Part shown: positions 1 through 64,000 of the stretch, piece after piece
Layout: every line of letters begins with the position of its first letter
Numbering within the stretch: position 1 is the first letter of the stretch
DNA from: Escherichia phage ECML-359
Sequence record: OL631482.1
Reading direction: 5' to 3' (one strand)
Length of the DNA stretch: 64,000 bases
Made by a program: the position numbers and the translations under genes
Notes under the pieces: generated by a model
Seen by the model: the letters and a program-made list of their open reading frames with translations, nothing else
Databases searched by the model: none
What the model was told of the DNA's origin: nothing

Positions 1-945
1 AATCCATTTGCATCGACCACAGAAACAGTGTTATCTGATGTTCTGCAAGAAGGTCTTATTGCATCGACTATTCGTTTAGTTCCTGATGCTGCACACACCG
101 AAAAATTCGAAGCTGGTGATGTTGAAATTAGCAATGCTGTATTCCAGGTTAATAAATGGAATGCTCCGGTTAAAACACGTAAATTGAAAACTGCATTAAC
201 TGTTGAACTTGCTCAGGATATGGAAGCAAATGGTTTTAACGCTCCTGCATTCTTGGAAGACCTGCTTGCCACTATTATGGCAGATGAAATTAACAAAGAT
301 GTTCTTCAGTCTCTTATTACCGTTTCCAAGCGTTATAAAGTAACTGGTGTTTCTGACAATGGCACCATCGATTTAACATACGATGCAGCCCCAGAAGGTG
401 CACGTAAACTGTACGAACTGGTTTGCGAAATGAACTCCGAAATTCAGAAAACTACATCTTATTCCGGTACCTTTGTTGTTGCCTCTAGCCGTGTTGCTGC
501 TATGTTGGCCGGTTCTGGTTGGTTGAAACACAGGCCAGAAGACGAACAGTGGCTCCCCGAAACAGCGTACGGTTATTTGATTAATGGCCTCCCTGTATTC
601 TGTGATGTTAACAGTCCATTGGATTATGTAACTGTTGGTGTTAAAGAAAATTACGGCGGAAACGAAGTCGTAGGCTCAATTTTCTATGCTCCTTATACCG
701 AAGGCCTGGACTTGGATGATGAAGAGCACGTTGGTGCGTTTAAGGTCATTGTGGACCCAGACAGCTTGCAGCCATCTATCTCTCTGATGGTTCGTTACGC
801 ACTTTCAGCTAACCCGTACACCGTTGCTAAAGACGATAAAGAAGCTCGTATTATCGATGCAACCAATATGGATTTAATGGCCGGTCAGAGCAATATGTCT
901 TATCTGCTCGGTGTTAAACTTCCGCCAATCATTTATGAGGCGTAA
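1..945 (+). CDS. gp24-like head vertex protein, paralog copy 1 (5' partial; reading frame open from window edge)
   Basis: Frame 1 is open from nt 1 and ends TAA 943-945. The product aligns colinearly with the C-terminal ~300 aa of the adjacent 427-aa gp24 ORF at roughly 60% identity (RKLKTALTVELAQDMEANGF, ANPYTVAKDDKEARIID, LGVKLPP). Confidence 0.8.
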   Translation, partial: NPFASTTETVLSDVLQEGLIASTIRLVPDAAHTEKFEAGDVEISNAVFQVNKWNAPVKTRKLKTALTVELAQDMEANGFNAPAFLEDLLATIMADEINKDVLQSLITVSKRYKVTGVSDNGTIDLTYDAAPEGARKLYELVCEMNSEIQKTTSYSGTFVVASSRVAAMLAGSGWLKHRPEDEQWLPETAYGYLINGLPVFCDVNSPLDYVTVGVKENYGGNEVVGSIFYAPYTEGLDLDDEEHVGAFKVIVDPDSLQPSISLMVRYALSANPYTVAKDDKEARIIDATNMDLMAGQSNMSYLLGVKLPPIIYEA

Positions 946-2229
946 ATGCAAAAGATTAATGCACTAATTCACGAATCAACATTAACGGCGGCCAACCAGG
1001 TCGCCCGTCCTAATTTGCTTTCTTATACCCAGGCTACGAATAAACGAATTTTTAAAGCACTCGTGGCCGAACAGAAAACTACCCAGCCTGTTGCAGCCCT
1101 GTATGGTGTTCGTGTTCTGAACCCAGATGATAAAATGACTTATCTCGGTGGAGCAACATTTGCAGGTCAGATTGGTATGTTCGAGCGTAAGAATATTCCA
1201 GAATTTACAAACAAAGACGAAGCTTATGCAGTCGGCGATATGTTCCAGTTTGAAAGTGTTGTGTTCAAAGTTTTGGAAGCATCCCCATTCGCCGGTACAC
1301 TCGAAACTGATTTAGGTGAAGTTATTTCTGAAGCCATTGCTGCTGGGCATATAAGAATGATGTCAGATGCTGCTTTCACTGATAAATTTGAAAAGGGGCA
1401 TCCTGAAATTGCTGAAGCTGGTTTTCGTATCGATAAATGGCAGACTGAAGTTAAATCCAGAAAGTTGAAAACTTCTTTAACTGTCGAGCTTGCCCAGGAC
1501 CTGGAAGCAAACGGTTTTGATGCAACAGACTTCATCGATAATATTCTCGGCATTCAAATGGCAGAGGAAATTAATAAGGATGTACTGCAATCTCTTATTA
1601 CTGTTAGTTCCCGTTTCAAGGTGCAAGGTGTTTCTGAAAAAGGTGTATTGAATCTTACTGACCCGAAATATGATAACGCACAGGACCGCGCACGAACCCT
1701 GTATTATTATATGTGTGAAATGAATTCTGCAGTTCAACGTCAGACTTCGTTTGCTGGTACATATGCAGTTGCTTCTTCCCGTTGTGCAGCTATTTTAGCC
1801 GCTTCTGGCTGGGTTGAGAAAAAGGAAGACCAGGATGAATTGGCCTATGGTGTTCTGAAGAACGGTTTGCCTCTTTACGCTGATATGAATAGTCCATGCG
1901 ATTATGTTATTGTTGGTGTAAATGCAGATATGGGTGAAGGTCAGACGGTCGCATCTTTATATTATGCGCCTTATACGGAAGGACTTAGCGAAGTTGATGA
2001 TGAGGGGGATACCTCGGTTGGGGAATTCAAGGTTATTGTTGACCCTGAAAGCTTACAGCCTACGGTTGCACTGTTAGCTCGTTATGCTTTGACTGCAAAC
2101 CCTTACACCGTTGCTAAAGATGATAAAGAAGCTCGCCTTATTGATGGAGCTGATATGGATAAGATGGCTAACCAAAGCCAATTGAGTTCTTATCTTGGCG
2201 TTAAACTTCCACCGCTGGAAAAAGAATAA
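946..2229 (+). CDS. 24: head vertex protein gp24
   Basis: 427 aa, same length as T4 gp24 and the expected position before rnlB. ATG lies directly after the stop of the preceding paralog. Confidence 0.85.
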   Translation: MQKINALIHESTLTAANQVARPNLLSYTQATNKRIFKALVAEQKTTQPVAALYGVRVLNPDDKMTYLGGATFAGQIGMFERKNIPEFTNKDEAYAVGDMFQFESVVFKVLEASPFAGTLETDLGEVISEAIAAGHIRMMSDAAFTDKFEKGHPEIAEAGFRIDKWQTEVKSRKLKTSLTVELAQDLEANGFDATDFIDNILGIQMAEEINKDVLQSLITVSSRFKVQGVSEKGVLNLTDPKYDNAQDRARTLYYYMCEMNSAVQRQTSFAGTYAVASSRCAAILAASGWVEKKEDQDELAYGVLKNGLPLYADMNSPCDYVIVGVNADMGEGQTVASLYYAPYTEGLSEVDDEGDTSVGEFKVIVDPESLQPTVALLARYALTANPYTVAKDDKEARLIDGADMDKMANQSQLSSYLGVKLPPLEKE

Positions 2230-2249
2230 GGGCCTTGCGGCCCTTTTTT
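2230..2249. terminator. bidirectional rho-independent terminator between convergent genes 24 and rnlB
   Basis: GGGCC-ttgc-GGCCC hairpin flanked by T-runs on both strands. Confidence 0.6.
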
Positions 2250-3255
2250 ATTCACTAATTAATGCAATCCATACATGTCTTAATGTTTCTTTTACATTTG
2301 CGATAAGTTGCTTTTTAACTTCAACAGGATTTTCTGTCTGGGTTAATTCAAGTCCTTCACGACCCGCTTCTTCCAGGATATCCTGAACAGTCAAACCCAT
2401 TACCTTCCCAAAATCCTTCGGCGATACTTCCCCAATCTTACTGATAACATTGTTAATACGGTTGACAGTCACATAATCAGTAAACTTCCATAAAACATCC
2501 AGGTCTTCCTGGGACAACACAACAGCAGCCTTAATAGGCTTATCAGACTTTTTCTTTTCGCTGAATTTAGAGTTCTTACATTTAATCGCTACACGCTCGC
2601 CGTTAGGTAACCATGCAGGAACATCAGGTTTTAATACAAATCCTTCAGCAGTGAATACTTTACCTTCCACCTTTGCATCAAAATCAGTGGTATTTGCTGT
2701 AGTCAATCCTGCGTTATCCACTGTAAAATTGTAATCAGGGACCACAGAATCCAGGTCATTAGGGAGCTTAATCAAGTCTTCAAAGCTTCCGGTAGCCAGG
2801 CGCGGAGCAACTTTAAACTTATGAATAATACAAAAGGCTTCCATCAGTGTGTCAGTCAGGACGGATTCAGTTCCATCTTCTTTAGTAACGCGAATATCAA
2901 ACACATAAAAATCTTTATCACCGTAATCCACATTCTTCTGGATACCTGCCCCGGCAAACTCACCATAAATCTGATATGCCTGGTAATTAATATCCTGCAA
3001 AAGTTTCTGCACAGATTTAATAGAATCTGCGTAGTTCTTTAATACAATTTCATAACCATAGAAATCTTCTGCAGGTAGGATAGGTCCAGTGCGTTTCGCG
3101 CATGTCACATTGTCTTGTTCAATGATTAATGAAAAGTTGGTACCATGAATTTTCTCACGAGCTACCCATTCACCGCTGGTGAAGCCTTGCAGGCGAATCT
3201 TTTCAATGAACTTGTTATTATAGTGATTTTCAAGGCTGTTGTATTTCTTAAACAT
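2248..3255 (-). CDS. rnlB: RNA ligase 2
   Basis: 335 aa with nucleotidyltransferase motif KIHGTNFS and strong resemblance to T4 Rnl2 (MFKKYSSLENHYN...). Syntenic with T4. Confidence 0.85.
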
Positions 3256-3352
3256 AATCTCTCACTTTTGATGTTATAAATATCATTATAAATTAGACCC
3301 GCTATACTTTCTTTCTTTGAAAGGAATTAATAGTCACAAAGGGTCTAGAACC

Positions 3353-3380
3353 ATTATACCGCATTTTTATTTGAAGCAAA
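3353..3380 (-). promoter_or_regulatory. T4-type middle promoter (MotA box TTTGCTTCA, 13-nt spacer, TATAAT) upstream of rnlB
   Basis: Minus strand reads cccttTTTGCTTCAaataaaaatgcggTATAATggttctagaccc. Matches the MotA-box consensus at about -30 with a sigma70 -10. Confidence 0.5.
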
Positions 3381-3385
3381 AAGGG

Positions 3386-3649
3386 TCAGAATTTTACATA
3401 CAGCATTGGCTTGGATTCTTGCCAATCATAATTCCAGGTAAAAGATGTAAATTTTTCTGCTCGCAGAAATTCAGATATCTTTGCGCGGTTTCCTTCTTCA
3501 TACTCTTTTTCAGAAACTGCCATATTAACAGCATCTTTGCCGTTCTCGGCGGCGGCAATAGCCACTTTGCGAAATATAGAAATAAAGTCATTTGCAACTT
3601 TATCTTGTGACTCTTTGGCTATTTGGCGTAGTTCTTCTGCGAATGTCAT
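3386..3649 (-). CDS. hypothetical protein (T4 24.2 position)
   Basis: 87-aa ORF in the T4 24.2 position. Confidence 0.5.
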   Translation of the reverse strand: MTFAEELRQIAKESQDKVANDFISIFRKVAIAAAENGKDAVNMAVSEKEYEEGNRAKISEFLRAEKFTSFTWNYDWQESKPMLYVKF

Positions 3650-3849
3650 TTCTTCACCTTTTTGTTATTCAAACGTTTACGATAAACAATCTTTTCTTTC
3701 GCTTTAAATTTAGCTTTGGCTTGTTCTACATCAACCCAGGCCTTTGCCATCTCTTTAGCAGTCCCGCCTAATACCTTGGCGATTTCAATAAATGTCATAC
3801 CAGATTCATGCAGAAAATGTACTTTAACCTTATCCATAATGATTCTCAT
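3646..3849 (-). CDS. hypothetical small basic protein (T4 24.3 position)
   Basis: 67-aa ORF with a lysine-rich C-terminus; its stop overlaps the downstream start. Confidence 0.5.
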   Translation of the reverse strand: MRIIMDKVKVHFLHESGMTFIEIAKVLGGTAKEMAKAWVDVEQAKAKFKAKEKIVYRKRLNNKKVKK

Positions 3850-3984
3850 GTTGAGTTAGTGAAGCTATCTTAACATGGAATTTTTAACTTGTAAACATGA
3901 TTTTTATGCCAGATGAACAATTGCATGGTATGGTCACAAAGACTCACTAGAGAAGGGTCCAGGTAACATTTGCCCAGTACCATA

Positions 3985-4012
3985 AAAATAAAGGGACCAA
4001 AGGTCCCTTTTT
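3985..4012 (-). terminator. rho-independent terminator downstream of hoc
   Basis: GGGACC-aaa-GGTCCC hairpin followed by a T-run on the minus strand. Confidence 0.6.
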
Positions 4013-4014
4013 AA

Positions 4015-5148
4015 TTAATAAACGTAATCGTATATAATACCAGTTTCTAAAGCGGTGCGATGAATAACTCGACCATTACGAGATTCTTGTACATCAACCT
4101 CTGGATAGTCGGTAATCATTTTTTGAAGTGTGTATCGGTGCAAATAATACGGGCTATCCGGGTCATCAGTTTTCCAGTCTTGGCCGGCAAGAGTCATTTT
4201 CTGAATTTCATCCATAACCCACCAACCACACCAGATATAAGCTGAATTACGTACTGGCAATGGGTGAATATATGGTAATTCGCCATCTGGAACTGGTGCG
4301 ACTTTAGCCGTGACTGTTACATTACCAGTTTTGGTAACGGTTACAGGGTTATAATCTGTAGCAGATACAACAACAGAAACTTCAATTAACTGGGAACCTT
4401 CGGCGCTTGTATCGATTGCTAAAGTATCCGTGGTACCAGCGACTGGTGAACCATCTTTCTTCCAAGAATAGGCAAAAGTAGCACCAGCAGGCGCACCGGC
4501 TACAGTAGCTTTAAAAGAAGCCGGAGTTCCTTCAGGAACATTAATAGAGGTCGGTGCTAAAGTAACAGAAACACCCGACATAGTTTTCTTAACAAAAGTT
4601 ACCGCAGCTCCTTTAGATGCGGTGCCATTATTATAATCGGGTGCAGAAACAGTAACTTCACAGTTCAATGTATAATTTGCTTCTGCTGATTCGGTGACGG
4701 TAATAGTTTTACCAGTTTGACCTGCGATTACGCTAGTGTTACGTTTCCAAACGTAAGCGATTGTTGCACCAGAAGGAGCGCCTGTCACGTTAGCAGTAAC
4801 AACTTGAGATTGCCCCACTTCTTTAGTAACAGAGGCAGGGTCTAAAGTCAATGTAATAGCAGGCATTGTTTTATTCTGGATAGTTAAAGTTGTCTCAGCC
4901 TCAGCAGTTTCCGGTTCACCGTCTGCCGGAGTGGTAGTTGCAACAACTTTAATAGTCTTACTGCCTGCTGGGCCAACAGCGACATAAGTCATTGCTGCAG
5001 TCACAGAAGATTGAGGAACGCCATCAACGGTCCATACAAATGATTCAACACCTTCAGCTGCAGCGCCAGACCCGGTTGCAGTGAAATTGGTTGTTGCTCC
5101 AATAACGGCCGTAGCCGCCAAAGGAGCAATAGCTACGGTATAAGCCAT
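4015..5148 (-). CDS. hoc: Hoc, highly immunogenic outer capsid protein (tandem Ig-like domains)
   Basis: 377 aa with repeated beta-rich T/V/A-rich modules and a conserved C-terminus (YIHPLP...WCGWWVMDEIQKMT...YYLHRYTLQKM) matching T4 Hoc. Confidence 0.85.
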   Translation of the reverse strand: MAYTVAIAPLAATAVIGATTNFTATGSGAAAEGVESFVWTVDGVPQSSVTAAMTYVAVGPAGSKTIKVVATTTPADGEPETAEAETTLTIQNKTMPAITLTLDPASVTKEVGQSQVVTANVTGAPSGATIAYVWKRNTSVIAGQTGKTITVTESAEANYTLNCEVTVSAPDYNNGTASKGAAVTFVKKTMSGVSVTLAPTSINVPEGTPASFKATVAGAPAGATFAYSWKKDGSPVAGTTDTLAIDTSAEGSQLIEVSVVVSATDYNPVTVTKTGNVTVTAKVAPVPDGELPYIHPLPVRNSAYIWCGWWVMDEIQKMTLAGQDWKTDDPDSPYYLHRYTLQKMITDYPEVDVQESRNGRVIHRTALETGIIYDYVY

Positions 5149-5157
5149 AATAAACCC

Positions 5158-5823
5158 TTATTTTAAAGTGACAAAAGATGAGTTACGAGTTTCTCGTACT
5201 AGAACAGACCCATTACGATTGATGTAATAAATCAAACTGAATAGGGTTTGATGCGCGGTGGGATGTGGGAAAGCAGTTGGACGTTCTTTCCAATCCGGAG
5301 TCTCAGAAATCCACTGATAAATCCACCATGGAACAGTACAGAATCCAGGGTTCTTGCCAATAAGCATAAGATTTGGACTAAAGTTTTTTGGTAGAGCAAA
5401 TACAGGTTTTTCAGATTCGATAACCTTAGCAACAGCTGCTTCGAACTTTTCTTCGATAAAAGGAACATCTTCTTCGACCAAAACAACTGGTTCTTCGATT
5501 TCAACAACTTCAACCTTTGCTTCGGTTAGAGCATCAAATAAGAGTTTAGCTTCTTCTTTAGCTGACTCATCGCCATCAAATTTAGCACCTGACAATTCAT
5601 CGTCAGCATCAATAAGGTCGGTGATGCTCAGGCCTTCATTATCATCAGGCATAGGCATGTCAGCAAATGCTTTAAGTCCTGCTTCCAGGTCAGCCAACAT
5701 ATTATCAAAGGTTTTTGTTTTCTTAACATCAACGCCAAGTGATGCTGCGTATTCGGCTAATTTTTCTTTGGCTTCTTTTTTCTCGAGGACACGAATTTCC
5801 TCAATGTAGTTCTTGTCAATCAT
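5158..5823 (-). CDS. inh: Inh-like inhibitor of prohead protease
   Basis: 221 aa with an acidic, coiled N-terminal half, in the T4 inh position between hoc and uvsW. Confidence 0.65.
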   Translation of the reverse strand: MIDKNYIEEIRVLEKKEAKEKLAEYAASLGVDVKKTKTFDNMLADLEAGLKAFADMPMPDDNEGLSITDLIDADDELSGAKFDGDESAKEEAKLLFDALTEAKVEVVEIEEPVVLVEEDVPFIEEKFEAAVAKVIESEKPVFALPKNFSPNLMLIGKNPGFCTVPWWIYQWISETPDWKERPTAFPHPTAHQTLFSLIYYINRNGSVLVRETRNSSFVTLK

Positions 5824-5841
5824 GATGAACCTCGGTTAGTG

Positions 5842-5849
5842 TATAAATA
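5842..5849 (+). promoter_or_regulatory. T4 late promoter TATAAATA upstream of uvsW
   Basis: Exact TATAAATA about 29 nt upstream of the uvsW ATG. Confidence 0.6.
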
Positions 5850-5877
5850 TAGATATATTTATTACCTTGGAATCATC

Positions 5878-7377
5878 ATGGATATTAAAATCAACTTTCT
5901 AAATTTTAGTCACGTGCATGTTGAATGTGAAGATGGAATCTTCTACGAACTCCGTGATTACTTCAGCTTCGAAGCTGAAAACTATCGCTTCAATCCAAAA
6001 TTCAAGCAGGGAGTTTGGGACGGACGAATCCGCCTCCTGGATTACAATCGTAAATTACCATACGGTTTGGTTAATCAAATTAAAAAGTTCGCTGACCAGT
6101 TTGGCTATTCATTCTGGATTGACCCACAAATCACCGAGAAAGAAGAAATCTCTCGCGAAGAATTCGACAAATGGGTCGAGTCAAAAGAAATCTATTCAGG
6201 CAATACTAAGATAACGCCCCATTGGTATCAATCTGACGCCGTATATGATGGTCTGGTCAACAGAAGAAAGATTCTGAACTTACCTACGTCTGCGGGTAAA
6301 AGCCTCATCCAGGCGCTTCTGGCGCGATATTATCTCGAGAACTATGAAGGCAAGGTGCTTATCCTTGTTCCTACAACCGCGCTTGTTGACCAGATGATTA
6401 ATGACTTTGTTGATTATCGGCTTTTCCCTCGTGAAGCTTGTCTGGGTATTCGTTCCGGGACTAAACGCGATTCTGATGCGATGATTTATGTATCGACTTA
6501 TCAGACGGCTGTAAAACAACCTAAAGAATGGTTTGAACAGTTCGGCCAGTTTATGAATGACGAATGTCACATGGCTACAGGTAAATCAATTTCGACGGTT
6601 ATCGAAGGCCTTACGAATTGTATGTTTAAATTTGGTCTGTCAGGCTCACTCCGTGACGGCAAAGCCAACCTTATGCAATATATGGGTCTGTTTGGTGATA
6701 TCTTTAAACCAGTATCAACATCTAAATTGATGGAAGACGGTCAGGTCACCGACCTTAAAATAAATAGTATTTTCCTTCGTTATCCTGATGAATTTACCGT
6801 TAAAATGAAAGGTAAAACTTATCAGGATGAAATTAAGGTAATTACAAAAGCTACACGCCGAAATAAATGGGTAACAAATCTTGCTCTCAAGCTTGCTAAA
6901 AAAGATGAAAACGTCTTTTTGATGTTTAAGAATATCGAGCATGGCAAATCGATGTTTGAAATGCTTAAGGAAGCTGGTCATGAGAAAGCGTATTATGTTT
7001 CCGGGGAAGTTGATACCGAAACCCGTAATGCTCTGAAGGTCATGGCAGAGAATGGAAAAGGAATTATCGTTGTAGCTTCATATGGTGTATTCTCGACGGG
7101 GATTTCCGTTAAAAACCTCCATCACATTATTTTCGCCCACCCGGTCAAGTCAAAGGTAATTGTACTTCAGACAATTGGTCGTGTACTTCGAAAACATGAA
7201 TCTAAATCGACCGCAAACGTGTGGGACATTGTGGATGATATGGGGGTCAAACCCAAATCAGCAAACGCTAAAAAGAAATATGTTCATATTAACTTTGCGC
7301 TTAAACATGCATTAGAACGTATTCAGCGGTATGCAGACGAACAATTCAATTATGTAATTAAACAGGTGGAAATATAA
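5878..7377 (+). CDS. uvsW: UvsW recombination/repair helicase (SF2)
   Basis: Starts MDIKINF as in T4 UvsW (MDIKVHF); Walker A PTSAGKS and helicase motifs. The ORF-track start at 5839 is a GTG artefact; 5878 is the first ATG. Confidence 0.9.
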   Translation: MDIKINFLNFSHVHVECEDGIFYELRDYFSFEAENYRFNPKFKQGVWDGRIRLLDYNRKLPYGLVNQIKKFADQFGYSFWIDPQITEKEEISREEFDKWVESKEIYSGNTKITPHWYQSDAVYDGLVNRRKILNLPTSAGKSLIQALLARYYLENYEGKVLILVPTTALVDQMINDFVDYRLFPREACLGIRSGTKRDSDAMIYVSTYQTAVKQPKEWFEQFGQFMNDECHMATGKSISTVIEGLTNCMFKFGLSGSLRDGKANLMQYMGLFGDIFKPVSTSKLMEDGQVTDLKINSIFLRYPDEFTVKMKGKTYQDEIKVITKATRRNKWVTNLALKLAKKDENVFLMFKNIEHGKSMFEMLKEAGHEKAYYVSGEVDTETRNALKVMAENGKGIIVVASYGVFSTGISVKNLHHIIFAHPVKSKVIVLQTIGRVLRKHESKSTANVWDIVDDMGVKPKSANAKKKYVHINFALKHALERIQRYADEQFNYVIKQVEI

Positions 7378-7610
7378 TGAAATCCTTTGAAGAAATTATG
7401 TACGAAGCATCAATTGAAGGCTTTATGGCTAAGATTGGTTCCTGTCAGACCATGGACGGTCTGAAGGAGTTGGAAGGCTATTATAAAAAACGCAGCAAAG
7501 AAGCTGAACTAAAAGATTCCGATGATATCAGTGTTCGTGATGCTCTTGCCGGTAAACGCGCCGAGCTTGAGGATATGGACGAAGACGAAGACGAAGACGA
7601 AGATTTCTAA
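7377..7610 (+). CDS. uvsW.1: UvsW.1 small acidic protein
   Basis: 77 aa with a DMDEDEDEDEDF tail; TAATG overlap with the uvsW stop. Confidence 0.7.
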   Translation: MKSFEEIMYEASIEGFMAKIGSCQTMDGLKELEGYYKKRSKEAELKDSDDISVRDALAGKRAELEDMDEDEDEDEDF

Positions 7611-7611
7611 A

Positions 7612-7640
7612 TAAAAAGGCCCCAACCAAAAGGAAGGGGC
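7612..7640 (-). terminator. weak rho-independent terminator (minus strand)
   Basis: GCCCC...GGGGC stem with a 12-nt loop followed by CTTTTTAT on the minus strand. Confidence 0.3.
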
Positions 7641-7668
7641 AAAACCAAAAAATGGTTAACAACACTAG

Positions 7669-7836
7669 CTAAATTAAAAGTTGGGTCTCGTTCAGTTGCT
7701 CTTCTGTATTTTCCGTAACTGGCAAACTCTGAACATAATTATAACAGGCGCCCGGATGCACCGGACCTTGGTCTGTATCCACAACCAATGCAGAATCGAT
7801 TGGAGTTTTACAGACAACACAAATCTTATCTGACAT
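7669..7836 (-). CDS. small Cys-containing protein (T4 uvsY.-2 position)
   Basis: 55-aa ORF found by hand (MSDKICVVCKTPIDSALVVDTDQGPVHPGACY...). Below the ORF-track size cutoff. Confidence 0.45.
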   Translation of the reverse strand: MSDKICVVCKTPIDSALVVDTDQGPVHPGACYNYVQSLPVTENTEEQLNETQLLI

Positions 7837-7975
7837 GATTGTCTCCTCAGTTAAACTTACATATCTATTTAGTGCTCTTCATAATAGCAGCACGAGCTTT
7901 CATCTCATTAACAATTTCAGTTATTCGGTTTGCAGAGATAACCATCTCGTCGAGAATCTTACTAATATTTTTCAT

Positions 7976-8209
7976 TTAATTTTCCTTAAAGTATCTCATA
8001 CCAGTATCTATCCCCATATTGTGAGAATAGAACGCATCATCGATGTATCCTGCAAATTTACCTTTAACATAGATAACATCTTCACCGCAAGGGTGGTCAG
8101 CGCAGATACGAATATCTGCACGATTCAATTTCCATTCCTTCATCATATACTTAATTTCTTCTTCGAACTCTTCGTCTTGGTTAAACGCATCGTCGATAGA
8201 ATATCGCAT
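7976..8209 (-). CDS. hypothetical protein (T4 uvsY.-1 position)
   Basis: 77-aa ORF; its ATG overlaps the uvsY stop. Confidence 0.5.
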   Translation of the reverse strand: MRYSIDDAFNQDEEFEEEIKYMMKEWKLNRADIRICADHPCGEDVIYVKGKFAGYIDDAFYSHNMGIDTGMRYFKEN

Positions 8210-8643
8210 TATTTGCCTGCCTCGAATTGTCTTATTTCTAACATATGTTTAAGTGCGAAACTTCGCGACTTAACACCATCTAATGCAGCGCTACAGAAGT
8301 CCTGGAGTAGTGCCCAATACTGAATTGAAGTATCAATCTTCAGTATGTTTGAATCTGCTGCCATGACTGTTTTCAATTCCGACTTCTCGTATACATCCAT
8401 GCATACTTCTTCCCCTGGGTCACCTCTTCCCGTATAATGGTCTAGTCGTTTTTTCAGTGCAGTTTTCTTCTGAATCTCAAGACGCATTATTTCTTTCTTG
8501 CAGTTGGTATACAATCTCAACCATTTGCTATGCAACAAAACGTTGTTTTGTGTTTCATATTGAAGTTGCGTACCATCAATTTTTAAATCTGCATCTAACT
8601 CATCCTGAAAGACTTCTAACTTATATTCAATCTCTGTTTTCAT
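8209..8643 (-). CDS. uvsY: UvsY recombination mediator
   Basis: Resembles T4 UvsY (...HSKWL...EIMRLEIQKKTALKKRLDHYTGRGD...KSRSFALKHMLEIRQFEAGK). Start moved to internal Met11, because the ORF-track start lies inside the promoter -10 element. Confidence 0.8.
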   Translation of the reverse strand: MKTEIEYKLEVFQDELDADLKIDGTQLQYETQNNVLLHSKWLRLYTNCKKEIMRLEIQKKTALKKRLDHYTGRGDPGEEVCMDVYEKSELKTVMAADSNILKIDTSIQYWALLQDFCSAALDGVKSRSFALKHMLEIRQFEAGK

Positions 8644-8672
8644 AATGTATCCAATGTAAGGGTCTAGAACCA

Positions 8673-8698
8673 TTATACAGCCATAAAATTAAAGCATT
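8673..8698 (-). promoter_or_regulatory. T4-type middle promoter upstream of uvsY (MotA box AATGCTTTA, 12-nt spacer, TATAAT); corresponds to the T4 oriF position
   Basis: Minus strand reads ttAATGCTTTAattttatggctgTATAATggttctagaccc. Confidence 0.5.
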
Positions 8699-9086
8699 AA
8701 CCGTTTTGACTTAACTGAATCCTAATTTGTTCGAGGGTATCAGGGTCATCAACAATGCTGAACTGAACCGTTACGATAATGGAGTTATCATCATACATAG
8801 GGACAACTGCAACCTGTAGATTACTTATTCTTGGTTCGAAGTTCCGCACCGCGGAGACGATGTTGCGTTTAATGGTATCTGTAATTAACGGTGTGATATT
8901 CTCAAAAAGCTGATTACTTATATCACATCCAAATTCGGGCATAAAAGGCCGTGACCCTTTTCTTGTGGTGATTATTCCCAGAAGACTGTTCTTAACAGAC
9001 CTTGCACCAGTTACTTTAGCAACGTCTTTATCCCAACTTGTAGATAAGTTGGGAGATACATCGCTATACATTTTGTTTATATTCAT
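8697..9086 (-). CDS. 25: baseplate wedge subunit gp25
   Basis: 129 aa, similar to T4 gp25 (...RSVKNSLLGIITTRKGSRPFMPEFGCD...). Confidence 0.85.
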   Translation of the reverse strand: MNINKMYSDVSPNLSTSWDKDVAKVTGARSVKNSLLGIITTRKGSRPFMPEFGCDISNQLFENITPLITDTIKRNIVSAVRNFEPRISNLQVAVVPMYDDNSIIVTVQFSIVDDPDTLEQIRIQLSQNG

Positions 9087-9710
9087 TTACATAAACTTAA
9101 AGAATTCTTTAAGCCCCTTAATTACATGGACAGAATGCGCTCCGCACTCGCAAGAGATAGGAATAGCCATTTGGACCTGTGGCTTGAGAAGTTCTTCGGT
9201 TAGTGCATTTATATCATCGAGGGTAATTGCGTTGTATAGGTCCTCGATTTCGGCTTCATTTAAGTCATCAACAACGATGCGCTCGCCACCTTCCGTGATA
9301 ATATATTCGATACAACAAGCAATCATTTTACCTTTATCGCCGTCTTCAAACAACCCAGGATAACGGAATTTAATTTTAAATGCCCCGAAATCACGAATAA
9401 CTTCAGACTCATCCACGATGCTTGCACGACTTATAGTCACAGGAATATCTTGTTCCTTTCCACATTCGCATACCCATGTATGTTCGACATTAACAACCCC
9501 AAGACTATTTGCCCAGAGAATAATAAGAAGCAGCTCAGCTTCCTGTTTGTTTAACCCTTTAGCATCAGTGCATTTATTAAGCAGTTCAATTATTGCAGGT
9601 TCCATACGCTTTTCTAATTTTGCCTGAAGCAAATCTTTGTATTCGCGCAATGTAAAAGCCCTACAATTTATAGTTTTATTTTTAATTTGGACAATAAATT
9701 CATAAGTCAT
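9087..9710 (-). CDS. 26: baseplate hub subunit gp26
   Basis: T4 synteny. Start moved to Met12 (207 aa), which is preceded by AAGGAG and by a minus-strand TATAAATA late promoter; the ORF-track start is TTG. Confidence 0.75.
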   Translation of the reverse strand: MTYEFIVQIKNKTINCRAFTLREYKDLLQAKLEKRMEPAIIELLNKCTDAKGLNKQEAELLLIILWANSLGVVNVEHTWVCECGKEQDIPVTISRASIVDESEVIRDFGAFKIKFRYPGLFEDGDKGKMIACCIEYIITEGGERIVVDDLNEAEIEDLYNAITLDDINALTEELLKPQVQMAIPISCECGAHSVHVIKGLKEFFKFM

Positions 9711-9727
9711 AATTTGCTCCTTTACTG

Positions 9728-9735
9728 TATTTATA
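9728..9735 (-). promoter_or_regulatory. late promoter TATAAATA for gene 26 (minus strand)
   Basis: Part of the palindrome TATTTATAAATA; followed on the minus strand by AAGGAG and the gp26 ATG. Confidence 0.5.
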
Positions 9736-9739
9736 AATA
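9732..9739 (+). promoter_or_regulatory. late promoter TATAAATA for gene 51 (plus strand)
   Basis: TATAAATA about 25 nt upstream of the gene 51 ATG. Confidence 0.55.
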
Positions 9740-9763
9740 TCAATAAAGATAAAAGGGGATTCT

Positions 9764-10516
9764 ATGGCCAATATCGTAAGATGTGAAATGCCAGACGGAG
9801 TTCATCGTTTCAAACCGTTTACAGTCGCTGATTACCGTGATTTACTGCTTGTGCGAAACGACATGAACAACAAACCCGTCGAAGAACAAAAACAATTATT
9901 AGACGAACTGTTGGAAGATTATTTTGGAGAGTATCCAAAAGCATGGAGGCCTTACATATTCCTGAAGGTATTCACTTCCTCTATCGGTAAGACAAAAGTC
10001 CCGGTAGCGTTTGAATGTCAAAAATGTAAAAAGACAAAGCAGACTTTGTTTAATATGAGTCAAGGTCCATTGACAAATCCAACAATGGAAACCGCGGGGA
10101 TAAAAATACAATTTAAGTTCCCTGAAGTAGAATATAAAGATAAGTCGGAGCTTGTTCTAAACACCATCCAGACTGTCGAAGACTCAGAACAAAAATACAA
10201 TTGGGAAGACCTTCCTGAAGAAACGAAGATGCAGGTTATTGATGCAATTGATATAGAGAGTCTCGAAGAGCTCCTTAAGAAAATGCATTCAGTTTATATT
10301 CCATTTACATATGGTTGCTGCGAAAAACACAAAACCGAATATACAGACTTGATTGATGTCTTTAAGCTTATCCTTAACCCGGATGAAGTCTTTGTATTTT
10401 ATCAAATTAACCACTTACTGGTAAAGAATCAATATACACTGGATAGCATCATGCACATGATTCCTATCGAACGAGGTATTGCTTTATCGTTAGTTGAGAA
10501 GGACTTGAAGAAATGA
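9764..10516 (+). CDS. 51: baseplate hub assembly catalyst gp51
   Basis: 250 aa in the T4 gene 51 position, with a late promoter upstream. Confidence 0.75.
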
Positions 10517-11682
10517 CAGCTAAATCTATGCAGCGTGAAGGCTTTCCTAATATCAGTATACGCCTTTACGAAGATTATGATGCCTGGCTCGAACACCGTT
10601 TTGTAGAACTGGCTGCGACATTTACAACCATGACCATGCGTGATTCCCTTTACGGAAGAAACGAAGGTCTGTTGCAATTCTACGACACAAAGAACTTACA
10701 TACAAAAATGAACGGTGAACAAATTATACAAGTCTCCGTTAAGAATGCCAACTCAGACCGAACCCAATCCAGAATATATGGAAGCAAACACTTTGCAGTT
10801 TCTGTGGATTCAAAAGGCGATAATATAATTACAATTCAGCTGGCTCCTATTCACGAAATTGAAGACCTGAAATTTAGTCGTATGTTTTACCCGAGTGTAC
10901 AGGAAACATTAGTCGAAATGACCGGGGTAATTTATCAGGATAGACCGTTGCTTTCTCCACCAATAAACGGCATAAACGTTTATGCTCCTAACGTTCCATG
11001 GTGTGATTCGATGAACCGATATATGGAATTCATAAGGGAAGTTGGTCTGGCAGTAGAAACTGATAAATTTGTTTTTGTATGGGAAGATATTGATGGAATA
11101 AGTATCCAGGATTATGAATGGTTAACATCACAAGAGCCAATTAATTTCGTGGTGGGTGAACCTCGATTGGTTGGCCAGTTTGTACAAAACCTCGAGACTC
11201 CATTGGCCTTCGATTTTGAATGGTTAACAAAGGCGAACCAACACACAAGAAAACCATACGAAAACGCAACCGTGTATGCACATTCATTCCTTGACAAGAA
11301 CGCAACCAGAATAACTTTTGGGGAAGGACAAAACAGCATTCTGGTATCTCGTTCAGGCGGCTATTCGGATTATACATACCGAAACGGTTTCGAAGAAGCG
11401 CAACGATTAATAACCATGTCTCAATATGATGGTTACGCGCATTGCAAAACATACGGGAACTTTGAATTAACCCCGGGTGATAAGATAAATTTCTATGACC
11501 CGAAGAACCAATTCAAATATGATTTTTACGTAGACGAAGTTATTCATGAAGTGAGTAACAATACATCAATTACAAACCTCTATATGTTTACCAATGGTAA
11601 GCCTATTGAAGTTGAAGAGCCACCAAAGGTTAAAAATGAACTTAAAACTGATTCTGCCGACGAAGAAAATACAGCTGGGTGA
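10513..11682 (+). CDS. 27: baseplate hub subunit gp27
   Basis: 389 aa (T4 gp27 is 391 aa); ATGA overlap with gene 51. Confidence 0.85.
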
Positions 11683-12154
11683 TAAAGAGATTCACATTCC
11701 TAAGCTGGGTCTTAAACATCACAATCTGATTAAAAACGAACCTAACCCATACGCTGCCTTAAAAAAGATTATGCAATCGATATTCCCTAATCTTACAGCA
11801 GCTGAATCCGACTTTGTATCTTTACATCTTCTGGAATTTAATGGTAAGCTAAAAGACAAACGCGAGATTGATGGGTTTACATATAAGCTGGATGATGTTT
11901 ATATCTGTCAGCGCCTTGAATTCTCTTATCAAGGAAAAACATTTAAATTCCGCTCTAATAAACCGTATGAAGAATTCGGACCAGTAGACAATCTCCTGGA
12001 GACCCTTTATCTCGGGGAAGACGTTCCAGACTTTCTGGATATGCCTGCTTTTGTTGCTAAGTGGGCAGACGATATCACAAGCACATTAGCAATCCCGGGA
12101 CCGAATGGTCCTGTTAAGGGGTTACTGAAAATAATGGAACTCCTAAATGAATAA
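11636..12154 (+). CDS. 28: baseplate hub distal subunit gp28
   Basis: First ATG of the ORF (MNLKLILP...), 172 aa; overlaps the gp27 3' end. Confidence 0.65.
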
Positions 12155-13892
12155 GAACTCCGAACAAACAAGCTTCAGACGCGGTGGACCGAATAAAAAG
12201 CTTATTGAAGAATTAGCACCACAAAGGAGGGCGGAAGCCCTCTCTGCCGAACAGAATGACGAACTATCGAATCTGAATACAACTCTTACAAATACACAAG
12301 CTGCAACCGAACTTGTGTCGGAAGCTATTGAGGATAAGGGTAATCAGATTATCGAGAATATCCAAACCAATAATGGAGTCCTCCAGGATATCAGTGCTGG
12401 GGTCGAACTGACGGCCGAAGCCACCGAGAAGACTCAACAAGGGATTAAAAACCTCACGGATATTCTCTCGGATAAACTCGACAAACTCAGTGCAATGATA
12501 AGTGGTAAACTAGGTGTCACGTCTCCTGTAGCTGGTTCTGAAAGCCTTAAACCTGTGGAGGATGCATTACCAGAGCCTGAAGAGAATAAGCCCACGGCGA
12601 GCGTTCCAGAGCTCATACCGCCAGAAGAACAAAAGCCAGACGCAGACTTCATTCCAGAACCAGAACAACCAAAAAACGATGCAGAAGGCAAAGAGACTAA
12701 TACCTGGTCACTTAGCGATAAGCTTGACACCCTTTCAAAGATAACCGAAAAAGGATTTAAGGCATCGATTTCTGTTGCTGACCGAATCTCTGGGATGTTG
12801 TTCAAATACACAATTACGGCCGCTGCCGAAGCAGCCAAGCTTATTGGTGGATTATTGCTGTTGGTATTTGGTATCGATGCGATACGAGTTTATTTTCAAT
12901 ATTTCATGAAACAATTCGAAAAAGGATGGGCCGAATTTAATGACAAGTTCAAAGAATGGGGGCCATTACTCGAAGGACTAATGACTTGGGCTAAGAATGC
13001 TGAAGCGATGTTTAGTGAAAGGAACTGGTTGGGATTAGCTGAAGCTATTATCCGTGGGATGGTTAACTTAACGAAGAACATGGCTCAACTTCTTATGCTT
13101 GGGATTTCGAAACTGATTTCAGCTATCTTAAGCAAAATCCCTGGGATGGGTGATTTAGCAGATAATGTGGAAGCCTCGGCTTTGATGTCTTATCAGCAAA
13201 ATACAGGGGCAACTCTGGATGATGAAGACCAAACCAAGATAGCAAAATATCATGACAAACGTTCGGCTGAAGCAATGAAAGCTGCAGAGAAGATGAATAA
13301 GAAGTATAAGGATAAGCCTGAACTAATTAATCAAGCCGAAAAATATGGTAACCTTACCAAGGAACAAGCTGACCAGCTTCGCGCGGGTGGTATTGACACA
13401 AGCTTCAGAGACCTTCCAGAAGAAGAACGTCTGGACTATTTCAAGAAGCGTGACAAAGCACAGGCTGATATTATTCGTTTGACCCAAACTGCTGACAACC
13501 TAATGAAGCCAGATGCGACCGATAAAAAGAATGCGCTGGAAATGAGAGCTAACATTGAAAAACAATTAGCTGACCCTGCTATGGCAAAAGGTGGAGCTCC
13601 GAAAGACTTGAATATGCGTGCTCTCCTGGAAAAACTTGATAAGTCTCTTGAGAAGTTCAAAGATGAACCAAAGGTTAAACCGCCAGACATTAAGACTTCT
13701 CCGGATGCGCAACAAGCCGCGAAGGTTGATGAAGGCATGAAGGCCAAAGAAAATAAATACAAGGATGTACCAGCTCAGGCCCAAATTAACACGGTCAATA
13801 ATATTCAGAAGACTTCCAGGACGCACTACAATATGCCTCCCCAAAGTTCAACCCCTGCCCCTGGCATGAGACAGGCTACGAGAATTAACTAA
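12147..13892 (+). CDS. 29: baseplate hub / tail-length determinator gp29
   Basis: 581 aa in the T4 gene 29 position; ATG overlaps the gp28 stop. Confidence 0.8.
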   Translation: MNKNSEQTSFRRGGPNKKLIEELAPQRRAEALSAEQNDELSNLNTTLTNTQAATELVSEAIEDKGNQIIENIQTNNGVLQDISAGVELTAEATEKTQQGIKNLTDILSDKLDKLSAMISGKLGVTSPVAGSESLKPVEDALPEPEENKPTASVPELIPPEEQKPDADFIPEPEQPKNDAEGKETNTWSLSDKLDTLSKITEKGFKASISVADRISGMLFKYTITAAAEAAKLIGGLLLLVFGIDAIRVYFQYFMKQFEKGWAEFNDKFKEWGPLLEGLMTWAKNAEAMFSERNWLGLAEAIIRGMVNLTKNMAQLLMLGISKLISAILSKIPGMGDLADNVEASALMSYQQNTGATLDDEDQTKIAKYHDKRSAEAMKAAEKMNKKYKDKPELINQAEKYGNLTKEQADQLRAGGIDTSFRDLPEEERLDYFKKRDKAQADIIRLTQTADNLMKPDATDKKNALEMRANIEKQLADPAMAKGGAPKDLNMRALLEKLDKSLEKFKDEPKVKPPDIKTSPDAQQAAKVDEGMKAKENKYKDVPAQAQINTVNNIQKTSRTHYNMPPQSSTPAPGMRQATRIN

Positions 13893-13900
13893 GGAATAAT

Positions 13901-14995
13901 ATGAAAGTAAAAGAACTCGATATTGATATTGCGGGTTTGTTTAACGGAGGTTCTAAGACCTCCGCGGGGCAGTCAAAAGCTGCCCCGACTCAAGCTACTA
14001 TTGTGGCGCAATATCCAGCAGAACGAGCTTCCGGTAATGATTCTTCAGATGATATGCGAGTTAATGACCTTTATAAAAATGGTCTGTTATTCACGGCATA
14101 CAATTTCAGTTCAAGAACATCTCCGGAATTACGCTCAGATAGGTCAAGCCAATTGACTTCATTAAAGAACGTTTCAAATGGTGCTTCATTTAACCCGGTT
14201 AAAAGTTTAACATCTTTTGCTAAATCGAAATTAACCGGGGCTGGCTCAACAGGTAAAAGTTTTGATTCAAATGCTGTTGCAAATATCCTGTTGCCTCGTT
14301 CGAAGTCTGATGTAGAATCCGTGTCGCATCGATTCAATGATGTTGGTGAATCTCTTATTACGAAAGGGGGTGGCTCAGCCACCGGTATTCTTAGTAACAT
14401 CGCATCGACTGCAGTTTTCGGCGCACTCGAATCAGTTACAAACGGTGTAATGGCCGACCACGGTGAACAGATTTACACAACCGCACGAAGCATGTATGCT
14501 GGCCCGGACAACAGGACAAAAGTTTATACCTGGGAAATGACTCCACGTTCGGCCCAGGACTTAATCCAGATAGTGAAGATATACGAGATTTTTAACTATT
14601 ACTCCTATGGGGAAACAGGTAAAAGTTCGTTTGCTTCCGAGTTGAAAGATAAAATCGACACATGGTATAAATCCACCTTCAAAAAAGAAGCAATCGATAA
14701 CTTTGATGGTAAGTTACTCGGTGAAGAGATAACAAGCTTCCTAACGAACGTTCTGGTGGTCTCTAACCCTACTATCTGGTATATCCGCAACTTCGGTGAT
14801 ACAAGCTCGTATGATGGTCGTGGGGAGCTATTTGGGCCATGCCAGATTCAGAGCATAAGATTTGATAAATCTCCGGATGGTCATTTCGGTGGATTAGCTA
14901 TTGCTCCTAACCTGCCATCGACTTTTGTACTTGAAATCACTTTCCGTGAAATCATTACGCTTAACCGTGGCTCGTTATATGCGGAGGGTTTCTAA
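13901..14995 (+). CDS. 48: baseplate tail-tube junction protein gp48
   Basis: 364 aa, same length as T4 gp48; AAGGA Shine-Dalgarno. Confidence 0.85.
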   Translation: MKVKELDIDIAGLFNGGSKTSAGQSKAAPTQATIVAQYPAERASGNDSSDDMRVNDLYKNGLLFTAYNFSSRTSPELRSDRSSQLTSLKNVSNGASFNPVKSLTSFAKSKLTGAGSTGKSFDSNAVANILLPRSKSDVESVSHRFNDVGESLITKGGGSATGILSNIASTAVFGALESVTNGVMADHGEQIYTTARSMYAGPDNRTKVYTWEMTPRSAQDLIQIVKIYEIFNYYSYGETGKSSFASELKDKIDTWYKSTFKKEAIDNFDGKLLGEEITSFLTNVLVVSNPTIWYIRNFGDTSSYDGRGELFGPCQIQSIRFDKSPDGHFGGLAIAPNLPSTFVLEITFREIITLNRGSLYAEGF

Positions 14996-15954
14996 TGTTT
15001 ACTTTACAAGAATTCCAAACGCAGGCGATTAATATCGACTTACAAAGGAATAACCTTTTTAGTGTGGTCTTCGCGACCACACCTTCCTCCAAATCTCAGA
15101 ATCTTCTGGACCAGTTTGGTGGCGCATTATTCAGCAACCTTCCTGTTAACTCAGATTGGTTTGGTTTAACGCAAGGCGACTTAACTCAAGGGATAACAAC
15201 TCTTGTTACTGCTGGGACACAAAAGCTTATTCGCAAATCAGGGATAAGCAAATATCTTATCGGGGCAATGAGTAACCGTGTTGTGCAATCATTATTGGGG
15301 GAATTCGAGGTTGGTACTTACCTGCTTGATTTCTTTAATATGGCCTATCCAACGGCTGGTCTATTGGTCCACTCTGTTAAGCTTCCGGATAACACGTTGA
15401 ACTACGAAATGGACCTCAACCATAACGCACCAAATATCAAGATAACAGGAAGAGAATATTCTCCATTGGTATTGAGCTTTAGAATGGATTCAGAGGCAGG
15501 GAACTACAGAGCATTTAACGATTGGGTTAACTCTGTGCAAGACCCAGTTACCCAGCTAAGGGCCTTGCCTGAAGACGTTGAAGCTGATATTCAGGTTAAC
15601 CTTCACTCACGTAATGGATTGCCGCATACGGTTGTTATGCTAACTGGTTGTGTTCCTGTAAGTGTATCAGCGCCTGAATTGAGTTATGAAGGGGATAATC
15701 AGATAGCTACATTTGATGTGACTTTTGCTTATCGCGTTATGTCAACTGGTGCGGTGGGAAGAGCTGCTGCATTGGAATGGTTAGAAGATAAGGTTATTAA
15801 GGGTGTATCTGGTATTAGTTCAGATAATAACTTGAACGCCGAAGTTGCCAAATTGAGTCGCTTGTCTGGTGCTCAATCTGGATTAACAAGTCTATACAAT
15901 ACGTTCACTGGTTCTGGGAGAACAATCTCCGGTGGAAGTCAACGTATATTATAA
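14995..15954 (+). CDS. 54: baseplate tail-tube initiator gp54
   Basis: 319 aa (T4 gp54 is 320 aa); TAATG coupling with gene 48. Confidence 0.85.
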   Translation: MFTLQEFQTQAINIDLQRNNLFSVVFATTPSSKSQNLLDQFGGALFSNLPVNSDWFGLTQGDLTQGITTLVTAGTQKLIRKSGISKYLIGAMSNRVVQSLLGEFEVGTYLLDFFNMAYPTAGLLVHSVKLPDNTLNYEMDLNHNAPNIKITGREYSPLVLSFRMDSEAGNYRAFNDWVNSVQDPVTQLRALPEDVEADIQVNLHSRNGLPHTVVMLTGCVPVSVSAPELSYEGDNQIATFDVTFAYRVMSTGAVGRAAALEWLEDKVIKGVSGISSDNNLNAEVAKLSRLSGAQSGLTSLYNTFTGSGRTISGGSQRIL

Positions 15955-15961
15955 AAAGAAA

Positions 15962-15985
15962 GGGACCCGAAGGTCCCTTTTTATT
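15962..15985. terminator. bidirectional rho-independent terminator after gene 54
   Basis: GGGACC-cgaa-GGTCCC hairpin with a T-run on the plus strand and T-rich flank on the minus strand. Confidence 0.65.
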
Positions 15986-16271
15986 TGCGGAATGAAATGA
16001 AACCTGCTGCAGTCATTACAGCTTCTTTCTTAGCAAAGACTGTAATTGCAATTGGTGCTTCAGATTCAAGTTGTCCAGTTACTACACCATTAAAAATATT
16101 TTCTGTTTGTTCAGAATTTACAAAGTTTTCAACAGGGCGAAGGTCAAACTTCTTATCTTCACCAAATACACGGCGCAATTCATTACCCACCGCGCTGTCA
16201 AACTCTTCTGAAGCCGGGATAACATTCTCAACTACCAGTTCCTGACCGTTAAAGCGAAAAGATGATTTCAT
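15981..16271 (-). CDS. hypothetical protein (T4 alt.-1 position)
   Basis: Start placed at Met12, which is preceded by the RBS motif ACACATGAGGAAAACAAA also found before the ORF at 26801. Confidence 0.5.
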   Translation of the reverse strand: MKSSFRFNGQELVVENVIPASEEFDSAVGNELRRVFGEDKKFDLRPVENFVNSEQTENIFNGVVTGQLESEAPIAITVFAKKEAVMTAAGFISFRK

Positions 16272-16334
16272 TTTGTTTTCCTCATGTGTAATTGATATGA
16301 ACATTGTATCGCACTTCCTTGTGCTTGTAAACCC

Positions 16335-18395
16335 CTATGAAAGGAATTTAGGAGGAATAGCTTCCAAATTAATACAACTAGCAAGAATACCAAGCCCTTG
16401 ATTGACTTTCTTCGTTACCCCAGAGGATGCAAACGATGCAAAGTCAACAGATTCTACTGGCTCTTCTGTTTCCTCGCCCTGATAAACGACAAGCTCACCA
16501 GTTTCTATCAACACATCACCATCATAGATAACTGCATTTTCATCCAGTTGGTCCGTGGTCTGGATATCAGCTTCCAGCATTTTGACGTTCGCGTTTCCTT
16601 GATACGAAGCATCAGTAATTTTGGTAATCTTAACTACAGTCCCACGAGGAAGAATAACTTCCTGCTCGGATGGGTTGCTTGACAATTCCCCAGGAACAAT
16701 TACGTTAATTAAGTCCGCCCCAGAAATTTTCCAACCAACATGCATCATTACGTGGTCGCGGCGTGCTTCCGGCATATCTGGTAAAACAATTTCGTCATCA
16801 GCCTGGAAAGATGTCCCATCACGATAGTCCTGATGAACTGCAGCCATAGCAACGTTCGCCACCCAGCCACCAAAGATAATCGGTTTAAACGACGTTGATA
16901 CATAGTTCCTGAAATAAAATAATTTAGATTTCTTAATTTTATCAAATGTAGGAACGTTTAAATATTGACCACGCCAAAGAGTTGTATTAGGCGGCAACTT
17001 ATGTCCAATTTCAAAGGCCGAATCCAATTCCTTAATTGTTTCGACAACTCTGTCTAGATTTAGGAATTCAGCTTCTTCTTCATAATATTTGCCCATCAAA
17101 TAATTATTAATATCGGCATAGTTTGCTCCACAATAATCTGCAATTGCTTCTCGCTGACCATAATGGAAACGGTTGTCAGTATACCCTGCTGTGAAATTAA
17201 GAGTATTTTCTGATGCTTCTTCAGCAAAGTCTTTAACTGCAACACGAATGGCGCTTGTGTATTCTTTTTCCCAGAGCGAGGCTGCATAAGTGGCTGCATC
17301 CACATTAGGAGGAGCATCATTCATTTTTCTTTCGATAAATGCGGCTTTGCGAAGGTTAAGAATCTCTGCGCATGATTCGGCAAAAATCTGCATCTGCTTC
17401 ATACTACCAACTGGAGCACGTTTAAGTTCGCGATGCATACGGTTAAAAATTGGGTCAGAGTCTTCAACACGAATTTCTTCTTTCCAAACACCATTTGCTC
17501 GCATAGCCGTATCTGCTGCGCGCATACGAGCCATAGTATTCGTTTCGGAAGGTCGAACAAAAATTTCCAGTTCTTCATAATCATCGATAAGTTCTGCCGT
17601 AGCCGGTCGACTAAACTTAGCAGCTTCTGCATCAATTTCGTCCCAACCTTCTGGCACGGAATCCATTGGGGCGTACTGGGCTTGTGCAATAGCTCGGCGA
17701 CTGATTTTAGTTTTCTGGGCAACAGCAGCATCGGTCTTTTTGTTTGCTGCGTCAATCAGAATCTCGGCTGCAATTTCTTGTTTGGATACTTGTGCACCAT
17801 TATCTTTATTGGTGAATACATCACCAACTTTAGTTTCGACTTTTTTATATTTCTCAGGGACTGGTGGCATACCATCGACTGAAAGCAGGTCAACACCCCT
17901 TTTGTACATAATTACATAAGCGTTCTTTTTACCAAGGCCAGAAGCATTCGGAAGAACATGATAACGTCCGCTGGTTTTCATTTGAATCAGTCGATTCATA
18001 ATACGAATAATAGCTTGGTCTTGTCCTTTCATCTTTTTGGATGGGAAACGGAACAAGACTACATCAGGTTTGCCTAGTTTAATGCTTTCCCAGACTGTAG
18101 TAAAAATCAAGTTAATTGCATCAAGAGGTTTTTCACCTAAACCACCCTTCAGAGGAACAGCATGGCCATGTGAAGTCCCGGATAACAGAAATACCTCGGC
18201 AATTGCATCACCGCGTTTATATTGTTTAACTGTTTCTTTGCCCGTGAATTGCATCAAACGGGCCATAAGAGAATTGGTCCCAGGAACACCGAATTGCCAA
18301 ACCTGTGGGACCTTGTATTTTGGATTCATATTAATGACAGGATAACCGAAGGTTTCGATATATTTGTCAAAGAGTTCATTTAATTGTTCAGACAT
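16335..18395 (-). CDS. alt: Alt ADP-ribosyltransferase (virion-packaged)
   Basis: 686 aa (T4 Alt is 682 aa) with T4 synteny and a late promoter upstream. Confidence 0.85.
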   Translation of the reverse strand: MSEQLNELFDKYIETFGYPVINMNPKYKVPQVWQFGVPGTNSLMARLMQFTGKETVKQYKRGDAIAEVFLLSGTSHGHAVPLKGGLGEKPLDAINLIFTTVWESIKLGKPDVVLFRFPSKKMKGQDQAIIRIMNRLIQMKTSGRYHVLPNASGLGKKNAYVIMYKRGVDLLSVDGMPPVPEKYKKVETKVGDVFTNKDNGAQVSKQEIAAEILIDAANKKTDAAVAQKTKISRRAIAQAQYAPMDSVPEGWDEIDAEAAKFSRPATAELIDDYEELEIFVRPSETNTMARMRAADTAMRANGVWKEEIRVEDSDPIFNRMHRELKRAPVGSMKQMQIFAESCAEILNLRKAAFIERKMNDAPPNVDAATYAASLWEKEYTSAIRVAVKDFAEEASENTLNFTAGYTDNRFHYGQREAIADYCGANYADINNYLMGKYYEEEAEFLNLDRVVETIKELDSAFEIGHKLPPNTTLWRGQYLNVPTFDKIKKSKLFYFRNYVSTSFKPIIFGGWVANVAMAAVHQDYRDGTSFQADDEIVLPDMPEARRDHVMMHVGWKISGADLINVIVPGELSSNPSEQEVILPRGTVVKITKITDASYQGNANVKMLEADIQTTDQLDENAVIYDGDVLIETGELVVYQGEETEEPVESVDFASFASSGVTKKVNQGLGILASCINLEAIPPKFLS

Positions 18396-18420
18396 AATAG
18401 GTTCCTTATAAAATATGATG

Positions 18421-18428
18421 TATTTATA
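18421..18428 (-). promoter_or_regulatory. late promoter TATAAATA for alt (minus strand)
   Basis: Minus strand reads agTATAAATAcatcatattttataAGGAACctattATG. Confidence 0.55.
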
Positions 18429-18430
18429 CT

Positions 18431-18453
18431 AAAAAAGGGCCGAAGCCCTTTTG
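18431..18453 (-). terminator. rho-independent terminator downstream of gene 30
   Basis: GGGC-cgaa-GCCC hairpin followed by a T-run, just after the ligase stop. Confidence 0.6.
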
Positions 18454-19986
18454 TTATTTTAATCCAGTCTTTGACCAGTCGCCAAATACATCTTCGAATG
18501 TGTCTGCATGGTCTTTATCAAAACGGAACCCTTTGATAATCGACAGGAACAATGCAACCGTATTATCTTTACGAGTCTCGGAAGTCAACCAACCATTGCA
18601 TTCACAGTCGGCAATCATTCCAACCAATTCACCTTTACGTGCTTTAACCATCAAGGCTTCACGGTCCATTTCATGACGCTCCTCAATCGGAATAGTAACC
18701 CATTTTTTGGTTTTCTTATCTTTGACTTGAGTTGTGTCTTTAAAACCAGAACCACAGTTATTTGTAATCTTACCACAAGAAGAACGAAGCACCACACCGC
18801 CAATCTTATTCGGGTCTTTATCGTGCTCGTAATATCCAATGATTTCCATTGCAATGTCAATTACTTCTTTGAACTTATACAGGTTCTTTGAGCGCTTGTT
18901 TTCCCAAATCGATGCCATGTTCTTAAGGATAATACCTTCAAGGCCTTCATCCACGTATTTCTTATAGATAACTTTCGCTTCATCAAGATTGTTAACAACA
19001 TGGTTTTCAATCAGAATCATGCGGTCAAAACCATGCAGCACCACGTTATCTGCAATCATCTTTTCCAGAACAGCAAAACGCACATCGTATTTCAACGGAT
19101 TGAGAATCTTAACATCAGAATAGACTTCAATCAGCGGAACATAATCCCAAACCTGGAATTTCATACAAGAAGCTTCTGCTGCAGAAATAGTTCCTTTCAA
19201 TGATTTGTTTGCCATACCATTTGAAAAGGTTCTTGATTCAGCAGTTTCTTTTGCAGGAGCAATCTCATCTGAATCGTCAAAAAGGAAGCCCAAACCGTCA
19301 TTCTGGGGAGCTATTTTCTGTTCATGGTATACTAACTCGCCATCAATTAAAACGCCCTCAGGATGTCTCTCGCGCGCTTCACGAGTAGCTTCAATCAATT
19401 CCTTTTTAAGGAGGTCAAGCTTGAGGTACTCATTTCCGGCTCGGGATAACAATCGAACATCATCCAACTCATCGCCGCGAACTTCTGCAAAACACCGAGC
19501 GCCATCGGCTTTCAATTGTGCAAAGGCCGGGAACTTAATGTTCTTAGCAATACCAGCTTCATCATAAGAAGAAGCGAGCATCTGCGGTTGTTCAGGAATT
19601 AAACCTTTCCAAACCTTATTCGCAATTGATACAGATGCACCACATTCCAGGTCACGCATCATCACACGCCGCAAGACTTCAACATCGGCCTTTTTACCAT
19701 CTGCAATATAACCAGATAATTCCTCGATTGCCGCATTACCTGTTAATTTGCGAGAGGCTAATGTGAATTCGATAAAGTCAAGCATATCATCGATATTCAA
19801 CATACCAAAGCTTTGAGTCGTTGCCCCAGGTTTTGGCCATTTCTTTATATAGAACTGGATGCCTTTGGAATATGTCAAACGATACACGCGTTTAAGGGTT
19901 TCATTATCAGAATACGATTCTAAGATAGCTTGTTTCTCTTTAGTAGAATCGGTTGCAGCAATTTCATTTAAAATATCTAAAATCAT
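18454..19986 (-). CDS. 30: ATP-dependent DNA ligase
   Basis: Adenylation motif KADGARC; N- and C-termini match T4 ligase (MIL.ILNEIA..., ...TFEDVFGD). Confidence 0.9.
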   Translation of the reverse strand: MILDILNEIAATDSTKEKQAILESYSDNETLKRVYRLTYSKGIQFYIKKWPKPGATTQSFGMLNIDDMLDFIEFTLASRKLTGNAAIEELSGYIADGKKADVEVLRRVMMRDLECGASVSIANKVWKGLIPEQPQMLASSYDEAGIAKNIKFPAFAQLKADGARCFAEVRGDELDDVRLLSRAGNEYLKLDLLKKELIEATREARERHPEGVLIDGELVYHEQKIAPQNDGLGFLFDDSDEIAPAKETAESRTFSNGMANKSLKGTISAAEASCMKFQVWDYVPLIEVYSDVKILNPLKYDVRFAVLEKMIADNVVLHGFDRMILIENHVVNNLDEAKVIYKKYVDEGLEGIILKNMASIWENKRSKNLYKFKEVIDIAMEIIGYYEHDKDPNKIGGVVLRSSCGKITNNCGSGFKDTTQVKDKKTKKWVTIPIEERHEMDREALMVKARKGELVGMIADCECNGWLTSETRKDNTVALFLSIIKGFRFDKDHADTFEDVFGDWSKTGLK

Positions 19987-19996
19987 TAATCACCTC

Positions 19997-20275
19997 TTAG
20001 TCGTTGACTCTATTATATGCCACGTCTTCCAAAAGCAAATCCAGCCGCTTATGATAAGTGAACACAAATTTAGTTGCCCCGTCTGGTTTCATTTTGGTCA
20101 TGAAGTGAATATAGATAAATCCTTGCTCAACGCATTCACGCCAAACGGGGTTATCTTTAGCCGGATTAATATCAAACGAGTAATTATGATTCACATGACG
20201 AATAAACTGATTAACATGACCGTAATCCATCGTGGTAGTTGGACCATGGTCAGAAATAGTATGAACGACAAACAT
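19997..20275 (-). CDS. hypothetical protein (T4 30.1 position)
   Basis: ATG is the second codon of the ORF-track entry; overlaps the stop of the upstream gene. Confidence 0.55.
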   Translation of the reverse strand: MFVVHTISDHGPTTTMDYGHVNQFIRHVNHNYSFDINPAKDNPVWRECVEQGFIYIHFMTKMKPDGATKFVFTYHKRLDLLLEDVAYNRVND

Positions 20276-21099
20276 CAATTACCCCCTTGGCCACCGGTCG
20301 GTTGATTGTACCAGTATTCAATACCAGTACCTACACGCTGGCCATATTGATATGGATATGCTGGATTATATCCAGGAGTCCACGGTTGACCAGGCTGCCA
20401 GCCTTGCTGCATTTGTTGTTGAAGGCGTCGAGTTTCACGAAACAGCTCTTCCAGTTTACGGAGTTCATCTGGAGTGAATTCTGGTTTGACTGGTTCATCT
20501 TTGTGTTTCAGTTTAAGCTGTCCAGCAACATCGTCCCAATTAAAAACTTTGGAAGCTGTTTTAGGAATAGCATCACGTTCGCCGCGGGCCATCCAATAAA
20601 CCGGAACCTCAAGAATTTCACTCGCATGGTCGCAATGGTGTGCAAGGTCATCAATATAACAAATGACATTATATTTGTCTTTTGCCTTCTGAAACAAATC
20701 CTCTTTAGAGGCTGTATGGCCACACATCATCACTTCTTTAAACGCTCCAGGGAACAAAGCATTCAGGTTAAATTGACGATTCAAGCGTGCGTCAATGGAA
20801 TCACCCAGGGCTGTAACAGCCACAAAATCATATTGCTCTTTGAGGTTATTGATAACCCTTAATGCATCCGCATAAGGAGACAAATAGCGAATAAAGTCTG
20901 AACAGTTATATTTTTCAATTAACTGCGCGCCTAACTCTTCATCACAATTGAAAAGTTTACCAGGGGTCACAAATTTTTCGTCCTGAATCATCTTAAGGAT
21001 ATGTTCCAGGGGTAAATTATATTTTTGAGCGAAATAAGGTAAGCCAGACTGCCATGACAAACATACGCCATCAATATCTGTTAAAATAACGGGTTTCAT
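20275..21099 (-). CDS. HAD-like hydrolase with Q/P/Y/G-rich C-terminal tail (T4 30.2 position)
   Basis: N-terminal DIDGV HAD motif I; C-terminal low-complexity tail QQQMQQGWQPGQPWTPGYNPAYPYQYGQRVGTGIEYWYNQPTGGQGGN. Confidence 0.6.
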   Translation of the reverse strand: MKPVILTDIDGVCLSWQSGLPYFAQKYNLPLEHILKMIQDEKFVTPGKLFNCDEELGAQLIEKYNCSDFIRYLSPYADALRVINNLKEQYDFVAVTALGDSIDARLNRQFNLNALFPGAFKEVMMCGHTASKEDLFQKAKDKYNVICYIDDLAHHCDHASEILEVPVYWMARGERDAIPKTASKVFNWDDVAGQLKLKHKDEPVKPEFTPDELRKLEELFRETRRLQQQMQQGWQPGQPWTPGYNPAYPYQYGQRVGTGIEYWYNQPTGGQGGN

Positions 21100-21554
21100 A
21101 ATGCATCTCTCAATTGGTTAAGTATGTCAATAAATTCTTGTTCAGTCAATATTGTATCATGAACAGTAAGGTGGCTCGCCATCGAATGCTTTAAAACTTT
21201 GCCTTTTGTGGATTGTAACGCATTGCGGAATCCTTGGTTCTGGAGCGCTGCTTCAAAATATGCATTTGTATACAGCTCTTTCCATGCTGCAGAGTATCTT
21301 GAAAAGGGAATTCCAAGCCAGAAAAGCGTCCCACGGTCCGCAGCTCTTGCATAAGCTCTTCCACTTTGCTGGGCGGCCAATCCGGACATCCCAAATATAC
21401 GTTTTTGTTGTTCATGATTTCTCACCTTGCACCCTTGTAGGAAGCCTTCAAGACCTCCAAACTGGATACCCTCCATAACAAAAGGCCATTTAGCAAAGTT
21501 ACTTAATGCACATGATGGCCATGGGAAATTGCTTCTGATTTCTAACTCAGACAT
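21096..21554 (-). CDS. NADAR/YbiA-like (DUF1768) domain protein (T4 30.3 position)
   Basis: Motif LSNFAKWPF matches the YbiA/NADAR signature FSNFAAWP. Start set at the first ATG (Met4). Confidence 0.55.
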   Translation of the reverse strand: MSELEIRSNFPWPSCALSNFAKWPFVMEGIQFGGLEGFLQGCKVRNHEQQKRIFGMSGLAAQQSGRAYARAADRGTLFWLGIPFSRYSAAWKELYTNAYFEAALQNQGFRNALQSTKGKVLKHSMASHLTVHDTILTEQEFIDILNQLRDAL

Positions 21555-21759
21555 TTTTGACACTGATAATCTCTACATCAGCCCAATGACCATAACCAGG
21601 TAAACGGTCTTTAATAGATAATCCGCCGTCAGATTTCAGCATTTTAATTGTTTTAGTATATGGTTCAATATTTCGGGCCCATGGACTTACGTCAGTCACG
21701 CGATAAGTAACTTCAACCATTTCTGTTCCCAAAATTTTCTGAATCAGTTTCTTAAACAT
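21547..21759 (-). CDS. hypothetical protein
   Basis: 70-aa ORF in the 30.x cluster. Confidence 0.45.
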   Translation of the reverse strand: MFKKLIQKILGTEMVEVTYRVTDVSPWARNIEPYTKTIKMLKSDGGLSIKDRLPGYGHWADVEIISVKNV

Positions 21760-21760
21760 A

Positions 21761-21955
21761 TTATCCTCGCTTTAAACATTTGATTACAGACAACTCACCA
21801 CCCATGCGAACGTCTTCAGTTCCATCAACCCACAAGACTGCATATGCTTCTTTAATTTGGGTATTGCCTAATTTAAACGCAGGCAGGACCTTTGAAATCA
21901 TTCCAGGAATACCCACACCTTTTAACTGAACAGTTTGTGATAAGAATAATTTCAT
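21761..21955 (-). CDS. hypothetical protein
   Basis: 64-aa ORF in the 30.x cluster. Confidence 0.45.
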   Translation of the reverse strand: MKLFLSQTVQLKGVGIPGMISKVLPAFKLGNTQIKEAYAVLWVDGTEDVRMGGELSVIKCLKRG

Positions 21956-22245
21956 TAGAACCTCATCTGGAAACCGTGTGATTTAACATTACCGCCATTA
22001 ATATCAGATGAATTAATTTCACGTGCTGCAATTGGGGCAATATCAATGTCGCGTCTAAGCTTGGTGATTGCCAGAGTATCGCGTCCATTAACAGTCCGGA
22101 ATTCTAGTGGGCAAACTACATCAACATAGTTCTTAATGGAATCACGTGTTGGTTCACACCCAGCAGGAACATTAGGGCCTTTTTTAGAGAAAACAACTTC
22201 ACAGAAATTTTTACGTGTATCAAAGTAAGTAGTCATAAACATAGT
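21955..22245 (-). CDS. hypothetical protein
   Basis: Start placed at the internal Met with a GAGGAAA RBS (96 aa). Confidence 0.45.
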   Translation of the reverse strand, partial: TMFMTTYFDTRKNFCEVVFSKKGPNVPAGCEPTRDSIKNYVDVVCPLEFRTVNGRDTLAITKLRRDIDIAPIAAREINSSDINGGNVKSHGFQMRF

Positions 22246-22279
22246 ATTTTCCTCAAGGGGCTTTCGCCCCCATTTAAGA

Positions 22280-22645
22280 TTAGATATCAAATTCATTAAG
22301 AACTACATCAAAGATTGCTTCCAGGTGTTCAGGTTTTGCTTTGTTGCTCAGGATGTGACGAATCCAAGTTTTAACCAGAAGCTTGCGATTAACACCATTC
22401 CAGCAAGGATGAGTCCCTAAATCACGTTCACGGAAATCATCATCTAATGCGATTTTGAATACCGAACCTTCCATCGTGATTGAAAGAGTGATACCATTTT
22501 CAAATCGCATATAAACGTAGTTAGGAGTCATATATTGTTCAATTTCACACACTGAACCGTTTTGATGTTTCCACAAGCAAATAACTTCAGAAGAACCTGG
22601 GATGCAGTTAGAAACATATTTGCGTTCAAAGTTGATGTAGTTCAT
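22280..22645 (-). CDS. hypothetical protein
   Basis: 121-aa ORF preceded by the conserved RBS CTGGAGAATAAAATG. Confidence 0.5.
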   Translation of the reverse strand: MNYINFERKYVSNCIPGSSEVICLWKHQNGSVCEIEQYMTPNYVYMRFENGITLSITMEGSVFKIALDDDFRERDLGTHPCWNGVNRKLLVKTWIRHILSNKAKPEHLEAIFDVVLNEFDI

Positions 22646-22716
22646 TTTATTCTCCAGTTGTTTTCATTTGTTGGTACAGGTCTATAATATCATAACCTGT
22701 ACCAAAGTAAACTGTT

Positions 22717-23085
22717 TTATGCGACTTTAATCCAATTATCTAAATTTAATTCACCTTTAGCTTTCATTTTTTCAATCAGAAGGTCTGCAGTGGTGCGACC
22801 ATTTTGATACCATGTAACATCTTCAGAATAACCAGTTTCTTCATCTTCATAGGTCTTACAACGAATCTTACCCAAAATCAAAGTTTTCAGTTCGTAGGTA
22901 TCACCAGTAAAAAAGTTTGTTACCATAATTTTCCAGGAGAAGTCATCAGAAGGACCTTCAGGAGTCATACAACCAACAAATTCAAACTGTTCTTTATACA
23001 AGTGCCATTGCATTTCTTTAGTTTCAATGGCTTTGTAACCGTCGTGGTCTTTACCTTTGATGTATGAGTTAAGATTGATTTTCAT
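22717..23085 (-). CDS. hypothetical protein
   Basis: 122-aa ORF preceded by an early promoter and the conserved leader motif. Confidence 0.5.
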   Translation of the reverse strand: MKINLNSYIKGKDHDGYKAIETKEMQWHLYKEQFEFVGCMTPEGPSDDFSWKIMVTNFFTGDTYELKTLILGKIRCKTYEDEETGYSEDVTWYQNGRTTADLLIEKMKAKGELNLDNWIKVA

Positions 23086-23106
23086 TTTATTCTCCAGTGT
23101 TTTATT

Positions 23107-23131
23107 GTGTAACTCAGTATGGAATCATTAT
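23107..23131 (-). repeat. conserved 25-nt early-leader motif, copy 1 of 4 (plus-strand gtgtaactcagtatggaatcattat)
   Basis: The same 25-mer recurs near 40358, 57266 and 61493, each immediately downstream of an early promoter -10 on the minus strand. Confidence 0.6.
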
Positions 23132-23156
23132 GCACTGGGCAAATCCTGTTGTAAAC
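23126..23156 (-). promoter_or_regulatory. T4-type early promoter (-35 GTTTACA, -10 cATAAT)
   Basis: Minus strand reads ggggTTTACAacaggatttgcccagtgcATAATGattcc. Confidence 0.5.
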
Positions 23157-23173
23157 CCCTTTATGGAAAATAA

Positions 23174-23200
23174 AAAAGGGACTCCGAAGAGTCCCTGAAC
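23174..23200 (-). terminator. rho-independent terminator
   Basis: GGGACTC-ttcg-GAGTCCC hairpin followed by TTTTTTATTTT on the minus strand. Confidence 0.6.
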
Positions 23201-23362
23201 TTATGCTTTCGGCTTACCAAAGCAAGCTGCATCGGCGCGCAATACCGCACGAGCACGAGCCTGAAGTTTATCAGTCACCTGATTGATTCGCTTGTTGGAC
23301 GCACGCTTGTAACCAGCGCGTTTGGAGGAGCCATCAACAACTTTAACTTCTTTCTTAGCCAT
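23201..23362 (-). CDS. small basic protein (53 aa)
   Basis: Hand-found ORF MAKKEVKVVDGSSKRAGYKRASNKRINQVTDKLQARARAVLRADAACFGKPKA, immediately followed by a terminator. Confidence 0.4.
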   Translation of the reverse strand: MAKKEVKVVDGSSKRAGYKRASNKRINQVTDKLQARARAVLRADAACFGKPKA

Positions 23363-23759
23363 ATTAAATTCTCTTTAAAATAGAAGCAGGACTTATTGGC
23401 ATTGCCTGCGCAAGCCCTCGAAGGGAACATTAGGTTTCGGATATTTAACGACAGGATAACCATAAACCTCGTCATCATACCTTATAGCTCTTATCTGTTG
23501 CACACCGTTAGCTTAAAGGTTCCGGGTTCGATTTCTCGAGGATAAGATATATACTGATGGATATATAGGCCTTGAGGCGTACTCCCGATTGGCCATCACC
23601 TCGGGGTAGCATGCACTTGCCGCTATAAGAATAACATTCAAGAGGTACACCGTAAAACTGCCGGGGTCTTAAAACTATAATGATTCGCAAATCATTAATC
23701 AGACGGTTCGACGGCTCCTCGATTTTCTAGCCGCACTAAGGTAGCGAATCACCTACAGC

Positions 23760-24014
23760 TTACTTCAGGGTTACGACAAAATGGCGAACAGCTTTACGGG
23801 CAGCAGATGCCAGCGGCTTAGCAAATTTCAGTTCATCTTTTGCTTCGAGCACTGCGCGAAGGTCGGTTTGAACCGGGTTAAGATGTTTGAAATACTGCAG
23901 AATTTCCAGTGCTTCGGCTTCAACATCAATAGATGCGCCGTAGTTTTCGTGACCGTTATTCCATGCAGTGCGTTGCAGTTCGAGAGCGTGTTGTAATTGT
24001 TTGTTTAAAGACAT
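23760..24014 (-). CDS. rIII: rIII lysis-inhibition accessory protein
   Basis: Start placed at internal Met24 (84 aa; T4 rIII is 82 aa); sequence MSLNKQLQHALELQRTAWNNG... Confidence 0.7.
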   Translation of the reverse strand: MSLNKQLQHALELQRTAWNNGHENYGASIDVEAEALEILQYFKHLNPVQTDLRAVLEAKDELKFAKPLASAARKAVRHFVVTLK

Positions 24015-24185
24015 TTTAGAAGCCTCAATATGAGGTGAATATTTGGTGGACACGTTCTTCTGAATTTCACTTCCTTTCGGCAAGTCTCTCAGTTGTAGTC
24101 CACCGTTTAGGATTAGCTAACCCCATACACCAGCAAAGCTCTGTATGACATCAACCAATCCATATTATTATTTATAACGCTAATT

Positions 24186-24533
24186 TTACTTATAAAGACA
24201 AGGAACAGCTTTATAATGACAGGTCACAAATTTCTGCTTAACTTCTTTAGCCTGCTTAAGTCCCAGTGCAACCAGAGGATGTGGAACGTTTGCAATCTTG
24301 CCAACCGGAAGAGGAGTCAAATCACCTACTTCGCAGAATCCTTCAGGAACATCCGGACCAACCGAAAATACTTCACACATCTCCGGGATTTCACCCTGAT
24401 GGAGTTTTCCGATAACGATACCTGATGCCGTAGTTTCTTCATCACCAGCTTGCTTTGGCTCAGAAACCAAAATAATATATTCACCTACTGCTTTAATTGG
24501 TAATTCCATATTTAATCCATGTTGTTTGGTCAT
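24186..24533 (-). CDS. 31: gp31 co-chaperonin (GroES-like)
   Basis: Strong similarity to T4 gp31 (...[19 protein letters not shown]...[15 protein letters not shown]). Confidence 0.85.
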
Positions 24534-24564
24534 GTATTAATAATAACATGCATTGTTTGAAGCA

Positions 24565-24864
24565 TTAAAGGACTAGCAAAGTCTCGGTCTGCAGTCCATT
24601 CACGGAAATCAATTTATTGAAACAGAATGAACGCCATTCATTAAGCTTGGTATCAAATACCCGGATATAGCTAACTGGTTCTTTATTGACTTCTGGTCCA
24701 GGGGCCTGGATTTCTTTATACGGAAGCAGGTCCAGGTCGCGAGTACAAGTCATACGACGGATGCTACCATCTGCTTTTTCAAACAGAACTTCATGAAAGC
24801 CGACAGACAAGATAGTCTTGACTTTTTCGCGAAGGCGAATTGTTTCTTGTTCAGTTAAAATCAT
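24565..24864 (-). CDS. hypothetical protein (T4 31.1 position)
   Basis: 99-aa ORF. Confidence 0.5.
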   Translation of the reverse strand: MILTEQETIRLREKVKTILSVGFHEVLFEKADGSIRRMTCTRDLDLLPYKEIQAPGPEVNKEPVSYIRVFDTKLNEWRSFCFNKLISVNGLQTETLLVL

Positions 24865-24866
24865 AA

Positions 24867-25100
24867 TTATTCCAAAACAGTTTTAATAGTGGTTGCATTA
24901 CGCTCTTTTAGAGCACTCAGCAGGGATTTACATTTTTCAAAAACCGGGTCCGTTTTATACCGGATGCTTTCGTCAATCCATTCGGATTTATAGTAAGACT
25001 TCCAGCGAGAGAAGAAATACTTTTTGTATTCCACCGAAAAAGAGATTATACCCGTCCCCCGAGGACTAAGGCTGGTTATTTTAACCATACGAAATTTCAT
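24867..25100 (-). CDS. hypothetical protein (T4 31.2 position)
   Basis: 77-aa ORF. Confidence 0.5.
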   Translation of the reverse strand: MKFRMVKITSLSPRGTGIISFSVEYKKYFFSRWKSYYKSEWIDESIRYKTDPVFEKCKSLLSALKERNATTIKTVLE

Positions 25101-25681
25101 TATTCACCACAAAATTCGTTAATGTTTTCCCAGTTCAATTTGTCTAGACTACGCTTAGGCACATTGAACACCTCAATTCCCGCGTTCTTCAGGATATCAT
25201 CCCAACCAGGAATATTCTTATCATACGTTTCACAGTAAACCAATTTCTTGATTCCTGATTGAGAAATTGCCTTTGCACAGTCAGGACAAGGGGAAAGCGT
25301 CACATACATAGTAGCGCCTTCAATTGACGAACCCATCCTTGCTGCAAACAGAATTGCATTAAGCTCAGCATGGATTTCGTTGTTCTTTGACCAGGCAGAA
25401 TGGGCTTCGCGATGGGCTTTCGCCAATACAAAACGGTCAACATTACTGAATCTCACACATTCTGGCTTGTGACCGGGGACGAGAACGGGTTTAGGTTTAT
25501 TCAGTAACCAACCTTGCTCTTCCGCATGCTCGCAACAGTTGACCCCACCTGCAGGGGAACCATTATACCCTGTAGAAATAATGCGCCCATTCTTTTCAAT
25601 AACAGCTCCCACTTTCCAGGAGCAACATTTGGATTCTTGAGATACAAGGTATGCGATTTGCAGAACAGTAGTTGGTTTCAT
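25100..25681 (-). CDS. cd: dCMP deaminase
   Basis: 193 aa, same length as T4 Cd; zinc-binding motifs HAE and PCPDC. Confidence 0.9.
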   Translation of the reverse strand: MKPTTVLQIAYLVSQESKCCSWKVGAVIEKNGRIISTGYNGSPAGGVNCCEHAEEQGWLLNKPKPVLVPGHKPECVRFSNVDRFVLAKAHREAHSAWSKNNEIHAELNAILFAARMGSSIEGATMYVTLSPCPDCAKAISQSGIKKLVYCETYDKNIPGWDDILKNAGIEVFNVPKRSLDKLNWENINEFCGE

Positions 25682-26017
25682 TTACATCACCACGAGATAA
25701 TTGGTTTTAATAGTTTCAACACGATATAATTCATGTCGCAATTTAGTAATGCTCTTAACATGTGTTGTAATTATACTATCACCGTCGCTGAAGCGTTTTT
25801 TCTTATCGTCAAAAATCACCCCAAACATTCGCTCACCAATTTCTACAGGAGCTTCTGTGATAACAACCGCATCATAATTACTTGGGTGAATACTTTTAAA
25901 CAGAGCATCATTCGCAAGCGTTACTTTGATAAATGCAGTTGTTTCTGGGTCCAACTTACGATGGTCACCTAAATCATTTTTAAGTGATTCTTTGAAAATA
26001 TCCATTAAATTCATCAT
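25682..26017 (-). CDS. hypothetical protein (cd.1 position)
   Basis: 111-aa ORF. Confidence 0.5.
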   Translation of the reverse strand: MMNLMDIFKESLKNDLGDHRKLDPETTAFIKVTLANDALFKSIHPSNYDAVVITEAPVEIGERMFGVIFDDKKKRFSDGDSIITTHVKSITKLRHELYRVETIKTNYLVVM

Positions 26018-26259
26018 TGAATATACACTCGCTGCGCTTCAACCAGACCATCAGAACCCAATTTTAGTTGGGTCAACTGGTCACCACCTTTTAGAGTAAT
26101 TTTAGGATTAATGACAATCATAAAACTGCGTGCAGATTCCTGAATAACTTGCAAAGTCGCGGCAGGGAATCGCTGTGATACGCGGTTAATCATCTCTTGA
26201 GCAAATGCCTTCACTTTTTCGTGAAACTCTTCAACAGTAATTGGGGTTTCGCTAAGCAT
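26014..26259 (-). CDS. hypothetical protein (cd.2 position)
   Basis: 81-aa ORF with overlapping start and stop. Confidence 0.5.
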   Translation of the reverse strand: MLSETPITVEEFHEKVKAFAQEMINRVSQRFPAATLQVIQESARSFMIVINPKITLKGGDQLTQLKLGSDGLVEAQRVYIQ

Positions 26260-26801
26260 CAGATTGTCTCCTGTTTAACTTGTTTAACGATAGAAACTTT
26301 TGCGATATCGCCTTTGATAATATAGCAATCTTCTGCAGTACCACGGTTTAACAGACGCTCGGCTTCGCCTTCCGCATATTCTTTTGACACATGACGAGAG
26401 TTAATCTCAATCTTGCCATTTTTAACCACAAGCAATTTCCAAACTGATGCAAGTTTTACTGGCACAGGTTCAACTTCTGGCTTAACACCAACTTCCGCCT
26501 GGATGAAATAATCAAATTCATCTGACAATGGACCAGCGGAAACAAACATTGCTCCACGATGCCTATTCTGTGCGCCAGATATTTTTGCCAAATCCACAAA
26601 ATCATTTTCATCAATCAAACGAATCTCACAAACTTTTTTACCGCCGCTAACAGTATCAGGTAAAATCTTAACTTCAAACGGAGTCATACCGATGTATCCA
26701 GCAATTTGGTAATTAGCTGCCCAACCACCGGAGACAAATTGTTTTTTGGCATTTTCAGATACAAATTTGTAAAACTTACCTTCTTCAAAGAAATTACTCA
26801 T
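26259..26801 (-). CDS. hypothetical protein (cd.3 position)
   Basis: 180-aa ORF preceded by the RBS motif ACACATGAGGAAAACAAA. Confidence 0.55.
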   Translation of the reverse strand: MSNFFEEGKFYKFVSENAKKQFVSGGWAANYQIAGYIGMTPFEVKILPDTVSGGKKVCEIRLIDENDFVDLAKISGAQNRHRGAMFVSAGPLSDEFDYFIQAEVGVKPEVEPVPVKLASVWKLLVVKNGKIEINSRHVSKEYAEGEAERLLNRGTAEDCYIIKGDIAKVSIVKQVKQETI

Positions 26802-26861
26802 TTTGTTTTCCTCATGTGTCGATGAAATTCATTATACACCATCCGTGGTGAAAGTAAACAC

Positions 26862-27140
26862 TTAAATTGCTTCTGCAATTGCAGTTTGATTCTGGAAGTC
26901 AACCTTGCACGAAACGGTCAAAGTGGCTCCATCAATTTTAAACGGAACAATTGCGAATGCTGCACCAGACGTGAGTTTGACAGTGATTGCATCAACTGCA
27001 TCCGGGAACATGATTTCCAGAATAGCAGACAAACGACCGTGCACCTTTAGTTCAGTCGACACGTCGACGCTTTCGTATAGATAATCAGATACAATCTGAC
27101 TAAAAACTACTTTAACAATTTCAGAATACGTAGGAAACAT
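26862..27140 (-). CDS. hypothetical protein (cd.4 position)
   Basis: 92-aa ORF. Confidence 0.5.
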   Translation of the reverse strand: MFPTYSEIVKVVFSQIVSDYLYESVDVSTELKVHGRLSAILEIMFPDAVDAITVKLTSGAAFAIVPFKIDGATLTVSCKVDFQNQTAIAEAI

Positions 27141-27187
27141 TTCTTTTCTCGCTTAGTTATTGGGGTTATCCAAAGGACCTAGACCCA

Positions 27188-27213
27188 TTATAACATAAAA
27201 TTTTTAAAGCGTT
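27188..27213 (-). promoter_or_regulatory. middle-promoter-like element (MotA-like box AACGCTTTA, 12-nt spacer, TATAAT)
   Basis: Minus strand reads taACGCTTTAaaaattttatgtTATAATgggtctaggtcc; shares the post -10 sequence GGTCTAG with the other two middle promoters. Confidence 0.4.
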
Positions 27214-27427
27214 AATGGACGGTATGCACCTTGACATTAACGATGAATCGGTCAATGACTTCAGTCAGCGGAACGAATTCAACATAATATTCGCCCTTGT
27301 ATCGTTCGTTGATATCATTACGCAGTGCAGCCAGGTTGTTGATAAGAGCAGGAGACATATTCTGCCCTACCAGTTTCTGAAGCTCTTTATAAGCTTCTTC
27401 TTCAACTTCATGGTGTTTGTTATACAT
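27212..27427 (-). CDS. hypothetical protein (cd.5 position)
   Basis: Start placed at internal Met (MYNKHH...); overlaps the upstream stop by 8 nt. Confidence 0.45.
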   Translation of the reverse strand: MYNKHHEVEEEAYKELQKLVGQNMSPALINNLAALRNDINERYKGEYYVEFVPLTEVIDRFIVNVKVHTVH

Positions 27428-27616
27428 AATGTTCTTCCAAGAAGGCCAAGAGTTCTGGAGCGGATTTAAAGATACCGCCATCAACCTTGTCTTCATCTTT
27501 ATAGTCCATTACATCCAGGCCAATACGTCCATCGGTTAAAGGCCACACGCCGAAGAAAAAGCATTTACGTTTTTCAATTTCTTCGATTGTACGAAAAATC
27601 TTTTCGATATTATTCA

Positions 27617-27617
<1 letters not shown>
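27420..27617 (-). CDS. hypothetical protein
   Basis: 65-aa ORF. Confidence 0.45.
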
Positions 27618-28835
<1,218 letters not shown>

Positions 28836-28839
<4 letters not shown>

Positions 28840-29318
28840 ACACCAAGCTCCTTATAAAGTTCTTCGCGGCAGGTTTTAAGGATTTTACCAGTTTCATAAG
28901 CTGCACTTTCAGAAACATCACCAAGTGCAGCGGCAGATTGCATTTGACCATGGCGTTTAGCTGCATATTCAAAACTTTTTACTAGCTCACGAATACGTTC
29001 TTTTTCATTGTACTCTTCAATGAATTCAGGGTATTCCCAAACTGGGCGCATCATACGATACCACTGTTGGATGGTAATATAATTACTTCCATCCAGATTA
29101 ATAATTTGCGAAGGCTTAATAGCGCCCGGGGCATAAAAAGTTACCTGTCTTACTACATCAATACCGTCCACAATAGCCCAAGCAAAATCGAAAGTTGCCT
29201 TCTTTTCAATTGGTGTACTTGCACAGGACCCTAATTTTAAGAGCTTTTGTAATGCAGGGGATTTAACACCTGAAATGTATTCAGGATTAGCTACAAAAGA
29301 ATTGTCACGTAAAGTCAT
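28836..29318 (-). CDS. hypothetical protein
   Basis: Start moved to Met13, because the ORF-track ATG lies inside the -10 element of an early promoter. Confidence 0.45.
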
Positions 29319-29352
29319 AGTCATTTCCTCAAATTTTATAATCCGTAGGAGC

Positions 29353-29384
29353 ATTATACTCTGCTCCCATGAGTTTGTACACTA
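29353..29384 (-). promoter_or_regulatory. early promoter cassette (GTGTACA -35, TATAAT -10)
   Basis: Minus strand reads aagtaGTGTACAaactcatgggagcagagTATAATgc; near-identical copies at about 59880 and 60293. Confidence 0.5.
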
Positions 29385-29485
29385 CTTTCCAAAAAGACCT
29401 TGAACACATAAAGTGGCCGCAATTCCAAAACAAAAACAGAATGCACCAAATCTAACAATATCCCAACCAAGGCTACAGGTCTCTA

Positions 29486-29776
29486 TCATTTGCAACGTTC
29501 CTCTTTTAGTTCAGAACGATAATAACATAACATACCTTTTTGGTCACGTACATATCTTTTTACATCATTCATCCAAATCCTGAATTCTTGCGATGCTTCA
29601 AAAGGCATACCAACCCAGGCTTGGCCCTCAATTACCTTCACTTCCCATTGCTGTTTGTAATCAGCCAATGCAACAGGCCAATTAGGATGAACTTGGATTG
29701 TGGGCTCCACAACGGGCTTCTGGGCACATGAAACGAGTCCAATAGCCAAACATACTGCCATGATAGATTTCATCAT
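29486..29776 (-). CDS. pseT.2: o-spanin, outer-membrane lipoprotein (T4 pseT.2 type)
   Basis: Signal peptide with lipobox (MMKSIMAVCLAIGLVSC), 96 aa; ATGA overlap with the i-spanin gene. Confidence 0.7.
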   Translation of the reverse strand: MMKSIMAVCLAIGLVSCAQKPVVEPTIQVHPNWPVALADYKQQWEVKVIEGQAWVGMPFEASQEFRIWMNDVKRYVRDQKGMLCYYRSELKEERCK

Positions 29777-30126
29777 TTGGTGAGCTCCTGGAAGTCCTGG
29801 GCGAACTTATCAAAAGACTGATTAATCTGTTTTTCAACTAATTTAGGCTTCGCTGCCACAACCTTAGTACGTTTTGCATCTGCACGAAGTTTATCATTTT
29901 CCTTCTGTAAGTGTTCAACATATTCCTGGCGCTGTTGGTCAAGGAGATTAATTTGATTAACCTGGTCTTTTATTGATTGCAGATTTTTCGCATTATCTTC
30001 TGCGACTTTGGTGACTTCCGCCACCGCTGTCTTGAGATTATCCACTTTTGCTTTTAGATAGAAACCACTACCAGCAGTTACTACCAGGGCGAGCATAAGC
30101 CCTGCAGTGAGATTACTTATTTGCAT
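29773..30126 (-). CDS. pseT.3: i-spanin, N-terminal TM helix plus periplasmic coiled coil (T4 pseT.3 type)
   Basis: N-terminal hydrophobic helix LTAGLMLALVVTAGSGFYL followed by a charged coiled coil, 117 aa. Confidence 0.7.
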   Translation of the reverse strand: MQISNLTAGLMLALVVTAGSGFYLKAKVDNLKTAVAEVTKVAEDNAKNLQSIKDQVNQINLLDQQRQEYVEHLQKENDKLRADAKRTKVVAAKPKLVEKQINQSFDKFAQDFQELTK

Positions 30127-30620
30127 AACTTGATGATTACCTCAACAATATCATCCTGGGATAAACCATTCAGGAGGATGTGATTTGTACTGTCAGATGC
30201 TGAAATGCGGAACTGATTACCAACTTCATCCGCCATATCATCCTGGGTTAACACTGGGTGTTTAATTCCCAGGCGGTGTTGAAGTGTCAGGGGTTCAACC
30301 ACAACATAACAAACACATCCATTGATATGCACATTAGGTTGGGTCTGATTGATGAACACTTCTGCATCATATTTAACCAAATGGTTCTTTAAGAAGTCAA
30401 CCATTTCAGGAACAGATTCATGCAGTGCTTCTTTCCGCTCTTCTGATTTTTTATCGCGGTATTCTTTTTGTTTCGCTTTCAACTTTTTATTGGAGGCGAG
30501 TTTTTTCCGCAAGTCAGTCATGAGACCAATTTTCTTGGTCCCTTTATAGACATAAATTCCGTCATGACGGTCACCATATTCATTGACAATCATTTCATTT
30601 GAAATCAGTTGCATATCCAT
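30117..30620 (-). CDS. alc: Alc-like protein (167 aa)
   Basis: First ATG with a GAGGAAA RBS gives 167 aa, the length of T4 Alc, in the T4 alc position between the spanins and rnlA. Identity by position and length only. Confidence 0.5.
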   Translation of the reverse strand: MDMQLISNEMIVNEYGDRHDGIYVYKGTKKIGLMTDLRKKLASNKKLKAKQKEYRDKKSEERKEALHESVPEMVDFLKNHLVKYDAEVFINQTQPNVHINGCVCYVVVEPLTLQHRLGIKHPVLTQDDMADEVGNQFRISASDSTNHILLNGLSQDDIVEVIIKLCK

Positions 30621-30633
30621 AATATTTTCCTCA

Positions 30634-30867
30634 TTAGTAGCGGTTATAACCCCGGGGACCAAAAGAGTTGGCACCCAGGCGCTCATCTTTCTTTTTGGCT
30701 CTTGCTCTAAACCCAGAATCACCTGTTTGAGCTTTCAGTTCTTTTAACAATTTGGCCTTCAGGTCAGTAATGAAACCAATCCGGCGGTCTCCCTTGTAGA
30801 CATAGATTCCATCATTTCTGTCACCATATGCCTGTGTAACTCTTTCATTTGTAATTAAGTTTAACAT
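30634..30867 (-). CDS. truncated paralog of the Alc-like N-terminus (77 aa)
   Basis: Residues 1-45 (MLNLITNERVTQAYGDRNDGIYVYKGDRRIGFITDLKAKL) are about 55% identical to the downstream Alc-like N-terminus; the underlying DNA is also a direct repeat. Own GAGGA RBS. Confidence 0.45.
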   Translation of the reverse strand: MLNLITNERVTQAYGDRNDGIYVYKGDRRIGFITDLKAKLLKELKAQTGDSGFRARAKKKDERLGANSFGPRGYNRY

Positions 30868-30897
30868 GTTTTAGTCCTCATCAGTAGTTGATGGAAC

Positions 30898-30927
30898 CAT
30901 TATGTATAGAAAGGAGGGGCTTGTACA
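30898..30927 (-). promoter_or_regulatory. early promoter (GTGTACA -35, cATAAT -10)
   Basis: Minus strand reads aaaaaaggggtGTACAagcccctcctttctatacATAATGgttcc. Confidence 0.45.
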
Positions 30928-30938
30928 CCCCTTTTTTA

Positions 30939-32075
30939 TTATTCAGGAAGGATTACTTCCGCTTGGTAGTCCGACGGAATGTAAAGTTTATGATTTTTAA
31001 GGAAAACTTTATTGATTTGAGCAATCGTTTGTTCAGTTTCCTGTGGGCGTTGATAGGTGTTCATTAATACGGAGAACAATCCCGGGTACGGTTTGCACAA
31101 CTCTTGACCTTTAATCGCGAACTCGCGACGGTCTTTCCCTGCTAACTGTTTCTGGGCATCAAGCAACAATCCAAGAGTGTTGGACAGATAATCCAGATGC
31201 GTTACAGTAAAGGCATTAACTTTTTCGCGAGCATATGTATCGCCAGTAAACATGGCAATAACATCATCAGCGCCGCCAGCAACAACAACTTCAAACAGAC
31301 GCTCATTATTATTAATGGAGTCTTTAGTATGATGTAGAGCACAATACCATTCTGTTTTCATCTTGAACTTCTGACCGTTAGCCAGCTCATAGACGAAGCC
31401 TTCAATCTCTTTCATACCACGAACATTCTCAATGCTCGCCGGGTCATATGCTTCAACCAGGAAAGGACGGAGCGCAGCATCTTTGAACAGTTCCTGATAA
31501 GGAATATATTCACCAGTTTCATTATGGCGAACGTTCAGTAAAATCAGGTCACGTTCCTGGTAAGGCAAAACAATGCGGTTGGTTGGTGCAACATATTCCA
31601 TATTGCATGTATAACCAGCTTCAGTGATTTCAGTTACGCGAGCCCTGAATGCACTGCGATGCTCTTGTTTAAACACCTGCAAGGATTCAGCGGCCTGTGA
31701 GCTTTTGATTGACCCTTTGGATTTAAAGGCGATATTAGTCTGGTCCATATAAGTAGAAACCAAACTACCATCAGCTTTTGCAGTAACCAGGACAACCTCA
31801 TCAAGGTTAAGGTCCATGGTCATTGGATTCTCACCCAGATTAAAGAATTTTTCCATAGGCCGGGCGGCAATGCGAACTGGACCATTGTCATCCATTTCAA
31901 ACATAATGCCACGGCACTCCAGCGCATCATCAAGAAGCCAATCACTATAGGAAGCATAGTTATAGCTAAAGATGCGGAACTTAGTTTCAAATGGAGAAAC
32001 AAAATCCGTATAGAAAAACTTACCTTTATCGGATTCGGCGCAAAGCTTCATTAAGTTATCATATAATTCAATCAT
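30939..32075 (-). CDS. rnlA: RNA ligase 1
   Basis: 378 aa, similar to T4 RnlA (...FFYTDFVSPF.TKFRIFSYNYASYSDWLLDDALECRGIMFEMD...). Confidence 0.85.
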   Translation of the reverse strand: MIELYDNLMKLCAESDKGKFFYTDFVSPFETKFRIFSYNYASYSDWLLDDALECRGIMFEMDDNGPVRIAARPMEKFFNLGENPMTMDLNLDEVVLVTAKADGSLVSTYMDQTNIAFKSKGSIKSSQAAESLQVFKQEHRSAFRARVTEITEAGYTCNMEYVAPTNRIVLPYQERDLILLNVRHNETGEYIPYQELFKDAALRPFLVEAYDPASIENVRGMKEIEGFVYELANGQKFKMKTEWYCALHHTKDSINNNERLFEVVVAGGADDVIAMFTGDTYAREKVNAFTVTHLDYLSNTLGLLLDAQKQLAGKDRREFAIKGQELCKPYPGLFSVLMNTYQRPQETEQTIAQINKVFLKNHKLYIPSDYQAEVILPE

Positions 32076-32482
32076 TTCTTCACCTTATGTTGGTAATTCC
32101 ACGGGGGATTAAAAAGCTTGATGAACATCGGCTCTTCCAGAGACATCGTTTCGACTGACATTGTGCCAAGTTCATTGGTCATTGACAGATTGAAACATTG
32201 TCGTGCATAGAATATCACCTTTTTACCTTCTTGTAAAGCTTCATGTATCATCCGGGATTTGTTTGAATCACTCGTCTGTTCGATTCGGTTAATTGCAGTC
32301 CGGTAATAGTTGATACGCTTCTTAAGGTTGTTCGTCTTACCAATATACACTAGTTCATCATCAACTGAAATAGCATAGATAACATTTTTCTTGTTTGCGA
32401 GAGTAAGGATAGGGATTTTACCATCGACTAACTCTAACTCCGCGTATTTTATAAAACTGTATTCATCAGCGATTTGTTTCAT
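32072..32482 (-). CDS. denA: endonuclease II (GIY-YIG family)
   Basis: GIY-YIG-like motif VIYAISVDDELVYIGKT. First ATG gives 136 aa, the length of T4 DenA; the ORF-track start is TTG. Confidence 0.75.
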   Translation of the reverse strand: MKQIADEYSFIKYAELELVDGKIPILTLANKKNVIYAISVDDELVYIGKTNNLKKRINYYRTAINRIEQTSDSNKSRMIHEALQEGKKVIFYARQCFNLSMTNELGTMSVETMSLEEPMFIKLFNPPWNYQHKVKK

Positions 32483-32485
32483 GGG

Positions 32486-32508
32486 CAAAAAGGGCCGAAG
32501 CCCTTTCC
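32486..32508 (-). terminator. rho-independent terminator between nrdB and denA
   Basis: GGGC-ttcg-GCCC hairpin followed by a T-run on the minus strand. Confidence 0.5.
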
Positions 32509-33687
32509 TTATAGATATTTACGGAAACCAGCAAGAACATTCTCATCGACGTCATTGTCAATCTGGGCTACCAGGTAAGCAGACAACTCAACTTCTTGTG
32601 GCGCAGATTGCACATTATCAGAGTTAAGATATTCACGAATCCATGGAATCGGGTGCTTAGTAGATTCTAACACGATTTCACAAGGGAGACCGCATTGCTT
32701 CATACGAGAAACTGTCAAATAATCGATGAACCGGTTAAGAATCTCGACGCTCAACCCGGGGAGTCCACCATCTTTAAACAGATGCACGGCCCATTCTTTT
32801 TCCTGGCGGTTAACTTCCATGAAAATGGCTGCGGCTTCTGCTTCACATTCGTGTGCGATTTTAACCCATTCGTCACCGTCTACACCAGTTTGCAGCTGAC
32901 GAAGAATATATTGTGTCCCCTTAAGGTGAAGCTGTTCATCACGGGCGATGAACTTCATTATTTTCGCATTACCTTCCATGATTTCCATGTTCTTATGGAA
33001 GTTGAAAGTACATGCAAAAGATACATAAAAACGAATAGCTTCCAGTGCGTTAATAACATGCAGGCAGAGATAAAGAGACTTCATCAATGCTCGTTTGGCG
33101 ATAGCTTCTTGTTTGATAGCTCGTTCCAAACGTTCGTCCGCTTCGGGAGTTTCTTTGGCCAGTTCAACAAAAGCAATCTGGTTTTGCCATTGACGAGTTT
33201 TATTCAGAACATCATCATAGTAATGACCAATGGATTCTGCGCGCTTCATGATTGCATCATCTAACAGGATTTCGTCGAATACCTTCGCCGGGTCCGTATA
33301 GAGATTTCGCATTATGTGCGTATAAGAACGAGAGTGAATTGTCTCGCTGAATGTCCAGGTCTGAATCCATGTATCAAGACTCGGGTCAGAAACTAATGCG
33401 GCTAATGCTGCAGCTGGAGCACGACCCTGAATACTATCCAGAAGTGATTGGTATTTCAGGTTATTTGTAAAAATATTTTGCTGATGGACAGGAAGCTTAT
33501 TAAATTGAGCTCCGTCCATCATCAGGTTTACTTCCTCTGGGCGCCAGAAGAATGATAATTGCTTTTCTGTTAATTCTTCGAAAACTTTATGACGCTGGAT
33601 ATCATAACGTGCGATGCCCAATCCAGAACCGAAGAACATCGGCTCGGCTAAAACATCCACTGGAGTGGTATTAAAAACTGTACTCAT
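32509..33687 (-). CDS. nrdB: ribonucleotide reductase small subunit (intron-less)
   Basis: 392 aa, uninterrupted, T4 synteny. Confidence 0.9.
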   Translation of the reverse strand: MSTVFNTTPVDVLAEPMFFGSGLGIARYDIQRHKVFEELTEKQLSFFWRPEEVNLMMDGAQFNKLPVHQQNIFTNNLKYQSLLDSIQGRAPAAALAALVSDPSLDTWIQTWTFSETIHSRSYTHIMRNLYTDPAKVFDEILLDDAIMKRAESIGHYYDDVLNKTRQWQNQIAFVELAKETPEADERLERAIKQEAIAKRALMKSLYLCLHVINALEAIRFYVSFACTFNFHKNMEIMEGNAKIMKFIARDEQLHLKGTQYILRQLQTGVDGDEWVKIAHECEAEAAAIFMEVNRQEKEWAVHLFKDGGLPGLSVEILNRFIDYLTVSRMKQCGLPCEIVLESTKHPIPWIREYLNSDNVQSAPQEVELSAYLVAQIDNDVDENVLAGFRKYL

Positions 33688-33725
33688 TTTATTTCCTCAA
33701 TAGCTCATCCATGAGCATAATTATA

Positions 33726-35981
33726 TCAAAGTTTACAGGCGGAGCAGTCTTCTGCTTTAGGAGCTTCGATTTCGTAATCGTCTGTTCCGGAACCATCTCT
33801 AGTGTTATGATAATAAAGGTTTTTTCCACCAAAATACCAGAAGTACATCAGGTCGTCAAGCATAACTGACATCGGAACTTTTCCTTTCGGATAATTCTGC
33901 GGGTCATAATACGTATTTGCTGATGCTGACTGACAAATCCATTTCAACATAATCGCGACTTGGGTCAGATAAGGTTTGTTACCTTGCTTAGCTAGCACCC
34001 ATGCGTAATCGTACAATCCTTTATTGTGCTCAATATTGGGCACGACTTGATTAAAGGAACCCTCTTTTGACTCTTTAATAGAGACTGGCCCACGCGGAGG
34101 TTCGATACCGTTTGTACTGTTAGAAACTTGGGAAGATGACTCACAAGGCATAAGTGCTGATAATGTGCTATTACGGATGCCATGTTCAACCAGGTCTTCC
34201 CGCAACTGCGCCCAGTCACAAACGTAGTTTGGAGCTGCGATTTGGTCAATCTTTTTATTGTACCAGTCGATAGGTAATTCGCCTCGAGCCCAACGAGTGT
34301 CTGAATAATATTCGCAAGGTCCTTTTTCTTTGGCGAGCTTGATTGATGCTCGGATAAGGCCATATTGTAATCTCTCGAACAGTTCATGCGTTAAATCGTT
34401 TGCATCAGCGTAGGAAGCGAAATTGCTTGCCAACCATGCAGCATAGTTAGTAACCCCAACACCCAGGTTGCGGCGTTTTTTGGCTTTCAGAGCTTCTTTA
34501 ACCGGATAACCCTGGTAGTCCAACAGGTTATCAAGAGCACGAACCTGAACTTCAGCCAGCTCGTTAATCTTATCTTGGTCCTGCCAGTCAAAACTATCCA
34601 GAACAAATGCAGAGAGGGTGCACAATCCGATTTCAGCGTCTTCGCTGTTCACATCAGTAGTCGGGATTGCAATTTCACAACAAAGGTTCGATTGACGAAT
34701 CGGAGCCTTATCGCGGATGAACGGAGTATAGTCATTCACGTTATCAACGAACTGTGGATAAACCCTGGCTGTACCGGAACGTTCGGTCATGAATAATTCG
34801 AACAGGTCTTTTGCTTTGATGCGCTTCTTACGAACTGTCGGGTCTTTTTCCAAGGCTTCGTATAACTCACGGAATTTATCCGGGTTATCAAAATATGAAT
34901 AATACAATTCACCACCGGCTTCGTGCGGACTAAACAGAGTGATGTAATCATTCTTAGCCAGTCGTTCCATCATCAGGTTATTCAACTGGACACCATAGTC
35001 CATATGTCTGATGCGGTTTTCTTCAACACCCTTGTTATTCTTTAGAACGAGTAAATTTTCAACTTCCAAATGCCAAATAGGATAATAAGCAGTAGCAGCG
35101 CCGCCACGGATTCCACCTTGTGAACATGATTTAACAGCCGTTTGGAAATGTTTCCAGAACGGAATAACACCAGTATGCTTGACTTCGCCCATACCGATTT
35201 TAGAACCTTCAGCACGAATCATGCCAACGTTGATACCGATACCTGCACGCTTACTGATATATTCGATGATTGAATTAGCAGTCTTATTGATTGACTTCAG
35301 GGAGTCCGCCGCTTCGATAACCACACAGGAACTGAACTGCCTGGTAGGTGTTCTGGCGCCCGCCATGATAGGTGTGGGCAACGAAACCTGACGTGTGGAT
35401 ACTGCATCATAAAAACGGCAAACGTGCTTCAGACGGTCCGTTGGTTCATCCTGGTGCAGTGCCATGCCGATAGCCATGATAGCGAATTGCGGAGTCTCGT
35501 AAATTTTACCGGTGGTTTTATCTTTAACCAGGTATTTCTCTTTCAACTGCATCGCGCCTGCATAAGTCAGGTCAAAATCACGTTCGTGCTTGATACGAGA
35601 TTCCAGATAAGTAATCTCTTCGGCAGAATAACTTGATAACAGTTCCGGGTCATATTTGCCTTCATTGACACAATAAGAAATCTGGTCAATAAAAGAACGC
35701 GGTTCGAACTGGCCATAAACATCTTTACGCAGAGCAAACATCGTAGCCTTCGCTGCAACGTATTGGTAATCTGGTTCTTCAACCGAGATAAGCCCAGCAG
35801 ACACTTTGATGATAACCGTCTGAATATCGCGGGTAGTCATACCATCGCGCAGATGTGGTTTGATTGTTTCGTATAATTCATACGGGTCGATATTAGTTCC
35901 TTCGCATGACCAGGAAAGAACTTTAATAATTTTCTGGCCATCAAAATCTTGAGAGACGCCACTACTTTTTTGTACTTGCAT
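33726..35981 (-). CDS. nrdA: ribonucleotide reductase large subunit
   Basis: 751 aa with the NLCCEIA active-site motif and C-terminal Cys pair (CSACKL). Confidence 0.95.
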   Translation of the reverse strand: MQVQKSSGVSQDFDGQKIIKVLSWSCEGTNIDPYELYETIKPHLRDGMTTRDIQTVIIKVSAGLISVEEPDYQYVAAKATMFALRKDVYGQFEPRSFIDQISYCVNEGKYDPELLSSYSAEEITYLESRIKHERDFDLTYAGAMQLKEKYLVKDKTTGKIYETPQFAIMAIGMALHQDEPTDRLKHVCRFYDAVSTRQVSLPTPIMAGARTPTRQFSSCVVIEAADSLKSINKTANSIIEYISKRAGIGINVGMIRAEGSKIGMGEVKHTGVIPFWKHFQTAVKSCSQGGIRGGAATAYYPIWHLEVENLLVLKNNKGVEENRIRHMDYGVQLNNLMMERLAKNDYITLFSPHEAGGELYYSYFDNPDKFRELYEALEKDPTVRKKRIKAKDLFELFMTERSGTARVYPQFVDNVNDYTPFIRDKAPIRQSNLCCEIAIPTTDVNSEDAEIGLCTLSAFVLDSFDWQDQDKINELAEVQVRALDNLLDYQGYPVKEALKAKKRRNLGVGVTNYAAWLASNFASYADANDLTHELFERLQYGLIRASIKLAKEKGPCEYYSDTRWARGELPIDWYNKKIDQIAAPNYVCDWAQLREDLVEHGIRNSTLSALMPCESSSQVSNSTNGIEPPRGPVSIKESKEGSFNQVVPNIEHNKGLYDYAWVLAKQGNKPYLTQVAIMLKWICQSASANTYYDPQNYPKGKVPMSVMLDDLMYFWYFGGKNLYYHNTRDGSGTDDYEIEAPKAEDCSACKL

Positions 35982-36014
35982 GTTTTCCTCTATAGTTCAA
36001 AAGGGTTGGGAACC

Positions 36015-36260
36015 TTAAATTGTCTCTGGCAGTTCCGAAGACATTTCATCATTATATTCTTCTTCTGACTGGACGGTGATGTCAAAATATGACTGGACGT
36101 CACCGGCTGCATCATGACAGTAGACACGTTCATGACGTTTGGCCAGAAATTTGATTCCGTCAATAGTGATATAAGAATTTGGTGCCGGTAAATCCTGTTC
36201 GGTAAATTGTATCATTTCAAAAATGACTTCGCCAGTCTGGCGTTTAAATCGTAAATTCAT
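36015..36260 (-). CDS. hypothetical protein (nrdA.1 position)
   Basis: 81-aa ORF. Confidence 0.5.
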   Translation of the reverse strand: MNLRFKRQTGEVIFEMIQFTEQDLPAPNSYITIDGIKFLAKRHERVYCHDAAGDVQSYFDITVQSEEEYNDEMSSELPETI

Positions 36261-36319
36261 AATTTCCTCTCATTAAATTTTAAATAATTATATCACAGTG
36301 CCCTGAAGCGGAATCGTAT

Positions 36320-36619
36320 TTATGTTCCCAAATCCTCGAGCGAAAAGGTGTCTTTGAAAAGTTTATTAACGACCAGGGCGATAACATCACCATGACATGA
36401 CTTTGGTTTGCATGTACAGGCTAATCGCATTCCGCGGAGGGTTTCAAGGTGTTCTCTTTTAATTTCACCCGATTTAATCTTTGATATGAAATATTCTTTA
36501 AAGTTCTTTATGTTTTCTTCTCGGGTACCATCTTTATATGGGTTTCCCCACATGGTACCCCGTTGAATATTCACATCAAAGTCAGATTGATATTTGTTAA
36601 CAACCCGACATGCTTTCAT
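36320..36619 (-). CDS. hypothetical protein (nrdA.2 position)
   Basis: 99-aa ORF. Confidence 0.5.
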   Translation of the reverse strand: MKACRVVNKYQSDFDVNIQRGTMWGNPYKDGTREENIKNFKEYFISKIKSGEIKREHLETLRGMRLACTCKPKSCHGDVIALVVNKLFKDTFSLEDLGT

Positions 36620-36680
36620 AGTAGGAAGTTAAGTCCGACCATTACGACCAGAAATAAAATACCGGCAATTTGAATTTTCA

Positions 36681-36877
36681 TTAGACCTCGACAATAAACC
36701 AGATAGACCGATTGAAATCATCATATTCATACGATTTAACCACACGCATAACATAAAGTTCTTTGTTCTGGACAAAAATCGTTGTTTTCTCTTTAGGCAG
36801 TTCATCGAGACTTATGTTCATTTTTTCAAACAGCACCTCATTGGTACCGTATCTATTGTTTACTATACGAATATTCA

Positions 36878-36878
<1 letters not shown>
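36681..36878 (-). CDS. hypothetical protein
   Basis: 65-aa ORF whose stop overlaps the td start. Confidence 0.45.
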
Positions 36879-38654
<1,776 letters not shown>

Positions 38655-38746
38655 TATATTTTCCTCAAATTCATTTAAATCAAGACTATGCAATTTTTAA
38701 AGCATTGCATAATAGAATTCATCATTCATAAACTCAAATACAAAAA

Positions 38747-39106
38747 TTATATTATCTCCCATCGAAAAGGGTCAGGAGCATATCCGATAGAGTTAATCAT
38801 TTTAACTAAAGTTACCATTCCTTTGTTAACTGCTTGTGCGATTTCATCAAAAACTTCATCGCTATCATCATAAAGGTCATTAAAAAGTTCTAACACGTTC
38901 TTCTGAACTTTTAATTTATGACCAACAATCTCGCCTACAGTAAATTCGTTTCCGCCGATTCCAGTGTAAAACGTAATTACACCAGTTAACAGACTTTCGC
39001 GAGAATCTAGGTCATGTGATAAATTAATATAAGCCATCCCGGGTGCAGTTTTAAGTTGGCAACGAATTCTTACTTGGGTAATTCCGGTTACATGAATGTC
39101 GGACAT
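38747..39106 (-). CDS. hypothetical protein (frd.2 position)
   Basis: 119-aa ORF. Confidence 0.5.
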   Translation of the reverse strand: MSDIHVTGITQVRIRCQLKTAPGMAYINLSHDLDSRESLLTGVITFYTGIGGNEFTVGEIVGHKLKVQKNVLELFNDLYDDSDEVFDEIAQAVNKGMVTLVKMINSIGYAPDPFRWEII

Positions 39107-39116
39107 ATTATTTTCC

Positions 39117-39359
39117 TCAAACAGACTTTTTCACAATTTTCCAGTCAGCTTTAAATTGGTCAACATCAGAGTGGTGAATCCAGAAACCAGATGAGCTACC
39201 ATCTTCATAAAGAGGGCAACCATCACACTCATCTTTCCAACCCATTGCACACAAAGTTTCTTCAGCTTTTTCCAGAGCTTCTGGATTGTTACCCTGGATT
39301 GTGAAGTACCATTTACCTTTAACTTCTGAATCTTTGATGCTCTCACGTTGTAATTTCAT
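39117..39359 (-). CDS. hypothetical protein (frd.3 position)
   Basis: 80-aa ORF. Confidence 0.5.
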   Translation of the reverse strand: MKLQRESIKDSEVKGKWYFTIQGNNPEALEKAEETLCAMGWKDECDGCPLYEDGSSSGFWIHHSDVDQFKADWKIVKKSV

Positions 39360-39417
39360 TTTATTCTCCTCAAGTTGGTAAGGCTATAGTATCATTACCA
39401 TAGCCTGTTGTAAACAT

Positions 39418-39645
39418 TTATTTTTGGATTAAGCCCATATAAAATTCAGCATCTTCAACATGCATACCATCACAATACTCGTCAGTCATAAAACGAGTAA
39501 GGTCTTCAAGAGGACCTTGGATTTCAATTTGGATACTGAAGAATTGGGTATCTTTAATATAAGTCATACTCAAAGAAGGATAACGATTACGGATAACTTC
39601 GTAAGTGTATTCAAAATCAACAATATCAATATTAACTTTAGCCAT
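39418..39645 (-). CDS. hypothetical protein
   Basis: Start placed at Met7, which has a GAGGAAA RBS. Confidence 0.45.
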
Positions 39646-39712
39646 TTTATTTTCCTCACTCATTAGTTGATAGGTCTATAATAACATAATCATAGACATT
39701 ATACACTACTTT

Positions 39713-39979
39713 TTAAATTTTGTCGAGCCATTTACCAAGTTTGGTCATTTCTTTGGTAGCTTTTTCCAGACTTCTGAACTTGACTAACAAAGGATAAGTA
39801 TCTACACCCATAACTAAAGTGGTTACAAGACTATGCTCGCCTACAAGCCATAGAGAATACGTTTGAACATCAAGTCCGTAATTTCGGTCTTTATGGACAC
39901 GTACACCCATCACTTCAAACTGTTCGCTGGCTTTTTCTACTGCATCCAGGAAATCATCTTTAGTCATATTAAATTCCAA
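39713..39979 (-). CDS. hypothetical protein
   Basis: 88-aa ORF. Confidence 0.5.
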   Translation of the reverse strand: MEFNMTKDDFLDAVEKASEQFEVMGVRVHKDRNYGLDVQTYSLWLVGEHSLVTTLVMGVDTYPLLVKFRSLEKATKEMTKLGKWLDKI

Positions 39980-40334
39980 AGGTAGCTTTAATCAAGGCAA
40001 TGACTTCAGCAGCATTTTTGTGATTAACCTGCACATGAATGGTTTGCGTGTCAACAACAGGAGCATCTTCATCAACTTCCAGGAAGTGGCGGAATTCCCA
40101 TTCAGCGAGTTCAAAGTACTCATCAGCATCATCCATACTATCCAAGATGGTACCATCTTTCATTTCAACTTTTTCAACAAAATAATCGCCATCAATAAAG
40201 CACATATCCAGGACTTTGAAGGAACTGCCATGCTGTTCCATCAGCTTGACCATGCGCGAATTATCATCAGGACTACCAGCGATGAAATGTTTTTTAGCAG
40301 CAGGGTCTAATACGTAAGTTTTACCAGTTTCCAT
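39969..40334 (-). CDS. hypothetical acidic protein
   Basis: 121-aa ORF, first gene downstream of an early promoter and leader motif. Confidence 0.5.
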   Translation of the reverse strand: METGKTYVLDPAAKKHFIAGSPDDNSRMVKLMEQHGSSFKVLDMCFIDGDYFVEKVEMKDGTILDSMDDADEYFELAEWEFRHFLEVDEDAPVVDTQTIHVQVNHKNAAEVIALIKATFGI

Positions 40335-40357
40335 TTTGATTTCCTCGGTTGTTTATC

Positions 40358-40382
40358 GTGTAACTCAGTATGGAATCATTAT
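40358..40382 (-). repeat. conserved 25-nt early-leader motif, copy 2 of 4
   Basis: gtgtaactcagtatggaatcattat, as at 23107. Confidence 0.6.
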
Positions 40383-40408
40383 GCCTTAGCTCAAAGGACT
40401 TGTACACT
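40377..40408 (-). promoter_or_regulatory. early promoter (GTGTACA -35, cATAAT -10)
   Basis: Minus strand reads aaaaagtaGTGTACAagtcctttgagctaaggcATAATGattcc. Confidence 0.5.
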
Positions 40409-40421
40409 ACTTTTTGAAAAT

Positions 40422-40444
40422 AAAAAAGGGACCCGAAGGTCCCC
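40422..40444 (-). terminator. rho-independent terminator downstream of gene 32
   Basis: GGGACC-cgaa-GGTCCC hairpin followed by a T-run. Confidence 0.65.
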
Positions 40445-40449
40445 TTATA

Positions 40450-41361
40450 TTAAAGGCCAGCCAGAAGGTCGTCAAGACCATCATCAGAAGGCTCTGGAGT
40501 GCTTGGAGCAGTCGCAGTGCGTTCAGACTTAGCAGGTTTACTGGAAGTGAAATCTTCCATATCTTTATCAAAATCGTCCAGGTCAGCGCCCAGTTTATCA
40601 GCTTGTGCAGCAGCTTTAGAAGCAGCACCGCCGAGAGCAGCCGTACCCATTACTTTAGAGAATTTCTTCTGATTCTCTTCAAGGGATTTAAACACCAGCA
40701 ATTCATTCAGGTCAGACATTTCGTCCCAAAGTTTTTTCTGGAATGCTTCATCATTGATACCAGCGATTTCGGACTGGTTCATGAATTTGGAATCATCGTA
40801 GTTTTTATAACCGGAAACCAGTTTAGATTTCAGTACAAAGTTTGCACCTTCAAAAGGACAAGTTACGTCAATAGCTGTTTCGCCCATGTCAACATCGACT
40901 TCAACCATCTGGTTAATTTTGTCCATGATTTTCTTGCCGAAGCGATATTTGAATACTTGGCCTTCGTTAGACGGAACAGCAGGGTCTTTAATGACCAGGA
41001 TGTTAGCCCAGTAAGAAGTATTACGCTTCAGTTTACGATATTCGGATTCGTTTGTATTGTACAGGTCATTCTTATTCATGTACGCACACACAGGGCAGTT
41101 TTCATAGTCACCGTGAGTGGAAGTACAGTTTTCAATATACCATTGACCCGCATTTTTAAAGCCGTGGTTAACGAGCTTAATGAACGGAGATGGATTTTCT
41201 TCATTCTTAGAAGGCAGGAAACGAATAACCGCAGAGCCGACGCCATCAGTATCTTTCAGTTTCCATTCTTTTTTATCGTCAGAAGAGAAACCAGAACCAC
41301 CTTTCAGAGCGTTAAGGGAAGCAGCCAGGTCAGCAGGGTTTTTACGTTTAAACATAGACAT
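40450..41361 (-). CDS. 32: gp32 single-stranded DNA-binding protein
   Basis: Similar to T4 gp32 (MFKRK..., acidic C-terminus ...[11 protein letters not shown]). Confidence 0.9.
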
Positions 41362-41421
41362 ATGATTTTCCTTAGATTATTTGATTTTTAGCAGTTGTTT
41401 TGATTACGTATTAATTATACT

Positions 41422-42090
41422 TCAAAGTGTTTGAAGCGTTATTTGACAGTTTTTAACGGTCTCAATGAACAATTTACGAGCTTCAAGAGAATCGATATTT
41501 AAGATTTTCTTATAGGCATTTAGTTTGGTTGAATACTTTTCCCAAACCAAGTCGTTAGTCTGTTCATCATGTTTATTTATAATATCTAAAAATGAATCAA
41601 GCAAACAAAACGTTTCAAATGAGATAACATTCGATTGGAGAAGTTTGAAAATATAACTTGTGTTCACTTTAGTGTTATACTCGAAAATCTCTTGAAGCGA
41701 TTTGACTTCGACTTTCTTACTGAAGTAATAGATATTCTTTATATCATCTTCGTATACTTGTTTAATTCTTTTAAGTCTGCCAATGTATTCTCGATAAAAT
41801 ATCAGAGCATCAGCATCACTTATATCACCTATCCATGCATCCTGGTTCGCAACCAGGTTTGACATGAATATTAACGTTAATTCTTTGAGAGTGTACTTAT
41901 CACTAAGCTTTTCGAAAAAATACTTATCGCGACGTTTTTGATAAGCACTATCGGAGATTCGCATGGTCCAGTTATATTTGATAATATCATAACGACCCGA
42001 AAAATGCTGTTTGATGGATAAGTACAGTTGATATACTGATTTACCATTTATGTATCGGTTGTTATTTGGAGGCATGCGAATCGTAATCAT
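41422..42090 (-). CDS. 59: gp59 helicase loader
   Basis: 222 aa in the T4 gene 59 position (T4 gp59 is 217 aa). Confidence 0.75.
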   Translation of the reverse strand: MITIRMPPNNNRYINGKSVYQLYLSIKQHFSGRYDIIKYNWTMRISDSAYQKRRDKYFFEKLSDKYTLKELTLIFMSNLVANQDAWIGDISDADALIFYREYIGRLKRIKQVYEDDIKNIYYFSKKVEVKSLQEIFEYNTKVNTSYIFKLLQSNVISFETFCLLDSFLDIINKHDEQTNDLVWEKYSTKLNAYKKILNIDSLEARKLFIETVKNCQITLQTL

Positions 42091-42380
42091 AACAAAAAGT
42101 CCAGCGTATTAGTTTTCTGTGTACGAGACATACTCGGACGAAGCAGGTTATCATCATAGGCTTCGTTCATAATCTTATCAATGATTCCCGCAGGAATGTA
42201 TCGCGCAAAATTACCTTCAGGAATTCCACGTTCTTCCAACCAGGCAGTCGCAGCTTCCAGATAAGACATTTCAGTTGACTCAACCATGGCTTCAATATCA
42301 AGCCCGTTTTGCTGCTTACTAATCGCCCCGGAAGGCGATTCAGTTTTCTGTGTATCAAAATTAACTAAAGAGGACATCAT
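42087..42380 (-). CDS. 33: gp33 late-transcription co-activator
   Basis: Position between gene 59 and dsbA. Start is ambiguous (Met23 or Met32); Met32 was chosen. Confidence 0.55.
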   Translation of the reverse strand: MMSSLVNFDTQKTESPSGAISKQQNGLDIEAMVESTEMSYLEAATAWLEERGIPEGNFARYIPAGIIDKIMNEAYDDNLLRPSMSRTQKTNTLDFLL

Positions 42381-42630
42381 AGAGCTCCACAGCTTCGGTT
42401 TTTTCATCTTCAAAACGTTCACGAGTGCCTTTATGATACAGGCCGAGCTGTGTATTGAACATCTTACCGTCAACGCCTAATTCAGTTTTTGCCTTATCTT
42501 TAAGGTCTTTAATTTCGTCTGCATATGCTTCCATTTTTAATTTGGTATCGGAAGCAGCTTTAATCAGCTTGGCTAGCTCAGCACCATGAGTATCAGGACA
42601 AAATTCAACTTTCACTTTTTTCTCTTTCAT
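42361..42630 (-). CDS. dsbA: DsbA double-stranded DNA-binding protein
   Basis: 89 aa, same length as T4 DsbA, in the expected position. Confidence 0.6.
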   Translation of the reverse strand: MKEKKVKVEFCPDTHGAELAKLIKAASDTKLKMEAYADEIKDLKDKAKTELGVDGKMFNTQLGLYHKGTRERFEDEKTEAVELYDVLFS

Positions 42631-42638
42631 AATATACC

Positions 42639-43583
42639 TTAATAAAATTCAGCAATGTTTGCAGTTAGTTTAGACAGACCAGACTTAACAAAGTAAGGAT
42701 AAACTTTACTTTTGGCTGGGATAACGTAGTTATTATATCGTTCTAAGATTGAAGCAGATATTTCCGTTGGGATAAAGTCCATATCAATCAACAATTGGTT
42801 TTCACAGAATCTATTATATTGCTCTTCTGTTAAAAGCGTTTTCAGCACGTCATGGTCGTAATAGTTGAGTGCAATTTGTTCAAGCTCAGCTGCGCGGGTC
42901 GGCGGAGTACGTTCACCTTCTTCACGAGTGTAATAAAAATCACCGCGAACCTTGATGCTTGACACGTTATCTTTTTTGTCACCTTTAACAACCTTTGTCA
43001 CGCAATCCATAAGAGCATCGCCTGATTTAGTTTTGACATATTTTTTCTGCATCGGTGACCATTGTTTCACCCCAGGGAATTTATGTAACTGGGTAAAGTC
43101 GCCATCCGAAGAAACAATCATAACCGGATGCCCGAGACCAGTGAGCAATTTCGTTAATACTGCAATATGGTCGTCAGCCTCAATTTTATCCATATTCATC
43201 ACGATGTAAGGCATATGTTTTTCCATTTCATCAATGATAATGTGCATGGCAGCATGTAGGCCTTCCCAATCAAATTGTGACTCTTCACGAGCTTTTGCAC
43301 GGTTTTTCTTATAATAATAAGATTTCGTGCGTCGCCAATAACCATTCTTCGAATTATCAACACAAATAATCGGAATCGTATAACCGAGCTTCTTGAACTG
43401 CACAATATTTTTTCGGATGGAGTTCAGAACCAAGTGTCTGGTCATTGCAGTTGTTACTTTCGGAAAGCCTGCGTCTTTGCCGAATTCCTGGAAGGCAGCA
43501 GCCATGATAAGCTGACTAAAATCGAGTAACTGAAAACCTTCTTTTTGACGGTCTTCTTCAGGGAGTAAAAAATCTAAATTCAT
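42639..43583 (-). CDS. rnh: RNase H / 5'-3' flap exonuclease
   Basis: 314 aa, similar to T4 RNase H (...EADDHIAVL...SSDGDFTQLHK...KQWSPM...). Confidence 0.9.
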   Translation of the reverse strand: MNLDFLLPEEDRQKEGFQLLDFSQLIMAAAFQEFGKDAGFPKVTTAMTRHLVLNSIRKNIVQFKKLGYTIPIICVDNSKNGYWRRTKSYYYKKNRAKAREESQFDWEGLHAAMHIIIDEMEKHMPYIVMNMDKIEADDHIAVLTKLLTGLGHPVMIVSSDGDFTQLHKFPGVKQWSPMQKKYVKTKSGDALMDCVTKVVKGDKKDNVSSIKVRGDFYYTREEGERTPPTRAAELEQIALNYYDHDVLKTLLTEEQYNRFCENQLLIDMDFIPTEISASILERYNNYVIPAKSKVYPYFVKSGLSKLTANIAEFY

Positions 43584-43640
43584 ATGAACCTCTGTTCAAT
43601 TAATTGACTCGATTATATTAGCATAAAAATTTTAAAGCAA

Positions 43641-43648
43641 TATAAATA
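43641..43648 (+). promoter_or_regulatory. late promoter TATAAATA for gene 34
   Basis: TATAAATA about 31 nt upstream of the gene 34 ATG. Confidence 0.6.
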
Positions 43649-43678
43649 CACATATACCAATCAATAAGGATAAAGCAC

Positions 43679-46600
43679 ATGGCCGATATTTTAAAACCAG
43701 CATTCAGAGCAACATCCGGTCTCGATGCTGCTGGTGAGAAAGTCATTAATGTCGCAAAAGCTGATTACTCAGTTTTATCAGACGGCGTTAACGTAGGTTT
43801 CTTTATAGAAGAAAACACAGTTCAACAATATGATGCAACACGCGGATACAAAAAGAACTTTGCAGTTATTAATGATAACCGTATTTGGGTTGCTCAACGT
43901 GATATTCCGGCACCAGCTGGAGCATTTACCCCTCAGTATTGGTTAGCAACTCGTACTGACCCGAAATGGGAAACTGTTGCATCTCCAACTCGTCAGCTTA
44001 GCTCCGGGGAATTTATCGCAGTCGACTCAGCTGCAAGCTTTACCACATTTACATTGCCTCCGAACCCGACTGATGGTGATACCATCGTTATTAAAGATAT
44101 CGGCGGTAATACCGGTTATAATGAAATTAAAATCCAGTCAAGCAACGTGCCTGGCCAAGGTAACCAAAAGATTGTTCGCTTTGGTAATCAGTATTCAGAA
44201 GTTTTAATTACCAAACCATTCTCTTATAACATGCTTATCTTTTCAAACCGCTTATGGCAATTTTGGGAAGCAGGTAACGAAGAACGTGGTATCAGAGTAG
44301 AACCGTCGACCGGACGTTTCCATGCACAAGCTGGCGACTTTATTATGCGTCGTTATACAACTGGTGCACCGATTACTTTCATTCTTCCTAAGTATGCAAA
44401 CCAGGGTGATATTGTCAAATCTGTTGATATCGATGGCATGGGGCCAACGTTCCACCTGATGGTTGAAACCTTTGACACCAGTTCCAGTCTTGGTAAAGCT
44501 GGCCAGCATCAAATGGAATTCCGTACCACAGGTGATGGTTTCTTCGTTTATAATGCTGCCGAAAAACTCTGGTATGTTTGGGACGGTGATTTTAAAACTC
44601 GTCTTCGCGTTATTCGCGACAGCGTTAAACTTTTACCAAACGAAAGTGTCATTGTATTTGGCGAAGATAACTCAACTCCAGCAACGATTAATATCGATTT
44701 GCCAACTAATGTTTTGCAAGGCGACATTGTTAAAATTGCATTGAACTATCTCCGTAAATCACAGACTGTTAATATAAGAGCTGCTGTTGGCGATAAGATT
44801 GCAACTGACATTAAATTACTGCAATTCCCTAAACGTTCCGAGTATCCACCAGATACAACTTGGGTGCTGGTTGATTCATTGACCTTTAATGGCAACATCA
44901 GTTATACTCCGGTTATTGAATTATCATATGCAGAAGATACAGTGTCTGGAACAAGTTATTGGGTTGTCGCTCAGAACGTCCCGACTGTCGAACGAGTTGA
45001 CTCATTAAATGATTCCACGCGTGCACGTCTTGGTGTTATTGCTCTGGCAAACCAGACTCAGGCAAACGTTGACCATGAAAATAACCCAGAAAAAGAACTC
45101 GCAATTACCCCTCAGACTTTAGCCAACCGTGTTGCTAAAGAGAACCAACGAGGCATTGCCAGAATCGCAACGACTGCCCAAGTAAATCAGAACAGTGATT
45201 TTGCATTTGTTGATGATGTAATTATTTCTCCGAAAAAACTCAATGAACGTACGGCAACAGAAACGAGACGTGGACTCGCAGAACTCGCCACACAGCAAGA
45301 AACCGATGCGGGTGTAGATGATACCACAATTATAACTCCAAAGAAACTGCAAGCTCGCCAGGGCTCAGAATCGCTATCCGGTATTGTAACTTACGTTTCA
45401 ACGACTGGTGCAACTCCTGCTGCTTCGCGTGAATTAAATGGTACAAACGTTTATAATAAAAATACGGTTAATCTGGTTGTTTCTCCGAAAGCTCTTGACC
45501 AGTACAAAGCTACTTACACTCAACAAGGTGCGGTTATTCTTGCGGTTGAAAGTGAAGTAATCGCTGGTACTTCTCAATCTGGCTGGGCAAACGCAGTCGT
45601 TACTCCAGAAATGTTGCATCGCAAAACTGCTCTTGATTCCCGTATCGGTTTAATCGAGATTGCTACTCAGGTTGAAACAGATGCAGGAACCGATTATACC
45701 AGAGCTGTGACTCCTAAAACGTTAAATGACCGTAAAGCATCAGAAACGTTAACCGGCATAGCCGAGATTGCTACGCAATCAGAATTTGATACTGGAACTG
45801 ATGATACTCGTATCTCAACTCCATTAAAAATTAAAAATAGATTTAATAATACTGCTCGTACTTCTGTTAATGCATTAAGTGGTTTAGTAGAAACAGGGAC
45901 GCTCTGGGACCATTATAGCCTGAATATTCTTGAAGCAAATGAAACTCAACGTGGTACAGCAAGATTAGCGACTCAGGGTGAAGTCAATACAGGCACTGAC
46001 GATAAAACAATCGTTACTCCGCTTAAATTGATGTCGAAAAAAGCCACTGAAAACGCCGAAGGTATTGTTCGCATCGCGACAAACACAGAAGCAACAGCAG
46101 GCACATCAAAAGTCTTGGCCATTAGTCCGTCTGCGCTGAAATATATTGCCCAAACGGAAACAACTTGGGAAGCATCTGAAACACTGCGTGGATTTGTTCG
46201 TTTATCTTCCGGTGCAGCTACTTCGGCCGCAACTACAACGACGGGCGCGGGATTTACATATGAAAATGGTGTGTATACCCCGGACCCAAGTAAACTGGTT
46301 AGCTATGCGAAATCTGGATATGCAGTTTCGCCTTACGAATTAAACCGCATATTGCAAAACTTCTTACCGATAAATGCGATGGCTGTTAATGCTGAAAAAC
46401 TGGATAACCTCGATTCGACCCAGTTTATTCGTCGTGATATTGCTCAGACCGTTGAAGGCGTATTAACCCTTACTAAGCAGACAAATATCTCTGCTCCGGT
46501 TGTATCGACGAGCACTGCGGTGTTTACTGATGTAACGGCTGGTACTTCGACGTTCGGAACTGTGAATGTTGTTAATGGAACTAACAAGTGGAAAATCACT

Positions 46601-47635
46601 GCTCCTTCCACCGGAACGACAATGACTATTGGTGATACGACTAACGTATTGACATTAAACACCGCCTCGGGTAATGCTGCAGTATTGAACAACCTTAGCG
46701 CCGGAAATGATGTTCAAGCCAAAAATAATTACGTTCTAAATGGTCGTACTATCGCAACCACGACGGGTGAAGTTTCTGGTGCAACTTTGTCTCTGGGTGA
46801 TAACTCACAGAATTTAGTGCTCAAAACTCTTGATGCTGGTAATATCATAGCAAATGGTGGCGGTGCATTTAAAGTTCTGACCGAGAAAAACGCAGTAGAA
46901 ATTGTTGATAGAAACTTTGTTAACCAGGCTGGTGATACAATGTCTGGTGTACTCCGTGTGAATGCTCCAGTCCGTGTATTCGGTACGAAACCAAGTCTTA
47001 TCGCACAAGCTCCGACTGCGGATACTGTTGGTTTCTGGTCTGTCGATATCAATGATGAACCGACTTATAGCCAGTTCCCTGGTTATTGGACAATGAAGTT
47101 AAAACGTCAAGTAAACATTGATACGGTTCAAACTAAACCTGCTGGGGTAACTGATGAAGTTTGGAATGCTTCTGGTTGGTTAACTGAAAACGGAACTTTT
47201 GCCTCGCCCGCTATTCGTTATCGTACTGATGATGGTACACTCGGTGATGAAGTATTAGGTAGCTCCGGACAGAAACTGCGCGGAACCTGGTTTGACTATT
47301 CAGTTCGTGATAAACAAATTAAATATCCTGGTACATTGACTCAGTTTGGTAATACGCTGGATTCGTGCTATCAAGATTGGGTTTGTTATCCAACTGGATT
47401 GAACGGTGGTACTATTCGTTATACTCGTACATGGCAGAAAAATAAATCAGCATGGACGACTTTCGCAATGGTTTATACCGCGGATAACCCTCCGTCTGCA
47501 GAGGATGTTGGCGCATTACCGGCTGACAACACAACGATGGGGAACTTAACCATTCTTGATTGGTTGCGTATCGGTAACGTGCGTATCATCCCAGACCCGA
47601 CCACTAAATCCGTTAAGTTTGAATGGATTGAATAA
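43679..47635 (+). CDS. 34: long tail fibre proximal subunit gp34
   Basis: 1318 aa with recurring ~35-aa motifs (E..RG.A.IAT..E...G.DD...I.P..L). Confidence 0.9.
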   Translation: MADILKPAFRATSGLDAAGEKVINVAKADYSVLSDGVNVGFFIEENTVQQYDATRGYKKNFAVINDNRIWVAQRDIPAPAGAFTPQYWLATRTDPKWETVASPTRQLSSGEFIAVDSAASFTTFTLPPNPTDGDTIVIKDIGGNTGYNEIKIQSSNVPGQGNQKIVRFGNQYSEVLITKPFSYNMLIFSNRLWQFWEAGNEERGIRVEPSTGRFHAQAGDFIMRRYTTGAPITFILPKYANQGDIVKSVDIDGMGPTFHLMVETFDTSSSLGKAGQHQMEFRTTGDGFFVYNAAEKLWYVWDGDFKTRLRVIRDSVKLLPNESVIVFGEDNSTPATINIDLPTNVLQGDIVKIALNYLRKSQTVNIRAAVGDKIATDIKLLQFPKRSEYPPDTTWVLVDSLTFNGNISYTPVIELSYAEDTVSGTSYWVVAQNVPTVERVDSLNDSTRARLGVIALANQTQANVDHENNPEKELAITPQTLANRVAKENQRGIARIATTAQVNQNSDFAFVDDVIISPKKLNERTATETRRGLAELATQQETDAGVDDTTIITPKKLQARQGSESLSGIVTYVSTTGATPAASRELNGTNVYNKNTVNLVVSPKALDQYKATYTQQGAVILAVESEVIAGTSQSGWANAVVTPEMLHRKTALDSRIGLIEIATQVETDAGTDYTRAVTPKTLNDRKASETLTGIAEIATQSEFDTGTDDTRISTPLKIKNRFNNTARTSVNALSGLVETGTLWDHYSLNILEANETQRGTARLATQGEVNTGTDDKTIVTPLKLMSKKATENAEGIVRIATNTEATAGTSKVLAISPSALKYIAQTETTWEASETLRGFVRLSSGAATSAATTTTGAGFTYENGVYTPDPSKLVSYAKSGYAVSPYELNRILQNFLPINAMAVNAEKLDNLDSTQFIRRDIAQTVEGVLTLTKQTNISAPVVSTSTAVFTDVTAGTSTFGTVNVVNGTNKWKITAPSTGTTMTIGDTTNVLTLNTASGNAAVLNNLSAGNDVQAKNNYVLNGRTIATTTGEVSGATLSLGDNSQNLVLKTLDAGNIIANGGGAFKVLTEKNAVEIVDRNFVNQAGDTMSGVLRVNAPVRVFGTKPSLIAQAPTADTVGFWSVDINDEPTYSQFPGYWTMKLKRQVNIDTVQTKPAGVTDEVWNASGWLTENGTFASPAIRYRTDDGTLGDEVLGSSGQKLRGTWFDYSVRDKQIKYPGTLTQFGNTLDSCYQDWVCYPTGLNGGTIRYTRTWQKNKSAWTTFAMVYTADNPPSAEDVGALPADNTTMGNLTILDWLRIGNVRIIPDPTTKSVKFEWIE

Positions 47636-47643
47636 GAGGTAAT

Positions 47644-48774
47644 ATGGAAAAATTTATGGCAGAGTTTGGACAAGGATACGTCCAAACGCCAGTTATATCA
47701 GAAAATAATGCCGTTAAATTTAAAATGAGTATAGCAGGGAGCTGTACTCTTTCCACGGTGAAATCGTATATCAAATTTCAGGATGAACGAATTGGACCAA
47801 CTACTTTTGGTAATGGTCTGACTCTATTGGAAATTGATACAACTACGAATAAAATTGTTAACACGAAAAACTATTCATTAACTAGCACACATGATGCAAT
47901 CAGTCAGGCATTAATCACCTTTGTGGAATCTGTTCCAGCCGGAAGATTGATTGCTTTTATTTCTTCAGGGAAACTAAACGCATCACAGCCATTAATTGAT
48001 TGGTTCCGTAAATGTGGTTCAAGAGCATTCCCAGATAAATGGCTGATTGATAAAGTTGATACATCGTACTCGGCTTTTTACATAACCGGCCGGAATGTAA
48101 TTGTTTCGGAGCATGTTAAGTATAATGACGGGAAGTTAGTTGAGGATGTTTCGACTCCGCTTGAAGTCATTTATGATACCTTTAGTGATATAGGAGCAAC
48201 AGGCTATCCTGTACGCATAACGGAAGACGAGAGCACGTATTCATCAACAGGTGATGGAACATCAACCACAATTAAAAGGTTCCCCACAGAGGACCTGGTG
48301 ACTCCTATGGACACCTATAACCTTTTACCTTTGGATGTGCTTTACTTGAAGTTTCAGATGTCATTTGACGCTGCACTGAAAGCTGCGGGGACCGTAAGGA
48401 CTTCGGTTCGATTCTTTAAAAGCCCCAGCACTTCGCCGATATCAAATACAAACATCGATATCGCAGCAAACGTTCCTGCCGGGGCTTGGGCGAGTTTCGA
48501 AAGATATGTCGAGATTCCGCCAGGAGCTGATGGCTTTACAGTAGTAACATCAAGAACTGTAGCTACCGGAACTGGGTCAATACGCAATATTGTTATTGGT
48601 GAGATAACCAGAGGTGACTCTGCGTTCAAACCGGCTGAATTTGGTGTCAACGGCATAAGGATGTCATATGCAAACGATGCAACAAATACAGGCAATACAA
48701 TTGTAACATTCCCGGATGCGCAAGCTCCAAGAGCCGGCAAGATATACGCAGCCGAACTACGAGAAAAACAATAG
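47644..48774 (+). CDS. 35: long tail fibre hinge connector gp35
   Basis: 376 aa (T4 gp35 is 372 aa). Confidence 0.8.
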   Translation: MEKFMAEFGQGYVQTPVISENNAVKFKMSIAGSCTLSTVKSYIKFQDERIGPTTFGNGLTLLEIDTTTNKIVNTKNYSLTSTHDAISQALITFVESVPAGRLIAFISSGKLNASQPLIDWFRKCGSRAFPDKWLIDKVDTSYSAFYITGRNVIVSEHVKYNDGKLVEDVSTPLEVIYDTFSDIGATGYPVRITEDESTYSSTGDGTSTTIKRFPTEDLVTPMDTYNLLPLDVLYLKFQMSFDAALKAAGTVRTSVRFFKSPSTSPISNTNIDIAANVPAGAWASFERYVEIPPGADGFTVVTSRTVATGTGSIRNIVIGEITRGDSAFKPAEFGVNGIRMSYANDATNTGNTIVTFPDAQAPRAGKIYAAELREKQ

Positions 48775-48796
48775 GACTCTTCGGAGTCCTTTTTTC
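48773..48796 (+). terminator. rho-independent terminator after gene 35
   Basis: AGGACTC-ttcg-GAGTCCT hairpin followed by TTTTTT. Confidence 0.6.
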
Positions 48797-48798
48797 GT

Positions 48799-48806
48799 TA
48801 TAAATA
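48799..48806 (+). promoter_or_regulatory. late promoter TATAAATA for gene 36
   Basis: TATAAATA about 36 nt upstream of the gene 36 ATG. Confidence 0.6.
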
Positions 48807-48841
48807 CAAAATATCATATGCCGGTTGAAGAGGACTTATAA

Positions 48842-49489
48842 ATGGCAGATTTAAAACTAGGCTCAACAGCCGGAGGTTCGGTCCTCTGGCACCAGGGTAA
48901 TTTCCCATTAACACCAGTCAGTAATGACTTATATTTCAAAACTTATAAAATTTATTCCGAATATAACAAGCCACAAGCAGTCGATAACGATTTTGTTTCT
49001 AAAGCTCTGGGTGGTAATTATAAAGCAAATGTGTATTTCGAACAGGGTCTGACATTTAACGATTCAAATGGTTACGGGATTAAGTTAGGAGCAAGAACAG
49101 GCGGAACACCATTTACAGCATCTTTCCGTATTAAAGGACCATTCGGATTTGAGACTGAAACGGGAACACCATTTGTTATTTTTGACCCTGATACTACGAC
49201 AGGAGCAAAACGTCTTACTGTTATGGGTGATACGTTAGCTCGACAAATTTATGATGAAACAGGTCGTGTATTTTCTCCAGGGAATACTCCGTCAAAAGCT
49301 CAAGTTGGTCTTGGTAATGTAACTAACCAGCAACAGGTAGAACTAAATAATAGTACATTGCAAACAATGACAGGTAACTTGTCAGCACCTAATTTCTTCT
49401 CTAGGAACCCAGCATCAGACCCGGCCCATGTGCCTCGTTTTGACCAAATCGTTCTTAAAGACTCCGTACAAGATTTTGGATATTATTAA
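48842..49489 (+). CDS. 36: long tail fibre distal connector gp36
   Basis: 215 aa (T4 gp36 is 221 aa). Confidence 0.8.
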   Translation: MADLKLGSTAGGSVLWHQGNFPLTPVSNDLYFKTYKIYSEYNKPQAVDNDFVSKALGGNYKANVYFEQGLTFNDSNGYGIKLGARTGGTPFTASFRIKGPFGFETETGTPFVIFDPDTTTGAKRLTVMGDTLARQIYDETGRVFSPGNTPSKAQVGLGNVTNQQQVELNNSTLQTMTGNLSAPNFFSRNPASDPAHVPRFDQIVLKDSVQDFGYY

Positions 49490-49497
49490 GAGGCATT

Positions 49498-52400
49498 ATG
49501 GCTACTTTAAAACAAATACAATTTAAAAGAAGTAAGGTTGCCGGCGTTCGTCCGGCGCCAACAGTTCTTGCTGAAGGTGAACTGGCTATCAACCTGAAAG
49601 ACCGCTTACTTTTTACTAAAGATGACACCGGCGCCATTATCGACCTTGGTTTTGCCAAAGGCGGTAATATTGATGGTAATGTTATTCATAACGGTAATTA
49701 CAATCAAACTGGTGATTATACCCTGAATGGTACTTTTACCCAAACTGGTGATTTTAATTTAACCGGCATTGCTCGTGTAACTCGCGATATTATTGCCGCG
49801 GGTCAGATAATGACTGAAGGTGGTGAACTTATTTCTAAGAGTGCATCGACTTCGCATCTTCGTTTTTTTGATGGTGCATCACGCGAACGCGGTATTATCT
49901 TTTCTCCTAACAATGCGGGTTTGACAACTCAGGTAGTTAATATACGAGTGCAAGATTATGCCGCTGGTAGCGAAAGCACTTACGCGTTTTCAGGCAATGG
50001 TCAATTTACTTCACCTGAAGTATCAGCATGGAAATCTATTTCATCCCCACAAATTCTGACTGATAAAGTTATTACAAATGGTAAGAAAGCTGGTGATTAT
50101 GATATCTATTCATTAGCAAATAATAATTCTAACACAGATAAAAATAATTTACGTGTTGTGCGTACTGATGCAGCCGCCGCAATGCTCCATGAAATTTGTG
50201 AAAATAACGGTATCAGTTGGTATTCTGGTTCAACCCCTACTGATTATATGTTATCTTTTGCTTATTCAGGTGGTTTTCAAGCTGGACATTCGATTGCAGT
50301 GGGTATGGAATCAGGGCCTATGACATATTCAGCCTTAGGTAAGGGTTCTATTGCTCTTGGTGATAATGACACCGGGTTAAAATGGTACCAAGATGGTTAT
50401 TTCTATGCAGTAAACAATGGTACGAGAACTTTCCTTTACAGCCCTGAATCAACTGTAAGCCTTAGAAAAATGGTCATGGGTTATTCTGTAAACGGTAACG
50501 ATTTAACTACGCCGCCGACAGAAAACTATGCGCTTGGTACCGTTGTTACTTATCATGATAATAATGCCTTCGGTGATGGACAAACTCTTTTAGGATATTA
50601 TCAAGGTGGAGCATATCACCACTATTTTCGTGGTAAAGGCACTACAAACATTAACACCACGGGTGGTTTGTTGGTTACTCCGGGTAATATCGATGTGATT
50701 GGCGGTTTAATTAATATCGACGGCCGCAGTAATGCTTCAACCTTACTGTTTAGTAGCTATACGTCTGGTCAAAGCTCTGTCGATAATATGAATATACGCG
50801 TTTGGGGCGATACTTTTACCACTGTAGACGGTACTCGCAAAAACGTAATGGAAATATCTGATGCTACTAGCTGGATGCAATATATTCAACGAACAACTGC
50901 TGGTAAAGTCGAATCGGTTCTAAATGGCTCCCAGATTGTTAATGAAAACCTGACCGTAGTAAAAAATGCTACATTTGATGGTACAATCAGCGCACATGGT
51001 GAAATTGCAGGTAATGCTGTTAATGCCCTTAGAATTTGGAACGACGATTACGGTGCTATTTTCCGTCGCTCAGAAGGAAGTCTTCATATTATTCCTACAG
51101 CGTTTGGTGAAGGACAGGGCGGTGATATCGGTCCACTTCGCCCATTTAGTATGGCTTTAGATACTGGTAAAGTTACTATTCCAGATTTACAATCAAGTTA
51201 CAATACGTTCGCAGCAAACGGCTATATTAAATTTGTTGGTCATGGGGCTGGTGCAGGCGGTTACGATATTCAATATGCACAAGCAGCTCCTATTTTCCAA
51301 GAAATTGATGATGCCGCAGTAAGTAAATATTATCCTATTGTTAAGCAGAAATTCTTACAAGGAAAAGCTGTTTGGTCTTTAGGTACTGAAATTAATTCCG
51401 GGACTTTTGTTTTACACCATCTTAAAGAAGACGGGACCGAAGGACATACCTCAAGATTTAATGCCGATGGTACAGTTAACTTCCCCGATAACGTGCAGGT
51501 TGGTGGTGGTGAAGCTACTATTGCCCGAAATGGTAATATCTGGTCCGATATTTGGAAAACGTTTACTTCAGCAGGCGATGTAACTAATATTCGCGATGCC
51601 ATTGCTACTCGTGTTGCTAAAGAAGGCGATACAATGACAGGCAAGCTGACAATAGAAGCCCCTGGTGATGCTTTAGTATTAAGAACAACTACAGGTAATA
51701 GTTCACATATCCGTTCTGATGTAAATGGTACCGGCAACTGGTATGTCGGTAAAGGTGGCAGCGATAATGGAATAGGCCTTTACAGCTATGCTACTAACTG
51801 TGGCCTGTATATCACCAATAACGGTGAATTCAACGTAGACCTTTCTGGTGCTGGTCTGGCAATGCAAATGAATTATTATCGCATGTATGTTAACGGTCGA
51901 GCATGGGTTAATACTCAAGGTCATGGTTACGGAAACCAATGGCAAACAGAAGCTCCTTATTTCGTTGACTTTGGTGAATCCGTTCCTAAAGATAGTTATA
52001 TGCCAATTATCAAAGGAAAAAGCACTCTAGCTACTGAAGGATATTCTACTAAAGCAGACTTCGGTATTATTCGATTAGGTGGAGCGGCTACCTGGGGTTC
52101 TGCTGTTATTCGTGTGGGTTCTGCTGAAAGCGGCGATGCAAGCCATCCTAATGCGATATACGTTTTTGGCGCCGACGGCACCTTAACCGCCCCTAATGCT
52201 TTGAATGCTGCGTCTCGAATGGGCATTGGTACATCATGTTCATTACCAAATGCTTCTATTGCTATTGGCGATAACGATACAGGTCTTGCTACTAGAGGTG
52301 ATGGTAGTCTAGGCGCGTATGCTAATGCGCAGAGTGTATTTTTCTGGGAAGCTGGCGGTATTACGACCGAGCAAAATAAGTTTCTAAACGTTAACGCCGG

Positions 52401-52764
52401 TATGTATGTTCGTGACAACATCGATGTTAACGACGTTTATATCCGTTCTGATATTCGCTGTAAGTCAGAAATTAAGCTTATAGAAAATGCCCAAGAGAAA
52501 TCTAAACTCTTAGGCGGTTATACTTATCTGCTTAAAAACTCTGTCACAGATGAAGTTAAACCGTCTGCTGGTTTAATTGCTCAGGAAGTTCAAGAAGTAT
52601 TGCCTGAACTTGTGACTGAAGATAAAGAGACCGGCTTACTTCGTTTAAACTATAACGGTATTATCGGTTTAAATACTGCTACTATCAACGAGCATACTGA
52701 CGAAATCAAGGAATTGAAATCTGAAATTGCTGAGTTGAAAGCATTAATTAAATCATTATTATAA
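49498..52764 (+). CDS. 37: long tail fibre distal subunit gp37 with C-terminal intramolecular-chaperone-like domain
   Basis: 1088 aa. C-terminus carries the SDxRxK-type motif ([13 protein letters not shown]) followed by a coiled-coil tail, typical of self-cleaving tail-fibre chaperone domains. Confidence 0.85.
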
Positions 52765-52793
52765 GAAAGGGCCTTCGGGCCCTGGAGGTTTTT

Positions 52794-53573
52794 ATGGCAG
52801 TAGTAGGAATTCCTGGTTGGATTGGAACATCAGCAGTGGCTGAAACAGGCCAGCGATGGATGTCTGCAGCGGCTGGACAGTTAAGATTGGGACTACCGGT
52901 ATCAATGTCGCAATTTGCTGGTCGGTCCCGTGAGATTATTCACACACTTGGTGCGGACCACAACTTTAACGGGCAATGGTTTAGAGACCGTTGCTTTGAA
53001 GCCGGCGGTGCTCCTATAGTGTTTAATATCACAGGCAACTTAGTATCATATACTAAAGATGTTCCGTTGTTCTTTATGTACGGTGATACCCCTAACGAAT
53101 ATGTTACTTTGAATATTCATGGTGGTGTTCATATGTGGGGCCGAGGTGGCAACGGTACAGTAAATGGAAGCCCGGGCACTAATGGTGGTGACGTAATCCA
53201 AAATGATATTGGTGGACGACTTCGCATTTGGAATTATGGTGTGATAGCCTCCGGTGGTGGTGGCGGCGGTGCCGCATCATTACAGAATAGTTGGCCTGCA
53301 AATGCTACAGCAGGTGGCGGTGGCGGCAGACCATTTGGTCTCGGCGGCGGTGGTGTTAATTGGCCAGGCGGCAATGCTAGTTATGATGGTCCAGGTGGCG
53401 GTGGTAATGCAAGCCAATTTGGCGGTGGCAATGGCGGTGATGCTGGAGGCGCTGGTGGCGCTGGATGGGGTAATAACTTATCCAGGTCGGGTGGTGGTGC
53501 TCCTGGTAGAGCAGTATTCGGTTCCTCCCCATCATGGGGCGCGACAGGCACTATCTACGGCTCATGGTTATAG
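52794..53573 (+). CDS. 38: gp38 tail-fibre adhesin, T2/K3 type with glycine-rich motifs
   Basis: 259 aa. Conserved N-terminal region followed by poly-Gly motifs ([50 protein letters not shown]) separated by short variable segments. Confidence 0.8.
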
Positions 53574-53584
53574 TACATAAGCGC

Positions 53585-53592
53585 TATAAATA
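53585..53592 (+). promoter_or_regulatory. late promoter TATAAATA for holin gene t
   Basis: TATAAATA followed by AAGGAG and the ATG. Confidence 0.6.
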
Positions 53593-53610
53593 TCTTTAAA
53601 GGAGAAAAGT

Positions 53611-54264
53611 ATGGAACCAAAAGTAGGAATATCAATACCCGACCTACTTTTTGGACTTCTTGATAGAATTTTTAAAGATAATGCGACCGGGAAAGTTGTT
53701 TTTTCCCGGGTACTAGTTATTGTTCTATTATTTTTAATGGCGGTAATCTGGTATAAAGGTGATGCACTTTTAGATGCGTACAGGGATGCTTCATATGCCT
53801 CATACACTGAAATGATAAGGCAAGACCAGGATAACAGATTTAAAATTGCAGCTATCGAGCAAATCCAGATAGTCCACTCGTCAAGTGGGGCAGACTTTAC
53901 AGCAATATATTCTTTTAGGCCAACTAACCTTAACTACTTTGTGGATATGGTGGGTTACGAGGGGATATTGCCTGATACAGTCGACGAAAAAAATTTAGGT
54001 GGGTTTCCAATAGATAAGACTTCAGCGGAATATTTGGCGGGGGTTAATGGTAATTATTTTGAATCCAGTGTGGAATCTGTATTCTTACCAACAAAGAAAA
54101 AAAGCAGCTTCACATATATGTTCAGCTGCCCATTCTTTAATTTGGAAAACGTTTATGCAGGCACAGTCTCACTGTACTGGTATAAGCAAAAACCCGACCT
54201 TGGTTTTGATAGGCTTTCTTCTATGTGTGGACAAGCAGGTCGTACGCTCGGGCGTACACGTTAG
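53611..54264 (+). CDS. t: holin T
   Basis: 217 aa, similar to T4 holin (...LFGLLDRIFKDNATGKV...LNYFVD...), with a single N-terminal TM segment. Confidence 0.85.
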   Translation: MEPKVGISIPDLLFGLLDRIFKDNATGKVVFSRVLVIVLLFLMAVIWYKGDALLDAYRDASYASYTEMIRQDQDNRFKIAAIEQIQIVHSSSGADFTAIYSFRPTNLNYFVDMVGYEGILPDTVDEKNLGGFPIDKTSAEYLAGVNGNYFESSVESVFLPTKKKSSFTYMFSCPFFNLENVYAGTVSLYWYKQKPDLGFDRLSSMCGQAGRTLGRTR

Positions 54265-54536
54265 AATCCGGAGGTATACATCATAAGATAACGGTGTATA
54301 TCTTCGAATCCTTCGTTAAATTGTTCAATGATTTGTTCAATTTCATCTTCAGATAAACTTTTAAACAATTTGTTAAACGATACATTGTTTAACTCATTCC
54401 CATTCTCATTTCTCAATCCCAACTCATTCAAAAACGCGATAAACACATCGCGCTTCATCGTAATATCTTCCCGGTCGGTTTTAATCAAAATTGAAGTTAT
54501 AGTAACAATTTCAGAAACGATTTCAAATTTAGTCAT
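54261..54536 (-). CDS. asiA: AsiA anti-sigma70 factor
   Basis: 91 aa, similar to T4 AsiA (...EIVTITSILIK..REDI...FIAFLNE...FNEGFE...RYL.MYT). Confidence 0.85.
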   Translation of the reverse strand: MTKFEIVSEIVTITSILIKTDREDITMKRDVFIAFLNELGLRNENGNELNNVSFNKLFKSLSEDEIEQIIEQFNEGFEDIHRYLMMYTSGF

Positions 54537-54585
54537 TTTAATTTACTCAAGTATTCAATAAGACATTCAATTATTCAGTAAGGGT

Positions 54586-54616
54586 ATTATACTATTATTC
54601 CTCTGGGTTGTACACA
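54586..54616 (-). promoter_or_regulatory. early promoter upstream of asiA (GTGTACA, 17 nt, TATAAT)
   Basis: Minus strand reads aatcatGTGTACAacccagaggaataatagTATAATaccc. Confidence 0.5.
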
Positions 54617-54759
54617 TGATTTTCCATCTGTACAACATATTCCTGATACATCTGTTCAACTGGTTCCTGGAACTTAAAATCAGCTCCAAGGAATTCCTCA
54701 AAGCAAGCCTGCTCGTGCGTACGTTGACCGGTGATGGTGTTCTCTAAGTTATGACTCAT
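54595..54759 (-). CDS. hypothetical small acidic protein (54 aa)
   Basis: Hand-found ORF MSHNLENTITGQRTHEQACFEEF... with an AGGGAA RBS; its 3' end overlaps the asiA promoter. Confidence 0.3.
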   Translation of the reverse strand: MSHNLENTITGQRTHEQACFEEFLGADFKFQEPVEQMYQEYVVQMENHVYNPEE

Positions 54760-54868
54760 AATGATTCCCTTTGTGCTTCTGCTTACGTTTGGACTGCATT
54801 TTGGTTTTCTTCTTGTCCTTATGGACAGACGCCTTATTGAAATCGTGCTTAGCTACCAGATTGTTCAT
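54749..54868 (-). CDS. hypothetical small lysine-rich protein (39 aa)
   Basis: Hand-found ORF MNNLVAKHDFNKASVHKDKKKTKMQSKRKQKHKGNHYES with an AAGGAAA RBS. Confidence 0.3.
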   Translation of the reverse strand: MNNLVAKHDFNKASVHKDKKKTKMQSKRKQKHKGNHYES

Positions 54869-55127
54869 GCAATTTCCTTAATTGATATTCAAGAGAACTG
54901 ATAATTTCTTTATTAGTTGCAATATACATATCACGTAGGAAGGGTTTCAGACCTTCTCTAACTCTATACGTGTTATCACTAATATCCTTTATATATTCAT
55001 GGTCTAAAGCATCCCAAGCCGGCTGGTTAACATAAGTTCCCCAGTTGTCTTCCATCATAGTGTTCAGACGTTTGATATGATTGATATGGGTTTCGATTGC
55101 ATCAATCTGGAGTTGTTTAAGGTTCAT
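54849..55127 (-). CDS. hypothetical protein (92 aa; T4 arn region)
   Basis: Length equals T4 Arn (92 aa) and the position fits the arn region, but the sequence was not recognised. Confidence 0.45.
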   Translation of the reverse strand: MNLKQLQIDAIETHINHIKRLNTMMEDNWGTYVNQPAWDALDHEYIKDISDNTYRVREGLKPFLRDMYIATNKEIISSLEYQLRKLHEQSGS

Positions 55128-55738
55128 TAATAAAGGTCCTCTGAATAAAGTTCTTTTTCACTACCGCCACGTTCAATACGCACTTGATTTGCATAAGTCG
55201 CAATAATCATTGCTTCTTCGCGGGTCCAGTAATTGCTGTACTGGTCAATGAATCCTTGATTATCACCACAAACATGGTCTGACACAAGTTTATCACTTAC
55301 TTGGTCAAGCACTTCTGCCATATCCTTGGAATAATGTCTGGCACCAGGAATAACCAGAGTCCCACCATCTTTTAACTTAAATCGGTTGGCGGCACATACA
55401 ATCCGTCGCTGATATTTTTCATTGTTATTCCAATGCGCAATCTGCCAACAGATTTCTGGGACTTCTTCCAGAATATCTTTTTCATCGCATGTGTATCCAT
55501 GTGCTTTAAATTTTTCAGCGAGGCTTTTGGGGGTTTCACGCGATTCTGGTGCTGGTAACATTTCTAAACGAGTGATAAACGGATTCATTTCACAATTACC
55601 TTCTTCATTATATTCGGTGTAATCACCGTATGCATGTAATTTAGCAGCGAGACTTTCAGGAGTCTCCCGAGAAAGAGCTTTATCTAACAAGGCCATACGG
55701 TCTTTAAAGGATAATGCTTTACCTTTTAATGGATTCAT
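55127..55738 (-). CDS. hypothetical protein with internal tandem repeat
   Basis: Two ~25-aa repeats ([23 protein letters not shown] and [23 protein letters not shown]) precede a C-terminal domain. Confidence 0.5.
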
Positions 55739-56082
55739 TTGAAAATCACCTTATAACCGTTATCTTTAGCGAATTCTTGAATTTTAGCGGCGGTTTCAAT
55801 TAAATCACCTTTATAATAGGATGATAATTTAATATCAACTGTTTTGCCTTCGCCATACGAAGTTATATTCACTTTTTCCGTAAAAATAAGCTCAAGAAAT
55901 CGCAATAGCTGCATACCAAATTCAAGAGTAACATTATCAATCTGGAGGTTAAGTTGATAAGTTTTCTTAATACCATTCACCAGCGCACAGCGCTCATCCC
56001 AAGCGTTACGTTGTTCTTCAATCAATTTAAGGGAATGACCTTCGCCATCCCAATTTAGTTCCATAGGAATCATTTGAACCAA
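55735..56082 (-). CDS. hypothetical protein
   Basis: 115-aa ORF. Confidence 0.5.
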
Positions 56083-56402
56083 CCTTTAACACGTTGCCAC
56101 AGACTTTTCTGTTGAGCTTTATTAACACCAATTGAGCGAATAACTGGTTGTGATTCCAGGTATTCTTTATAGTCAGCTTTATAGACTTCATATGCTGCTG
56201 GAACAAAGGCACCAATCGCCGCCATGAAGTTCTTGCGAGCACCAAATGGAGCTACTGCATCATCCTGGCGATGGATAAGATACTGACCAGCTTTGACCTT
56301 GACAATAGTCCCAAGGTAAGCGCCATGATACCAAACATCCCAACCCTCTTGAGTAGGTTCTACGCAAGCACGCAATTCATTAACAATATTCAGCTTATTC
56401 AT
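56070..56402 (-). CDS. hypothetical protein
   Basis: 110-aa ORF. Confidence 0.5.
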   Translation of the reverse strand: MNKLNIVNELRACVEPTQEGWDVWYHGAYLGTIVKVKAGQYLIHRQDDAVAPFGARKNFMAAIGAFVPAAYEVYKADYKEYLESQPVIRSIGVNKAQQKSLWQRVKGWFK

Positions 56403-56409
56403 AATTTCC

Positions 56410-57018
56410 TCACTTTAAGATGTTAATAACATGTTGAATGTTTTCAGTTGACATATGATTGTCAATGTAGGTATTCAATCCACCTACTTTAACGCTAAAT
56501 CCCACGTCTGTAAACTGTTTTACTATCTTTTGTTCAGTATTATACGCATGCACACGAATCTGACCATCACGACGTACATCAATCTGTTTTAATGTCTTGA
56601 TACGCTTGAACTTCACAATCAGATTGCTGCGGTCTTCTGAAATGCTCTTAAAGTCAATACCAATAGACAATAATTGCTCTTTGATATATTCTGCAGTCGC
56701 TTCCATTTCATCAGTCACACCGCGTTTTGTTCTTGTCTTCTTCACTTCCAGAAGGTCAGGATTATTTTCATTCGCCCACAGTTCAGCTGCATCCAGAATA
56801 AGGTCAACACCTTTTTCTGTAACCATCAAACCATCACCAGAAGCTTCAACATAGTTGTTATTCAACAATGTCTGCACGCTATCAATTGACGTGTTCTGCT
56901 GGCCTAAAACAACCTCAGGACGCACGAAGTTGTTTTTATATACAAACACCAGAGCATTAACATCAGTCTCATGTAGAGCGTTCTGGGAGCATTTAACGAT
57001 ATAATTTAGCTTGTTCAT
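56410..57018 (-). CDS. motA: MotA middle-transcription activator
   Basis: 202 aa; C-terminus resembles T4 MotA (...KQFTDVGFSVKV...STENIQHVINILK). Confidence 0.8.
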   Translation of the reverse strand: MNKLNYIVKCSQNALHETDVNALVFVYKNNFVRPEVVLGQQNTSIDSVQTLLNNNYVEASGDGLMVTEKGVDLILDAAELWANENNPDLLEVKKTRTKRGVTDEMEATAEYIKEQLLSIGIDFKSISEDRSNLIVKFKRIKTLKQIDVRRDGQIRVHAYNTEQKIVKQFTDVGFSVKVGGLNTYIDNHMSTENIQHVINILK

Positions 57019-57020
57019 AA

Positions 57021-57236
57021 TTATCCCTTAATAGATTTCATGTAATTTGATGCATATGATTGTACCACAGTACGTTTCATATGGGAAGTAGAAACAATAA
57101 CATCAATCGCTTGTTTACGTTCTTCTTTAGAATTCGCCAGTTTGAACATGTCAAAGTAATAATAGCAAGCTTCTTTATTAGATTTGAATTTAGCGTTAAT
57201 GTATTCTTGACCTTCATTCTGTTGTGCAGTAAACAT
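57021..57236 (-). CDS. hypothetical protein
   Basis: Start placed at Met5, preceded by the RBS TGGAGAATAAA; the ORF-track start is TTG. Confidence 0.5.
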   Translation of the reverse strand: MFTAQQNEGQEYINAKFKSNKEACYYYFDMFKLANSKEERKQAIDVIVSTSHMKRTVVQSYASNYMKSIKG

Positions 57237-57265
57237 TTTATTCTCCAAAGTTTTTGTGATTCATT

Positions 57266-57290
57266 GTGTAACTCAGTATGGAATCATTAT
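57266..57290 (-). repeat. conserved 25-nt early-leader motif, copy 3 of 4
   Basis: gtgtaactcagtatggaatcattat. Confidence 0.6.
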
Positions 57291-57316
57291 GCATCAGGTC
57301 AAGGGTCATGTACACT
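57285..57316 (-). promoter_or_regulatory. early promoter (GTGTACA -35, cATAAT -10)
   Basis: Minus strand reads aaaaaagtaGTGTACAtgacccttgacctgatgCATAATgattcc. Confidence 0.5.
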
Positions 57317-57338
57317 ACTTTTTTAAATATTTTAAAAT

Positions 57339-57362
57339 AAAAAAGGACCCCGAAGGGTCCTA
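57339..57362 (-). terminator. rho-independent terminator
   Basis: GGACCC-ttcg-GGGTCC hairpin followed by a T-run. Confidence 0.6.
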
Positions 57363-57458
57363 GTCTTTATCTATCTTATTGCCAATAAACATACCAACAA
57401 TCACACCTGCGATTGCCGCAAAAATACAAAGCAATGCAAACTCAACTCCAAAACTCAT
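57360..57458 (-). CDS. small hydrophobic membrane peptide (32 aa), translationally coupled to gene 52
   Basis: Hand-found ORF MSFGVEFALLCIFAAIAGVIVGMFIGNKIDKD with a GGAGG RBS; ATGA overlap with the gene 52 stop. Confidence 0.4.
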   Translation of the reverse strand: MSFGVEFALLCIFAAIAGVIVGMFIGNKIDKD

Positions 57459-58834
57459 AGAGCCTCCAAATCATTAAGGTATTCAGTTTTAACATCAGTT
57501 GTCTTCCAGTACTCATGCTCAGCTTTCTTAGCCTTTGCTTCGTCTGCAAGCTTCTTGGCTTCATCAGAGGTCATATGGTAGATGTTCATCGCCACTAACT
57601 TCTCTGCATAATCGCCATATATTTCACTCGCCTGGAGTTCCTCAATCAACTTCTTACGAGGTTTCCCCTGGATAACAACCTTACCATCAATCACTTCTTT
57701 AATAAAGAAGACTTTTGCCCGGGCCAGTTTAAACGCGGCTTCAGTTTCTTTAATCTTACTGTCAATTCGCACTTGAACATAAGTCTTACGGACATCCACG
57801 AAATCGCGAATCAGGTCAAGCGTGTTGGTGTATTCAGCCAGTTTGCCTTTATGATTAAGCACTGTTAAGTTCTGGGAGAGCTTCTCAATCAGACCAAAGT
57901 CTTTCATGATTTTCTCATGATTTTCTTCTTCGGTGCCATCCAACTTGTATTCTTTACGGAATTTAATCTTAAACCCAAAACCATGTTCGCCGCAGTTATC
58001 TTTCCAGGTGATAAAACCTTTCTCTTCCAGCGGGTCCAGGATTTTACTTGTGTACTTTTCCAGGTTCCATTGGACCGGGATTTCAGTAATTTCCATTTGG
58101 GTCCTGGACGTCATTTTGTATGTGCCATGAAGCTCATACTTACCAGGCTCTTCCAGCTCAACAACTTTACCACGGAATTCTGGATATTTTACTTTCGGAG
58201 CAACCGGTTCACGACCTTCCACGATAGCTTTAACAGCTTCCTTAACGTCCTGGAACGAATGAGGAAGGATATCAGTAGCAAAGCCAACAGCAATCCCAGA
58301 AGTGGCGTTAAGTAATACAGTAGGAATAACAGGAAGATAAAAAGCAGGAGGCTTATGTTCTTCATCAGGATGGACCGGAGCATATTCTGTATCCTTAAAC
58401 AAGTTGTAAAAGTTCTTTGAAACCCTTGCGAATACATAACGAGCCGATGATGCTTCTGGCACCATTCTGGAACCAAAGTTACCTTGCCCATCAAACATAG
58501 GATATTCATTTTTATATGTTGCAACCAGACCAGAAGTTGCTTCTTCCGCTGATGCTTCACCATGGTGATAACCATAATCAGCTACGCCACCTGCGATGGA
58601 TGCAACCTTATGGAATTTATTCTTATCACCACGTGCCAGGTCTAATGCTCTCGCCATAACAAATCTGTGAACTGGTTTAAAACCATCAATCATGTTTGGG
58701 ATGGCACGACCTTCCACAGTGTAGATAGCATATGACAATGCTTCCACATCAATAATGTCTTTTAGACTGCGTGGGTTAAGGGTCCCCATAGAATCACTGA
58801 ACTGTTTGGACATCATACTTAAAACGTCAGACAT
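57455..58834 (-). CDS. 52: DNA topoisomerase II medium subunit
   Basis: 459 aa with gyrase-A-like breakage-reunion motifs (...AIPNMIDGFKPVHRFVM...). Confidence 0.9.
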   Translation of the reverse strand: MSDVLSMMSKQFSDSMGTLNPRSLKDIIDVEALSYAIYTVEGRAIPNMIDGFKPVHRFVMARALDLARGDKNKFHKVASIAGGVADYGYHHGEASAEEATSGLVATYKNEYPMFDGQGNFGSRMVPEASSARYVFARVSKNFYNLFKDTEYAPVHPDEEHKPPAFYLPVIPTVLLNATSGIAVGFATDILPHSFQDVKEAVKAIVEGREPVAPKVKYPEFRGKVVELEEPGKYELHGTYKMTSRTQMEITEIPVQWNLEKYTSKILDPLEEKGFITWKDNCGEHGFGFKIKFRKEYKLDGTEEENHEKIMKDFGLIEKLSQNLTVLNHKGKLAEYTNTLDLIRDFVDVRKTYVQVRIDSKIKETEAAFKLARAKVFFIKEVIDGKVVIQGKPRKKLIEELQASEIYGDYAEKLVAMNIYHMTSDEAKKLADEAKAKKAEHEYWKTTDVKTEYLNDLEAL

Positions 58835-58842
58835 ATATCACC

Positions 58843-58983
58843 TTACCAGATTAACGAATGTACTGCCATTATAGCATCAGAAATAAAAAGCACAACCTGC
58901 ACTAACGCAAACACAACTCCGTAATACAGCGCCACCAATAAGGTAGCAAGGACTAACGAGTAGCCCAAGATTTTCTTAATCAT
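58843..58983 (-). CDS. small membrane protein (46 aa)
   Basis: Hand-found ORF MIKKILGYSLVLATLLVALYYGVVFALVQVVLFISDAIMAVHSLIW; overlaps the upstream ORF stop by 8 nt. Confidence 0.4.
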   Translation of the reverse strand: MIKKILGYSLVLATLLVALYYGVVFALVQVVLFISDAIMAVHSLIW

Positions 58984-59131
58984 TTTTATCCAATAATTTA
59001 AATAGTGATAAAACTGCTAATACACCTTGAGCTGTTGACTGCAGAAATACTGAAGTTTCACCAGTTATTAATGTTCCAACAAATAAAAATGACCAGCAGA
59101 AAAAAGCTACACCATGAACAAATTTATTCAT
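58976..59131 (-). CDS. small membrane protein (51 aa); possible ac homologue by size and position
   Basis: Hand-found ORF MNKFVHGVAFFCWSFLFVGTLITGETSVFLQSTAQGVLAVLSLFKLLDKND with a GAGGA RBS. Confidence 0.4.
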   Translation of the reverse strand: MNKFVHGVAFFCWSFLFVGTLITGETSVFLQSTAQGVLAVLSLFKLLDKND

Positions 59132-59211
59132 ATTTTCCTCAAGGACGTCCGAAGACGCCGGTTAATTTCAGATTATGACGATGCCATTGCATCACATGTT
59201 CGTTATGGAAA

Positions 59212-59385
59212 TTACTCATATATACCACACATTTTGCATAAGCGTTCAAAACAGATATACCCACCACTAAAGCACATAGTAACAGCAACTTTATCATTAA
59301 ATGGAGCACCAAAGGCTATAAAGGCTCCTGTAATAACAAATAGGGCTAAAACAAATAGGTAACCCATTGTAAAGAAATGTCTCAT
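59212..59385 (-). CDS. small membrane protein (57 aa)
   Basis: Start placed at the internal Met directly after the ndd stop; hydrophobic core [19 protein letters not shown]. Confidence 0.4.
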
Positions 59386-59386
59386 A

Positions 59387-59836
59387 TTAATAGCTCTGCA
59401 GAATGAATTTAAAGTTATCAGCAAGCATGCGATTCATTTCTGAAAGGGTCTGGCAATCAGAACTATGTGAGCGAGTGAACGCCATCGCAATTTGACCTTT
59501 ACCATAACCAGTTGTCAGAGGTTTCATTTTAGAAACTGGGACAAACAGGACTTCATAGATAACCCCATTGTTCGCCATTGTGCGAGACAGTTGAGAACGC
59601 TGTTTGCGGATGTGACTTAATACAGTGTCAAACCCTTGTTGTGAACGTTGGTTACCAACATAAAAACGTGCAGCAACAATACGTGATTCGCCTTCACCTT
59701 TAACCACGAAATAAAAACCTGGTTGAGTGATAGCTTCTTTAGTTGGGCGACCGGCAACATAATTACCATTATGGATATAAGCAACAGTGGTAGCACCAGC
59801 ATTCAGTACGTCACGACGGGTCATGTAAGTAGACAT
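59387..59836 (-). CDS. ndd: Ndd nucleoid-disruption protein
   Basis: 149 aa, similar to T4 Ndd (...LNAGAT...PGFYF...[28 protein letters not shown]...[36 protein letters not shown]). Confidence 0.8.
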
Positions 59837-59879
59837 ATTAATTTCCTCAGTAAGTTAAAGTTTTGTGCTCCAGTGGGGT

Positions 59880-59911
59880 CATTATACTCTGACCCCAAGA
59901 GTTTGTACACT
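59880..59911 (-). promoter_or_regulatory. early promoter cassette upstream of ndd
   Basis: Minus strand reads aaaatagtGTACAaactcttggggtcagagTATAATgac. Confidence 0.5.
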
Positions 59912-60254
59912 ATTTTTGTAGTTGTTCTAAAATAAATCCACTGGTGTAAAGGCTTGCATTATACAGACGGTCAAGAGACAACGAATCCAACCCATAAGCT
60001 TCACGAATTGCATTCACAACACTTTCATAACTTGTATAATAAACATCGCGATAATCGCGGTCCATAGTCATGCGGAACTTAATAAATTTATAGAAACCAG
60101 TTTCAGGGTCCTGATAGAATGCAAATTCAGCAGACATCAAATTTTTAAGGTTAACAGCTTTTGTGCCACCTGAATAACTTAAATCAAATGCTTCTGATAT
60201 GCTAATTTGTTTAAAGAACATAATGTTGCGATTACCAAAAAATACTTTAGACAT
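59910..60254 (-). CDS. hypothetical protein
   Basis: 114-aa ORF. Confidence 0.5.
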   Translation of the reverse strand: MSKVFFGNRNIMFFKQISISEAFDLSYSGGTKAVNLKNLMSAEFAFYQDPETGFYKFIKFRMTMDRDYRDVYYTSYESVVNAIREAYGLDSLSLDRLYNASLYTSGFILEQLQK

Positions 60255-60292
60255 AATATTTTCCTCAATTAAATTTTATTATCCACGGGAAC

Positions 60293-60322
60293 ATTATACT
60301 CTGCTCCCAAGAGTTTGTACAC
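60293..60322 (-). promoter_or_regulatory. early promoter cassette (near-identical copy of the one at 29353)
   Basis: Minus strand reads gaatagtGTACAaactcttgggagcagagTATAATgt. Confidence 0.5.
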
Positions 60323-60567
60323 TATTCTACATCAACTGCGTCATCCCACAAGTCAACTTCTTCTGATGATTCCATCAGTTCATCAACTGTGAAGCACTCA
60401 GTATTATTTTCAATTGCAAAACGTTTCTGATAAAAAGGATAATCCAAACAGTTTTCAGTGCGCACAGGACGCTCGCTGTTATCCATTAAAGGTGAAATGC
60501 GAATCAGTTGTTGACCATTACCCAGGACAAATTTTTCACCAACTGCAATGTCTTTAAAAAGTTTCAT
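60322..60567 (-). CDS. hypothetical acidic protein
   Basis: 81-aa ORF. Confidence 0.5.
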   Translation of the reverse strand: MKLFKDIAVGEKFVLGNGQQLIRISPLMDNSERPVRTENCLDYPFYQKRFAIENNTECFTVDELMESSEEVDLWDDAVDVE

Positions 60568-60770
60568 TGCTTAGCTCCATTCCAAATTACATCAACAACA
60601 GACTTCAAACCATTATCCTGGATTTGTGTGAACACTTCAGCAGCAATCCAGAGCTGGAAACCAATCATTGCAATGGCACCAATGAAAATCAGGATAATCA
60701 TCGCCACAATAAACTTGAACATAAAATCAAAGCGACGATTGGATTTCTGAAATTGTGAATTGTAATTCAT
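60564..60770 (-). CDS. hypothetical membrane protein
   Basis: Internal Met start; single TM segment FIVAMIILIFIGAIAMIGFQLWIAA. Confidence 0.45.
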   Translation of the reverse strand: MNYNSQFQKSNRRFDFMFKFIVAMIILIFIGAIAMIGFQLWIAAEVFTQIQDNGLKSVVDVIWNGAKQ

Positions 60771-60780
60771 AATATTATCC

Positions 60781-60897
60781 TCAAAAGAAATAGTTAAAGT
60801 AAACACGCACATGGTCAATCATAAAAACAATTGGGAAAATGCTCAGGACAACAAACAGTACAAACATGTTCCAAATGGCTTTAAGTAACTTTTTCAT
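60781..60897 (-). CDS. small hydrophobic peptide (38 aa)
   Basis: Hand-found ORF MKKLLKAIWNMFVLFVVLSIFPIVFMIDHVRVYFNYFF with a GGAG RBS, downstream of an early promoter. Confidence 0.35.
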   Translation of the reverse strand: MKKLLKAIWNMFVLFVVLSIFPIVFMIDHVRVYFNYFF

Positions 60898-60923
60898 AAT
60901 CATCTCCAGTAGTTGATAGGTTC

Positions 60924-60952
60924 ATTATACTACAACCACTGGAGATGTACAC
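60924..60952 (-). promoter_or_regulatory. early promoter (GTGTACA, TATAAT)
   Basis: Minus strand reads aaaagagtGTACAtctccagtggttgtagTATAATgaa. Confidence 0.45.
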
Positions 60953-61042
60953 TCTTTTATGCAAGTTTCATTAATAATAAACTAAAACAAACGCAAATTA
61001 CTGGGATACACAGCATCCAGATAAGGCACCAGGTTTTGCTGC

Positions 61043-61309
61043 TCAAAATATCACCTCTTTGATTTCAATCAATCCTCTGTACAATGCAGTGCGAAGGTCA
61101 TAAAGAATATCTATACCATCAACATTATCCAGCTTGCCATCAATAAGCTTTTTTAAATCTTCCTTTGATGCAATCAATGGACGAAGAAATTTACAATCAG
61201 AAAGAGACAATTCTGTGGTAACATCATCACCATCACCTGATGCATCATACATAGCAGCAACAACCATACCTGTAACTTTGTGTTTGGCGTAGTATAATTT
61301 AATATCCAT
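61043..61309 (-). CDS. hypothetical protein
   Basis: Start placed at the internal Met (MDIKLYY...) with a GAGGAAAATAAA RBS. Confidence 0.45.
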   Translation of the reverse strand: MDIKLYYAKHKVTGMVVAAMYDASGDGDDVTTELSLSDCKFLRPLIASKEDLKKLIDGKLDNVDGIDILYDLRTALYRGLIEIKEVIF

Positions 61310-61319
61310 TTTATTTTCC

Positions 61320-61475
61320 TCATGCATAACGATTGTATGTATTTTTGCGACATGCGTAAAATTGACGCTCAGTAACTGCAAAACTTTTTCCACGCTGATG
61401 CATTAATTTAAAAAATTCAGTAATATCGCCATTAACTTCAAGGTATAAAGTCATTGCATATTGAGCAGGTTTCAT
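61320..61475 (-). CDS. hypothetical small protein (51 aa)
   Basis: Internal ATG with the RBS CTGGAGAATAAAATG; the ORF-track start lies inside the promoter. Confidence 0.4.
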   Translation of the reverse strand: MKPAQYAMTLYLEVNGDITEFFKLMHQRGKSFAVTERQFYACRKNTYNRYA

Positions 61476-61492
61476 TTTATTCTCCAGTATTT

Positions 61493-61516
61493 GGTAACTC
61501 AGTATGGAATCATTAT
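61493..61516 (-). repeat. conserved early-leader motif, copy 4 of 4
   Basis: ggtaactcagtatggaatcattat (one 5' mismatch). Confidence 0.55.
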
Positions 61517-61541
61517 ACATAGACGCCATACTGATGTACAC
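61511..61541 (-). promoter_or_regulatory. early promoter (GTGTACA -35, TATAAT -10)
   Basis: Minus strand reads aaaaagtaGTGTACAtcagtatggcgtctatgTATAATgattcc. Confidence 0.5.
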
Positions 61542-61551
61542 TACTTTTTAA

Positions 61552-61827
61552 TTAATTGTGCATTTGTTCTTTAACTTCTTTATATGCGCCAACTGCATTC
61601 ACGACCCCAGTAAAATCTGCAGTCCCACGATAGAGATAGAAAGCGATTTCAGTCAGGTGGTAGACTTCAAATTCTGAAAGATAAATGATAACGTCATAAT
61701 AGGCAACTTGTCCCTGGACTTCGTTGAATACTACATCAAAAATTTCATGGGTTGGAAAATTGATGTTGTTGTTTTTGAGTGCTTGAATAAGAATTTGTTT
61801 GATGTTATTAGTAGTAACGTGTTCCAT
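61552..61827 (-). CDS. hypothetical protein
   Basis: Start placed at the internal Met (MEHVTTNN...), whose GAGGA RBS sits in the 3' arm of a 10-bp inverted repeat. Confidence 0.45.
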   Translation of the reverse strand: MEHVTTNNIKQILIQALKNNNINFPTHEIFDVVFNEVQGQVAYYDVIIYLSEFEVYHLTEIAFYLYRGTADFTGVVNAVGAYKEVKEQMHN

Positions 61828-61874
61828 GATAATGTCCTCATTTGTTGGTGTGAGGACATTATTACATGGTTGGT

Positions 61875-62507
61875 TCAGCTTGTAAACCGGTGATAGGGAA
61901 ATTTTTCTTCTGAACAAGAACGGAGGTACCAGCCATCCCCTTGTGACTTCTGCACAAGACCAGACTCAGGAACGAAAGCGCCAGGTCCAGCAAGGAATTT
62001 TGGTTTAAATCTATAACCTTTGATAGTCTCTTTTACATTAAACATAATCATAAGGTCAGCAAGCTTGTGCTGCATAAAAGGACCAAGATTGACCCCGTAA
62101 CCATGCGGATAATCACCATGGCTGCCAGTGTGCACGGATATCCATTTGGAGCCAGACTGATGAGTTTTGACTTCGATTCTTACCCCTTCTTTCGAAACTA
62201 CATCAAATGCAAAGGAATAAGGATTATCGTAATCTTCATCGCCACCACATAAAAAACCGGAGGTCCATTTAGCAATAGCTTGTTCAGCCATTGTAGCCAC
62301 CATACATCTTTGCATGACTTGCTCACGGTCCTGGCCAGGGTCTTTACGCAATGAATACCTGGCAGTGTCTACAATCTTTTGCAGGGATTCGGGGGTTAAG
62401 TCTTCTTTTGTATAAAGAAAGGAGGGCATCTTTTTCAGATGCTCCCATGTTTTACTCTTCTGAATCATAATGTCATCCTTTAAAATACATATCGGATTTT
62501 TCGACAA
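61875..62507 (-). CDS. hypothetical protein (possible DenB/endonuclease IV by position near rIIB)
   Basis: 210-aa ORF; the largest ORF between ndd and rIIB. No motif recognised. Confidence 0.4.
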   Translation of the reverse strand: MSKNPICILKDDIMIQKSKTWEHLKKMPSFLYTKEDLTPESLQKIVDTARYSLRKDPGQDREQVMQRCMVATMAEQAIAKWTSGFLCGGDEDYDNPYSFAFDVVSKEGVRIEVKTHQSGSKWISVHTGSHGDYPHGYGVNLGPFMQHKLADLMIMFNVKETIKGYRFKPKFLAGPGAFVPESGLVQKSQGDGWYLRSCSEEKFPYHRFTS

Positions 62508-62793
62508 TATCTAAAGAATTTTGCTCAGCTTGCTCTTGATAATCGCTGCCAATATAAACTTTGTCCACATGAACGACGCCATAATAAATTCTGGCACTTT
62601 CGGCTAGTGTAGAATGGTCCAGACTACGAAGTTCTTCTTTCGTTGCAAGAATGATGTCCCTCGCATATAACCGCCCAGTTGACTTTGTAGAAGCATAATG
62701 ACAATCCACACAATAAACAATATCCGCAACATGATTACCATGCAACCGGATTTCGTTAATAGATTCATCGCCAACGTTCATATAGTTAATCAT
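62473..62793 (-). CDS. hypothetical protein
   Basis: 106-aa ORF. Confidence 0.45.
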   Translation of the reverse strand: MINYMNVGDESINEIRLHGNHVADIVYCVDCHYASTKSTGRLYARDIILATKEELRSLDHSTLAESARIYYGVVHVDKVYIGSDYQEQAEQNSLDIVEKSDMYFKG

Positions 62794-62796
62794 AAT

Positions 62797-62994
62797 TTAT
62801 TCACCAAAATAAGAGATACGGATTGCCAGTACATGAGCATATGCACCCATCGCATCCAGTTGGGCAATCAAAAGACCTTGTTGACGGATATCGAGAGTTT
62901 CAAAAACTCCACCCTTAATAAATTCTTCAAGAGCATTGATTTTCAAAACCAGCTGGTCATGTTCTTCAACTACACGTGCTTGGAAACCTAACAT
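62797..62994 (-). CDS. hypothetical protein
   Basis: 65-aa ORF. Confidence 0.4.
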   Translation of the reverse strand: MLGFQARVVEEHDQLVLKINALEEFIKGGVFETLDIRQQGLLIAQLDAMGAYAHVLAIRISYFGE

Positions 62995-63027
62995 AAAGCC
63001 TCATTAGGGGCCGAAGCCCCGATTAAT

Positions 63028-63999
63028 TTAGAATTGTTCAGTTACATCATCAAGGACCAGGTAACCACAAACCCTCATTTTTGAATCATTATAATCCACC
63101 GGGATACTTACAACATCGCGTGGGTGAACTTTACAGGATACGATGCGCCCATTACCATGACCAAAGCCACTTCCGATATAACCTTTAGAGCAAACATGTA
63201 ACCCGGTTGAACAGGTCTGTTCGTCATTGTCATTCACACGAGAGCGTGGCATTTTAACATATTGGCCAGGGCTGTTGTCGAATGTATTTGAGTGACAATC
63301 TTTGTATGTTGCACGAACCATTTTCCATGCGATGAAATGACCGTCTTCGGTGATTTCGATATCGTTAGCAACCAGGAAGTCAAACAAACGCTGTACTGCT
63401 TTTTCACTCGGGTTCTCAAGGAGATTCTCAAGGAATGGCAGATAGAATTCAAAGTCTTCACCATTTTGCATTGAATCAATGATACGAGTAACCAGGCCGG
63501 AGCGCAGTTCAATTCCCTGATAGAACAGACTACCACCTTCAATACGCACATCACCTTTCACATATTTTTGCACCGCAGCTTTGATTGAGATAAACTCGAT
63601 AGCATCGTCAAAACGAGATTCTTTGAGTGCCTGAATAATATCATTAAAGTGTTTATGGTCTTTTGTTGCGTTCCAGACCGTGCGACCTTCGGTGATGGAA
63701 ACGAATTTGCTTGATGCGTTCCATACGATTTCCGGGCGGCTACCGCCGATTGTATCAGCAACCGGGACTTCAACCGTTACTGTCACCGGAGCATTAATCG
63801 CCACACCAACAGCTGCTTTCAGTGATGCAGAAATGGTTTTAGCTAATTTTGATTCTTTATCATTTTTCAAAACGCGGCGAATGGTGTCAACGGACACAGC
63901 AAAATATTCTGCCAATTCAGGCTGGGTATAATTGCCCGTTGAATACATCTGGACCACATCAGCTTGTTCGGCTTTAGACATACATTTGATATTAAACAT
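63028..63999 (-). CDS. rIIB: rIIB membrane-associated rapid-lysis protein
   Basis: 323 aa, similar to T4 rIIB (MYNIKC..., ...RVNDNDEQTCSTGLHVCSK..., ...VHPRDVVSIPVDYND.KMR.C). The start codon is at the window edge. Confidence 0.85.
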   Translation of the reverse strand: MFNIKCMSKAEQADVVQMYSTGNYTQPELAEYFAVSVDTIRRVLKNDKESKLAKTISASLKAAVGVAINAPVTVTVEVPVADTIGGSRPEIVWNASSKFVSITEGRTVWNATKDHKHFNDIIQALKESRFDDAIEFISIKAAVQKYVKGDVRIEGGSLFYQGIELRSGLVTRIIDSMQNGEDFEFYLPFLENLLENPSEKAVQRLFDFLVANDIEITEDGHFIAWKMVRATYKDCHSNTFDNSPGQYVKMPRSRVNDNDEQTCSTGLHVCSKGYIGSGFGHGNGRIVSCKVHPRDVVSIPVDYNDSKMRVCGYLVLDDVTEQF

Positions 64000-64000
64000 T

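Follow-up and report, generated by a model that had tools for sequence, protein, structure and literature searches.

A truncated Alc paralog, alcb, upstream of alc in Gaprivervirus: a conserved gene of probable tandem-duplication origin

The alcb-alc locus

The analyzed stretch of DNA, hereafter the window, comprises 64,000 nucleotides from Escherichia phage ECML-359 (sequence record OL631482.1). Megablast places it in Gaprivervirus, the SP18/VR7/VR20 group of T4-like phages, with 92.8-98.3% identity to 32 full-length records over the alcb-alc stretch. On the minus strand, the genes follow in the order rnlA (32075..30939), alcb, alc, pseT.3, pseT.2, and pseT, the two spanin genes pseT.3 and pseT.2 lying downstream of alc (Table 1). 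The position of alcb, between rnlA and alc/pseT.3/pseT.2, is the one expected for a member of the Alc family. The translation of the 77-aa open reading frame is exactly the one quoted in the initial annotation of this DNA, and the adjacent 167-aa Alc-like protein described there indeed reads from the ATG at 30620 to 30117.

Table 1. Features of the alcb-alc region, in window coordinates
Feature	Position	Strand	Evidence and remarks
alcb, truncated Alc paralog	30634..30867	-	77 codons + stop; intact in 15/15 genomes
alc (alca in SP18), inhibitor or terminator of host transcription	30117..30620	-	167 aa; Pfam ALC 166 bits, full length; annotations
Promoter-like site TGTACA-17 nt-CATAAT, sigma-70-type	30899..30927	-	consensus scan; directly after the rnlA stop
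alcb leader and Shine-Dalgarno GGTTCCATCAACTACTGATGAGGACTAAAAC	30868..30898	-	5' end of repeat copy A; directly after the -10 hexamer
alc leader and Shine-Dalgarno	30621..30651	-	doubles as alcb codons 73-77 + stop; putative duplication junction
Direct repeat copy A: leader and alcb codons 1-36	30760..30898	-	local alignment, 74%, z=21
Direct repeat copy B: alc leader and alc codons 1-37	30510..30651	-	local alignment; seeds D1-D3
alcb residues 1-53, Alc-type N-terminal module	30709..30867	-	AlphaFold2: helix 7-14, beta-hairpin 22-32, helix 33-53
alcb residues 54-77, predicted disordered basic tail	30637..30708	-	pLDDT; residues invariant in four lineages; silent codon changes

The short gene is already catalogued and is not a new discovery. 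The SP18 record (2010) names both alca and alcb, the latter with the remark "similar to N-terminal region of bacteriophage JS98 Alc", and in VR7, VR20, VR25, VR26, and others alcb is annotated as "inhibitor of host transcription". PHROGs v4 keeps a separate 77-position family for it, phrog_17715, which the window's protein matches over its full length (residues 1-77 versus positions 1-77, E 1.6e-53). SP18 alcb (YP_003934864), VR7 ORF243c, and PHROG 17715 thus represent the same gene, with a 94-100% identical protein at the same position. In the literature searched, no functional or evolutionary analysis of alcb or VR7 ORF243c was found.

Homology to Alc and the direct repeat

BLASTP aligns the alcb product with the first 62 residues of the neighboring Alc (32/64 identities, 50%, E 2e-17). 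The Pfam ALC profile (PF17527) matches it with 41.5 bits (cut-off 25; E 1.4e-10), from residue 2 to residue 59 and over profile positions 3-62 of 177 only, and the Alc family phrog_1253 is matched at positions 3-63 of 169 (E 4.8e-13). Identity to T4-type Alc is 54.5% over 55 aa. A hand count over the first 40 residues gives 24/40, so that the "about 55%" identity to the Alc N-terminus first reported is a fair figure. I5, G15, D19, I21, and G31 are invariant across Alc and alcb, and G20, D35, and L36 are present in at least 90% of the sequences. With 77 aa and a predicted helix that ends at residue 53, alcb does not have the full-length architecture of Alc (~165-170 aa).

At the DNA level, 30898-30760 and 30651-30510 match in a gapped local alignment, with 101 of 136 positions identical (74%) and a score of 93 against 23 ± 3.3 in 1000 shuffles (z=21). 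The diverged direct repeat noticed in the initial annotation is therefore real, and only its coordinates (30720-30867 versus 30480-30620) were slightly off. The ungapped exact seeds of the repeat (D1-D3) are spaced 247-250 nt apart, and the repeat offset of 247 nt equals the spacing of the alcb and alc start codons. Comparison of the locus with itself, which had been suggested as a check, thus yields statistically significant similarity in both DNA and protein. BLASTP, Pfam, the seeds, and the alignment all support the original proposal of a partial tandem duplication, in which the 5' end of alc was copied to yield a truncated N-terminal paralog.

Both copies of the detectable repeat begin 31 nt ahead of the respective ATG, which implies that the leader and its Shine-Dalgarno sequence were also copied; the two leaders match at 20/31 positions, in register (hand count). 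The repeat fades after about codon 36. Over codons 37-72 the DNA similarity taken alone is non-significant (P about 0.11-0.15 by shuffling), and that of the proteins is marginal (shuffle P=0.003). Since there is no significant DNA similarity past codon 36, we infer, rather than observe, the 247-nt unit, its junction, and its 3' boundary. By arithmetic on the alignment, the repeated leader opens with the same base as alcb codon 73 (30651), and the last five codons of alcb with its stop are therefore read from the alc leader. The sequences indicate that alcb derives from alc, and the layout of the repeat, as aligned, is the geometry of a head-to-tail duplication with a unit from -31 to about codon 72. 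A single tandem duplication of ~247 nt, comprising the alc leader and roughly the first 72 codons, would have produced it.

Origin and age of the duplication

A 77-78-aa ALC-domain gene is also found between rnlA and alc in three metagenomic contigs (L015, L016, and L017) whose Alc is 75-77% identical to that of the window, and a search of the protein database added a fourth alcb lineage (P0028/L024). The alcb proteins of the distant lineages are 42-49% identical to that of the window. Lineages whose Alc is 60-63% identical have a single alc, directly after rnlA, and among the 719 phage records with a tblastn match, two Alc-like places occur only in those of Gaprivervirus. This distribution indicates that the duplication predates the split from the relatives with a 75-77% identical Alc, and is older than the genus and not recent; it would have taken place in an ancestor that Gaprivervirus shares with some uncultured relatives.

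Scanning IMG/VR with the alcb alignment returned only VR20, VR25, VR26, and ordinary Alc genes, with no further alcb lineage. An exhaustive phmmer search of alcb against 1.8 billion representative proteins returned only alcb, Alc, a 63-aa ALC fragment (P0033), and long repetitive proteins. We regard the last of these as compositional artefacts; their Pfam matches are scattered over unrelated families, and no single stretch is significant.

There is no support for gene conversion between the leaders or for their concerted evolution: orthologous alcb leaders match at 25-26/34 positions, paralogous ones within a genome at 21-23/34. Alternatively, the short copy could have come from a foreign alc, recombination having placed a piece of its 5' end in front of the resident gene. 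T4-like genomes are mosaic, the alcb product is about as close to T4-type Alc as to its neighbor (54.5% and 50%), and the N-terminus of the neighboring alc, a hotspot of diversity, contains 62 nt that match a Karamvirus alc at 90.5%. The register of the repeated leader and the position of codon 73, exactly on its first base, argue against such an insertion. So do the common derived characters of the alcb proteins, which cluster in a neighbor-joining tree of the N-module (first 45-48 residues, too few sites to resolve the donor or to decide against a foreign origin). We consider a foreign origin improbable and favor tandem duplication of the resident gene.

Expression signals and reading frames

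The sigma-70-type site upstream of alcb is a likely candidate for the early promoter of alcb-alc. It overlaps a small terminator-like hairpin (30932-30915), coincides with the lowest nucleotide diversity of the region (pi about 0.01 across 15 genomes), and ends one base before the start of the repeat. At the same place, the more distant relatives have GTTTAC-N17-TATAAT-like sites (read by eye), the T4 early-promoter pattern. In front of alc there is no copy of the promoter. The short gene has its own ribosome-binding site, as had been noted, with GAGG 8 nt before the ATG. The alc ATG follows its stop codon at 11 nt, and in every lineage this stop abuts or overlaps the alc Shine-Dalgarno sequence (TAATGAGGA, TATTGAGGA, TTCTGAGGA, TTTTGAGGA). 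Owing to the single early-type promoter, the lack of one before alc, and the stop codon abutting the Shine-Dalgarno sequence, alcb and alc probably belong to one transcript and are translated in a coupled manner.

The tight arrangement of the two genes raises the question of a joined product, made by frameshifting or by a longer Alc that starts upstream. The alc frame, which is +1 to that of alcb, is open upstream to 30722 in the window (a 201-aa GTG open reading frame), and an Alc of 188-189 aa is annotated in some records, UPEC01 and P8 having 189 aa. Yet in TH44 (L003) a stop codon interrupts the upstream extension, whose amino acids are not conserved: they vary freely, through substitutions that leave the alcb product unaltered. 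Moreover, a conserved ancestral leader, ATGAGGAAAATATTATG, precedes the alc ATG at 30620, and single-copy relatives have it as well. The TH44 stop and the silence of the changes in the alcb frame rule out the 188-189-aa Alc models and a conserved frameshift fusion; we rejected the extended Alc as a candidate and regard a joined product of any kind as exceedingly unlikely. Records that give Alc 188-189 aa probably have the wrong gene model.

Predicted structures of Alc and alcb

No solved structure of Alc was found, nor any literature on its structure or domains. The AlphaFold2 model of Alc, built from a 22-sequence alignment, has a pLDDT of 92 and consists of a helix (8-15), a beta-hairpin (23-33), a long helix of 47 residues (34-80), and an alpha/beta domain (87-166). 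By two methods, the best PDB match of this C-terminal domain is the DNA-binding domain of T4 MotA. In the alcb model, the mean pLDDT per 10-residue block is 91-93 for residues 11-40, 79 for block 1-10, and 76 for block 41-50, and falls to 52-55 for the blocks of the tail (residues 51-77), which is presumably disordered. No informative structural neighbor of the alcb model was obtained.

The models agree with the earlier suggestion that the short protein mimics the N-terminal domain of Alc. T4 Alc (unf/alc; PF17527, PHROG 1253) and alcb share homology over residues 1-62, a predicted helix-hairpin-helix, the locus (rnlA-alc-pseT.3), and the early-type promoter context. alcb differs in having no counterpart of residues about 63-167, which make up the greater part of the long helix and all of the MotA-CTD-like domain. 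Only alcb has the basic tail, predicted to be disordered and marked by a conserved motif of its own, and the strong basicity. The upstream copy would thus have kept the Alc N-module, with the short helix, the beta-hairpin, and the first third of the long helix, and lost the remainder of the long helix along with the entire C-terminal alpha/beta domain.

The basic tail and selection on alcb

The divergent basic C-terminus pointed out initially is borne out by the tail's net charge of +5 and by a pI of 10 for the whole protein. In all four lineages, alcb has a pI of about 10 and a net charge of +6 to +8, compared with a pI of 6.65 and a nearly neutral charge for Alc. An alignment of the four lineages (A4) reveals a common tail motif, R-x-G-x-N-S/T-F-G-P...N-K/R-F/Y-stop, in which R63, N67, F69-G70-P71, N75, and an aromatic C-terminus are invariant. 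No second NSFGP-type motif occurs in the window in any of the six frames. Codons about 50-72, together with the five codons read from the duplicated leader, would have evolved into this tail.

The gene is intact and always 77 codons long in the window and 14 relatives, and 34 phage records have a tblastn place that covers at least 80% of the alcb query with no gap-breaking stop. Pooled Nei-Gojobori estimates over the window and 14 related genomes give a pN/pS of 0.123 for the whole of alcb, comparable to 0.119 for alc. The ratio drops to 0.043 for residues 46-77, the part without resemblance to Alc; within the genus the N-module is under weaker constraint (0.385, from only 10 variable sites). 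Silent changes are in excess over the whole gene (binomial P=1.7e-6). In codons 50-77, all of the 12 variable nucleotides are silent, when ~24% would be expected by chance (binomial P=3e-8), and these changes include a two-base CGG<->AGA arginine swap.

These values bear on two further readings of alcb. The first is that alcb is a pseudogene, a decaying duplicate, as the initial annotation had allowed. The gene is truncated relative to Alc, and in one metagenomic contig (L023), the single such case, a deletion of 34-35 nt frameshifts the tail; this deletion may be an error of assembly, or it may indicate that loss of the tail is possible. With an intact frame in all 15 genomes, the low pN/pS, the silent-only changes in the tail, and conservation in relatives far more divergent than the genus, decay is refuted, and we hold a pseudogene to be most unlikely. 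Comparison with related T4-like genomes, also suggested at the outset, instead finds the 77-aa frame both conserved and homologous to Alc.

According to the second reading, the frame only delivers ribosomes to the alc start, or owes its conservation to an RNA element in the alc leader, in line with a stop codon that abuts or overlaps the alc Shine-Dalgarno in every lineage. Variation falls at third codon positions and includes the synonymous two-base arginine swap, from which it follows that selection is on amino acids and not on RNA. The motif is also kept at the protein level where the DNA of the lineages has diverged. An irrelevant peptide is thus very unlikely, and the pattern of substitutions indicates that selection acts on the alcb peptide sequence. 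Taken together, it is very probable that alcb is a real, selected gene derived from alc.

Proposed function of alcb

Alc acts through RNA polymerase, which it binds, with paf mutations at beta R368 and P372, and it terminates transcription on dC-DNA and not on modified DNA (PMC2988021, PMC2939025). Its mechanism is still unsolved decades after its discovery (PMC2988021). As alcb retains only the module in common with Alc, it would most likely bind the same partner as the Alc N-module, with host RNA polymerase near the beta-subunit paf site, or Alc itself, as candidates. Nucleic acid or a host protein would be newly contacted by the basic tail. Through competition, formation of hetero-oligomers, or retargeting, alcb could then be a partner or modulator of Alc-type shutoff, a step that we derive from domain logic. 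There is no reason to expect that alcb terminates transcription by itself. The 77-aa protein owes its label "inhibitor of host transcription" to homology transfer, and this label probably overstates its role.

The main alternative is that alcb works independently of Alc and RNA polymerase, the N-module serving as a stable scaffold and the basic tail having another task, perhaps to bind nucleic acid or a different host protein. The tail, which has no Alc counterpart, is the most strongly constrained part of the protein, alcb is very basic and Alc nearly neutral, and the role of the Alc N-module is not established. On the other hand, alcb is linked to alc with a coupled stop and Shine-Dalgarno sequence in every lineage that has it, and the core residues of the N-module are retained. 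We regard an independent function as the less likely reading, one to be taken seriously. The chances of a role in the Alc/RNA polymerase pathway, by way of the shared module, appear about even, and it is more doubtful that alcb specifically modulates or antagonises Alc, a reading about as probable as an independent function. Overall, we lean, with somewhat better than even confidence, toward a functional early gene that originated by tandem duplication and whose product would be a partner or modulator in the Alc/RNA polymerase pathway.

Microproteins such as Id versus bHLH and LITTLE ZIPPER versus HD-ZIPIII are truncated paralogs that retain just an interaction module and titrate a full-length protein or its partner. 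By analogy, alcb may be seen as a small truncated paralog next to a parent regulator, with one module kept, the putative effector or DNA-facing domain missing, and probable co-expression with Alc. In the structure prediction, alcb retains an autonomous module of its parent and lacks the C-terminal domain. It differs from microproteins in the conserved tail that it has gained, which suggests an added function beyond pure titration.

Relation to the DNA chemistry of Gaprivervirus

Gaprivervirus phages are reported to have no dCMP hydroxymethylase (gene 42), yet to keep alc, denA, denB, and dCTPase, and an unknown DNA modification has been suspected in the genus by both studies that describe this (PMC8056088, PMC12115623). 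We found no gene 42 in the syntenic uvsX-imm-43 slot of SP18, and T4 gp42 used as a query had no match in that slot or in the window. The genus without hmC synthesis is the only cultured group with alcb, a coincidence in one lineage that has no statistical weight.

It is conceivable, and in our view quite improbable, that alcb is an adaptation to the unusual DNA chemistry of Gaprivervirus that restrains or retunes termination by Alc. In that case, alcb would bind Alc, or the site of Alc on RNA polymerase, in such a way that non-hydroxymethylated phage DNA is still transcribed and host DNA stays shut off. If this were true, alcb would amount to a naturally occurring separation-of-function fragment, from which one might learn how Alc docks and how it senses DNA.

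Significance for the study of Alc

To the existing catalogue entries, the present analysis adds evidence that the tail is strongly selected, the motif in it, a relative age for the duplication, a probable coupling with alc, and a domain picture of Alc. A strongly selected natural fragment that has the Alc N-module only offers a way to split the functions of Alc, the N-module and the C-terminal half being separately testable for RNA polymerase binding, self-association, and DNA sensing. In this respect, alcb is a usable handle on the unsolved mechanism of Alc.

Sequence variation and gene packing around alc

Comparison of the window with 14 related Gaprivervirus genomes (15 in total) revealed a local peak of nucleotide diversity within alc at 30460-30560 (about codons 20-55), with a pi of about 0.15, compared with 0.01-0.03 for the remainder of the gene and 0.01-0.05 for the N-module (residues 1-53) of alcb, the truncated paralog of the alc N-terminus. 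Over this interval, the Alc N-terminus occurs as two haplotypes, MDMQLISNEMIVNEY... versus MNMQLISNDMIVDVY.... A 62-nt segment within the same interval is matched at 90.5% identity by alc of Enterobacter phage IME523, which suggests mosaic recombination at this site.

The last 10 nt of alc (30117-30126) are shared with the beginning of pseT.3, and pseT.3 overlaps pseT.2 by 4 nt, so that alcb, alc and the spanin genes form a tightly packed unit. Farther downstream, diversity across the 15 genomes is very high at 29200-29320 (pi 0.31-0.36), and the genes annotated between pseT.2 and pseT vary from record to record. The region is a variable cassette adjoining the conserved spanin genes.

Coordinates of the features discussed (window positions unless another record is named)
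Feature	Position	Strand	Description
pseT.3	30126..29773	minus	i-spanin-like gene
pseT.2	29776..29486	minus	spanin gene
172-aa ORF	29354..28836	minus	5' end lies at the highly diverse stretch 29200-29320
Long-Alc extension	30621-30722	minus	region upstream of the alc ATG
Long-Alc loci	L002 1918-2487; L007 918-1487		
SP18 slot	L037 2131-3027 (SP18 23130-24026)		two hypothetical genes between uvsX and imm/43

Alternative gene models and database matches

In UPEC01, vB_YenM_P8 and the protein representatives P0003 and P0004, records and protein clusters give Alc as a 188-189-aa protein, starting at an upstream ATG with an extension that overlaps alcb. As this extension is not conserved and contains a stop codon in the related phage TH44, the longer models look like start-site errors and were rejected.

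One Gaprivervirus-like metagenome contig (L023; ENA ERZ27239..., k141_9694) carries a 34-35-nt deletion in the alcb tail (about 1660-1700), resulting in a frameshifted 75-aa product that overlaps the alc start. This could be a true loss variant or an assembly error.

Searching with alcb, phmmer matched a 63-aa ALC N-terminal fragment (P0033) at 61% identity, and also five long proteins (P0029-P0031, P0034 and P0035; 645-1414 aa) over 5-12 stretches each. Pfam assigned only scattered, unrelated families to the latter, with no stretch individually significant; they were treated as compositional or repeat artefacts.

The gene 42 slot in SP18

At the position where T4 carries beta-gt and gene 42, the Gaprivervirus phage SP18 has two hypothetical genes, with products 176 and 47 aa long. 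Both lack significant Pfam hits, and neither resembles T4 gp42, the dCMP hydroxymethylase. The content of the slot agrees with the published description of Gaprivervirus as a genus without this enzyme (PMC8056088, PMC12115623).

Follow-up and report, generated by a model that had tools for sequence, protein, structure and literature searches.

The locus downstream of g36 in Escherichia phage ECML-359 (OL631482.1) raises the question of which kind of long-tail-fibre tip it encodes, that of T4 or that of T2, the classical case of gp37 processing with gp38 as the adhesin, and of which receptor such a tip would reach. The window analysed is the whole 64,000-nucleotide stretch, and positions are counted from its first letter. 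The mechanism of T2-type fibre tips has been known since the 1980s and their structure has been resolved since 2018; the module described here is in that sense already textbook, T2-like and not T4-like. We assign the region with high confidence to a T-even coliphage of T2 type (Gaprivervirus/Dhakavirus lineage), as the end of its long tail fibre that recognises the receptor, with a chaperone domain that most likely releases itself and a gp38 adhesin. The analysis established which genes and domain families are present, the register of the motif, the fold, the pattern of variability and the unrelatedness of T4 gp38, and nothing was found that contradicts the assignment.

Gene order and setting of the fibre-tip genes

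ORF calling delimited both genes and placed them between g36 and the holin gene, as follows.

48799..48806, + strand: T4-type late promoter motif TATAAATA upstream of g36 (exact-pattern search; consensus match only)
48842..49489, + strand: gp36, small distal half-fibre subunit joining gp35 to gp37 (ORF; position and size as in the annotated gp36 of VR5, T2, RB51 and T4)
49498..52764, + strand: gp37, long tail fibre distal subunit, T2 type, 1088 aa (PHROG 1699; annotated homologues in VR5 and others)
52768..52783, + strand: GGGCC-UUCG-GGCCC tetraloop hairpin in the 29-nt g37/g38 spacer (MFE -14.4 kcal/mol)
52794..53573, + strand: gp38, T2-type fibre-tip adhesin, 259 aa (Pfam GP38 and Gp38_N; PDB 9V85 and 6F45_D; PHROG 2056; AlphaFold2 with Foldseek)
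53611..54264, + strand: holin t, marking the end of the fibre operon (Pfam Phage_holin_T, E 1.8e-66)

The order g34-g35-g36-g37-g38-t is the canonical one for Tevenvirinae and is that annotated in VR5, T2, RB51 and T4, and g38 lies directly 3' of a g37 with a cleavable-type chaperone end and 5' of t, likewise in VR5, T2 and RB51. gp37 matches PHROG 1699 ('long tail fiber protein distal subunit') from end to end, and gp38 matches PHROG 2056 ('tail fiber protein; host specificity'). The closest relative of the module is found in Escherichia virus TH41 (MT446412, Gaprivervirus), whose g37-g38 are 99.8% identical at the nucleotide level along the full 4,076 nt, with a single residue difference in gp37 (T95A) and another in gp38 (A223N). 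The TH41 record is unannotated, and since the surrounding 25 kb are only 97.5% identical, the window phage is an isolate distinct from TH41 that shares its receptor module.

The late promoter motif TATAAATA also stands upstream of g34 (43641) and of t (53585), and the same exact-pattern search found none directly before g37 or g38; a g36-g37-g38 late transcript probably starts at 48799..48806. A scan for sigma-70 promoters stayed at chance level (16 found, 15.4 expected), and terminator-like hairpins were marginally above it (7 against 4.3 expected). The folding energy of the spacer hairpin is not significant against shuffled sequences (z -1.58). Between it and the g38 ATG stands GGAGG (52784-52788), with a gap of five bases to the start codon; the hairpin may act in mRNA stability or translational coupling.

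The preliminary description had set this region apart from T4, and direct comparison bears this out. The T4 genes occupy the same locus position, and the N-terminal two thirds of T4 gp37 are homologous to the window protein, yet the homology is restricted to window aa 1-641 (35% identity). T4 gp37 then ends in Collar and needle receptor-binding domains, Collar and Phage_fiber taking the place of S74, whereas a Pfam search of the window gp37 gave no Collar or Phage_fiber match. Moreover, the two gp38 proteins have no similarity (BLASTP E 0.99). A T4-type gp38 assembly chaperone was rejected on these comparisons. It is extremely improbable that gp38 acts as an assembly chaperone only, with the receptor site on gp37 as in T4: homologues do appear in several database records as 'distal long tail fiber assembly catalyst' or 'chaperone', and T2-type gp38 acts as a chaperone before staying on the fibre (PMC7917993), but T4 gp38 is unrelated, the window protein matches over its full length and in fold the adhesins of S16 and PP01, known from crystal structures as proteins of the fibre tip, and gp37 bears a removable chaperone domain at its end instead of the T4 receptor-binding domains.

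The gp37 shaft, tip and chaperone domain

Along its length gp37 shows a mosaic pattern of identity to EAWsc9, VR5 and NC-G, and three parts of it, together with a short motif, can be delimited.

50827..51147, + strand: internal domain, gp37 aa 444-550, with homology to the C-terminal trimerisation domain of gp34 (Pfam PF21446, E 2e-07)
52240..52446, + strand: gp37 aa 915-983, distal beta-helical tip ending DVYIR (aligned to S16 gp37 residues 22-91 of 6F45_A)
52447..52464, + strand: SDIRCK, gp37 aa 984-989, predicted Ser984/Lys989 autoproteolysis motif (register with S16, T2 and MYRF)
52447..52761, + strand: intramolecular chaperone domain (Peptidase_S74), gp37 aa 984-1088, with a C-terminal amphipathic helix (PF13884; 6F45_A; heptad pattern)

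The internal domain also matches gp34 in PDB 4UXE and 5NXF (E about 5e-15), and the gp37 proteins of T4 and T2 match the same PF21446 family. The chaperone domain makes up the last 105 of the 1088 residues, at the extreme C-terminus of the distal subunit. Pfam Peptidase_S74 (PF13884) matches aa 984-1040 over its full profile (1-58) with 46.7 bits and E 3.9e-12, the curated cut-off being 22 bits, and aa 915-1087 align with the tip and chaperone domain of gp37 from Salmonella phage S16 (6F45_A, E 2.1e-33); the auto-processing domain of MYRF (7DC3) was matched as well, though weakly (E 0.013). The chaperones of endosialidases and of T5 pb1 are of this family too. T2 gp37 carries the same S74 domain, so that the preliminary description was right to read the gp37 tail as an intramolecular chaperone of this type.

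RSDIRCK (aa 983-989), which had been placed at about 52440-52470, lies at 52444-52464, all other coordinates and strings given for the two genes being likewise correct, and holds the sole SDxRxK of gp37. Its Ser and Lys are in register with those of SDRRIK in S16 and SDIRLK in T2, and the motif with (A)DLRAK of MYRF in 7DC3. S984 and K989 stand five residues apart at the N-terminal boundary of the S74 domain; from established knowledge of the Peptidase_S74 family, we take this pair to be the catalytic dyad. It had further been claimed that a coiled-coil tail follows the motif. A helix is indeed indicated by an amphipathic heptad pattern over the last ~30 residues (78% hydrophobic a/d positions in the best register), but it does not follow directly, about 70 residues of chaperone-domain body lying in between.

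The predicted cut falls between R983 and S984 and would release 105 residues. The S16 gp37 cleavage site, as quoted in PMC7917993, is S^SDRRIK; the S16 junction reads DLNVS^S against DVYIR^S in the window, and the DVYIR^SD junction is identical to that of the fPS phages (PMC7917993). The beta-helical tip, the motif of S^SDxRxK type and the chaperone domain are common to S16 (PDB 6F45) and the window. Furthermore, among mosaic gp37s with differences in other parts, conservation of the chaperone domain is at 98-100%. It is very improbable that the domain stays in the mature fibre as a degenerate, non-cleaving chaperone: the Ser-Lys dyad is complete at canonical spacing, the junction shared with the fPS phages is also nearly identical to that of T2, conservation is high among otherwise differing proteins, and an exposed tip is required for gp38 docking (PMC7917993). 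Self-release of the domain is the preferred reading, and the tip, identical in VR5, NC-G and L011, is predicted to be the docking surface for gp38 once the domain has departed.

The gp38 adhesin

The gp38 gene can be divided into an attachment domain, a body and a glycine-rich region with its variable segments.

52794..52919, + strand: gp38 aa 1-42, three-helix attachment domain (Gp38_N; model helices 10-18, 23-29 and 38-41)
52840..52960, + strand: divergent (recombinant) patch in g38, ~120 nt, with codon 37 (52902-52904, TCA = Ser) inside
52920..53252, + strand: gp38 aa 43-153, conserved beta-helix body (entropy 0.8 bits; model beta strands; dN/dS 0.01-0.05)
53157-53183, + strand: gp38 aa 122-130, variable loop within the beta-helix body (entropy profile)
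53253..53498, + strand: gp38 aa 154-235, glycine motifs and hypervariable segments (polyglycine-II sandwich, receptor loops; entropy, superposition on 6F45_D and 9V85)
53271..53312, + strand: variable segment 1, aa 160-173 (entropy; differs from OmpF-validated adhesins at A161, P168 and A169)
53349..53393, + strand: variable segment 2, aa 186-200 (entropy; G199 is the sole difference from Bas47 and RB51)
53400..53423, + strand: variable segment 3, aa 203-210, GGNASQFG (entropy; holds Q208, the equivalent of RB51 Q206)
53442..53489, + strand: variable segment 4, aa 217-232 (entropy; differs from OmpF-validated adhesins at A220, A223 and N228)

That gp38 is a glycine-rich adhesin of the T2 type, as had been proposed, is supported at the level of both family and fold. 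It matches Pfam GP38 (PF05268) over the whole profile (1-218 of 218, E 9e-82, 274.6 bits) and Gp38_N (PF21721) likewise (1-40 of 40, aa 1-42, E 1.4e-17), as well as PP01 gp38 (PDB 9V85, E 2.5e-73) and S16 gp38 (6F45_D, E 6.9e-49). The AlphaFold2 model (pLDDT 88.5, pTM 0.80) superposes in Foldseek on 9V85_C with TM 0.91 and rmsd 1.5 A and on 6F45_D with TM 0.85/0.89; apart from S16 and PP01 gp38, Foldseek returned no PDB fold below E 3 for it. As modelled, gp38 is built of a helical attachment domain, a beta-helix and a polyglycine-II sandwich. S16 gp38 is, like it, monomeric with a three-helix attachment domain, beta-helix and polyglycine-II sandwich, and is about 46% identical by structure alignment, with different loops. 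In T2 (AP018813) both Pfam domains recur in the two proteins, arranged as in the window; T2 gp38 is 51.5% identical to the window protein (53% in the specificity region), whereas T2 gp37, of 1341 aa, has an unrelated shaft.

Glycine makes up 26% of gp38, 37% of aa 110-259 and 12% of aa 1-109, and the spike of GC (0.52) and GC-skew (+0.30) at 53000-53499 arises because gp38 is glycine-rich. The motif GGGGGGAA occupies aa 154-161 (nt 53253-53276), a second glycine string aa 174-187 (nt 53313-53354) and a third aa 201-226 (nt 53394-53471). Across 118 homologue clusters the glycine columns G154-158, G175-178, G201, G212, G214-215 and G221 are invariant, and mean column entropy is 0.69 bits at glycine against 1.54 bits at non-glycine positions (Mann-Whitney p 7e-7), in agreement with the preliminary description, which had seen variable segments between the runs. 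The strings it had given are correct, although the third is not a single run, since it takes in two variable segments as well as conserved glycine motifs. Judged by entropy, variability falls into five discrete blocks, namely the loop of the beta-helix body and segments 1 to 4.

Diversifying selection in the loops was considered and rejected: by the Nei-Gojobori method against seven close relatives, dN/dS in aa 160-232 is 0.08-0.22, far below 1 although it exceeds the 0.01-0.05 of the beta-helix. In adhesins of this receptor class, the loops are conserved and not positively selected. With dS of 0.4-0.9 within the clade, such values amount to purifying selection, which argues for a conserved binding function.

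Taken together with the family matches, these data suggest the following course of events. Late in infection, g36, g37 and g38 would probably be transcribed together, as the promoter motifs indicate. gp37 chains would trimerise into a beta-helical fibre, the 105-residue S74-type chaperone at their own C-terminus nucleating the folding; after trimer formation, Ser984 and Lys989 would cut R983/S984 and the chaperone domain would depart, by homology to S16 and T2. The cut would expose a flat tip ending in DVYIR, on which one gp38 would dock through its three-helix N-terminal domain. gp38 would therein remain in the virion at the fibre tip and determine the receptor, its beta-helix bearing, to judge from family match and model superposition, a polyglycine-II 'sandwich' of invariant glycine motifs. 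The variable segments would form the distal loops that touch a host outer-membrane protein.

The attachment domain has one small peculiarity. The family typically carries three conserved Trp residues at the helix apices, prongs that enter pockets on the gp37 tip. At the helix N-caps, W9 and W22 are present and position 37 is Ser, so that the window protein has two Trp prongs where S16 has all three. Of the 118 clusters, 99 have W in this column, 12 have Y, five have S and two have N; the three-Trp set is frequent but not universal in the family, and Ser37 does not exclude membership. TH41, whose gp38 has the same Ser37, was isolated as an infective phage. Codon 37 lies in the divergent patch, where nucleotide identity to NC-G, pEC-M719 and VR5 drops to 55-82%, against 92-100% in the flanks, and dS rises to 0.8-1.0 from 0.04-0.26. 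Ser37 does not co-vary with the gp37 tip, which is the same whether a phage has three, two or one Trp. A metagenomic relative combines the identical gp37 tip with a gp38 having just one prong Trp. We regard as unlikely the reading in which the adhesin docks with two of three Trp prongs, the three-fold Trp lock of S16 not being required, and perhaps binds another receptor or porin allele than the characterised OmpF binders do; the latter option rests on the private alleles of segments 3 and 4 beside the OmpF/OmpW switch residue.

The receptor of the gp38 loops

The most probable receptor is the porin OmpF, perhaps together with the LPS core, as the comparison of loops suggests. The gp38 specificity region (aa 160-232) is 82-86% identical to that of Bas47, FL33, fPS-2 and fPS-90, whose OmpF dependence was shown experimentally, whereas its identity to adhesins for Tsx, OmpA and FadL is 30-53%; on this difference OmpF is the likely receptor. 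T2 uses FadL, and S16 targets Salmonella OmpC. Over the whole protein, the OmpF-dependent adhesins RB51, AlbertHofmann (Bas47), FL33, fPS-2 and fPS-90 are 85-92% identical to the window gp38 (RB51, 85.3%) and share near-identical segments 1 and 2 and the conserved core of segment 3, although these phages belong to other genera (Tequatrovirus, Mosigvirus) and have W37 instead of S37. RB51 is near-identical in the aligned variable segments; it is OmpF-dependent, and its gp38 substitution Q206L switches OmpF to OmpW (bioRxiv 10.64898/2026.04.02.716166). This OmpF-critical Gln is kept in the window as Q208.

Nevertheless, ten loop positions (A161, P168, A169, G199, G203, N205, A206, A220, A223 and N228) differ from all four OmpF-validated adhesins compared, RB51 differing at the same ten, and three of them adjoin Q208; segment 3 differs from RB51 and Bas47 at G203, N205 and A206. 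A T2-type module whose receptor is not OmpF in general but another porin such as OmpW, OmpC or LamB, only a particular OmpF allele, or LPS is therefore possible, if on balance improbable, the switch then being attributed to the private substitutions in segments 1, 3 and 4. Such a switch would be consistent with the position of RB51 Q206L, two to three residues away, and with Bp7, of the same variable-segment class (segments 1-3 like those of the OmpF binders), which is reported to use LamB and OmpC, as quoted in PMC10987938. The sub-allele of segments 3 and 4 is common only to NC-G, pEC-M719 and partly VR5, and a literature search found no receptor reports for its sharers NC-G, pEC-M719-6WT.2, VR5, UGJNEcP4 and EAWsc9. 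Against a receptor other than OmpF stand the much closer identity to OmpF binders than to other classes, the retained Gln, dN/dS well below 1 across the clade, and the finding of two independent studies (one of them bioRxiv 10.64898/2026.04.02.716166) that gp38 relatedness predicts the receptor.

The module opens no new biological question, and its value lies mainly in annotation and in practical phage work: the closest public genome, that of TH41, carries no annotation, and several relatives mislabel gp38 as 'assembly catalyst/chaperone' or 'hypothetical'. A T2-type adhesin with probable OmpF specificity predicts the host range of the phage and a likely route of resistance, through ompF/ompR or LPS-core mutations, and attempts to engineer host range would target nt 53271-53489, by swaps or by mutation.

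Organisation of the receptor-recognition genes

The preliminary description had placed gp37, the distal subunit of the long tail fibre, and gp38, a small glycine-rich protein, in two neighbouring plus-strand ORFs, and both were recovered with exactly the same coordinates. Upstream of them come three ORFs (1318, 376 and 215 aa), and downstream one of 217 aa with a match to Pfam Phage_holin_T (E 1.8e-66); this g34-g35-g36-g37-g38-t order is the one annotated in VR5, T2, RB51 and T4. The features of the region are as follows.

43641-43648: TATAAATA late-promoter motif, just upstream of g34
48773-48790: UUCG-tetraloop GC hairpin in the intercistronic spacer after g35, similar to that between g37 and g38
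48799-48806: TATAAATA late-promoter motif, just upstream of g36
49498-52764, plus strand: gp37 ORF, 1088 aa
52444-52464: RSDIRCK motif, gp37 aa 983-989
52768-52783: GGGCC-UUCG-GGCCC hairpin in the 29-nt g37/g38 spacer, then GGAGG and the start of g38
52794-53573, plus strand: gp38 ORF, 259 aa, adjoining the gp37 ORF
53585-53592: TATAAATA late-promoter motif, just upstream of t

The promoter motif is a consensus match only, found 10 times in the window where 4.9 occurrences would be expected. Its occurrence before g34, g36 and t, while the search of the window found none directly before g37 or g38, suggests that g36-g37-g38 may form one late transcription unit. The stability of the g37/g38 spacer hairpin was not significantly greater than that of shuffled sequence (z -1.58). 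As a side observation, aa 57-128 of the fibre hinge protein gp35 (47812-48027) match Pfam ILEI, "Interleukin-like EMT inducer" (PF15711, E 1e-06; 29.5 bits for a cut-off of 27), an unexpected label for such a protein.

A T2-type gp37 tip and its adhesin

The gp37 tail, previously read from its motif as an intramolecular chaperone, is indeed an S74-type domain. Pfam Peptidase_S74 ("chaperone of endosialidase") is matched over its full profile at aa 984-1040 (E 3.9e-12; 46.7 bits, the curated cut-off being 22), and the crystallised gp37 fragment of Salmonella phage S16 (6F45_A) aligns to aa 915-1087 (E 2.1e-33), with SDIRCK placed on SDRRIK of S16. Furthermore, the C-terminal 123 residues alone match the MYRF auto-processing domain (7DC3, E 0.013), again with the motif in register. 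The gp37 of T2, whose processing was reportedly studied by Drexler et al. in 1986, has the same Pfam domain as well as an 11-residue stretch aligned to the motif region. In S16, the last 113 residues are autocleaved at DLNVS^SDRRIKK, uncovering the docking surface of gp38, and in the fPS phages cleavage has been predicted after DVYIR (PMC7917993). The DVYIR^SD junction of the present gp37 is identical to that of the fPS phages. Taken together, the S74 match, the S16 alignment, this junction and the likeness to T2 predict a cut between R983 and S984, which would release 105 residues; Ser984 and Lys989 presumably constitute the catalytic dyad, as established knowledge of the S74 family would have it. 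The coiled-coil tail said to follow the motif stands only in part: the last 30 residues do have a heptad pattern, but about 70 residues of domain body intervene between SDIRCK and the C-terminal helix.

As for gp38, it is fully covered by Pfam GP38 (E 9e-82) and Gp38_N (E 1.4e-17), is matched end to end by PHROG 2056 ("tail fiber protein; host specificity"), and resembles both the receptor-binding domain of PP01 gp38 (9V85, E 2.5e-73) and S16 gp38 (6F45_D, E 6.9e-49). AlphaFold2, given 55 homologues, yielded a model (mean pLDDT 88.5, pTM 0.80) that superposes on 9V85_C with a target-normalised TM of 0.91 and an rmsd of 1.5 A, and on 6F45_D with TM 0.85/0.89; a PDB fold search with this model returned no further fold better than E 3. 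These matches support the adhesin architecture first proposed from the glycine runs, which correspond to aa 154-161, 174-187 and 201-226. Glycine makes up 26% of the protein and 37% of its C-terminal 150 residues, which accounts for a local spike in GC and GC skew at 53000-53499. In the work on the S16 structure, gp38 is divided into three domains, namely an attachment domain made of helices and bearing three Trp prongs, a beta-helix, and a polyglycine-II sandwich, and the hypervariable loops joining the glycine-rich motifs are proposed as the receptor-binding site.

The suspected variability between glycine motifs emerged clearly when gp38 was aligned to 117 clusters of homologues. The motifs GRGGNG 116-121, G154-159, GGGGGRPFG 174-182 and GGNGGD 211-216 have column entropies close to zero, and five blocks have high ones (aa 122-130, 160-173, 186-200, 203-210 and 217-232), with C-domain means of 0.69 bits for Gly versus 1.54 for non-Gly positions (Mann-Whitney p 7e-7). 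The profile reproduces the scheme of glycine-rich motifs and hypervariable segments of PMC3157838.

A T4-type module is ruled out, in agreement with the distinction drawn earlier. BLASTP detected no similarity between this gp38 and that of T4 (E 0.99), and T4 gp37, whose homology to the present one is confined to aa 1-641 (at 35% identity), has Collar and Phage_fiber domains instead of the S74 domain present here and in T2.

The likely receptor

The adhesin was compared across its specificity region with those of phages whose receptor is known.

Identity to gp38 across aa 160-232 and receptor of the compared phages
AlbertHofmann (Bas47), FL33, fPS-2, fPS-90: OmpF, 82-86%
T2: FadL, 53%
T6: Tsx, 36%
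M1, FL08, AV119, FL18: OmpA, 30-43%

Within the first group, the OmpF dependence of Bas47 was accompanied by complementation (PMC8594841), FL33 is OmpF-dependent with a minor effect of TolC (PMC12032242), and fPS-2 and fPS-90 use OmpF plus the LPS core (PMC7917993). RB51, also OmpF-dependent (bioRxiv 10.64898/2026.04.02.716166), has variable segments near-identical to those described here, and its gp38 is 85.3% identical along the full length. Two studies, one of them this last, concluded that the receptor can be predicted from how closely gp38 proteins are related. Moreover, within the clade the loop region has a dN/dS of 0.08-0.22 despite a dS of 0.4-0.9, as would be expected of loops conserved for function. 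From the loop identity, the predictive value of relatedness and the low dN/dS, the best prediction is OmpF, possibly with LPS core, and we regard OmpF as a reasonably probable receptor.

Ten loop positions differ from all of Bas47, FL33, fPS-2 and fPS-90, and three of them (G203, N205, A206) adjoin Q208, the counterpart of RB51 Q206, whose change to Leu switches the receptor from OmpF to OmpW (bioRxiv 10.64898/2026.04.02.716166); Q208 itself is kept. The exact loop sub-allele is common only to NC-G, pEC-M719 and, partly, VR5, for which a literature search for the receptor found nothing. Phage Bp7 is reported, at second hand, to use LamB and OmpC, although in variable segments 1-3 it agrees with RB51 and Bas47, which depend on OmpF; the literature is in conflict here. 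Separately, the deposited Bp7 gp38 (NC_019500) is over-long and diverges completely after ...GGRGGE, and the record looks like it holds a frameshift.

Recombination in the module

The third conserved Trp of the attachment domain is Ser37 in this gp38 (codon TCA, 52902-52904). Of the 118 clusters, 99 have W in this column, 12 have Y, 5 have S and 2 have N. The model places each of W9, W22 and S37 immediately ahead of a helix (10-18, 23-29 and 38-41). Codon 37 lies within a patch of about 120 nt (52840-52960) whose identity to NC-G, pEC-M719 and VR5 is 55-82%, compared with 92-100% in the flanks, and dS is 0.8-1.0 in codons 1-42 versus 0.04-0.26 downstream; both values point to a short stretch acquired by recombination from another lineage. 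Of 50,697 phage records, that of TH41 alone shares the patch. A metagenomic contig of a T-even relative (L011, Logan SRR32678537) encodes a gp38 (4001-4798) with a related N-terminus in which W22 and W37 are both replaced (W22S, W37S), adjoined by a gp37 (723-3971) with an identical tip, the tip and chaperone domain together being 98-100% identical to those described here. Comparison of the gp37 tip across phages differing in the gp38 Trp revealed neither co-variation nor a compensating change. Since TH41 is an isolated, infective phage despite Ser37, there seems to be no strict need for the three-Trp lock, a minor point.

TH41 (MT446412; an unannotated Gaprivervirus record, from raw sewage on E. 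coli) is 99.8% identical over the 4,076-nt g37-g38 region, with one residue change in gp37 and one in gp38, while the surrounding 25 kb (39000-63900) is 97.5% identical, which indicates that the present phage is a close but distinct relative with the same receptor module. Either g37-g38 would be more conserved than the backbone between the two, or it would have been recently exchanged.

Coverage of the region reaches 80% or more in just four phage records, because gp37 is mosaic: identity is 100% in aa 1-500 and 751-850 with EAWsc9, 84-100% in aa 201-450 and 701-1088 with VR5, and 100% only in aa 1001-1088 with NC-G and pEC-M719. This patchwork, of a kind that is normal for the distal fibre genes of T-even phages, indicates that the shaft has recombined repeatedly. 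Furthermore, gp37 aa 444-550 (50827-51147) are homologous to the gp34 C-terminal trimerisation domain (PF21446) and match 4UXE and 5NXF (E about 5e-15), and as T4 and T2 gp37 also match PF21446, this segment is a module common to proximal and distal half-fibres.

Altogether, the data support the view of g37-g38 as an ordinary, already well-characterised T2-type module of a gp37 with chaperone domain and a gp38 adhesin. What the analysis adds is the precise position of the predicted cut, a map of the segments, OmpF as the probable receptor, and the presence of Ser37 in a recombinant patch.

Follow-up and report, generated by a model that had tools for sequence, protein, structure and literature searches.

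Small hydrophobic-peptide genes around topoisomerase gene 52 in the T-even-like Escherichia phage ECML-359

The surroundings of topoisomerase gene 52 in Escherichia phage ECML-359 contain four very short, tightly packed reading frames of 32, 46, 51 and 57 aa, all of them predicted to encode hydrophobic peptides, and the locus raises the question of whether these are genuine genes and, if so, what their products would do in the infected cell. The locus was analysed within a window of 64,000 nucleotides (sequence record OL631482.1), which was found to derive from a Gaprivervirus-like T-even phage, with identities of 97.8% to TH41 and 97.1% to MN01. The preferred reading, to which a probability of roughly three in four is given, is that of an ordinary T-even early unit that carries four genuine small hydrophobic-peptide genes, the products of which would be accessory membrane modulators and the arrangement of which is cassette-like.

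Coding status and translation of the four reading frames

The four ORFs were all found on the minus strand where the initial annotation had placed them, and the overlaps described there were recovered as well, namely the ATGA shared by the start of the 32-aa ORF and the stop of gene 52, and the 8 nt shared by the 46- and 51-aa ORFs. The hydrophobicity attributed to the peptides also held for all four, with GRAVY values between 0.82 and 1.78; this property alone is weak evidence for a gene, because 34 of the 206 six-frame ATG ORFs of 30–60 aa in the whole window reach a GRAVY value of at least 0.8. The frames proved to be conserved in other phages, with 81 records for the 32-aa ORF, 687 for the 46-aa ORF, 274 for the 51-aa ORF and 221 for the 57-aa ORF, and both length and frame are retained at 25–50% amino-acid identity across genera. 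The pN/pS values across the four ORFs range from 0.04 to 0.33 in their own frames and from 0.75 to 2 in the other two, a sign of purifying selection that for each ORF is confined to the annotated frame. An overlapping RNA element, as an alternative source of this conservation, was not found in an Rfam scan of positions 56900-60100, where the sole match lay over the terminator-like hairpin described below and, being sub-threshold (27 bits against 50), was taken as chance.

A Shine-Dalgarno (SD) sequence had been claimed for each ORF. Strong sites were confirmed for the 32- and 51-aa ORFs, with anti-SD pairing energies of −9.3 and −6.2 kcal/mol, respectively, but those of the 46-aa ORF (−3.1 kcal/mol) and the 57-aa ORF (−2.1 kcal/mol) are weak and lie near the mean over all ATGs, −2.0 kcal/mol. 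The 57-aa ORF starts 1 nt past the end of the preceding gene and the 46-aa ORF starts 8 nt inside the preceding gene, positions that suggest translational coupling. The 32- and 51-aa ORFs would be translated from their own SD sequences, whereas translation of the 46- and 57-aa ORFs is probably coupled to that of the gene before them.

Gene order and peptide families

The unit contains, in order, ndd, the 57-aa gene, stp, ac, 52.1, gene 52 and the 32-aa ORF, an order that matches the annotated T4, RB32, VR7, VR25 and MN01 and would correspond to an ordinary T-even early unit closed by a terminator. An early-promoter-like element (59881..59909, minus strand, as are all features given here; AGTGTACA, 17-nt spacer, TATAAT) was located upstream of ndd by a consensus scan; the minus strand has five near-identical copies, this one included, and the element is the likely start of the transcription unit that runs from ndd to the 32-aa ORF. 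The end of this unit is assigned, from its sequence, to an intrinsic-terminator-like hairpin at 57344..57361 (AGGACCC-TTCG-GGGTCCT, followed by a T run), which was detected by a terminator scan and extends into the stop codon of the 32-aa ORF. The first gene, ndd (59387..59836), encodes the nucleoid disruption protein of 149 aa (PHROG 1102, E = 9e-60) and is annotated under that name in VR7, VR25 and MN01. Gene 52 (57455..58834) encodes the medium subunit of DNA topoisomerase II, of 459 aa (PHROG 551, E = 9e-202), and the records of its relatives (VR7, VR25, MN01, T4 and RB32) carry the same annotation.

The T4 genes ac and stp had been expected near this map position, and both were present. 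The 51-aa ORF (58976..59131; SD GAGG) is identified by sequence comparison as a homologue of Ac (acridine sensitivity/resistance), of the RB69/RB32/RB51 subtype. It matches PHROG 2501 with an E value of 2.9e-23, as does T4 Ac (E = 2.2e-25), it is 38% identical to T4 Ac in a BLASTP comparison (E = 3e-8) and about 78% identical to the annotated ac of RB51, and many of its tblastn records are labelled acridine resistance protein. Its pN/pS was 0.19 in its own frame and 0.75 and 1.99 in the other frames, with the frame control computed on gap-free codon columns. The two proteins are equal in length and share the SVF-Q-AQG core, the slot between stp and 52.1 and the 8-nt overlap with 52.1 (ATGATTAA in ECML-359), and G38 of T4 Ac, a glycine of this conserved core, aligns with G36 of the 51-aa ORF.

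The 46-aa ORF (58843..58983), for which a comparison with T4 52.1 had also been proposed, corresponds by sequence to gp52.1 (DUF7396), since PF24129 was matched over residues 1–46 of 46 with 72.3 bits, above the gathering threshold of 27. It is 85% identical to T4 gp52.1 (PHROG 3595), which likewise has 46 aa and directly precedes gene 52, and it shares all invariant residues (L32, F33, D36, I38 and S43). The gene has a pN/pS of 0.21, was found at 36 of the 36 distinct loci examined, always immediately upstream of gene 52, and ranks with the best-conserved accessory genes in the subfamily.

The initial description of the set as entirely hydrophobic overlooked stp (59139..59219), a hydrophilic peptide of 26 aa (GRAVY −0.87) encoded inside the cluster, between the 57-aa ORF and ac (Pfam PF08133, 55.3 bits with a cutoff of 25; PHROG 6763, E = 2e-19; pN/pS 0.16). 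The ECML-359 peptide is identical to the JS98/VR25 variant and has the same length and neighbours as T4 Stp, with 20 of 26 residues identical; T4 stp directly follows ndd, whereas in ECML-359 the 57-aa gene comes between the two. In the T4 record, stp is annotated as an activator of the host PrrC anticodon nuclease, acting on EcoprrI.

The 57-aa ORF (59212..59385) starts 1 nt past the ndd stop, shares 8 nt with stp and matches PHROG 5941 over residues 1–57 of 57 (E = 1e-22), and is thus a full-length member of a widespread family of hypothetical proteins that includes Shfl2p268, dhaeg_269 and a "transmembrane protein" of Serratia phage X20. Members of this family are likewise located directly after ndd, with the start abutting the ndd stop; the tblastn homologues always lie beside ndd, and 33 protein clusters of 57–61 aa were found on T4-size contigs. 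The pN/pS of the ORF was 0.33 in its own frame and 0.77 and 0.94 in the others, and the residues conserved in the family are Y9, G20, G26, P28, E47, R48 and G54. A 70-aa version with a TTG start, the form in which the frame is entered in the ORF list, was rejected, as all homologues begin at the ATG beside the ndd stop. A zinc or disulfide motif formed by the four cysteines in the C-terminal half was also rejected, as these cysteines are a feature of the ECML-359 version and are not conserved in the family.

Membrane character, cassette variation and possible function

The initial prediction of a single transmembrane helix in each peptide was upheld for the 32-aa ORF (57360..57458), whose sequence (GRAVY 1.35, with one 20-residue uncharged run at residues 7–26) indicates a single span, but it was not fully confirmed for the other three. 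AlphaFold2 monomer models, from which the membrane topology of such short hydrophobic peptides is not decidable, gave two helices for the 57-aa protein (residues 2–24 and 31–52, pLDDT 76.8), a predicted two-helix hairpin, and one helix of 44 residues for gp52.1 (residues 2–45, pLDDT 96.9). The helix modelled for gp52.1 is some two membrane spans long and agrees with neither a hairpin nor a simple single span; hydropathy analysis of the same peptide gave a hydrophobic stretch of 42 residues. T4 Ac was modelled as two helices with ESMfold (10.1101/2025.06.30.662393), and ECML-359 Ac, with one clear hydrophobic segment and a weaker second one, probably also forms two. Pfam and NCBIfam scans of the 32-, 51- and 57-aa peptides returned only sub-threshold matches to generic hydrophobic models, and a PDB sequence search with each of the four peptides or its profile gave no match at E ≤ 10; no functional hint came from a Pfam or PDB relative.

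We infer that the small ORFs are translated in ECML-359, early in infection, and that their products insert into the host inner membrane, where, through host targets, they would modulate membrane functions of the cell in an accessory and dispensable way. A reported phenotype was found only for T4 Ac, and none for the families of 52.1, PHROG 5941 and PHROG 16377, the last of which includes the 32-aa ORF. Expression of T4 ac in E. coli causes acriflavine sensitivity, whereas deletion of ac, as well as the G38R substitution, results in acriflavine resistance of T4 (10.1101/2025.06.30.662393). An effect through impaired AcrAB-TolC efflux was proposed in the same preprint, and this assumption is repeated in PMC13250531. 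The acriflavine phenotype is established for T4/T2; by analogy, ECML-359 Ac, at only 38% identity, may confer acriflavine sensitivity in the same way, and modulation of the host membrane by this protein is plausible. In the CRISPRi-ART supplement, T4 motA.1, 52.1, ac, stp and ndd are classed as "Not Fit" and gene 52 as "Fit", while the main text of that study and the HIDEN-SEQ preprint make no mention of these genes, and a viable T4 deletion spanning gp52.1-rIIB has been described (PMC9712115). As no fitness effect could be measured on the laboratory host when the T4 homologues were knocked down, any role of these peptides would be conditional.

The small genes behave as cassettes that T-even phages gain, lose and exchange through recombination at short conserved junctions, namely the 3' end of ndd, stp and the start of 52.1. 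Cassette variation was observed across 36 distinct loci. The 57-aa gene is a precise 166-nt indel with a 7-nt repeat (ATATGAG) on either side, and JS98 carries a 52.1'/'stp fusion scar. T4 lacks the 57-aa gene, as do MN01, VR25 and VR7, the closest relatives with an annotation; the order 57-aa gene, stp, ac, 52.1 occurs also in Tequatrovirus Shfl2. The set had been considered larger than that of T4, and this is correct for the 57-aa cassette, which by sequence comparison is the sole addition, but not for the remainder, since ac with 51 aa, 52.1 with 46 aa and motA.1 with 49 aa, the last joined to gene 52 by an ATGA overlap, occur in this order in T4 and RB32 too.

The initial suggestion of host-membrane modulation or superinfection exclusion is a generic one, and none of the present results speaks for superinfection exclusion. 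Patchy presence and absence with swapping of cassettes is typical of genes engaged in conflict, and the peptides might act between phages or against host defence, in superinfection exclusion, in lysis timing (in the manner of Imm, Sp or RI) or by blocking or triggering membrane-bound defence effectors. Their membrane character and expected early expression, their dispensability on a laboratory host and their position next to stp, a known defence-interaction peptide (EcoprrI/PrrC), are all compatible with such a role. However, no similarity was detected to a PHROG with an annotation of this kind or to a Pfam or PDB entry, the literature search turned up no experiment, and the universal occurrence and strong conservation of gp52.1 are not what a fast-evolving conflict gene would show. 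A conflict role is considered unlikely, and the more general reading of accessory membrane modulators is retained.

The position after gene 52

The 32-aa ORF matches PHROG 16377 with an E value of 1.7e-9 over residues 1–26, is identical to the MN01_00229 ORF and has the lowest pN/pS of the four (0.04). Its strong SD, GGAGG, lies within the last codons of gene 52, and every one of its tblastn records is at the end of that gene. A 34-aa peptide of JS98 matches the same family with an E value of 1.9e-20, and in phages of the JS98 and SP18 types PHROG 16377 is found at this position as well. In T4 this position is filled by MotA.1 (49 aa, PHROG 3487, "predicted periplasmic protein"), which shares with the 32-aa ORF the ATGA overlap, hydrophobicity and an intergenic region before motA as the next element, but which has a 37-residue uncharged run, whereas the 32-aa peptide is shorter and has one span. 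Homology between the two was rejected, as alignment of the families PHROG 16377 and 3487 with hhalign gave a probability of 0.4%; on sequence grounds, the 32-aa ORF is a positional analogue of T4 motA.1 and not a detectable homologue.

A hydrophobic ORF was found to start at the gene 52 stop or within 9 nt of it at 35 of the 36 distinct Tevenvirinae loci, with an NTGA overlap in 33, and EcS1 was the one locus with no peptide ORF following gene 52. The peptides in this slot, of 23–59 aa, belong to at least seven mutually unrelated sequence types. The surroundings of gene 52 might then be an array of interchangeable micro-membrane-protein cassettes, driven by recombination and directed at different host inner-membrane machines, in which the slot after gene 52 is kept filled. 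This reading is considered decidedly improbable. If it were true, Ac aimed at efflux would be its first example, and selection in the post-52 slot could act on the presence of a co-translated membrane peptide and not on its sequence, for reasons that might include membrane tethering or regulation of the topoisomerase or replication complex, or control of the gene 52 mRNA at its 3' end.

A narrower proposal ties the peptide to the topoisomerase itself, with synthesis coupled to that of gp52 and with tethering or regulation of gp39/52/60 or of the replication complex at the membrane. The near-constant occupancy of the slot and the NTGA overlap speak in its favour, as do the placement of the SD in the conserved final codons of gene 52, the purifying selection on most peptide types and the label "membrane-associated" given to gp52 in the RB32 record. 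However, the diversity of unrelated peptide types is hard to reconcile with one conserved binding partner, EcS1 manages without any such peptide, and in T4 knock-down of motA.1 is without fitness effect whereas knock-down of 52 has one; the proposal is regarded as very unlikely. Finally, the notion that the four ORFs are chance frames in AT-rich intergenic DNA, or coupling spacers whose amino-acid sequence is irrelevant, could draw on the abundance of short hydrophobic ORFs in the window, on the missing good SD of two of the four and on the omission of at least one of them from several GenBank annotations of relatives, but it is effectively refuted by selection confined to the annotated frame in all four, by the retention of frame and length across genera and by the genetic phenotype of the ac homologue in T4.

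An ordinary early unit with four genuine small genes thus remains the preferred reading, and the status of these small ORFs is settled by the frame-specific selection test. The practical value of the analysis lies in annotation hygiene, as stp, ac, 52.1, the post-52 peptide and the 57-aa gene are missed or mis-started by gene callers and in a first-pass reading. Most of these ORFs are annotated in GenBank records of near-identical phages, and the gene content, the gene order and the membrane character of the products belong to the standard T4 annotation; they are already catalogued, with nothing new among them. Beyond the T-even phages, a comparison may be drawn with AcrZ of E. coli, a 49-aa single-span partner of AcrB; no sequence relation to it was detected, and the likeness is one of analogy only, in that a tiny peptide of the inner membrane modulates a large transporter of the host.

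Coding status and assignment of the small genes

The four minus-strand ORFs of 57, 51, 46 and 32 aa around topoisomerase gene 52 have the coordinates and lengths reported in the initial annotation, and both overlaps described there, the ATGA shared by the 32-aa ORF and the gene 52 stop and the 8 nt shared by the 46- and 51-aa ORFs, were confirmed. Hydrophobicity alone is unconvincing as a sign of a gene, since 34 of the 206 six-frame ATG ORFs of 30–60 aa in the window have a GRAVY value of at least 0.8. Coding status was settled by conservation and substitution pattern. The reading frames are conserved in related phages, with 221, 274, 687 and 81 phage records retrieved by tblastn for the 57-, 51-, 46- and 32-aa ORFs, respectively, and pN/pS values (Nei-Gojobori counts against moderately diverged relatives) were lowest in the annotated frame: 0.33 for the 57-aa ORF (+1, 0.77; +2, 0.94), 0.19 for the 51-aa ORF (0.75 and 1.99), 0.21 for the 46-aa ORF (0.81 and 1.65) and 0.04 for the 32-aa ORF (+1, 1.95; +2 not computable, with zero synonymous differences). 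A further ORF of 26 aa gave 0.16 (2.38 and 1.20). On this pattern, all of them are protein-coding genes under purifying selection, and the probability that they are real genes of their assigned families was put at roughly 95%.

The 46-aa ORF matches Pfam DUF7396 (72.3 bits, cutoff 27) and PHROG 3595, shares 85% identity with T4 gp52.1 and is gp52.1, which was present in all 36 distinct syntenic loci gathered from GenBank phages and IMG/VR contigs. Five residues (L32, F33, D36, I38 and S43) do not vary among 32 clusters, and the AlphaFold2 model is a single continuous helix of 44 residues (pLDDT 96.9), about twice a membrane span. The invariant D36 falls midway along the hydrophobic stretch, an uncommon feature in a plain membrane-spanning segment. 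The 51-aa ORF hits PHROG 2501 (E 2.9e-23), the same profile as T4 Ac (2.2e-25), shows 38% identity to T4 Ac (E 3e-8) and about 78% to the annotated RB51 ac gene, and is identified by homology as Ac. Its hydropathy profile has a strong hydrophobic segment and a second, weaker one; for T4 Ac, two helices meeting at D26-A27 were reported (10.1101/2025.06.30.662393). The glycine at G36 aligns with G38 of T4 Ac and is kept, and the G38R change in the latter makes T4 acriflavine-resistant (10.1101/2025.06.30.662393). The 26-aa ORF matches PF08133 (55.3 bits, cutoff 25), agrees with T4 Stp at 20 of 26 residues and is Stp; the peptide is hydrophilic (GRAVY −0.87). This gene (59139–59219, minus) sits inside the cluster and is missing from the initial gene list; in the ORF list it is present just as the 3' end of a TTG-started 57-aa ORF (59139–59312).

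Layout, transcription and translation of the unit

Along the minus strand, ndd (59836–59387, 149 aa) is followed by the 57-aa ORF (59385–59212), with its ATG 1 nt past the ndd stop, by stp (59219–59139), which overlaps it by 8 nt, by ac (59131–58976) after a 7-nt gap, by 52.1 (58983–58843), which overlaps ac at ATGATTAA, and, after an 8-nt gap, by gene 52 (58834–57455, 459 aa) and the overlapping 32-aa ORF (57458–57360). No sizeable gap interrupts this string, a hairpin rich in G+C and followed by a T run (57361–57344, minus) overlaps the stop codon of the 32-aa ORF, and an early-promoter-like element (59909–59881, minus; AGTGTACA, 17-nt spacer, TATAAT) lies upstream of ndd. Taken together, and judged from consensus matches, ndd to the 32-aa ORF looks like one early transcription unit. 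The element is one of five near-identical minus-strand copies in the window (61540–61512, 60951–60924, 60321–60293, 59909–59881 and 57314–57286), each ahead of a small gene block and composed of an A-rich tract, AGTGTACA, a 16–17 nt spacer and TATAATG; the copies look like the early promoters that recur in T-even phages and may act as recombination sites. Across its whole length, the 2.7-kb stretch shares 97.8% identity with Escherichia virus TH41; identity to MN01, VR25 and VR7 (Gaprivervirus, Tevenvirinae) is 94–97%, with gaps. Upstream of ndd, further small predicted membrane genes occur at 60564–60903 (minus), an 84-aa ORF (60564–60818) and a 40-aa ORF (60781–60903), so the hydrophobic-peptide neighbourhood reaches past the interval first delimited; VR7 annotates ndd.3 and ndd.4 at their place.

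Anti-Shine-Dalgarno pairing, computed for each start, was strongest for the 32-aa ORF and ac (−9.3 and −6.2 kcal/mol), followed by 52.1, stp and the 57-aa ORF (−3.1, −2.8 and −2.1 kcal/mol, respectively), the mean of all ATGs in the region being −2.0 kcal/mol. Of the Shine-Dalgarno sequences ascribed to the four ORFs, those of the 32-aa ORF and ac are thus strong and those of 52.1 and the 57-aa ORF weak; translational coupling is probable for 52.1, stp and the 57-aa ORF, because these weak starts adjoin or overlap the gene ahead of them. The single transmembrane helix claimed for each peptide agrees with the one uncharged run of 20 residues in the 32-aa peptide and less well with the 57-aa protein, which is predicted with helices at 2–24 and 31–52 (AlphaFold2, 31-sequence alignment, pLDDT 76.8) and a conserved G-x-P loop between them.

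Cassette exchange and the slot after gene 52

The 57-aa ORF matches PHROG 5941 over its full length (E 1e-22). This family comprises only 33 clusters among 5.8 billion proteins, nearly all of 57–61 aa, with three weaker matches being shorter; long contigs with members are of T4 genome size, and in the syntenic loci the gene always lies directly after ndd. MN01, VR25 and VR7 differ from the window here by an exact 166-nt indel corresponding to this gene, and a 7-nt direct repeat, ATATGAG (59381–59387 and 59215–59221, minus), borders the indel. The repeat stands at both ends because the 57-aa gene and stp both start with ATGAG, an arrangement that suggests gain or loss via microhomology. Between ndd and 52.1, the loci compared carry one to four units, which come from PHROG 5941, stp, Ac (PHROG 2501), PHROG 9347 (VR7ORF281c type) and one or more other families. 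PHROG 9347 occupies exactly the window's ac position in VR7 and VR25, and the sequence flanking the swap is unchanged on either side, with the stp 3' end and GAGGAAAATATG before it and the 52.1 start after it. JS98 has both an Ac-like 49-aa ORF and a 53-aa PHROG 9347 ORF, between which (about 1228–1376 of its collected locus, L013) lies a decayed 52.1 5' fragment that has lost one A and is joined, at GGAGTAAT, to the 3' portion of an stp of the T4 type. The fusion is a recombination scar and shows that stp-X-52.1 cassettes are exchanged via conserved flanks.

At the place of the 32-aa ORF, T4 has motA.1 (49 aa), also with an ATGA overlap with gene 52. The 32-aa ORF, to which the annotated MN01_00229 is identical, belongs to PHROG 16377 (JS98/SP18 type) and not to the MotA.1 family (PHROG 3487), and profile-profile comparison of the two families gave a probability of 0.4%. 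Of the 36 distinct Tevenvirinae loci, 35 have a hydrophobic ORF whose start coincides with the gene 52 stop or lies no more than 9 nt from it, the exception being EcS1. The start overlaps the stop as ATGA or TTGA in 33 loci, and in two Mosigvirus-like loci the start codon is TTG. These ORFs, of 23–59 aa, represent no fewer than seven sequence types unrelated to one another, most under purifying selection, the 23- and 26-aa types having too few differences to tell. Position is thus kept without sequence conservation, which is mildly intriguing. The slot may simply be a good place for a gene to land, since a Shine-Dalgarno sequence is already there, or its occupants may have a function linked to gp52; the unrelated sequences, and the absence of a phenotype when motA.1 is knocked down, argue against an obligatory gp52-partner role.

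Probable role and relation to T-even phages

The small genes probably share one compact expression unit with ndd and the gene of the topoisomerase subunit. They encode very hydrophobic helices, predicted to be accessory early inner-membrane peptides that modulate host membrane functions conditionally; the odds on membrane-protein modulation as their mechanism are about even. T4 without ac is acriflavine-resistant, plasmid-borne T4 ac sensitised E. coli to acriflavine and ampicillin, and the authors proposed that Ac inserts in the inner membrane and impairs AcrAB-TolC efflux (10.1101/2025.06.30.662393), an assumption repeated in a 2026 paper (PMC13250531). The experiments concern the T4 homologue, and this putative last step is the authors' proposal. 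No phenotype reports for gp52.1, the 57-aa protein or the 32-aa peptide were found in the literature. In the CRISPRi-ART screen, knock-down of T4 motA.1, 52.1, ac, stp or ndd had no fitness effect and that of gene 52 had one; a T4 deletion from gp52.1 to rIIB is viable (PMC9712115).

Small-gene annotation in GenBank relatives is inconsistent: stp and ac are absent from the MN01 record, stp from VR7, the post-gene-52 peptide from VR25 and JS98, the 57-aa gene also from JS98, and stp and 52.1 from Shfl2, and in ESCO10 the 57-aa homologue is labelled 'sliding clamp'. The initial observation was essentially right, with two details overstated and one gene missed, and its interpretation was partly right. 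The gene order is ndd-stp-ac-52.1-52-motA.1 in T4 and RB32, whereas it is ndd-57aa-stp-ac-52.1-52-32aa in the window, where ac and stp both lie between ndd and 52.1, as anticipated from the T4 map. The set had been described as larger than in T4 and entirely hydrophobic; only the 57-aa gene is extra, the cluster otherwise being of T4's size, and the Stp encoded within it is hydrophilic. Tequatrovirus Shfl2 has 57aa-stp-ac-52.1 in the window's order, and the feature corresponds to the already known T-even ac/52.1/post-52 membrane-peptide cluster with a common ndd-adjacent cassette.
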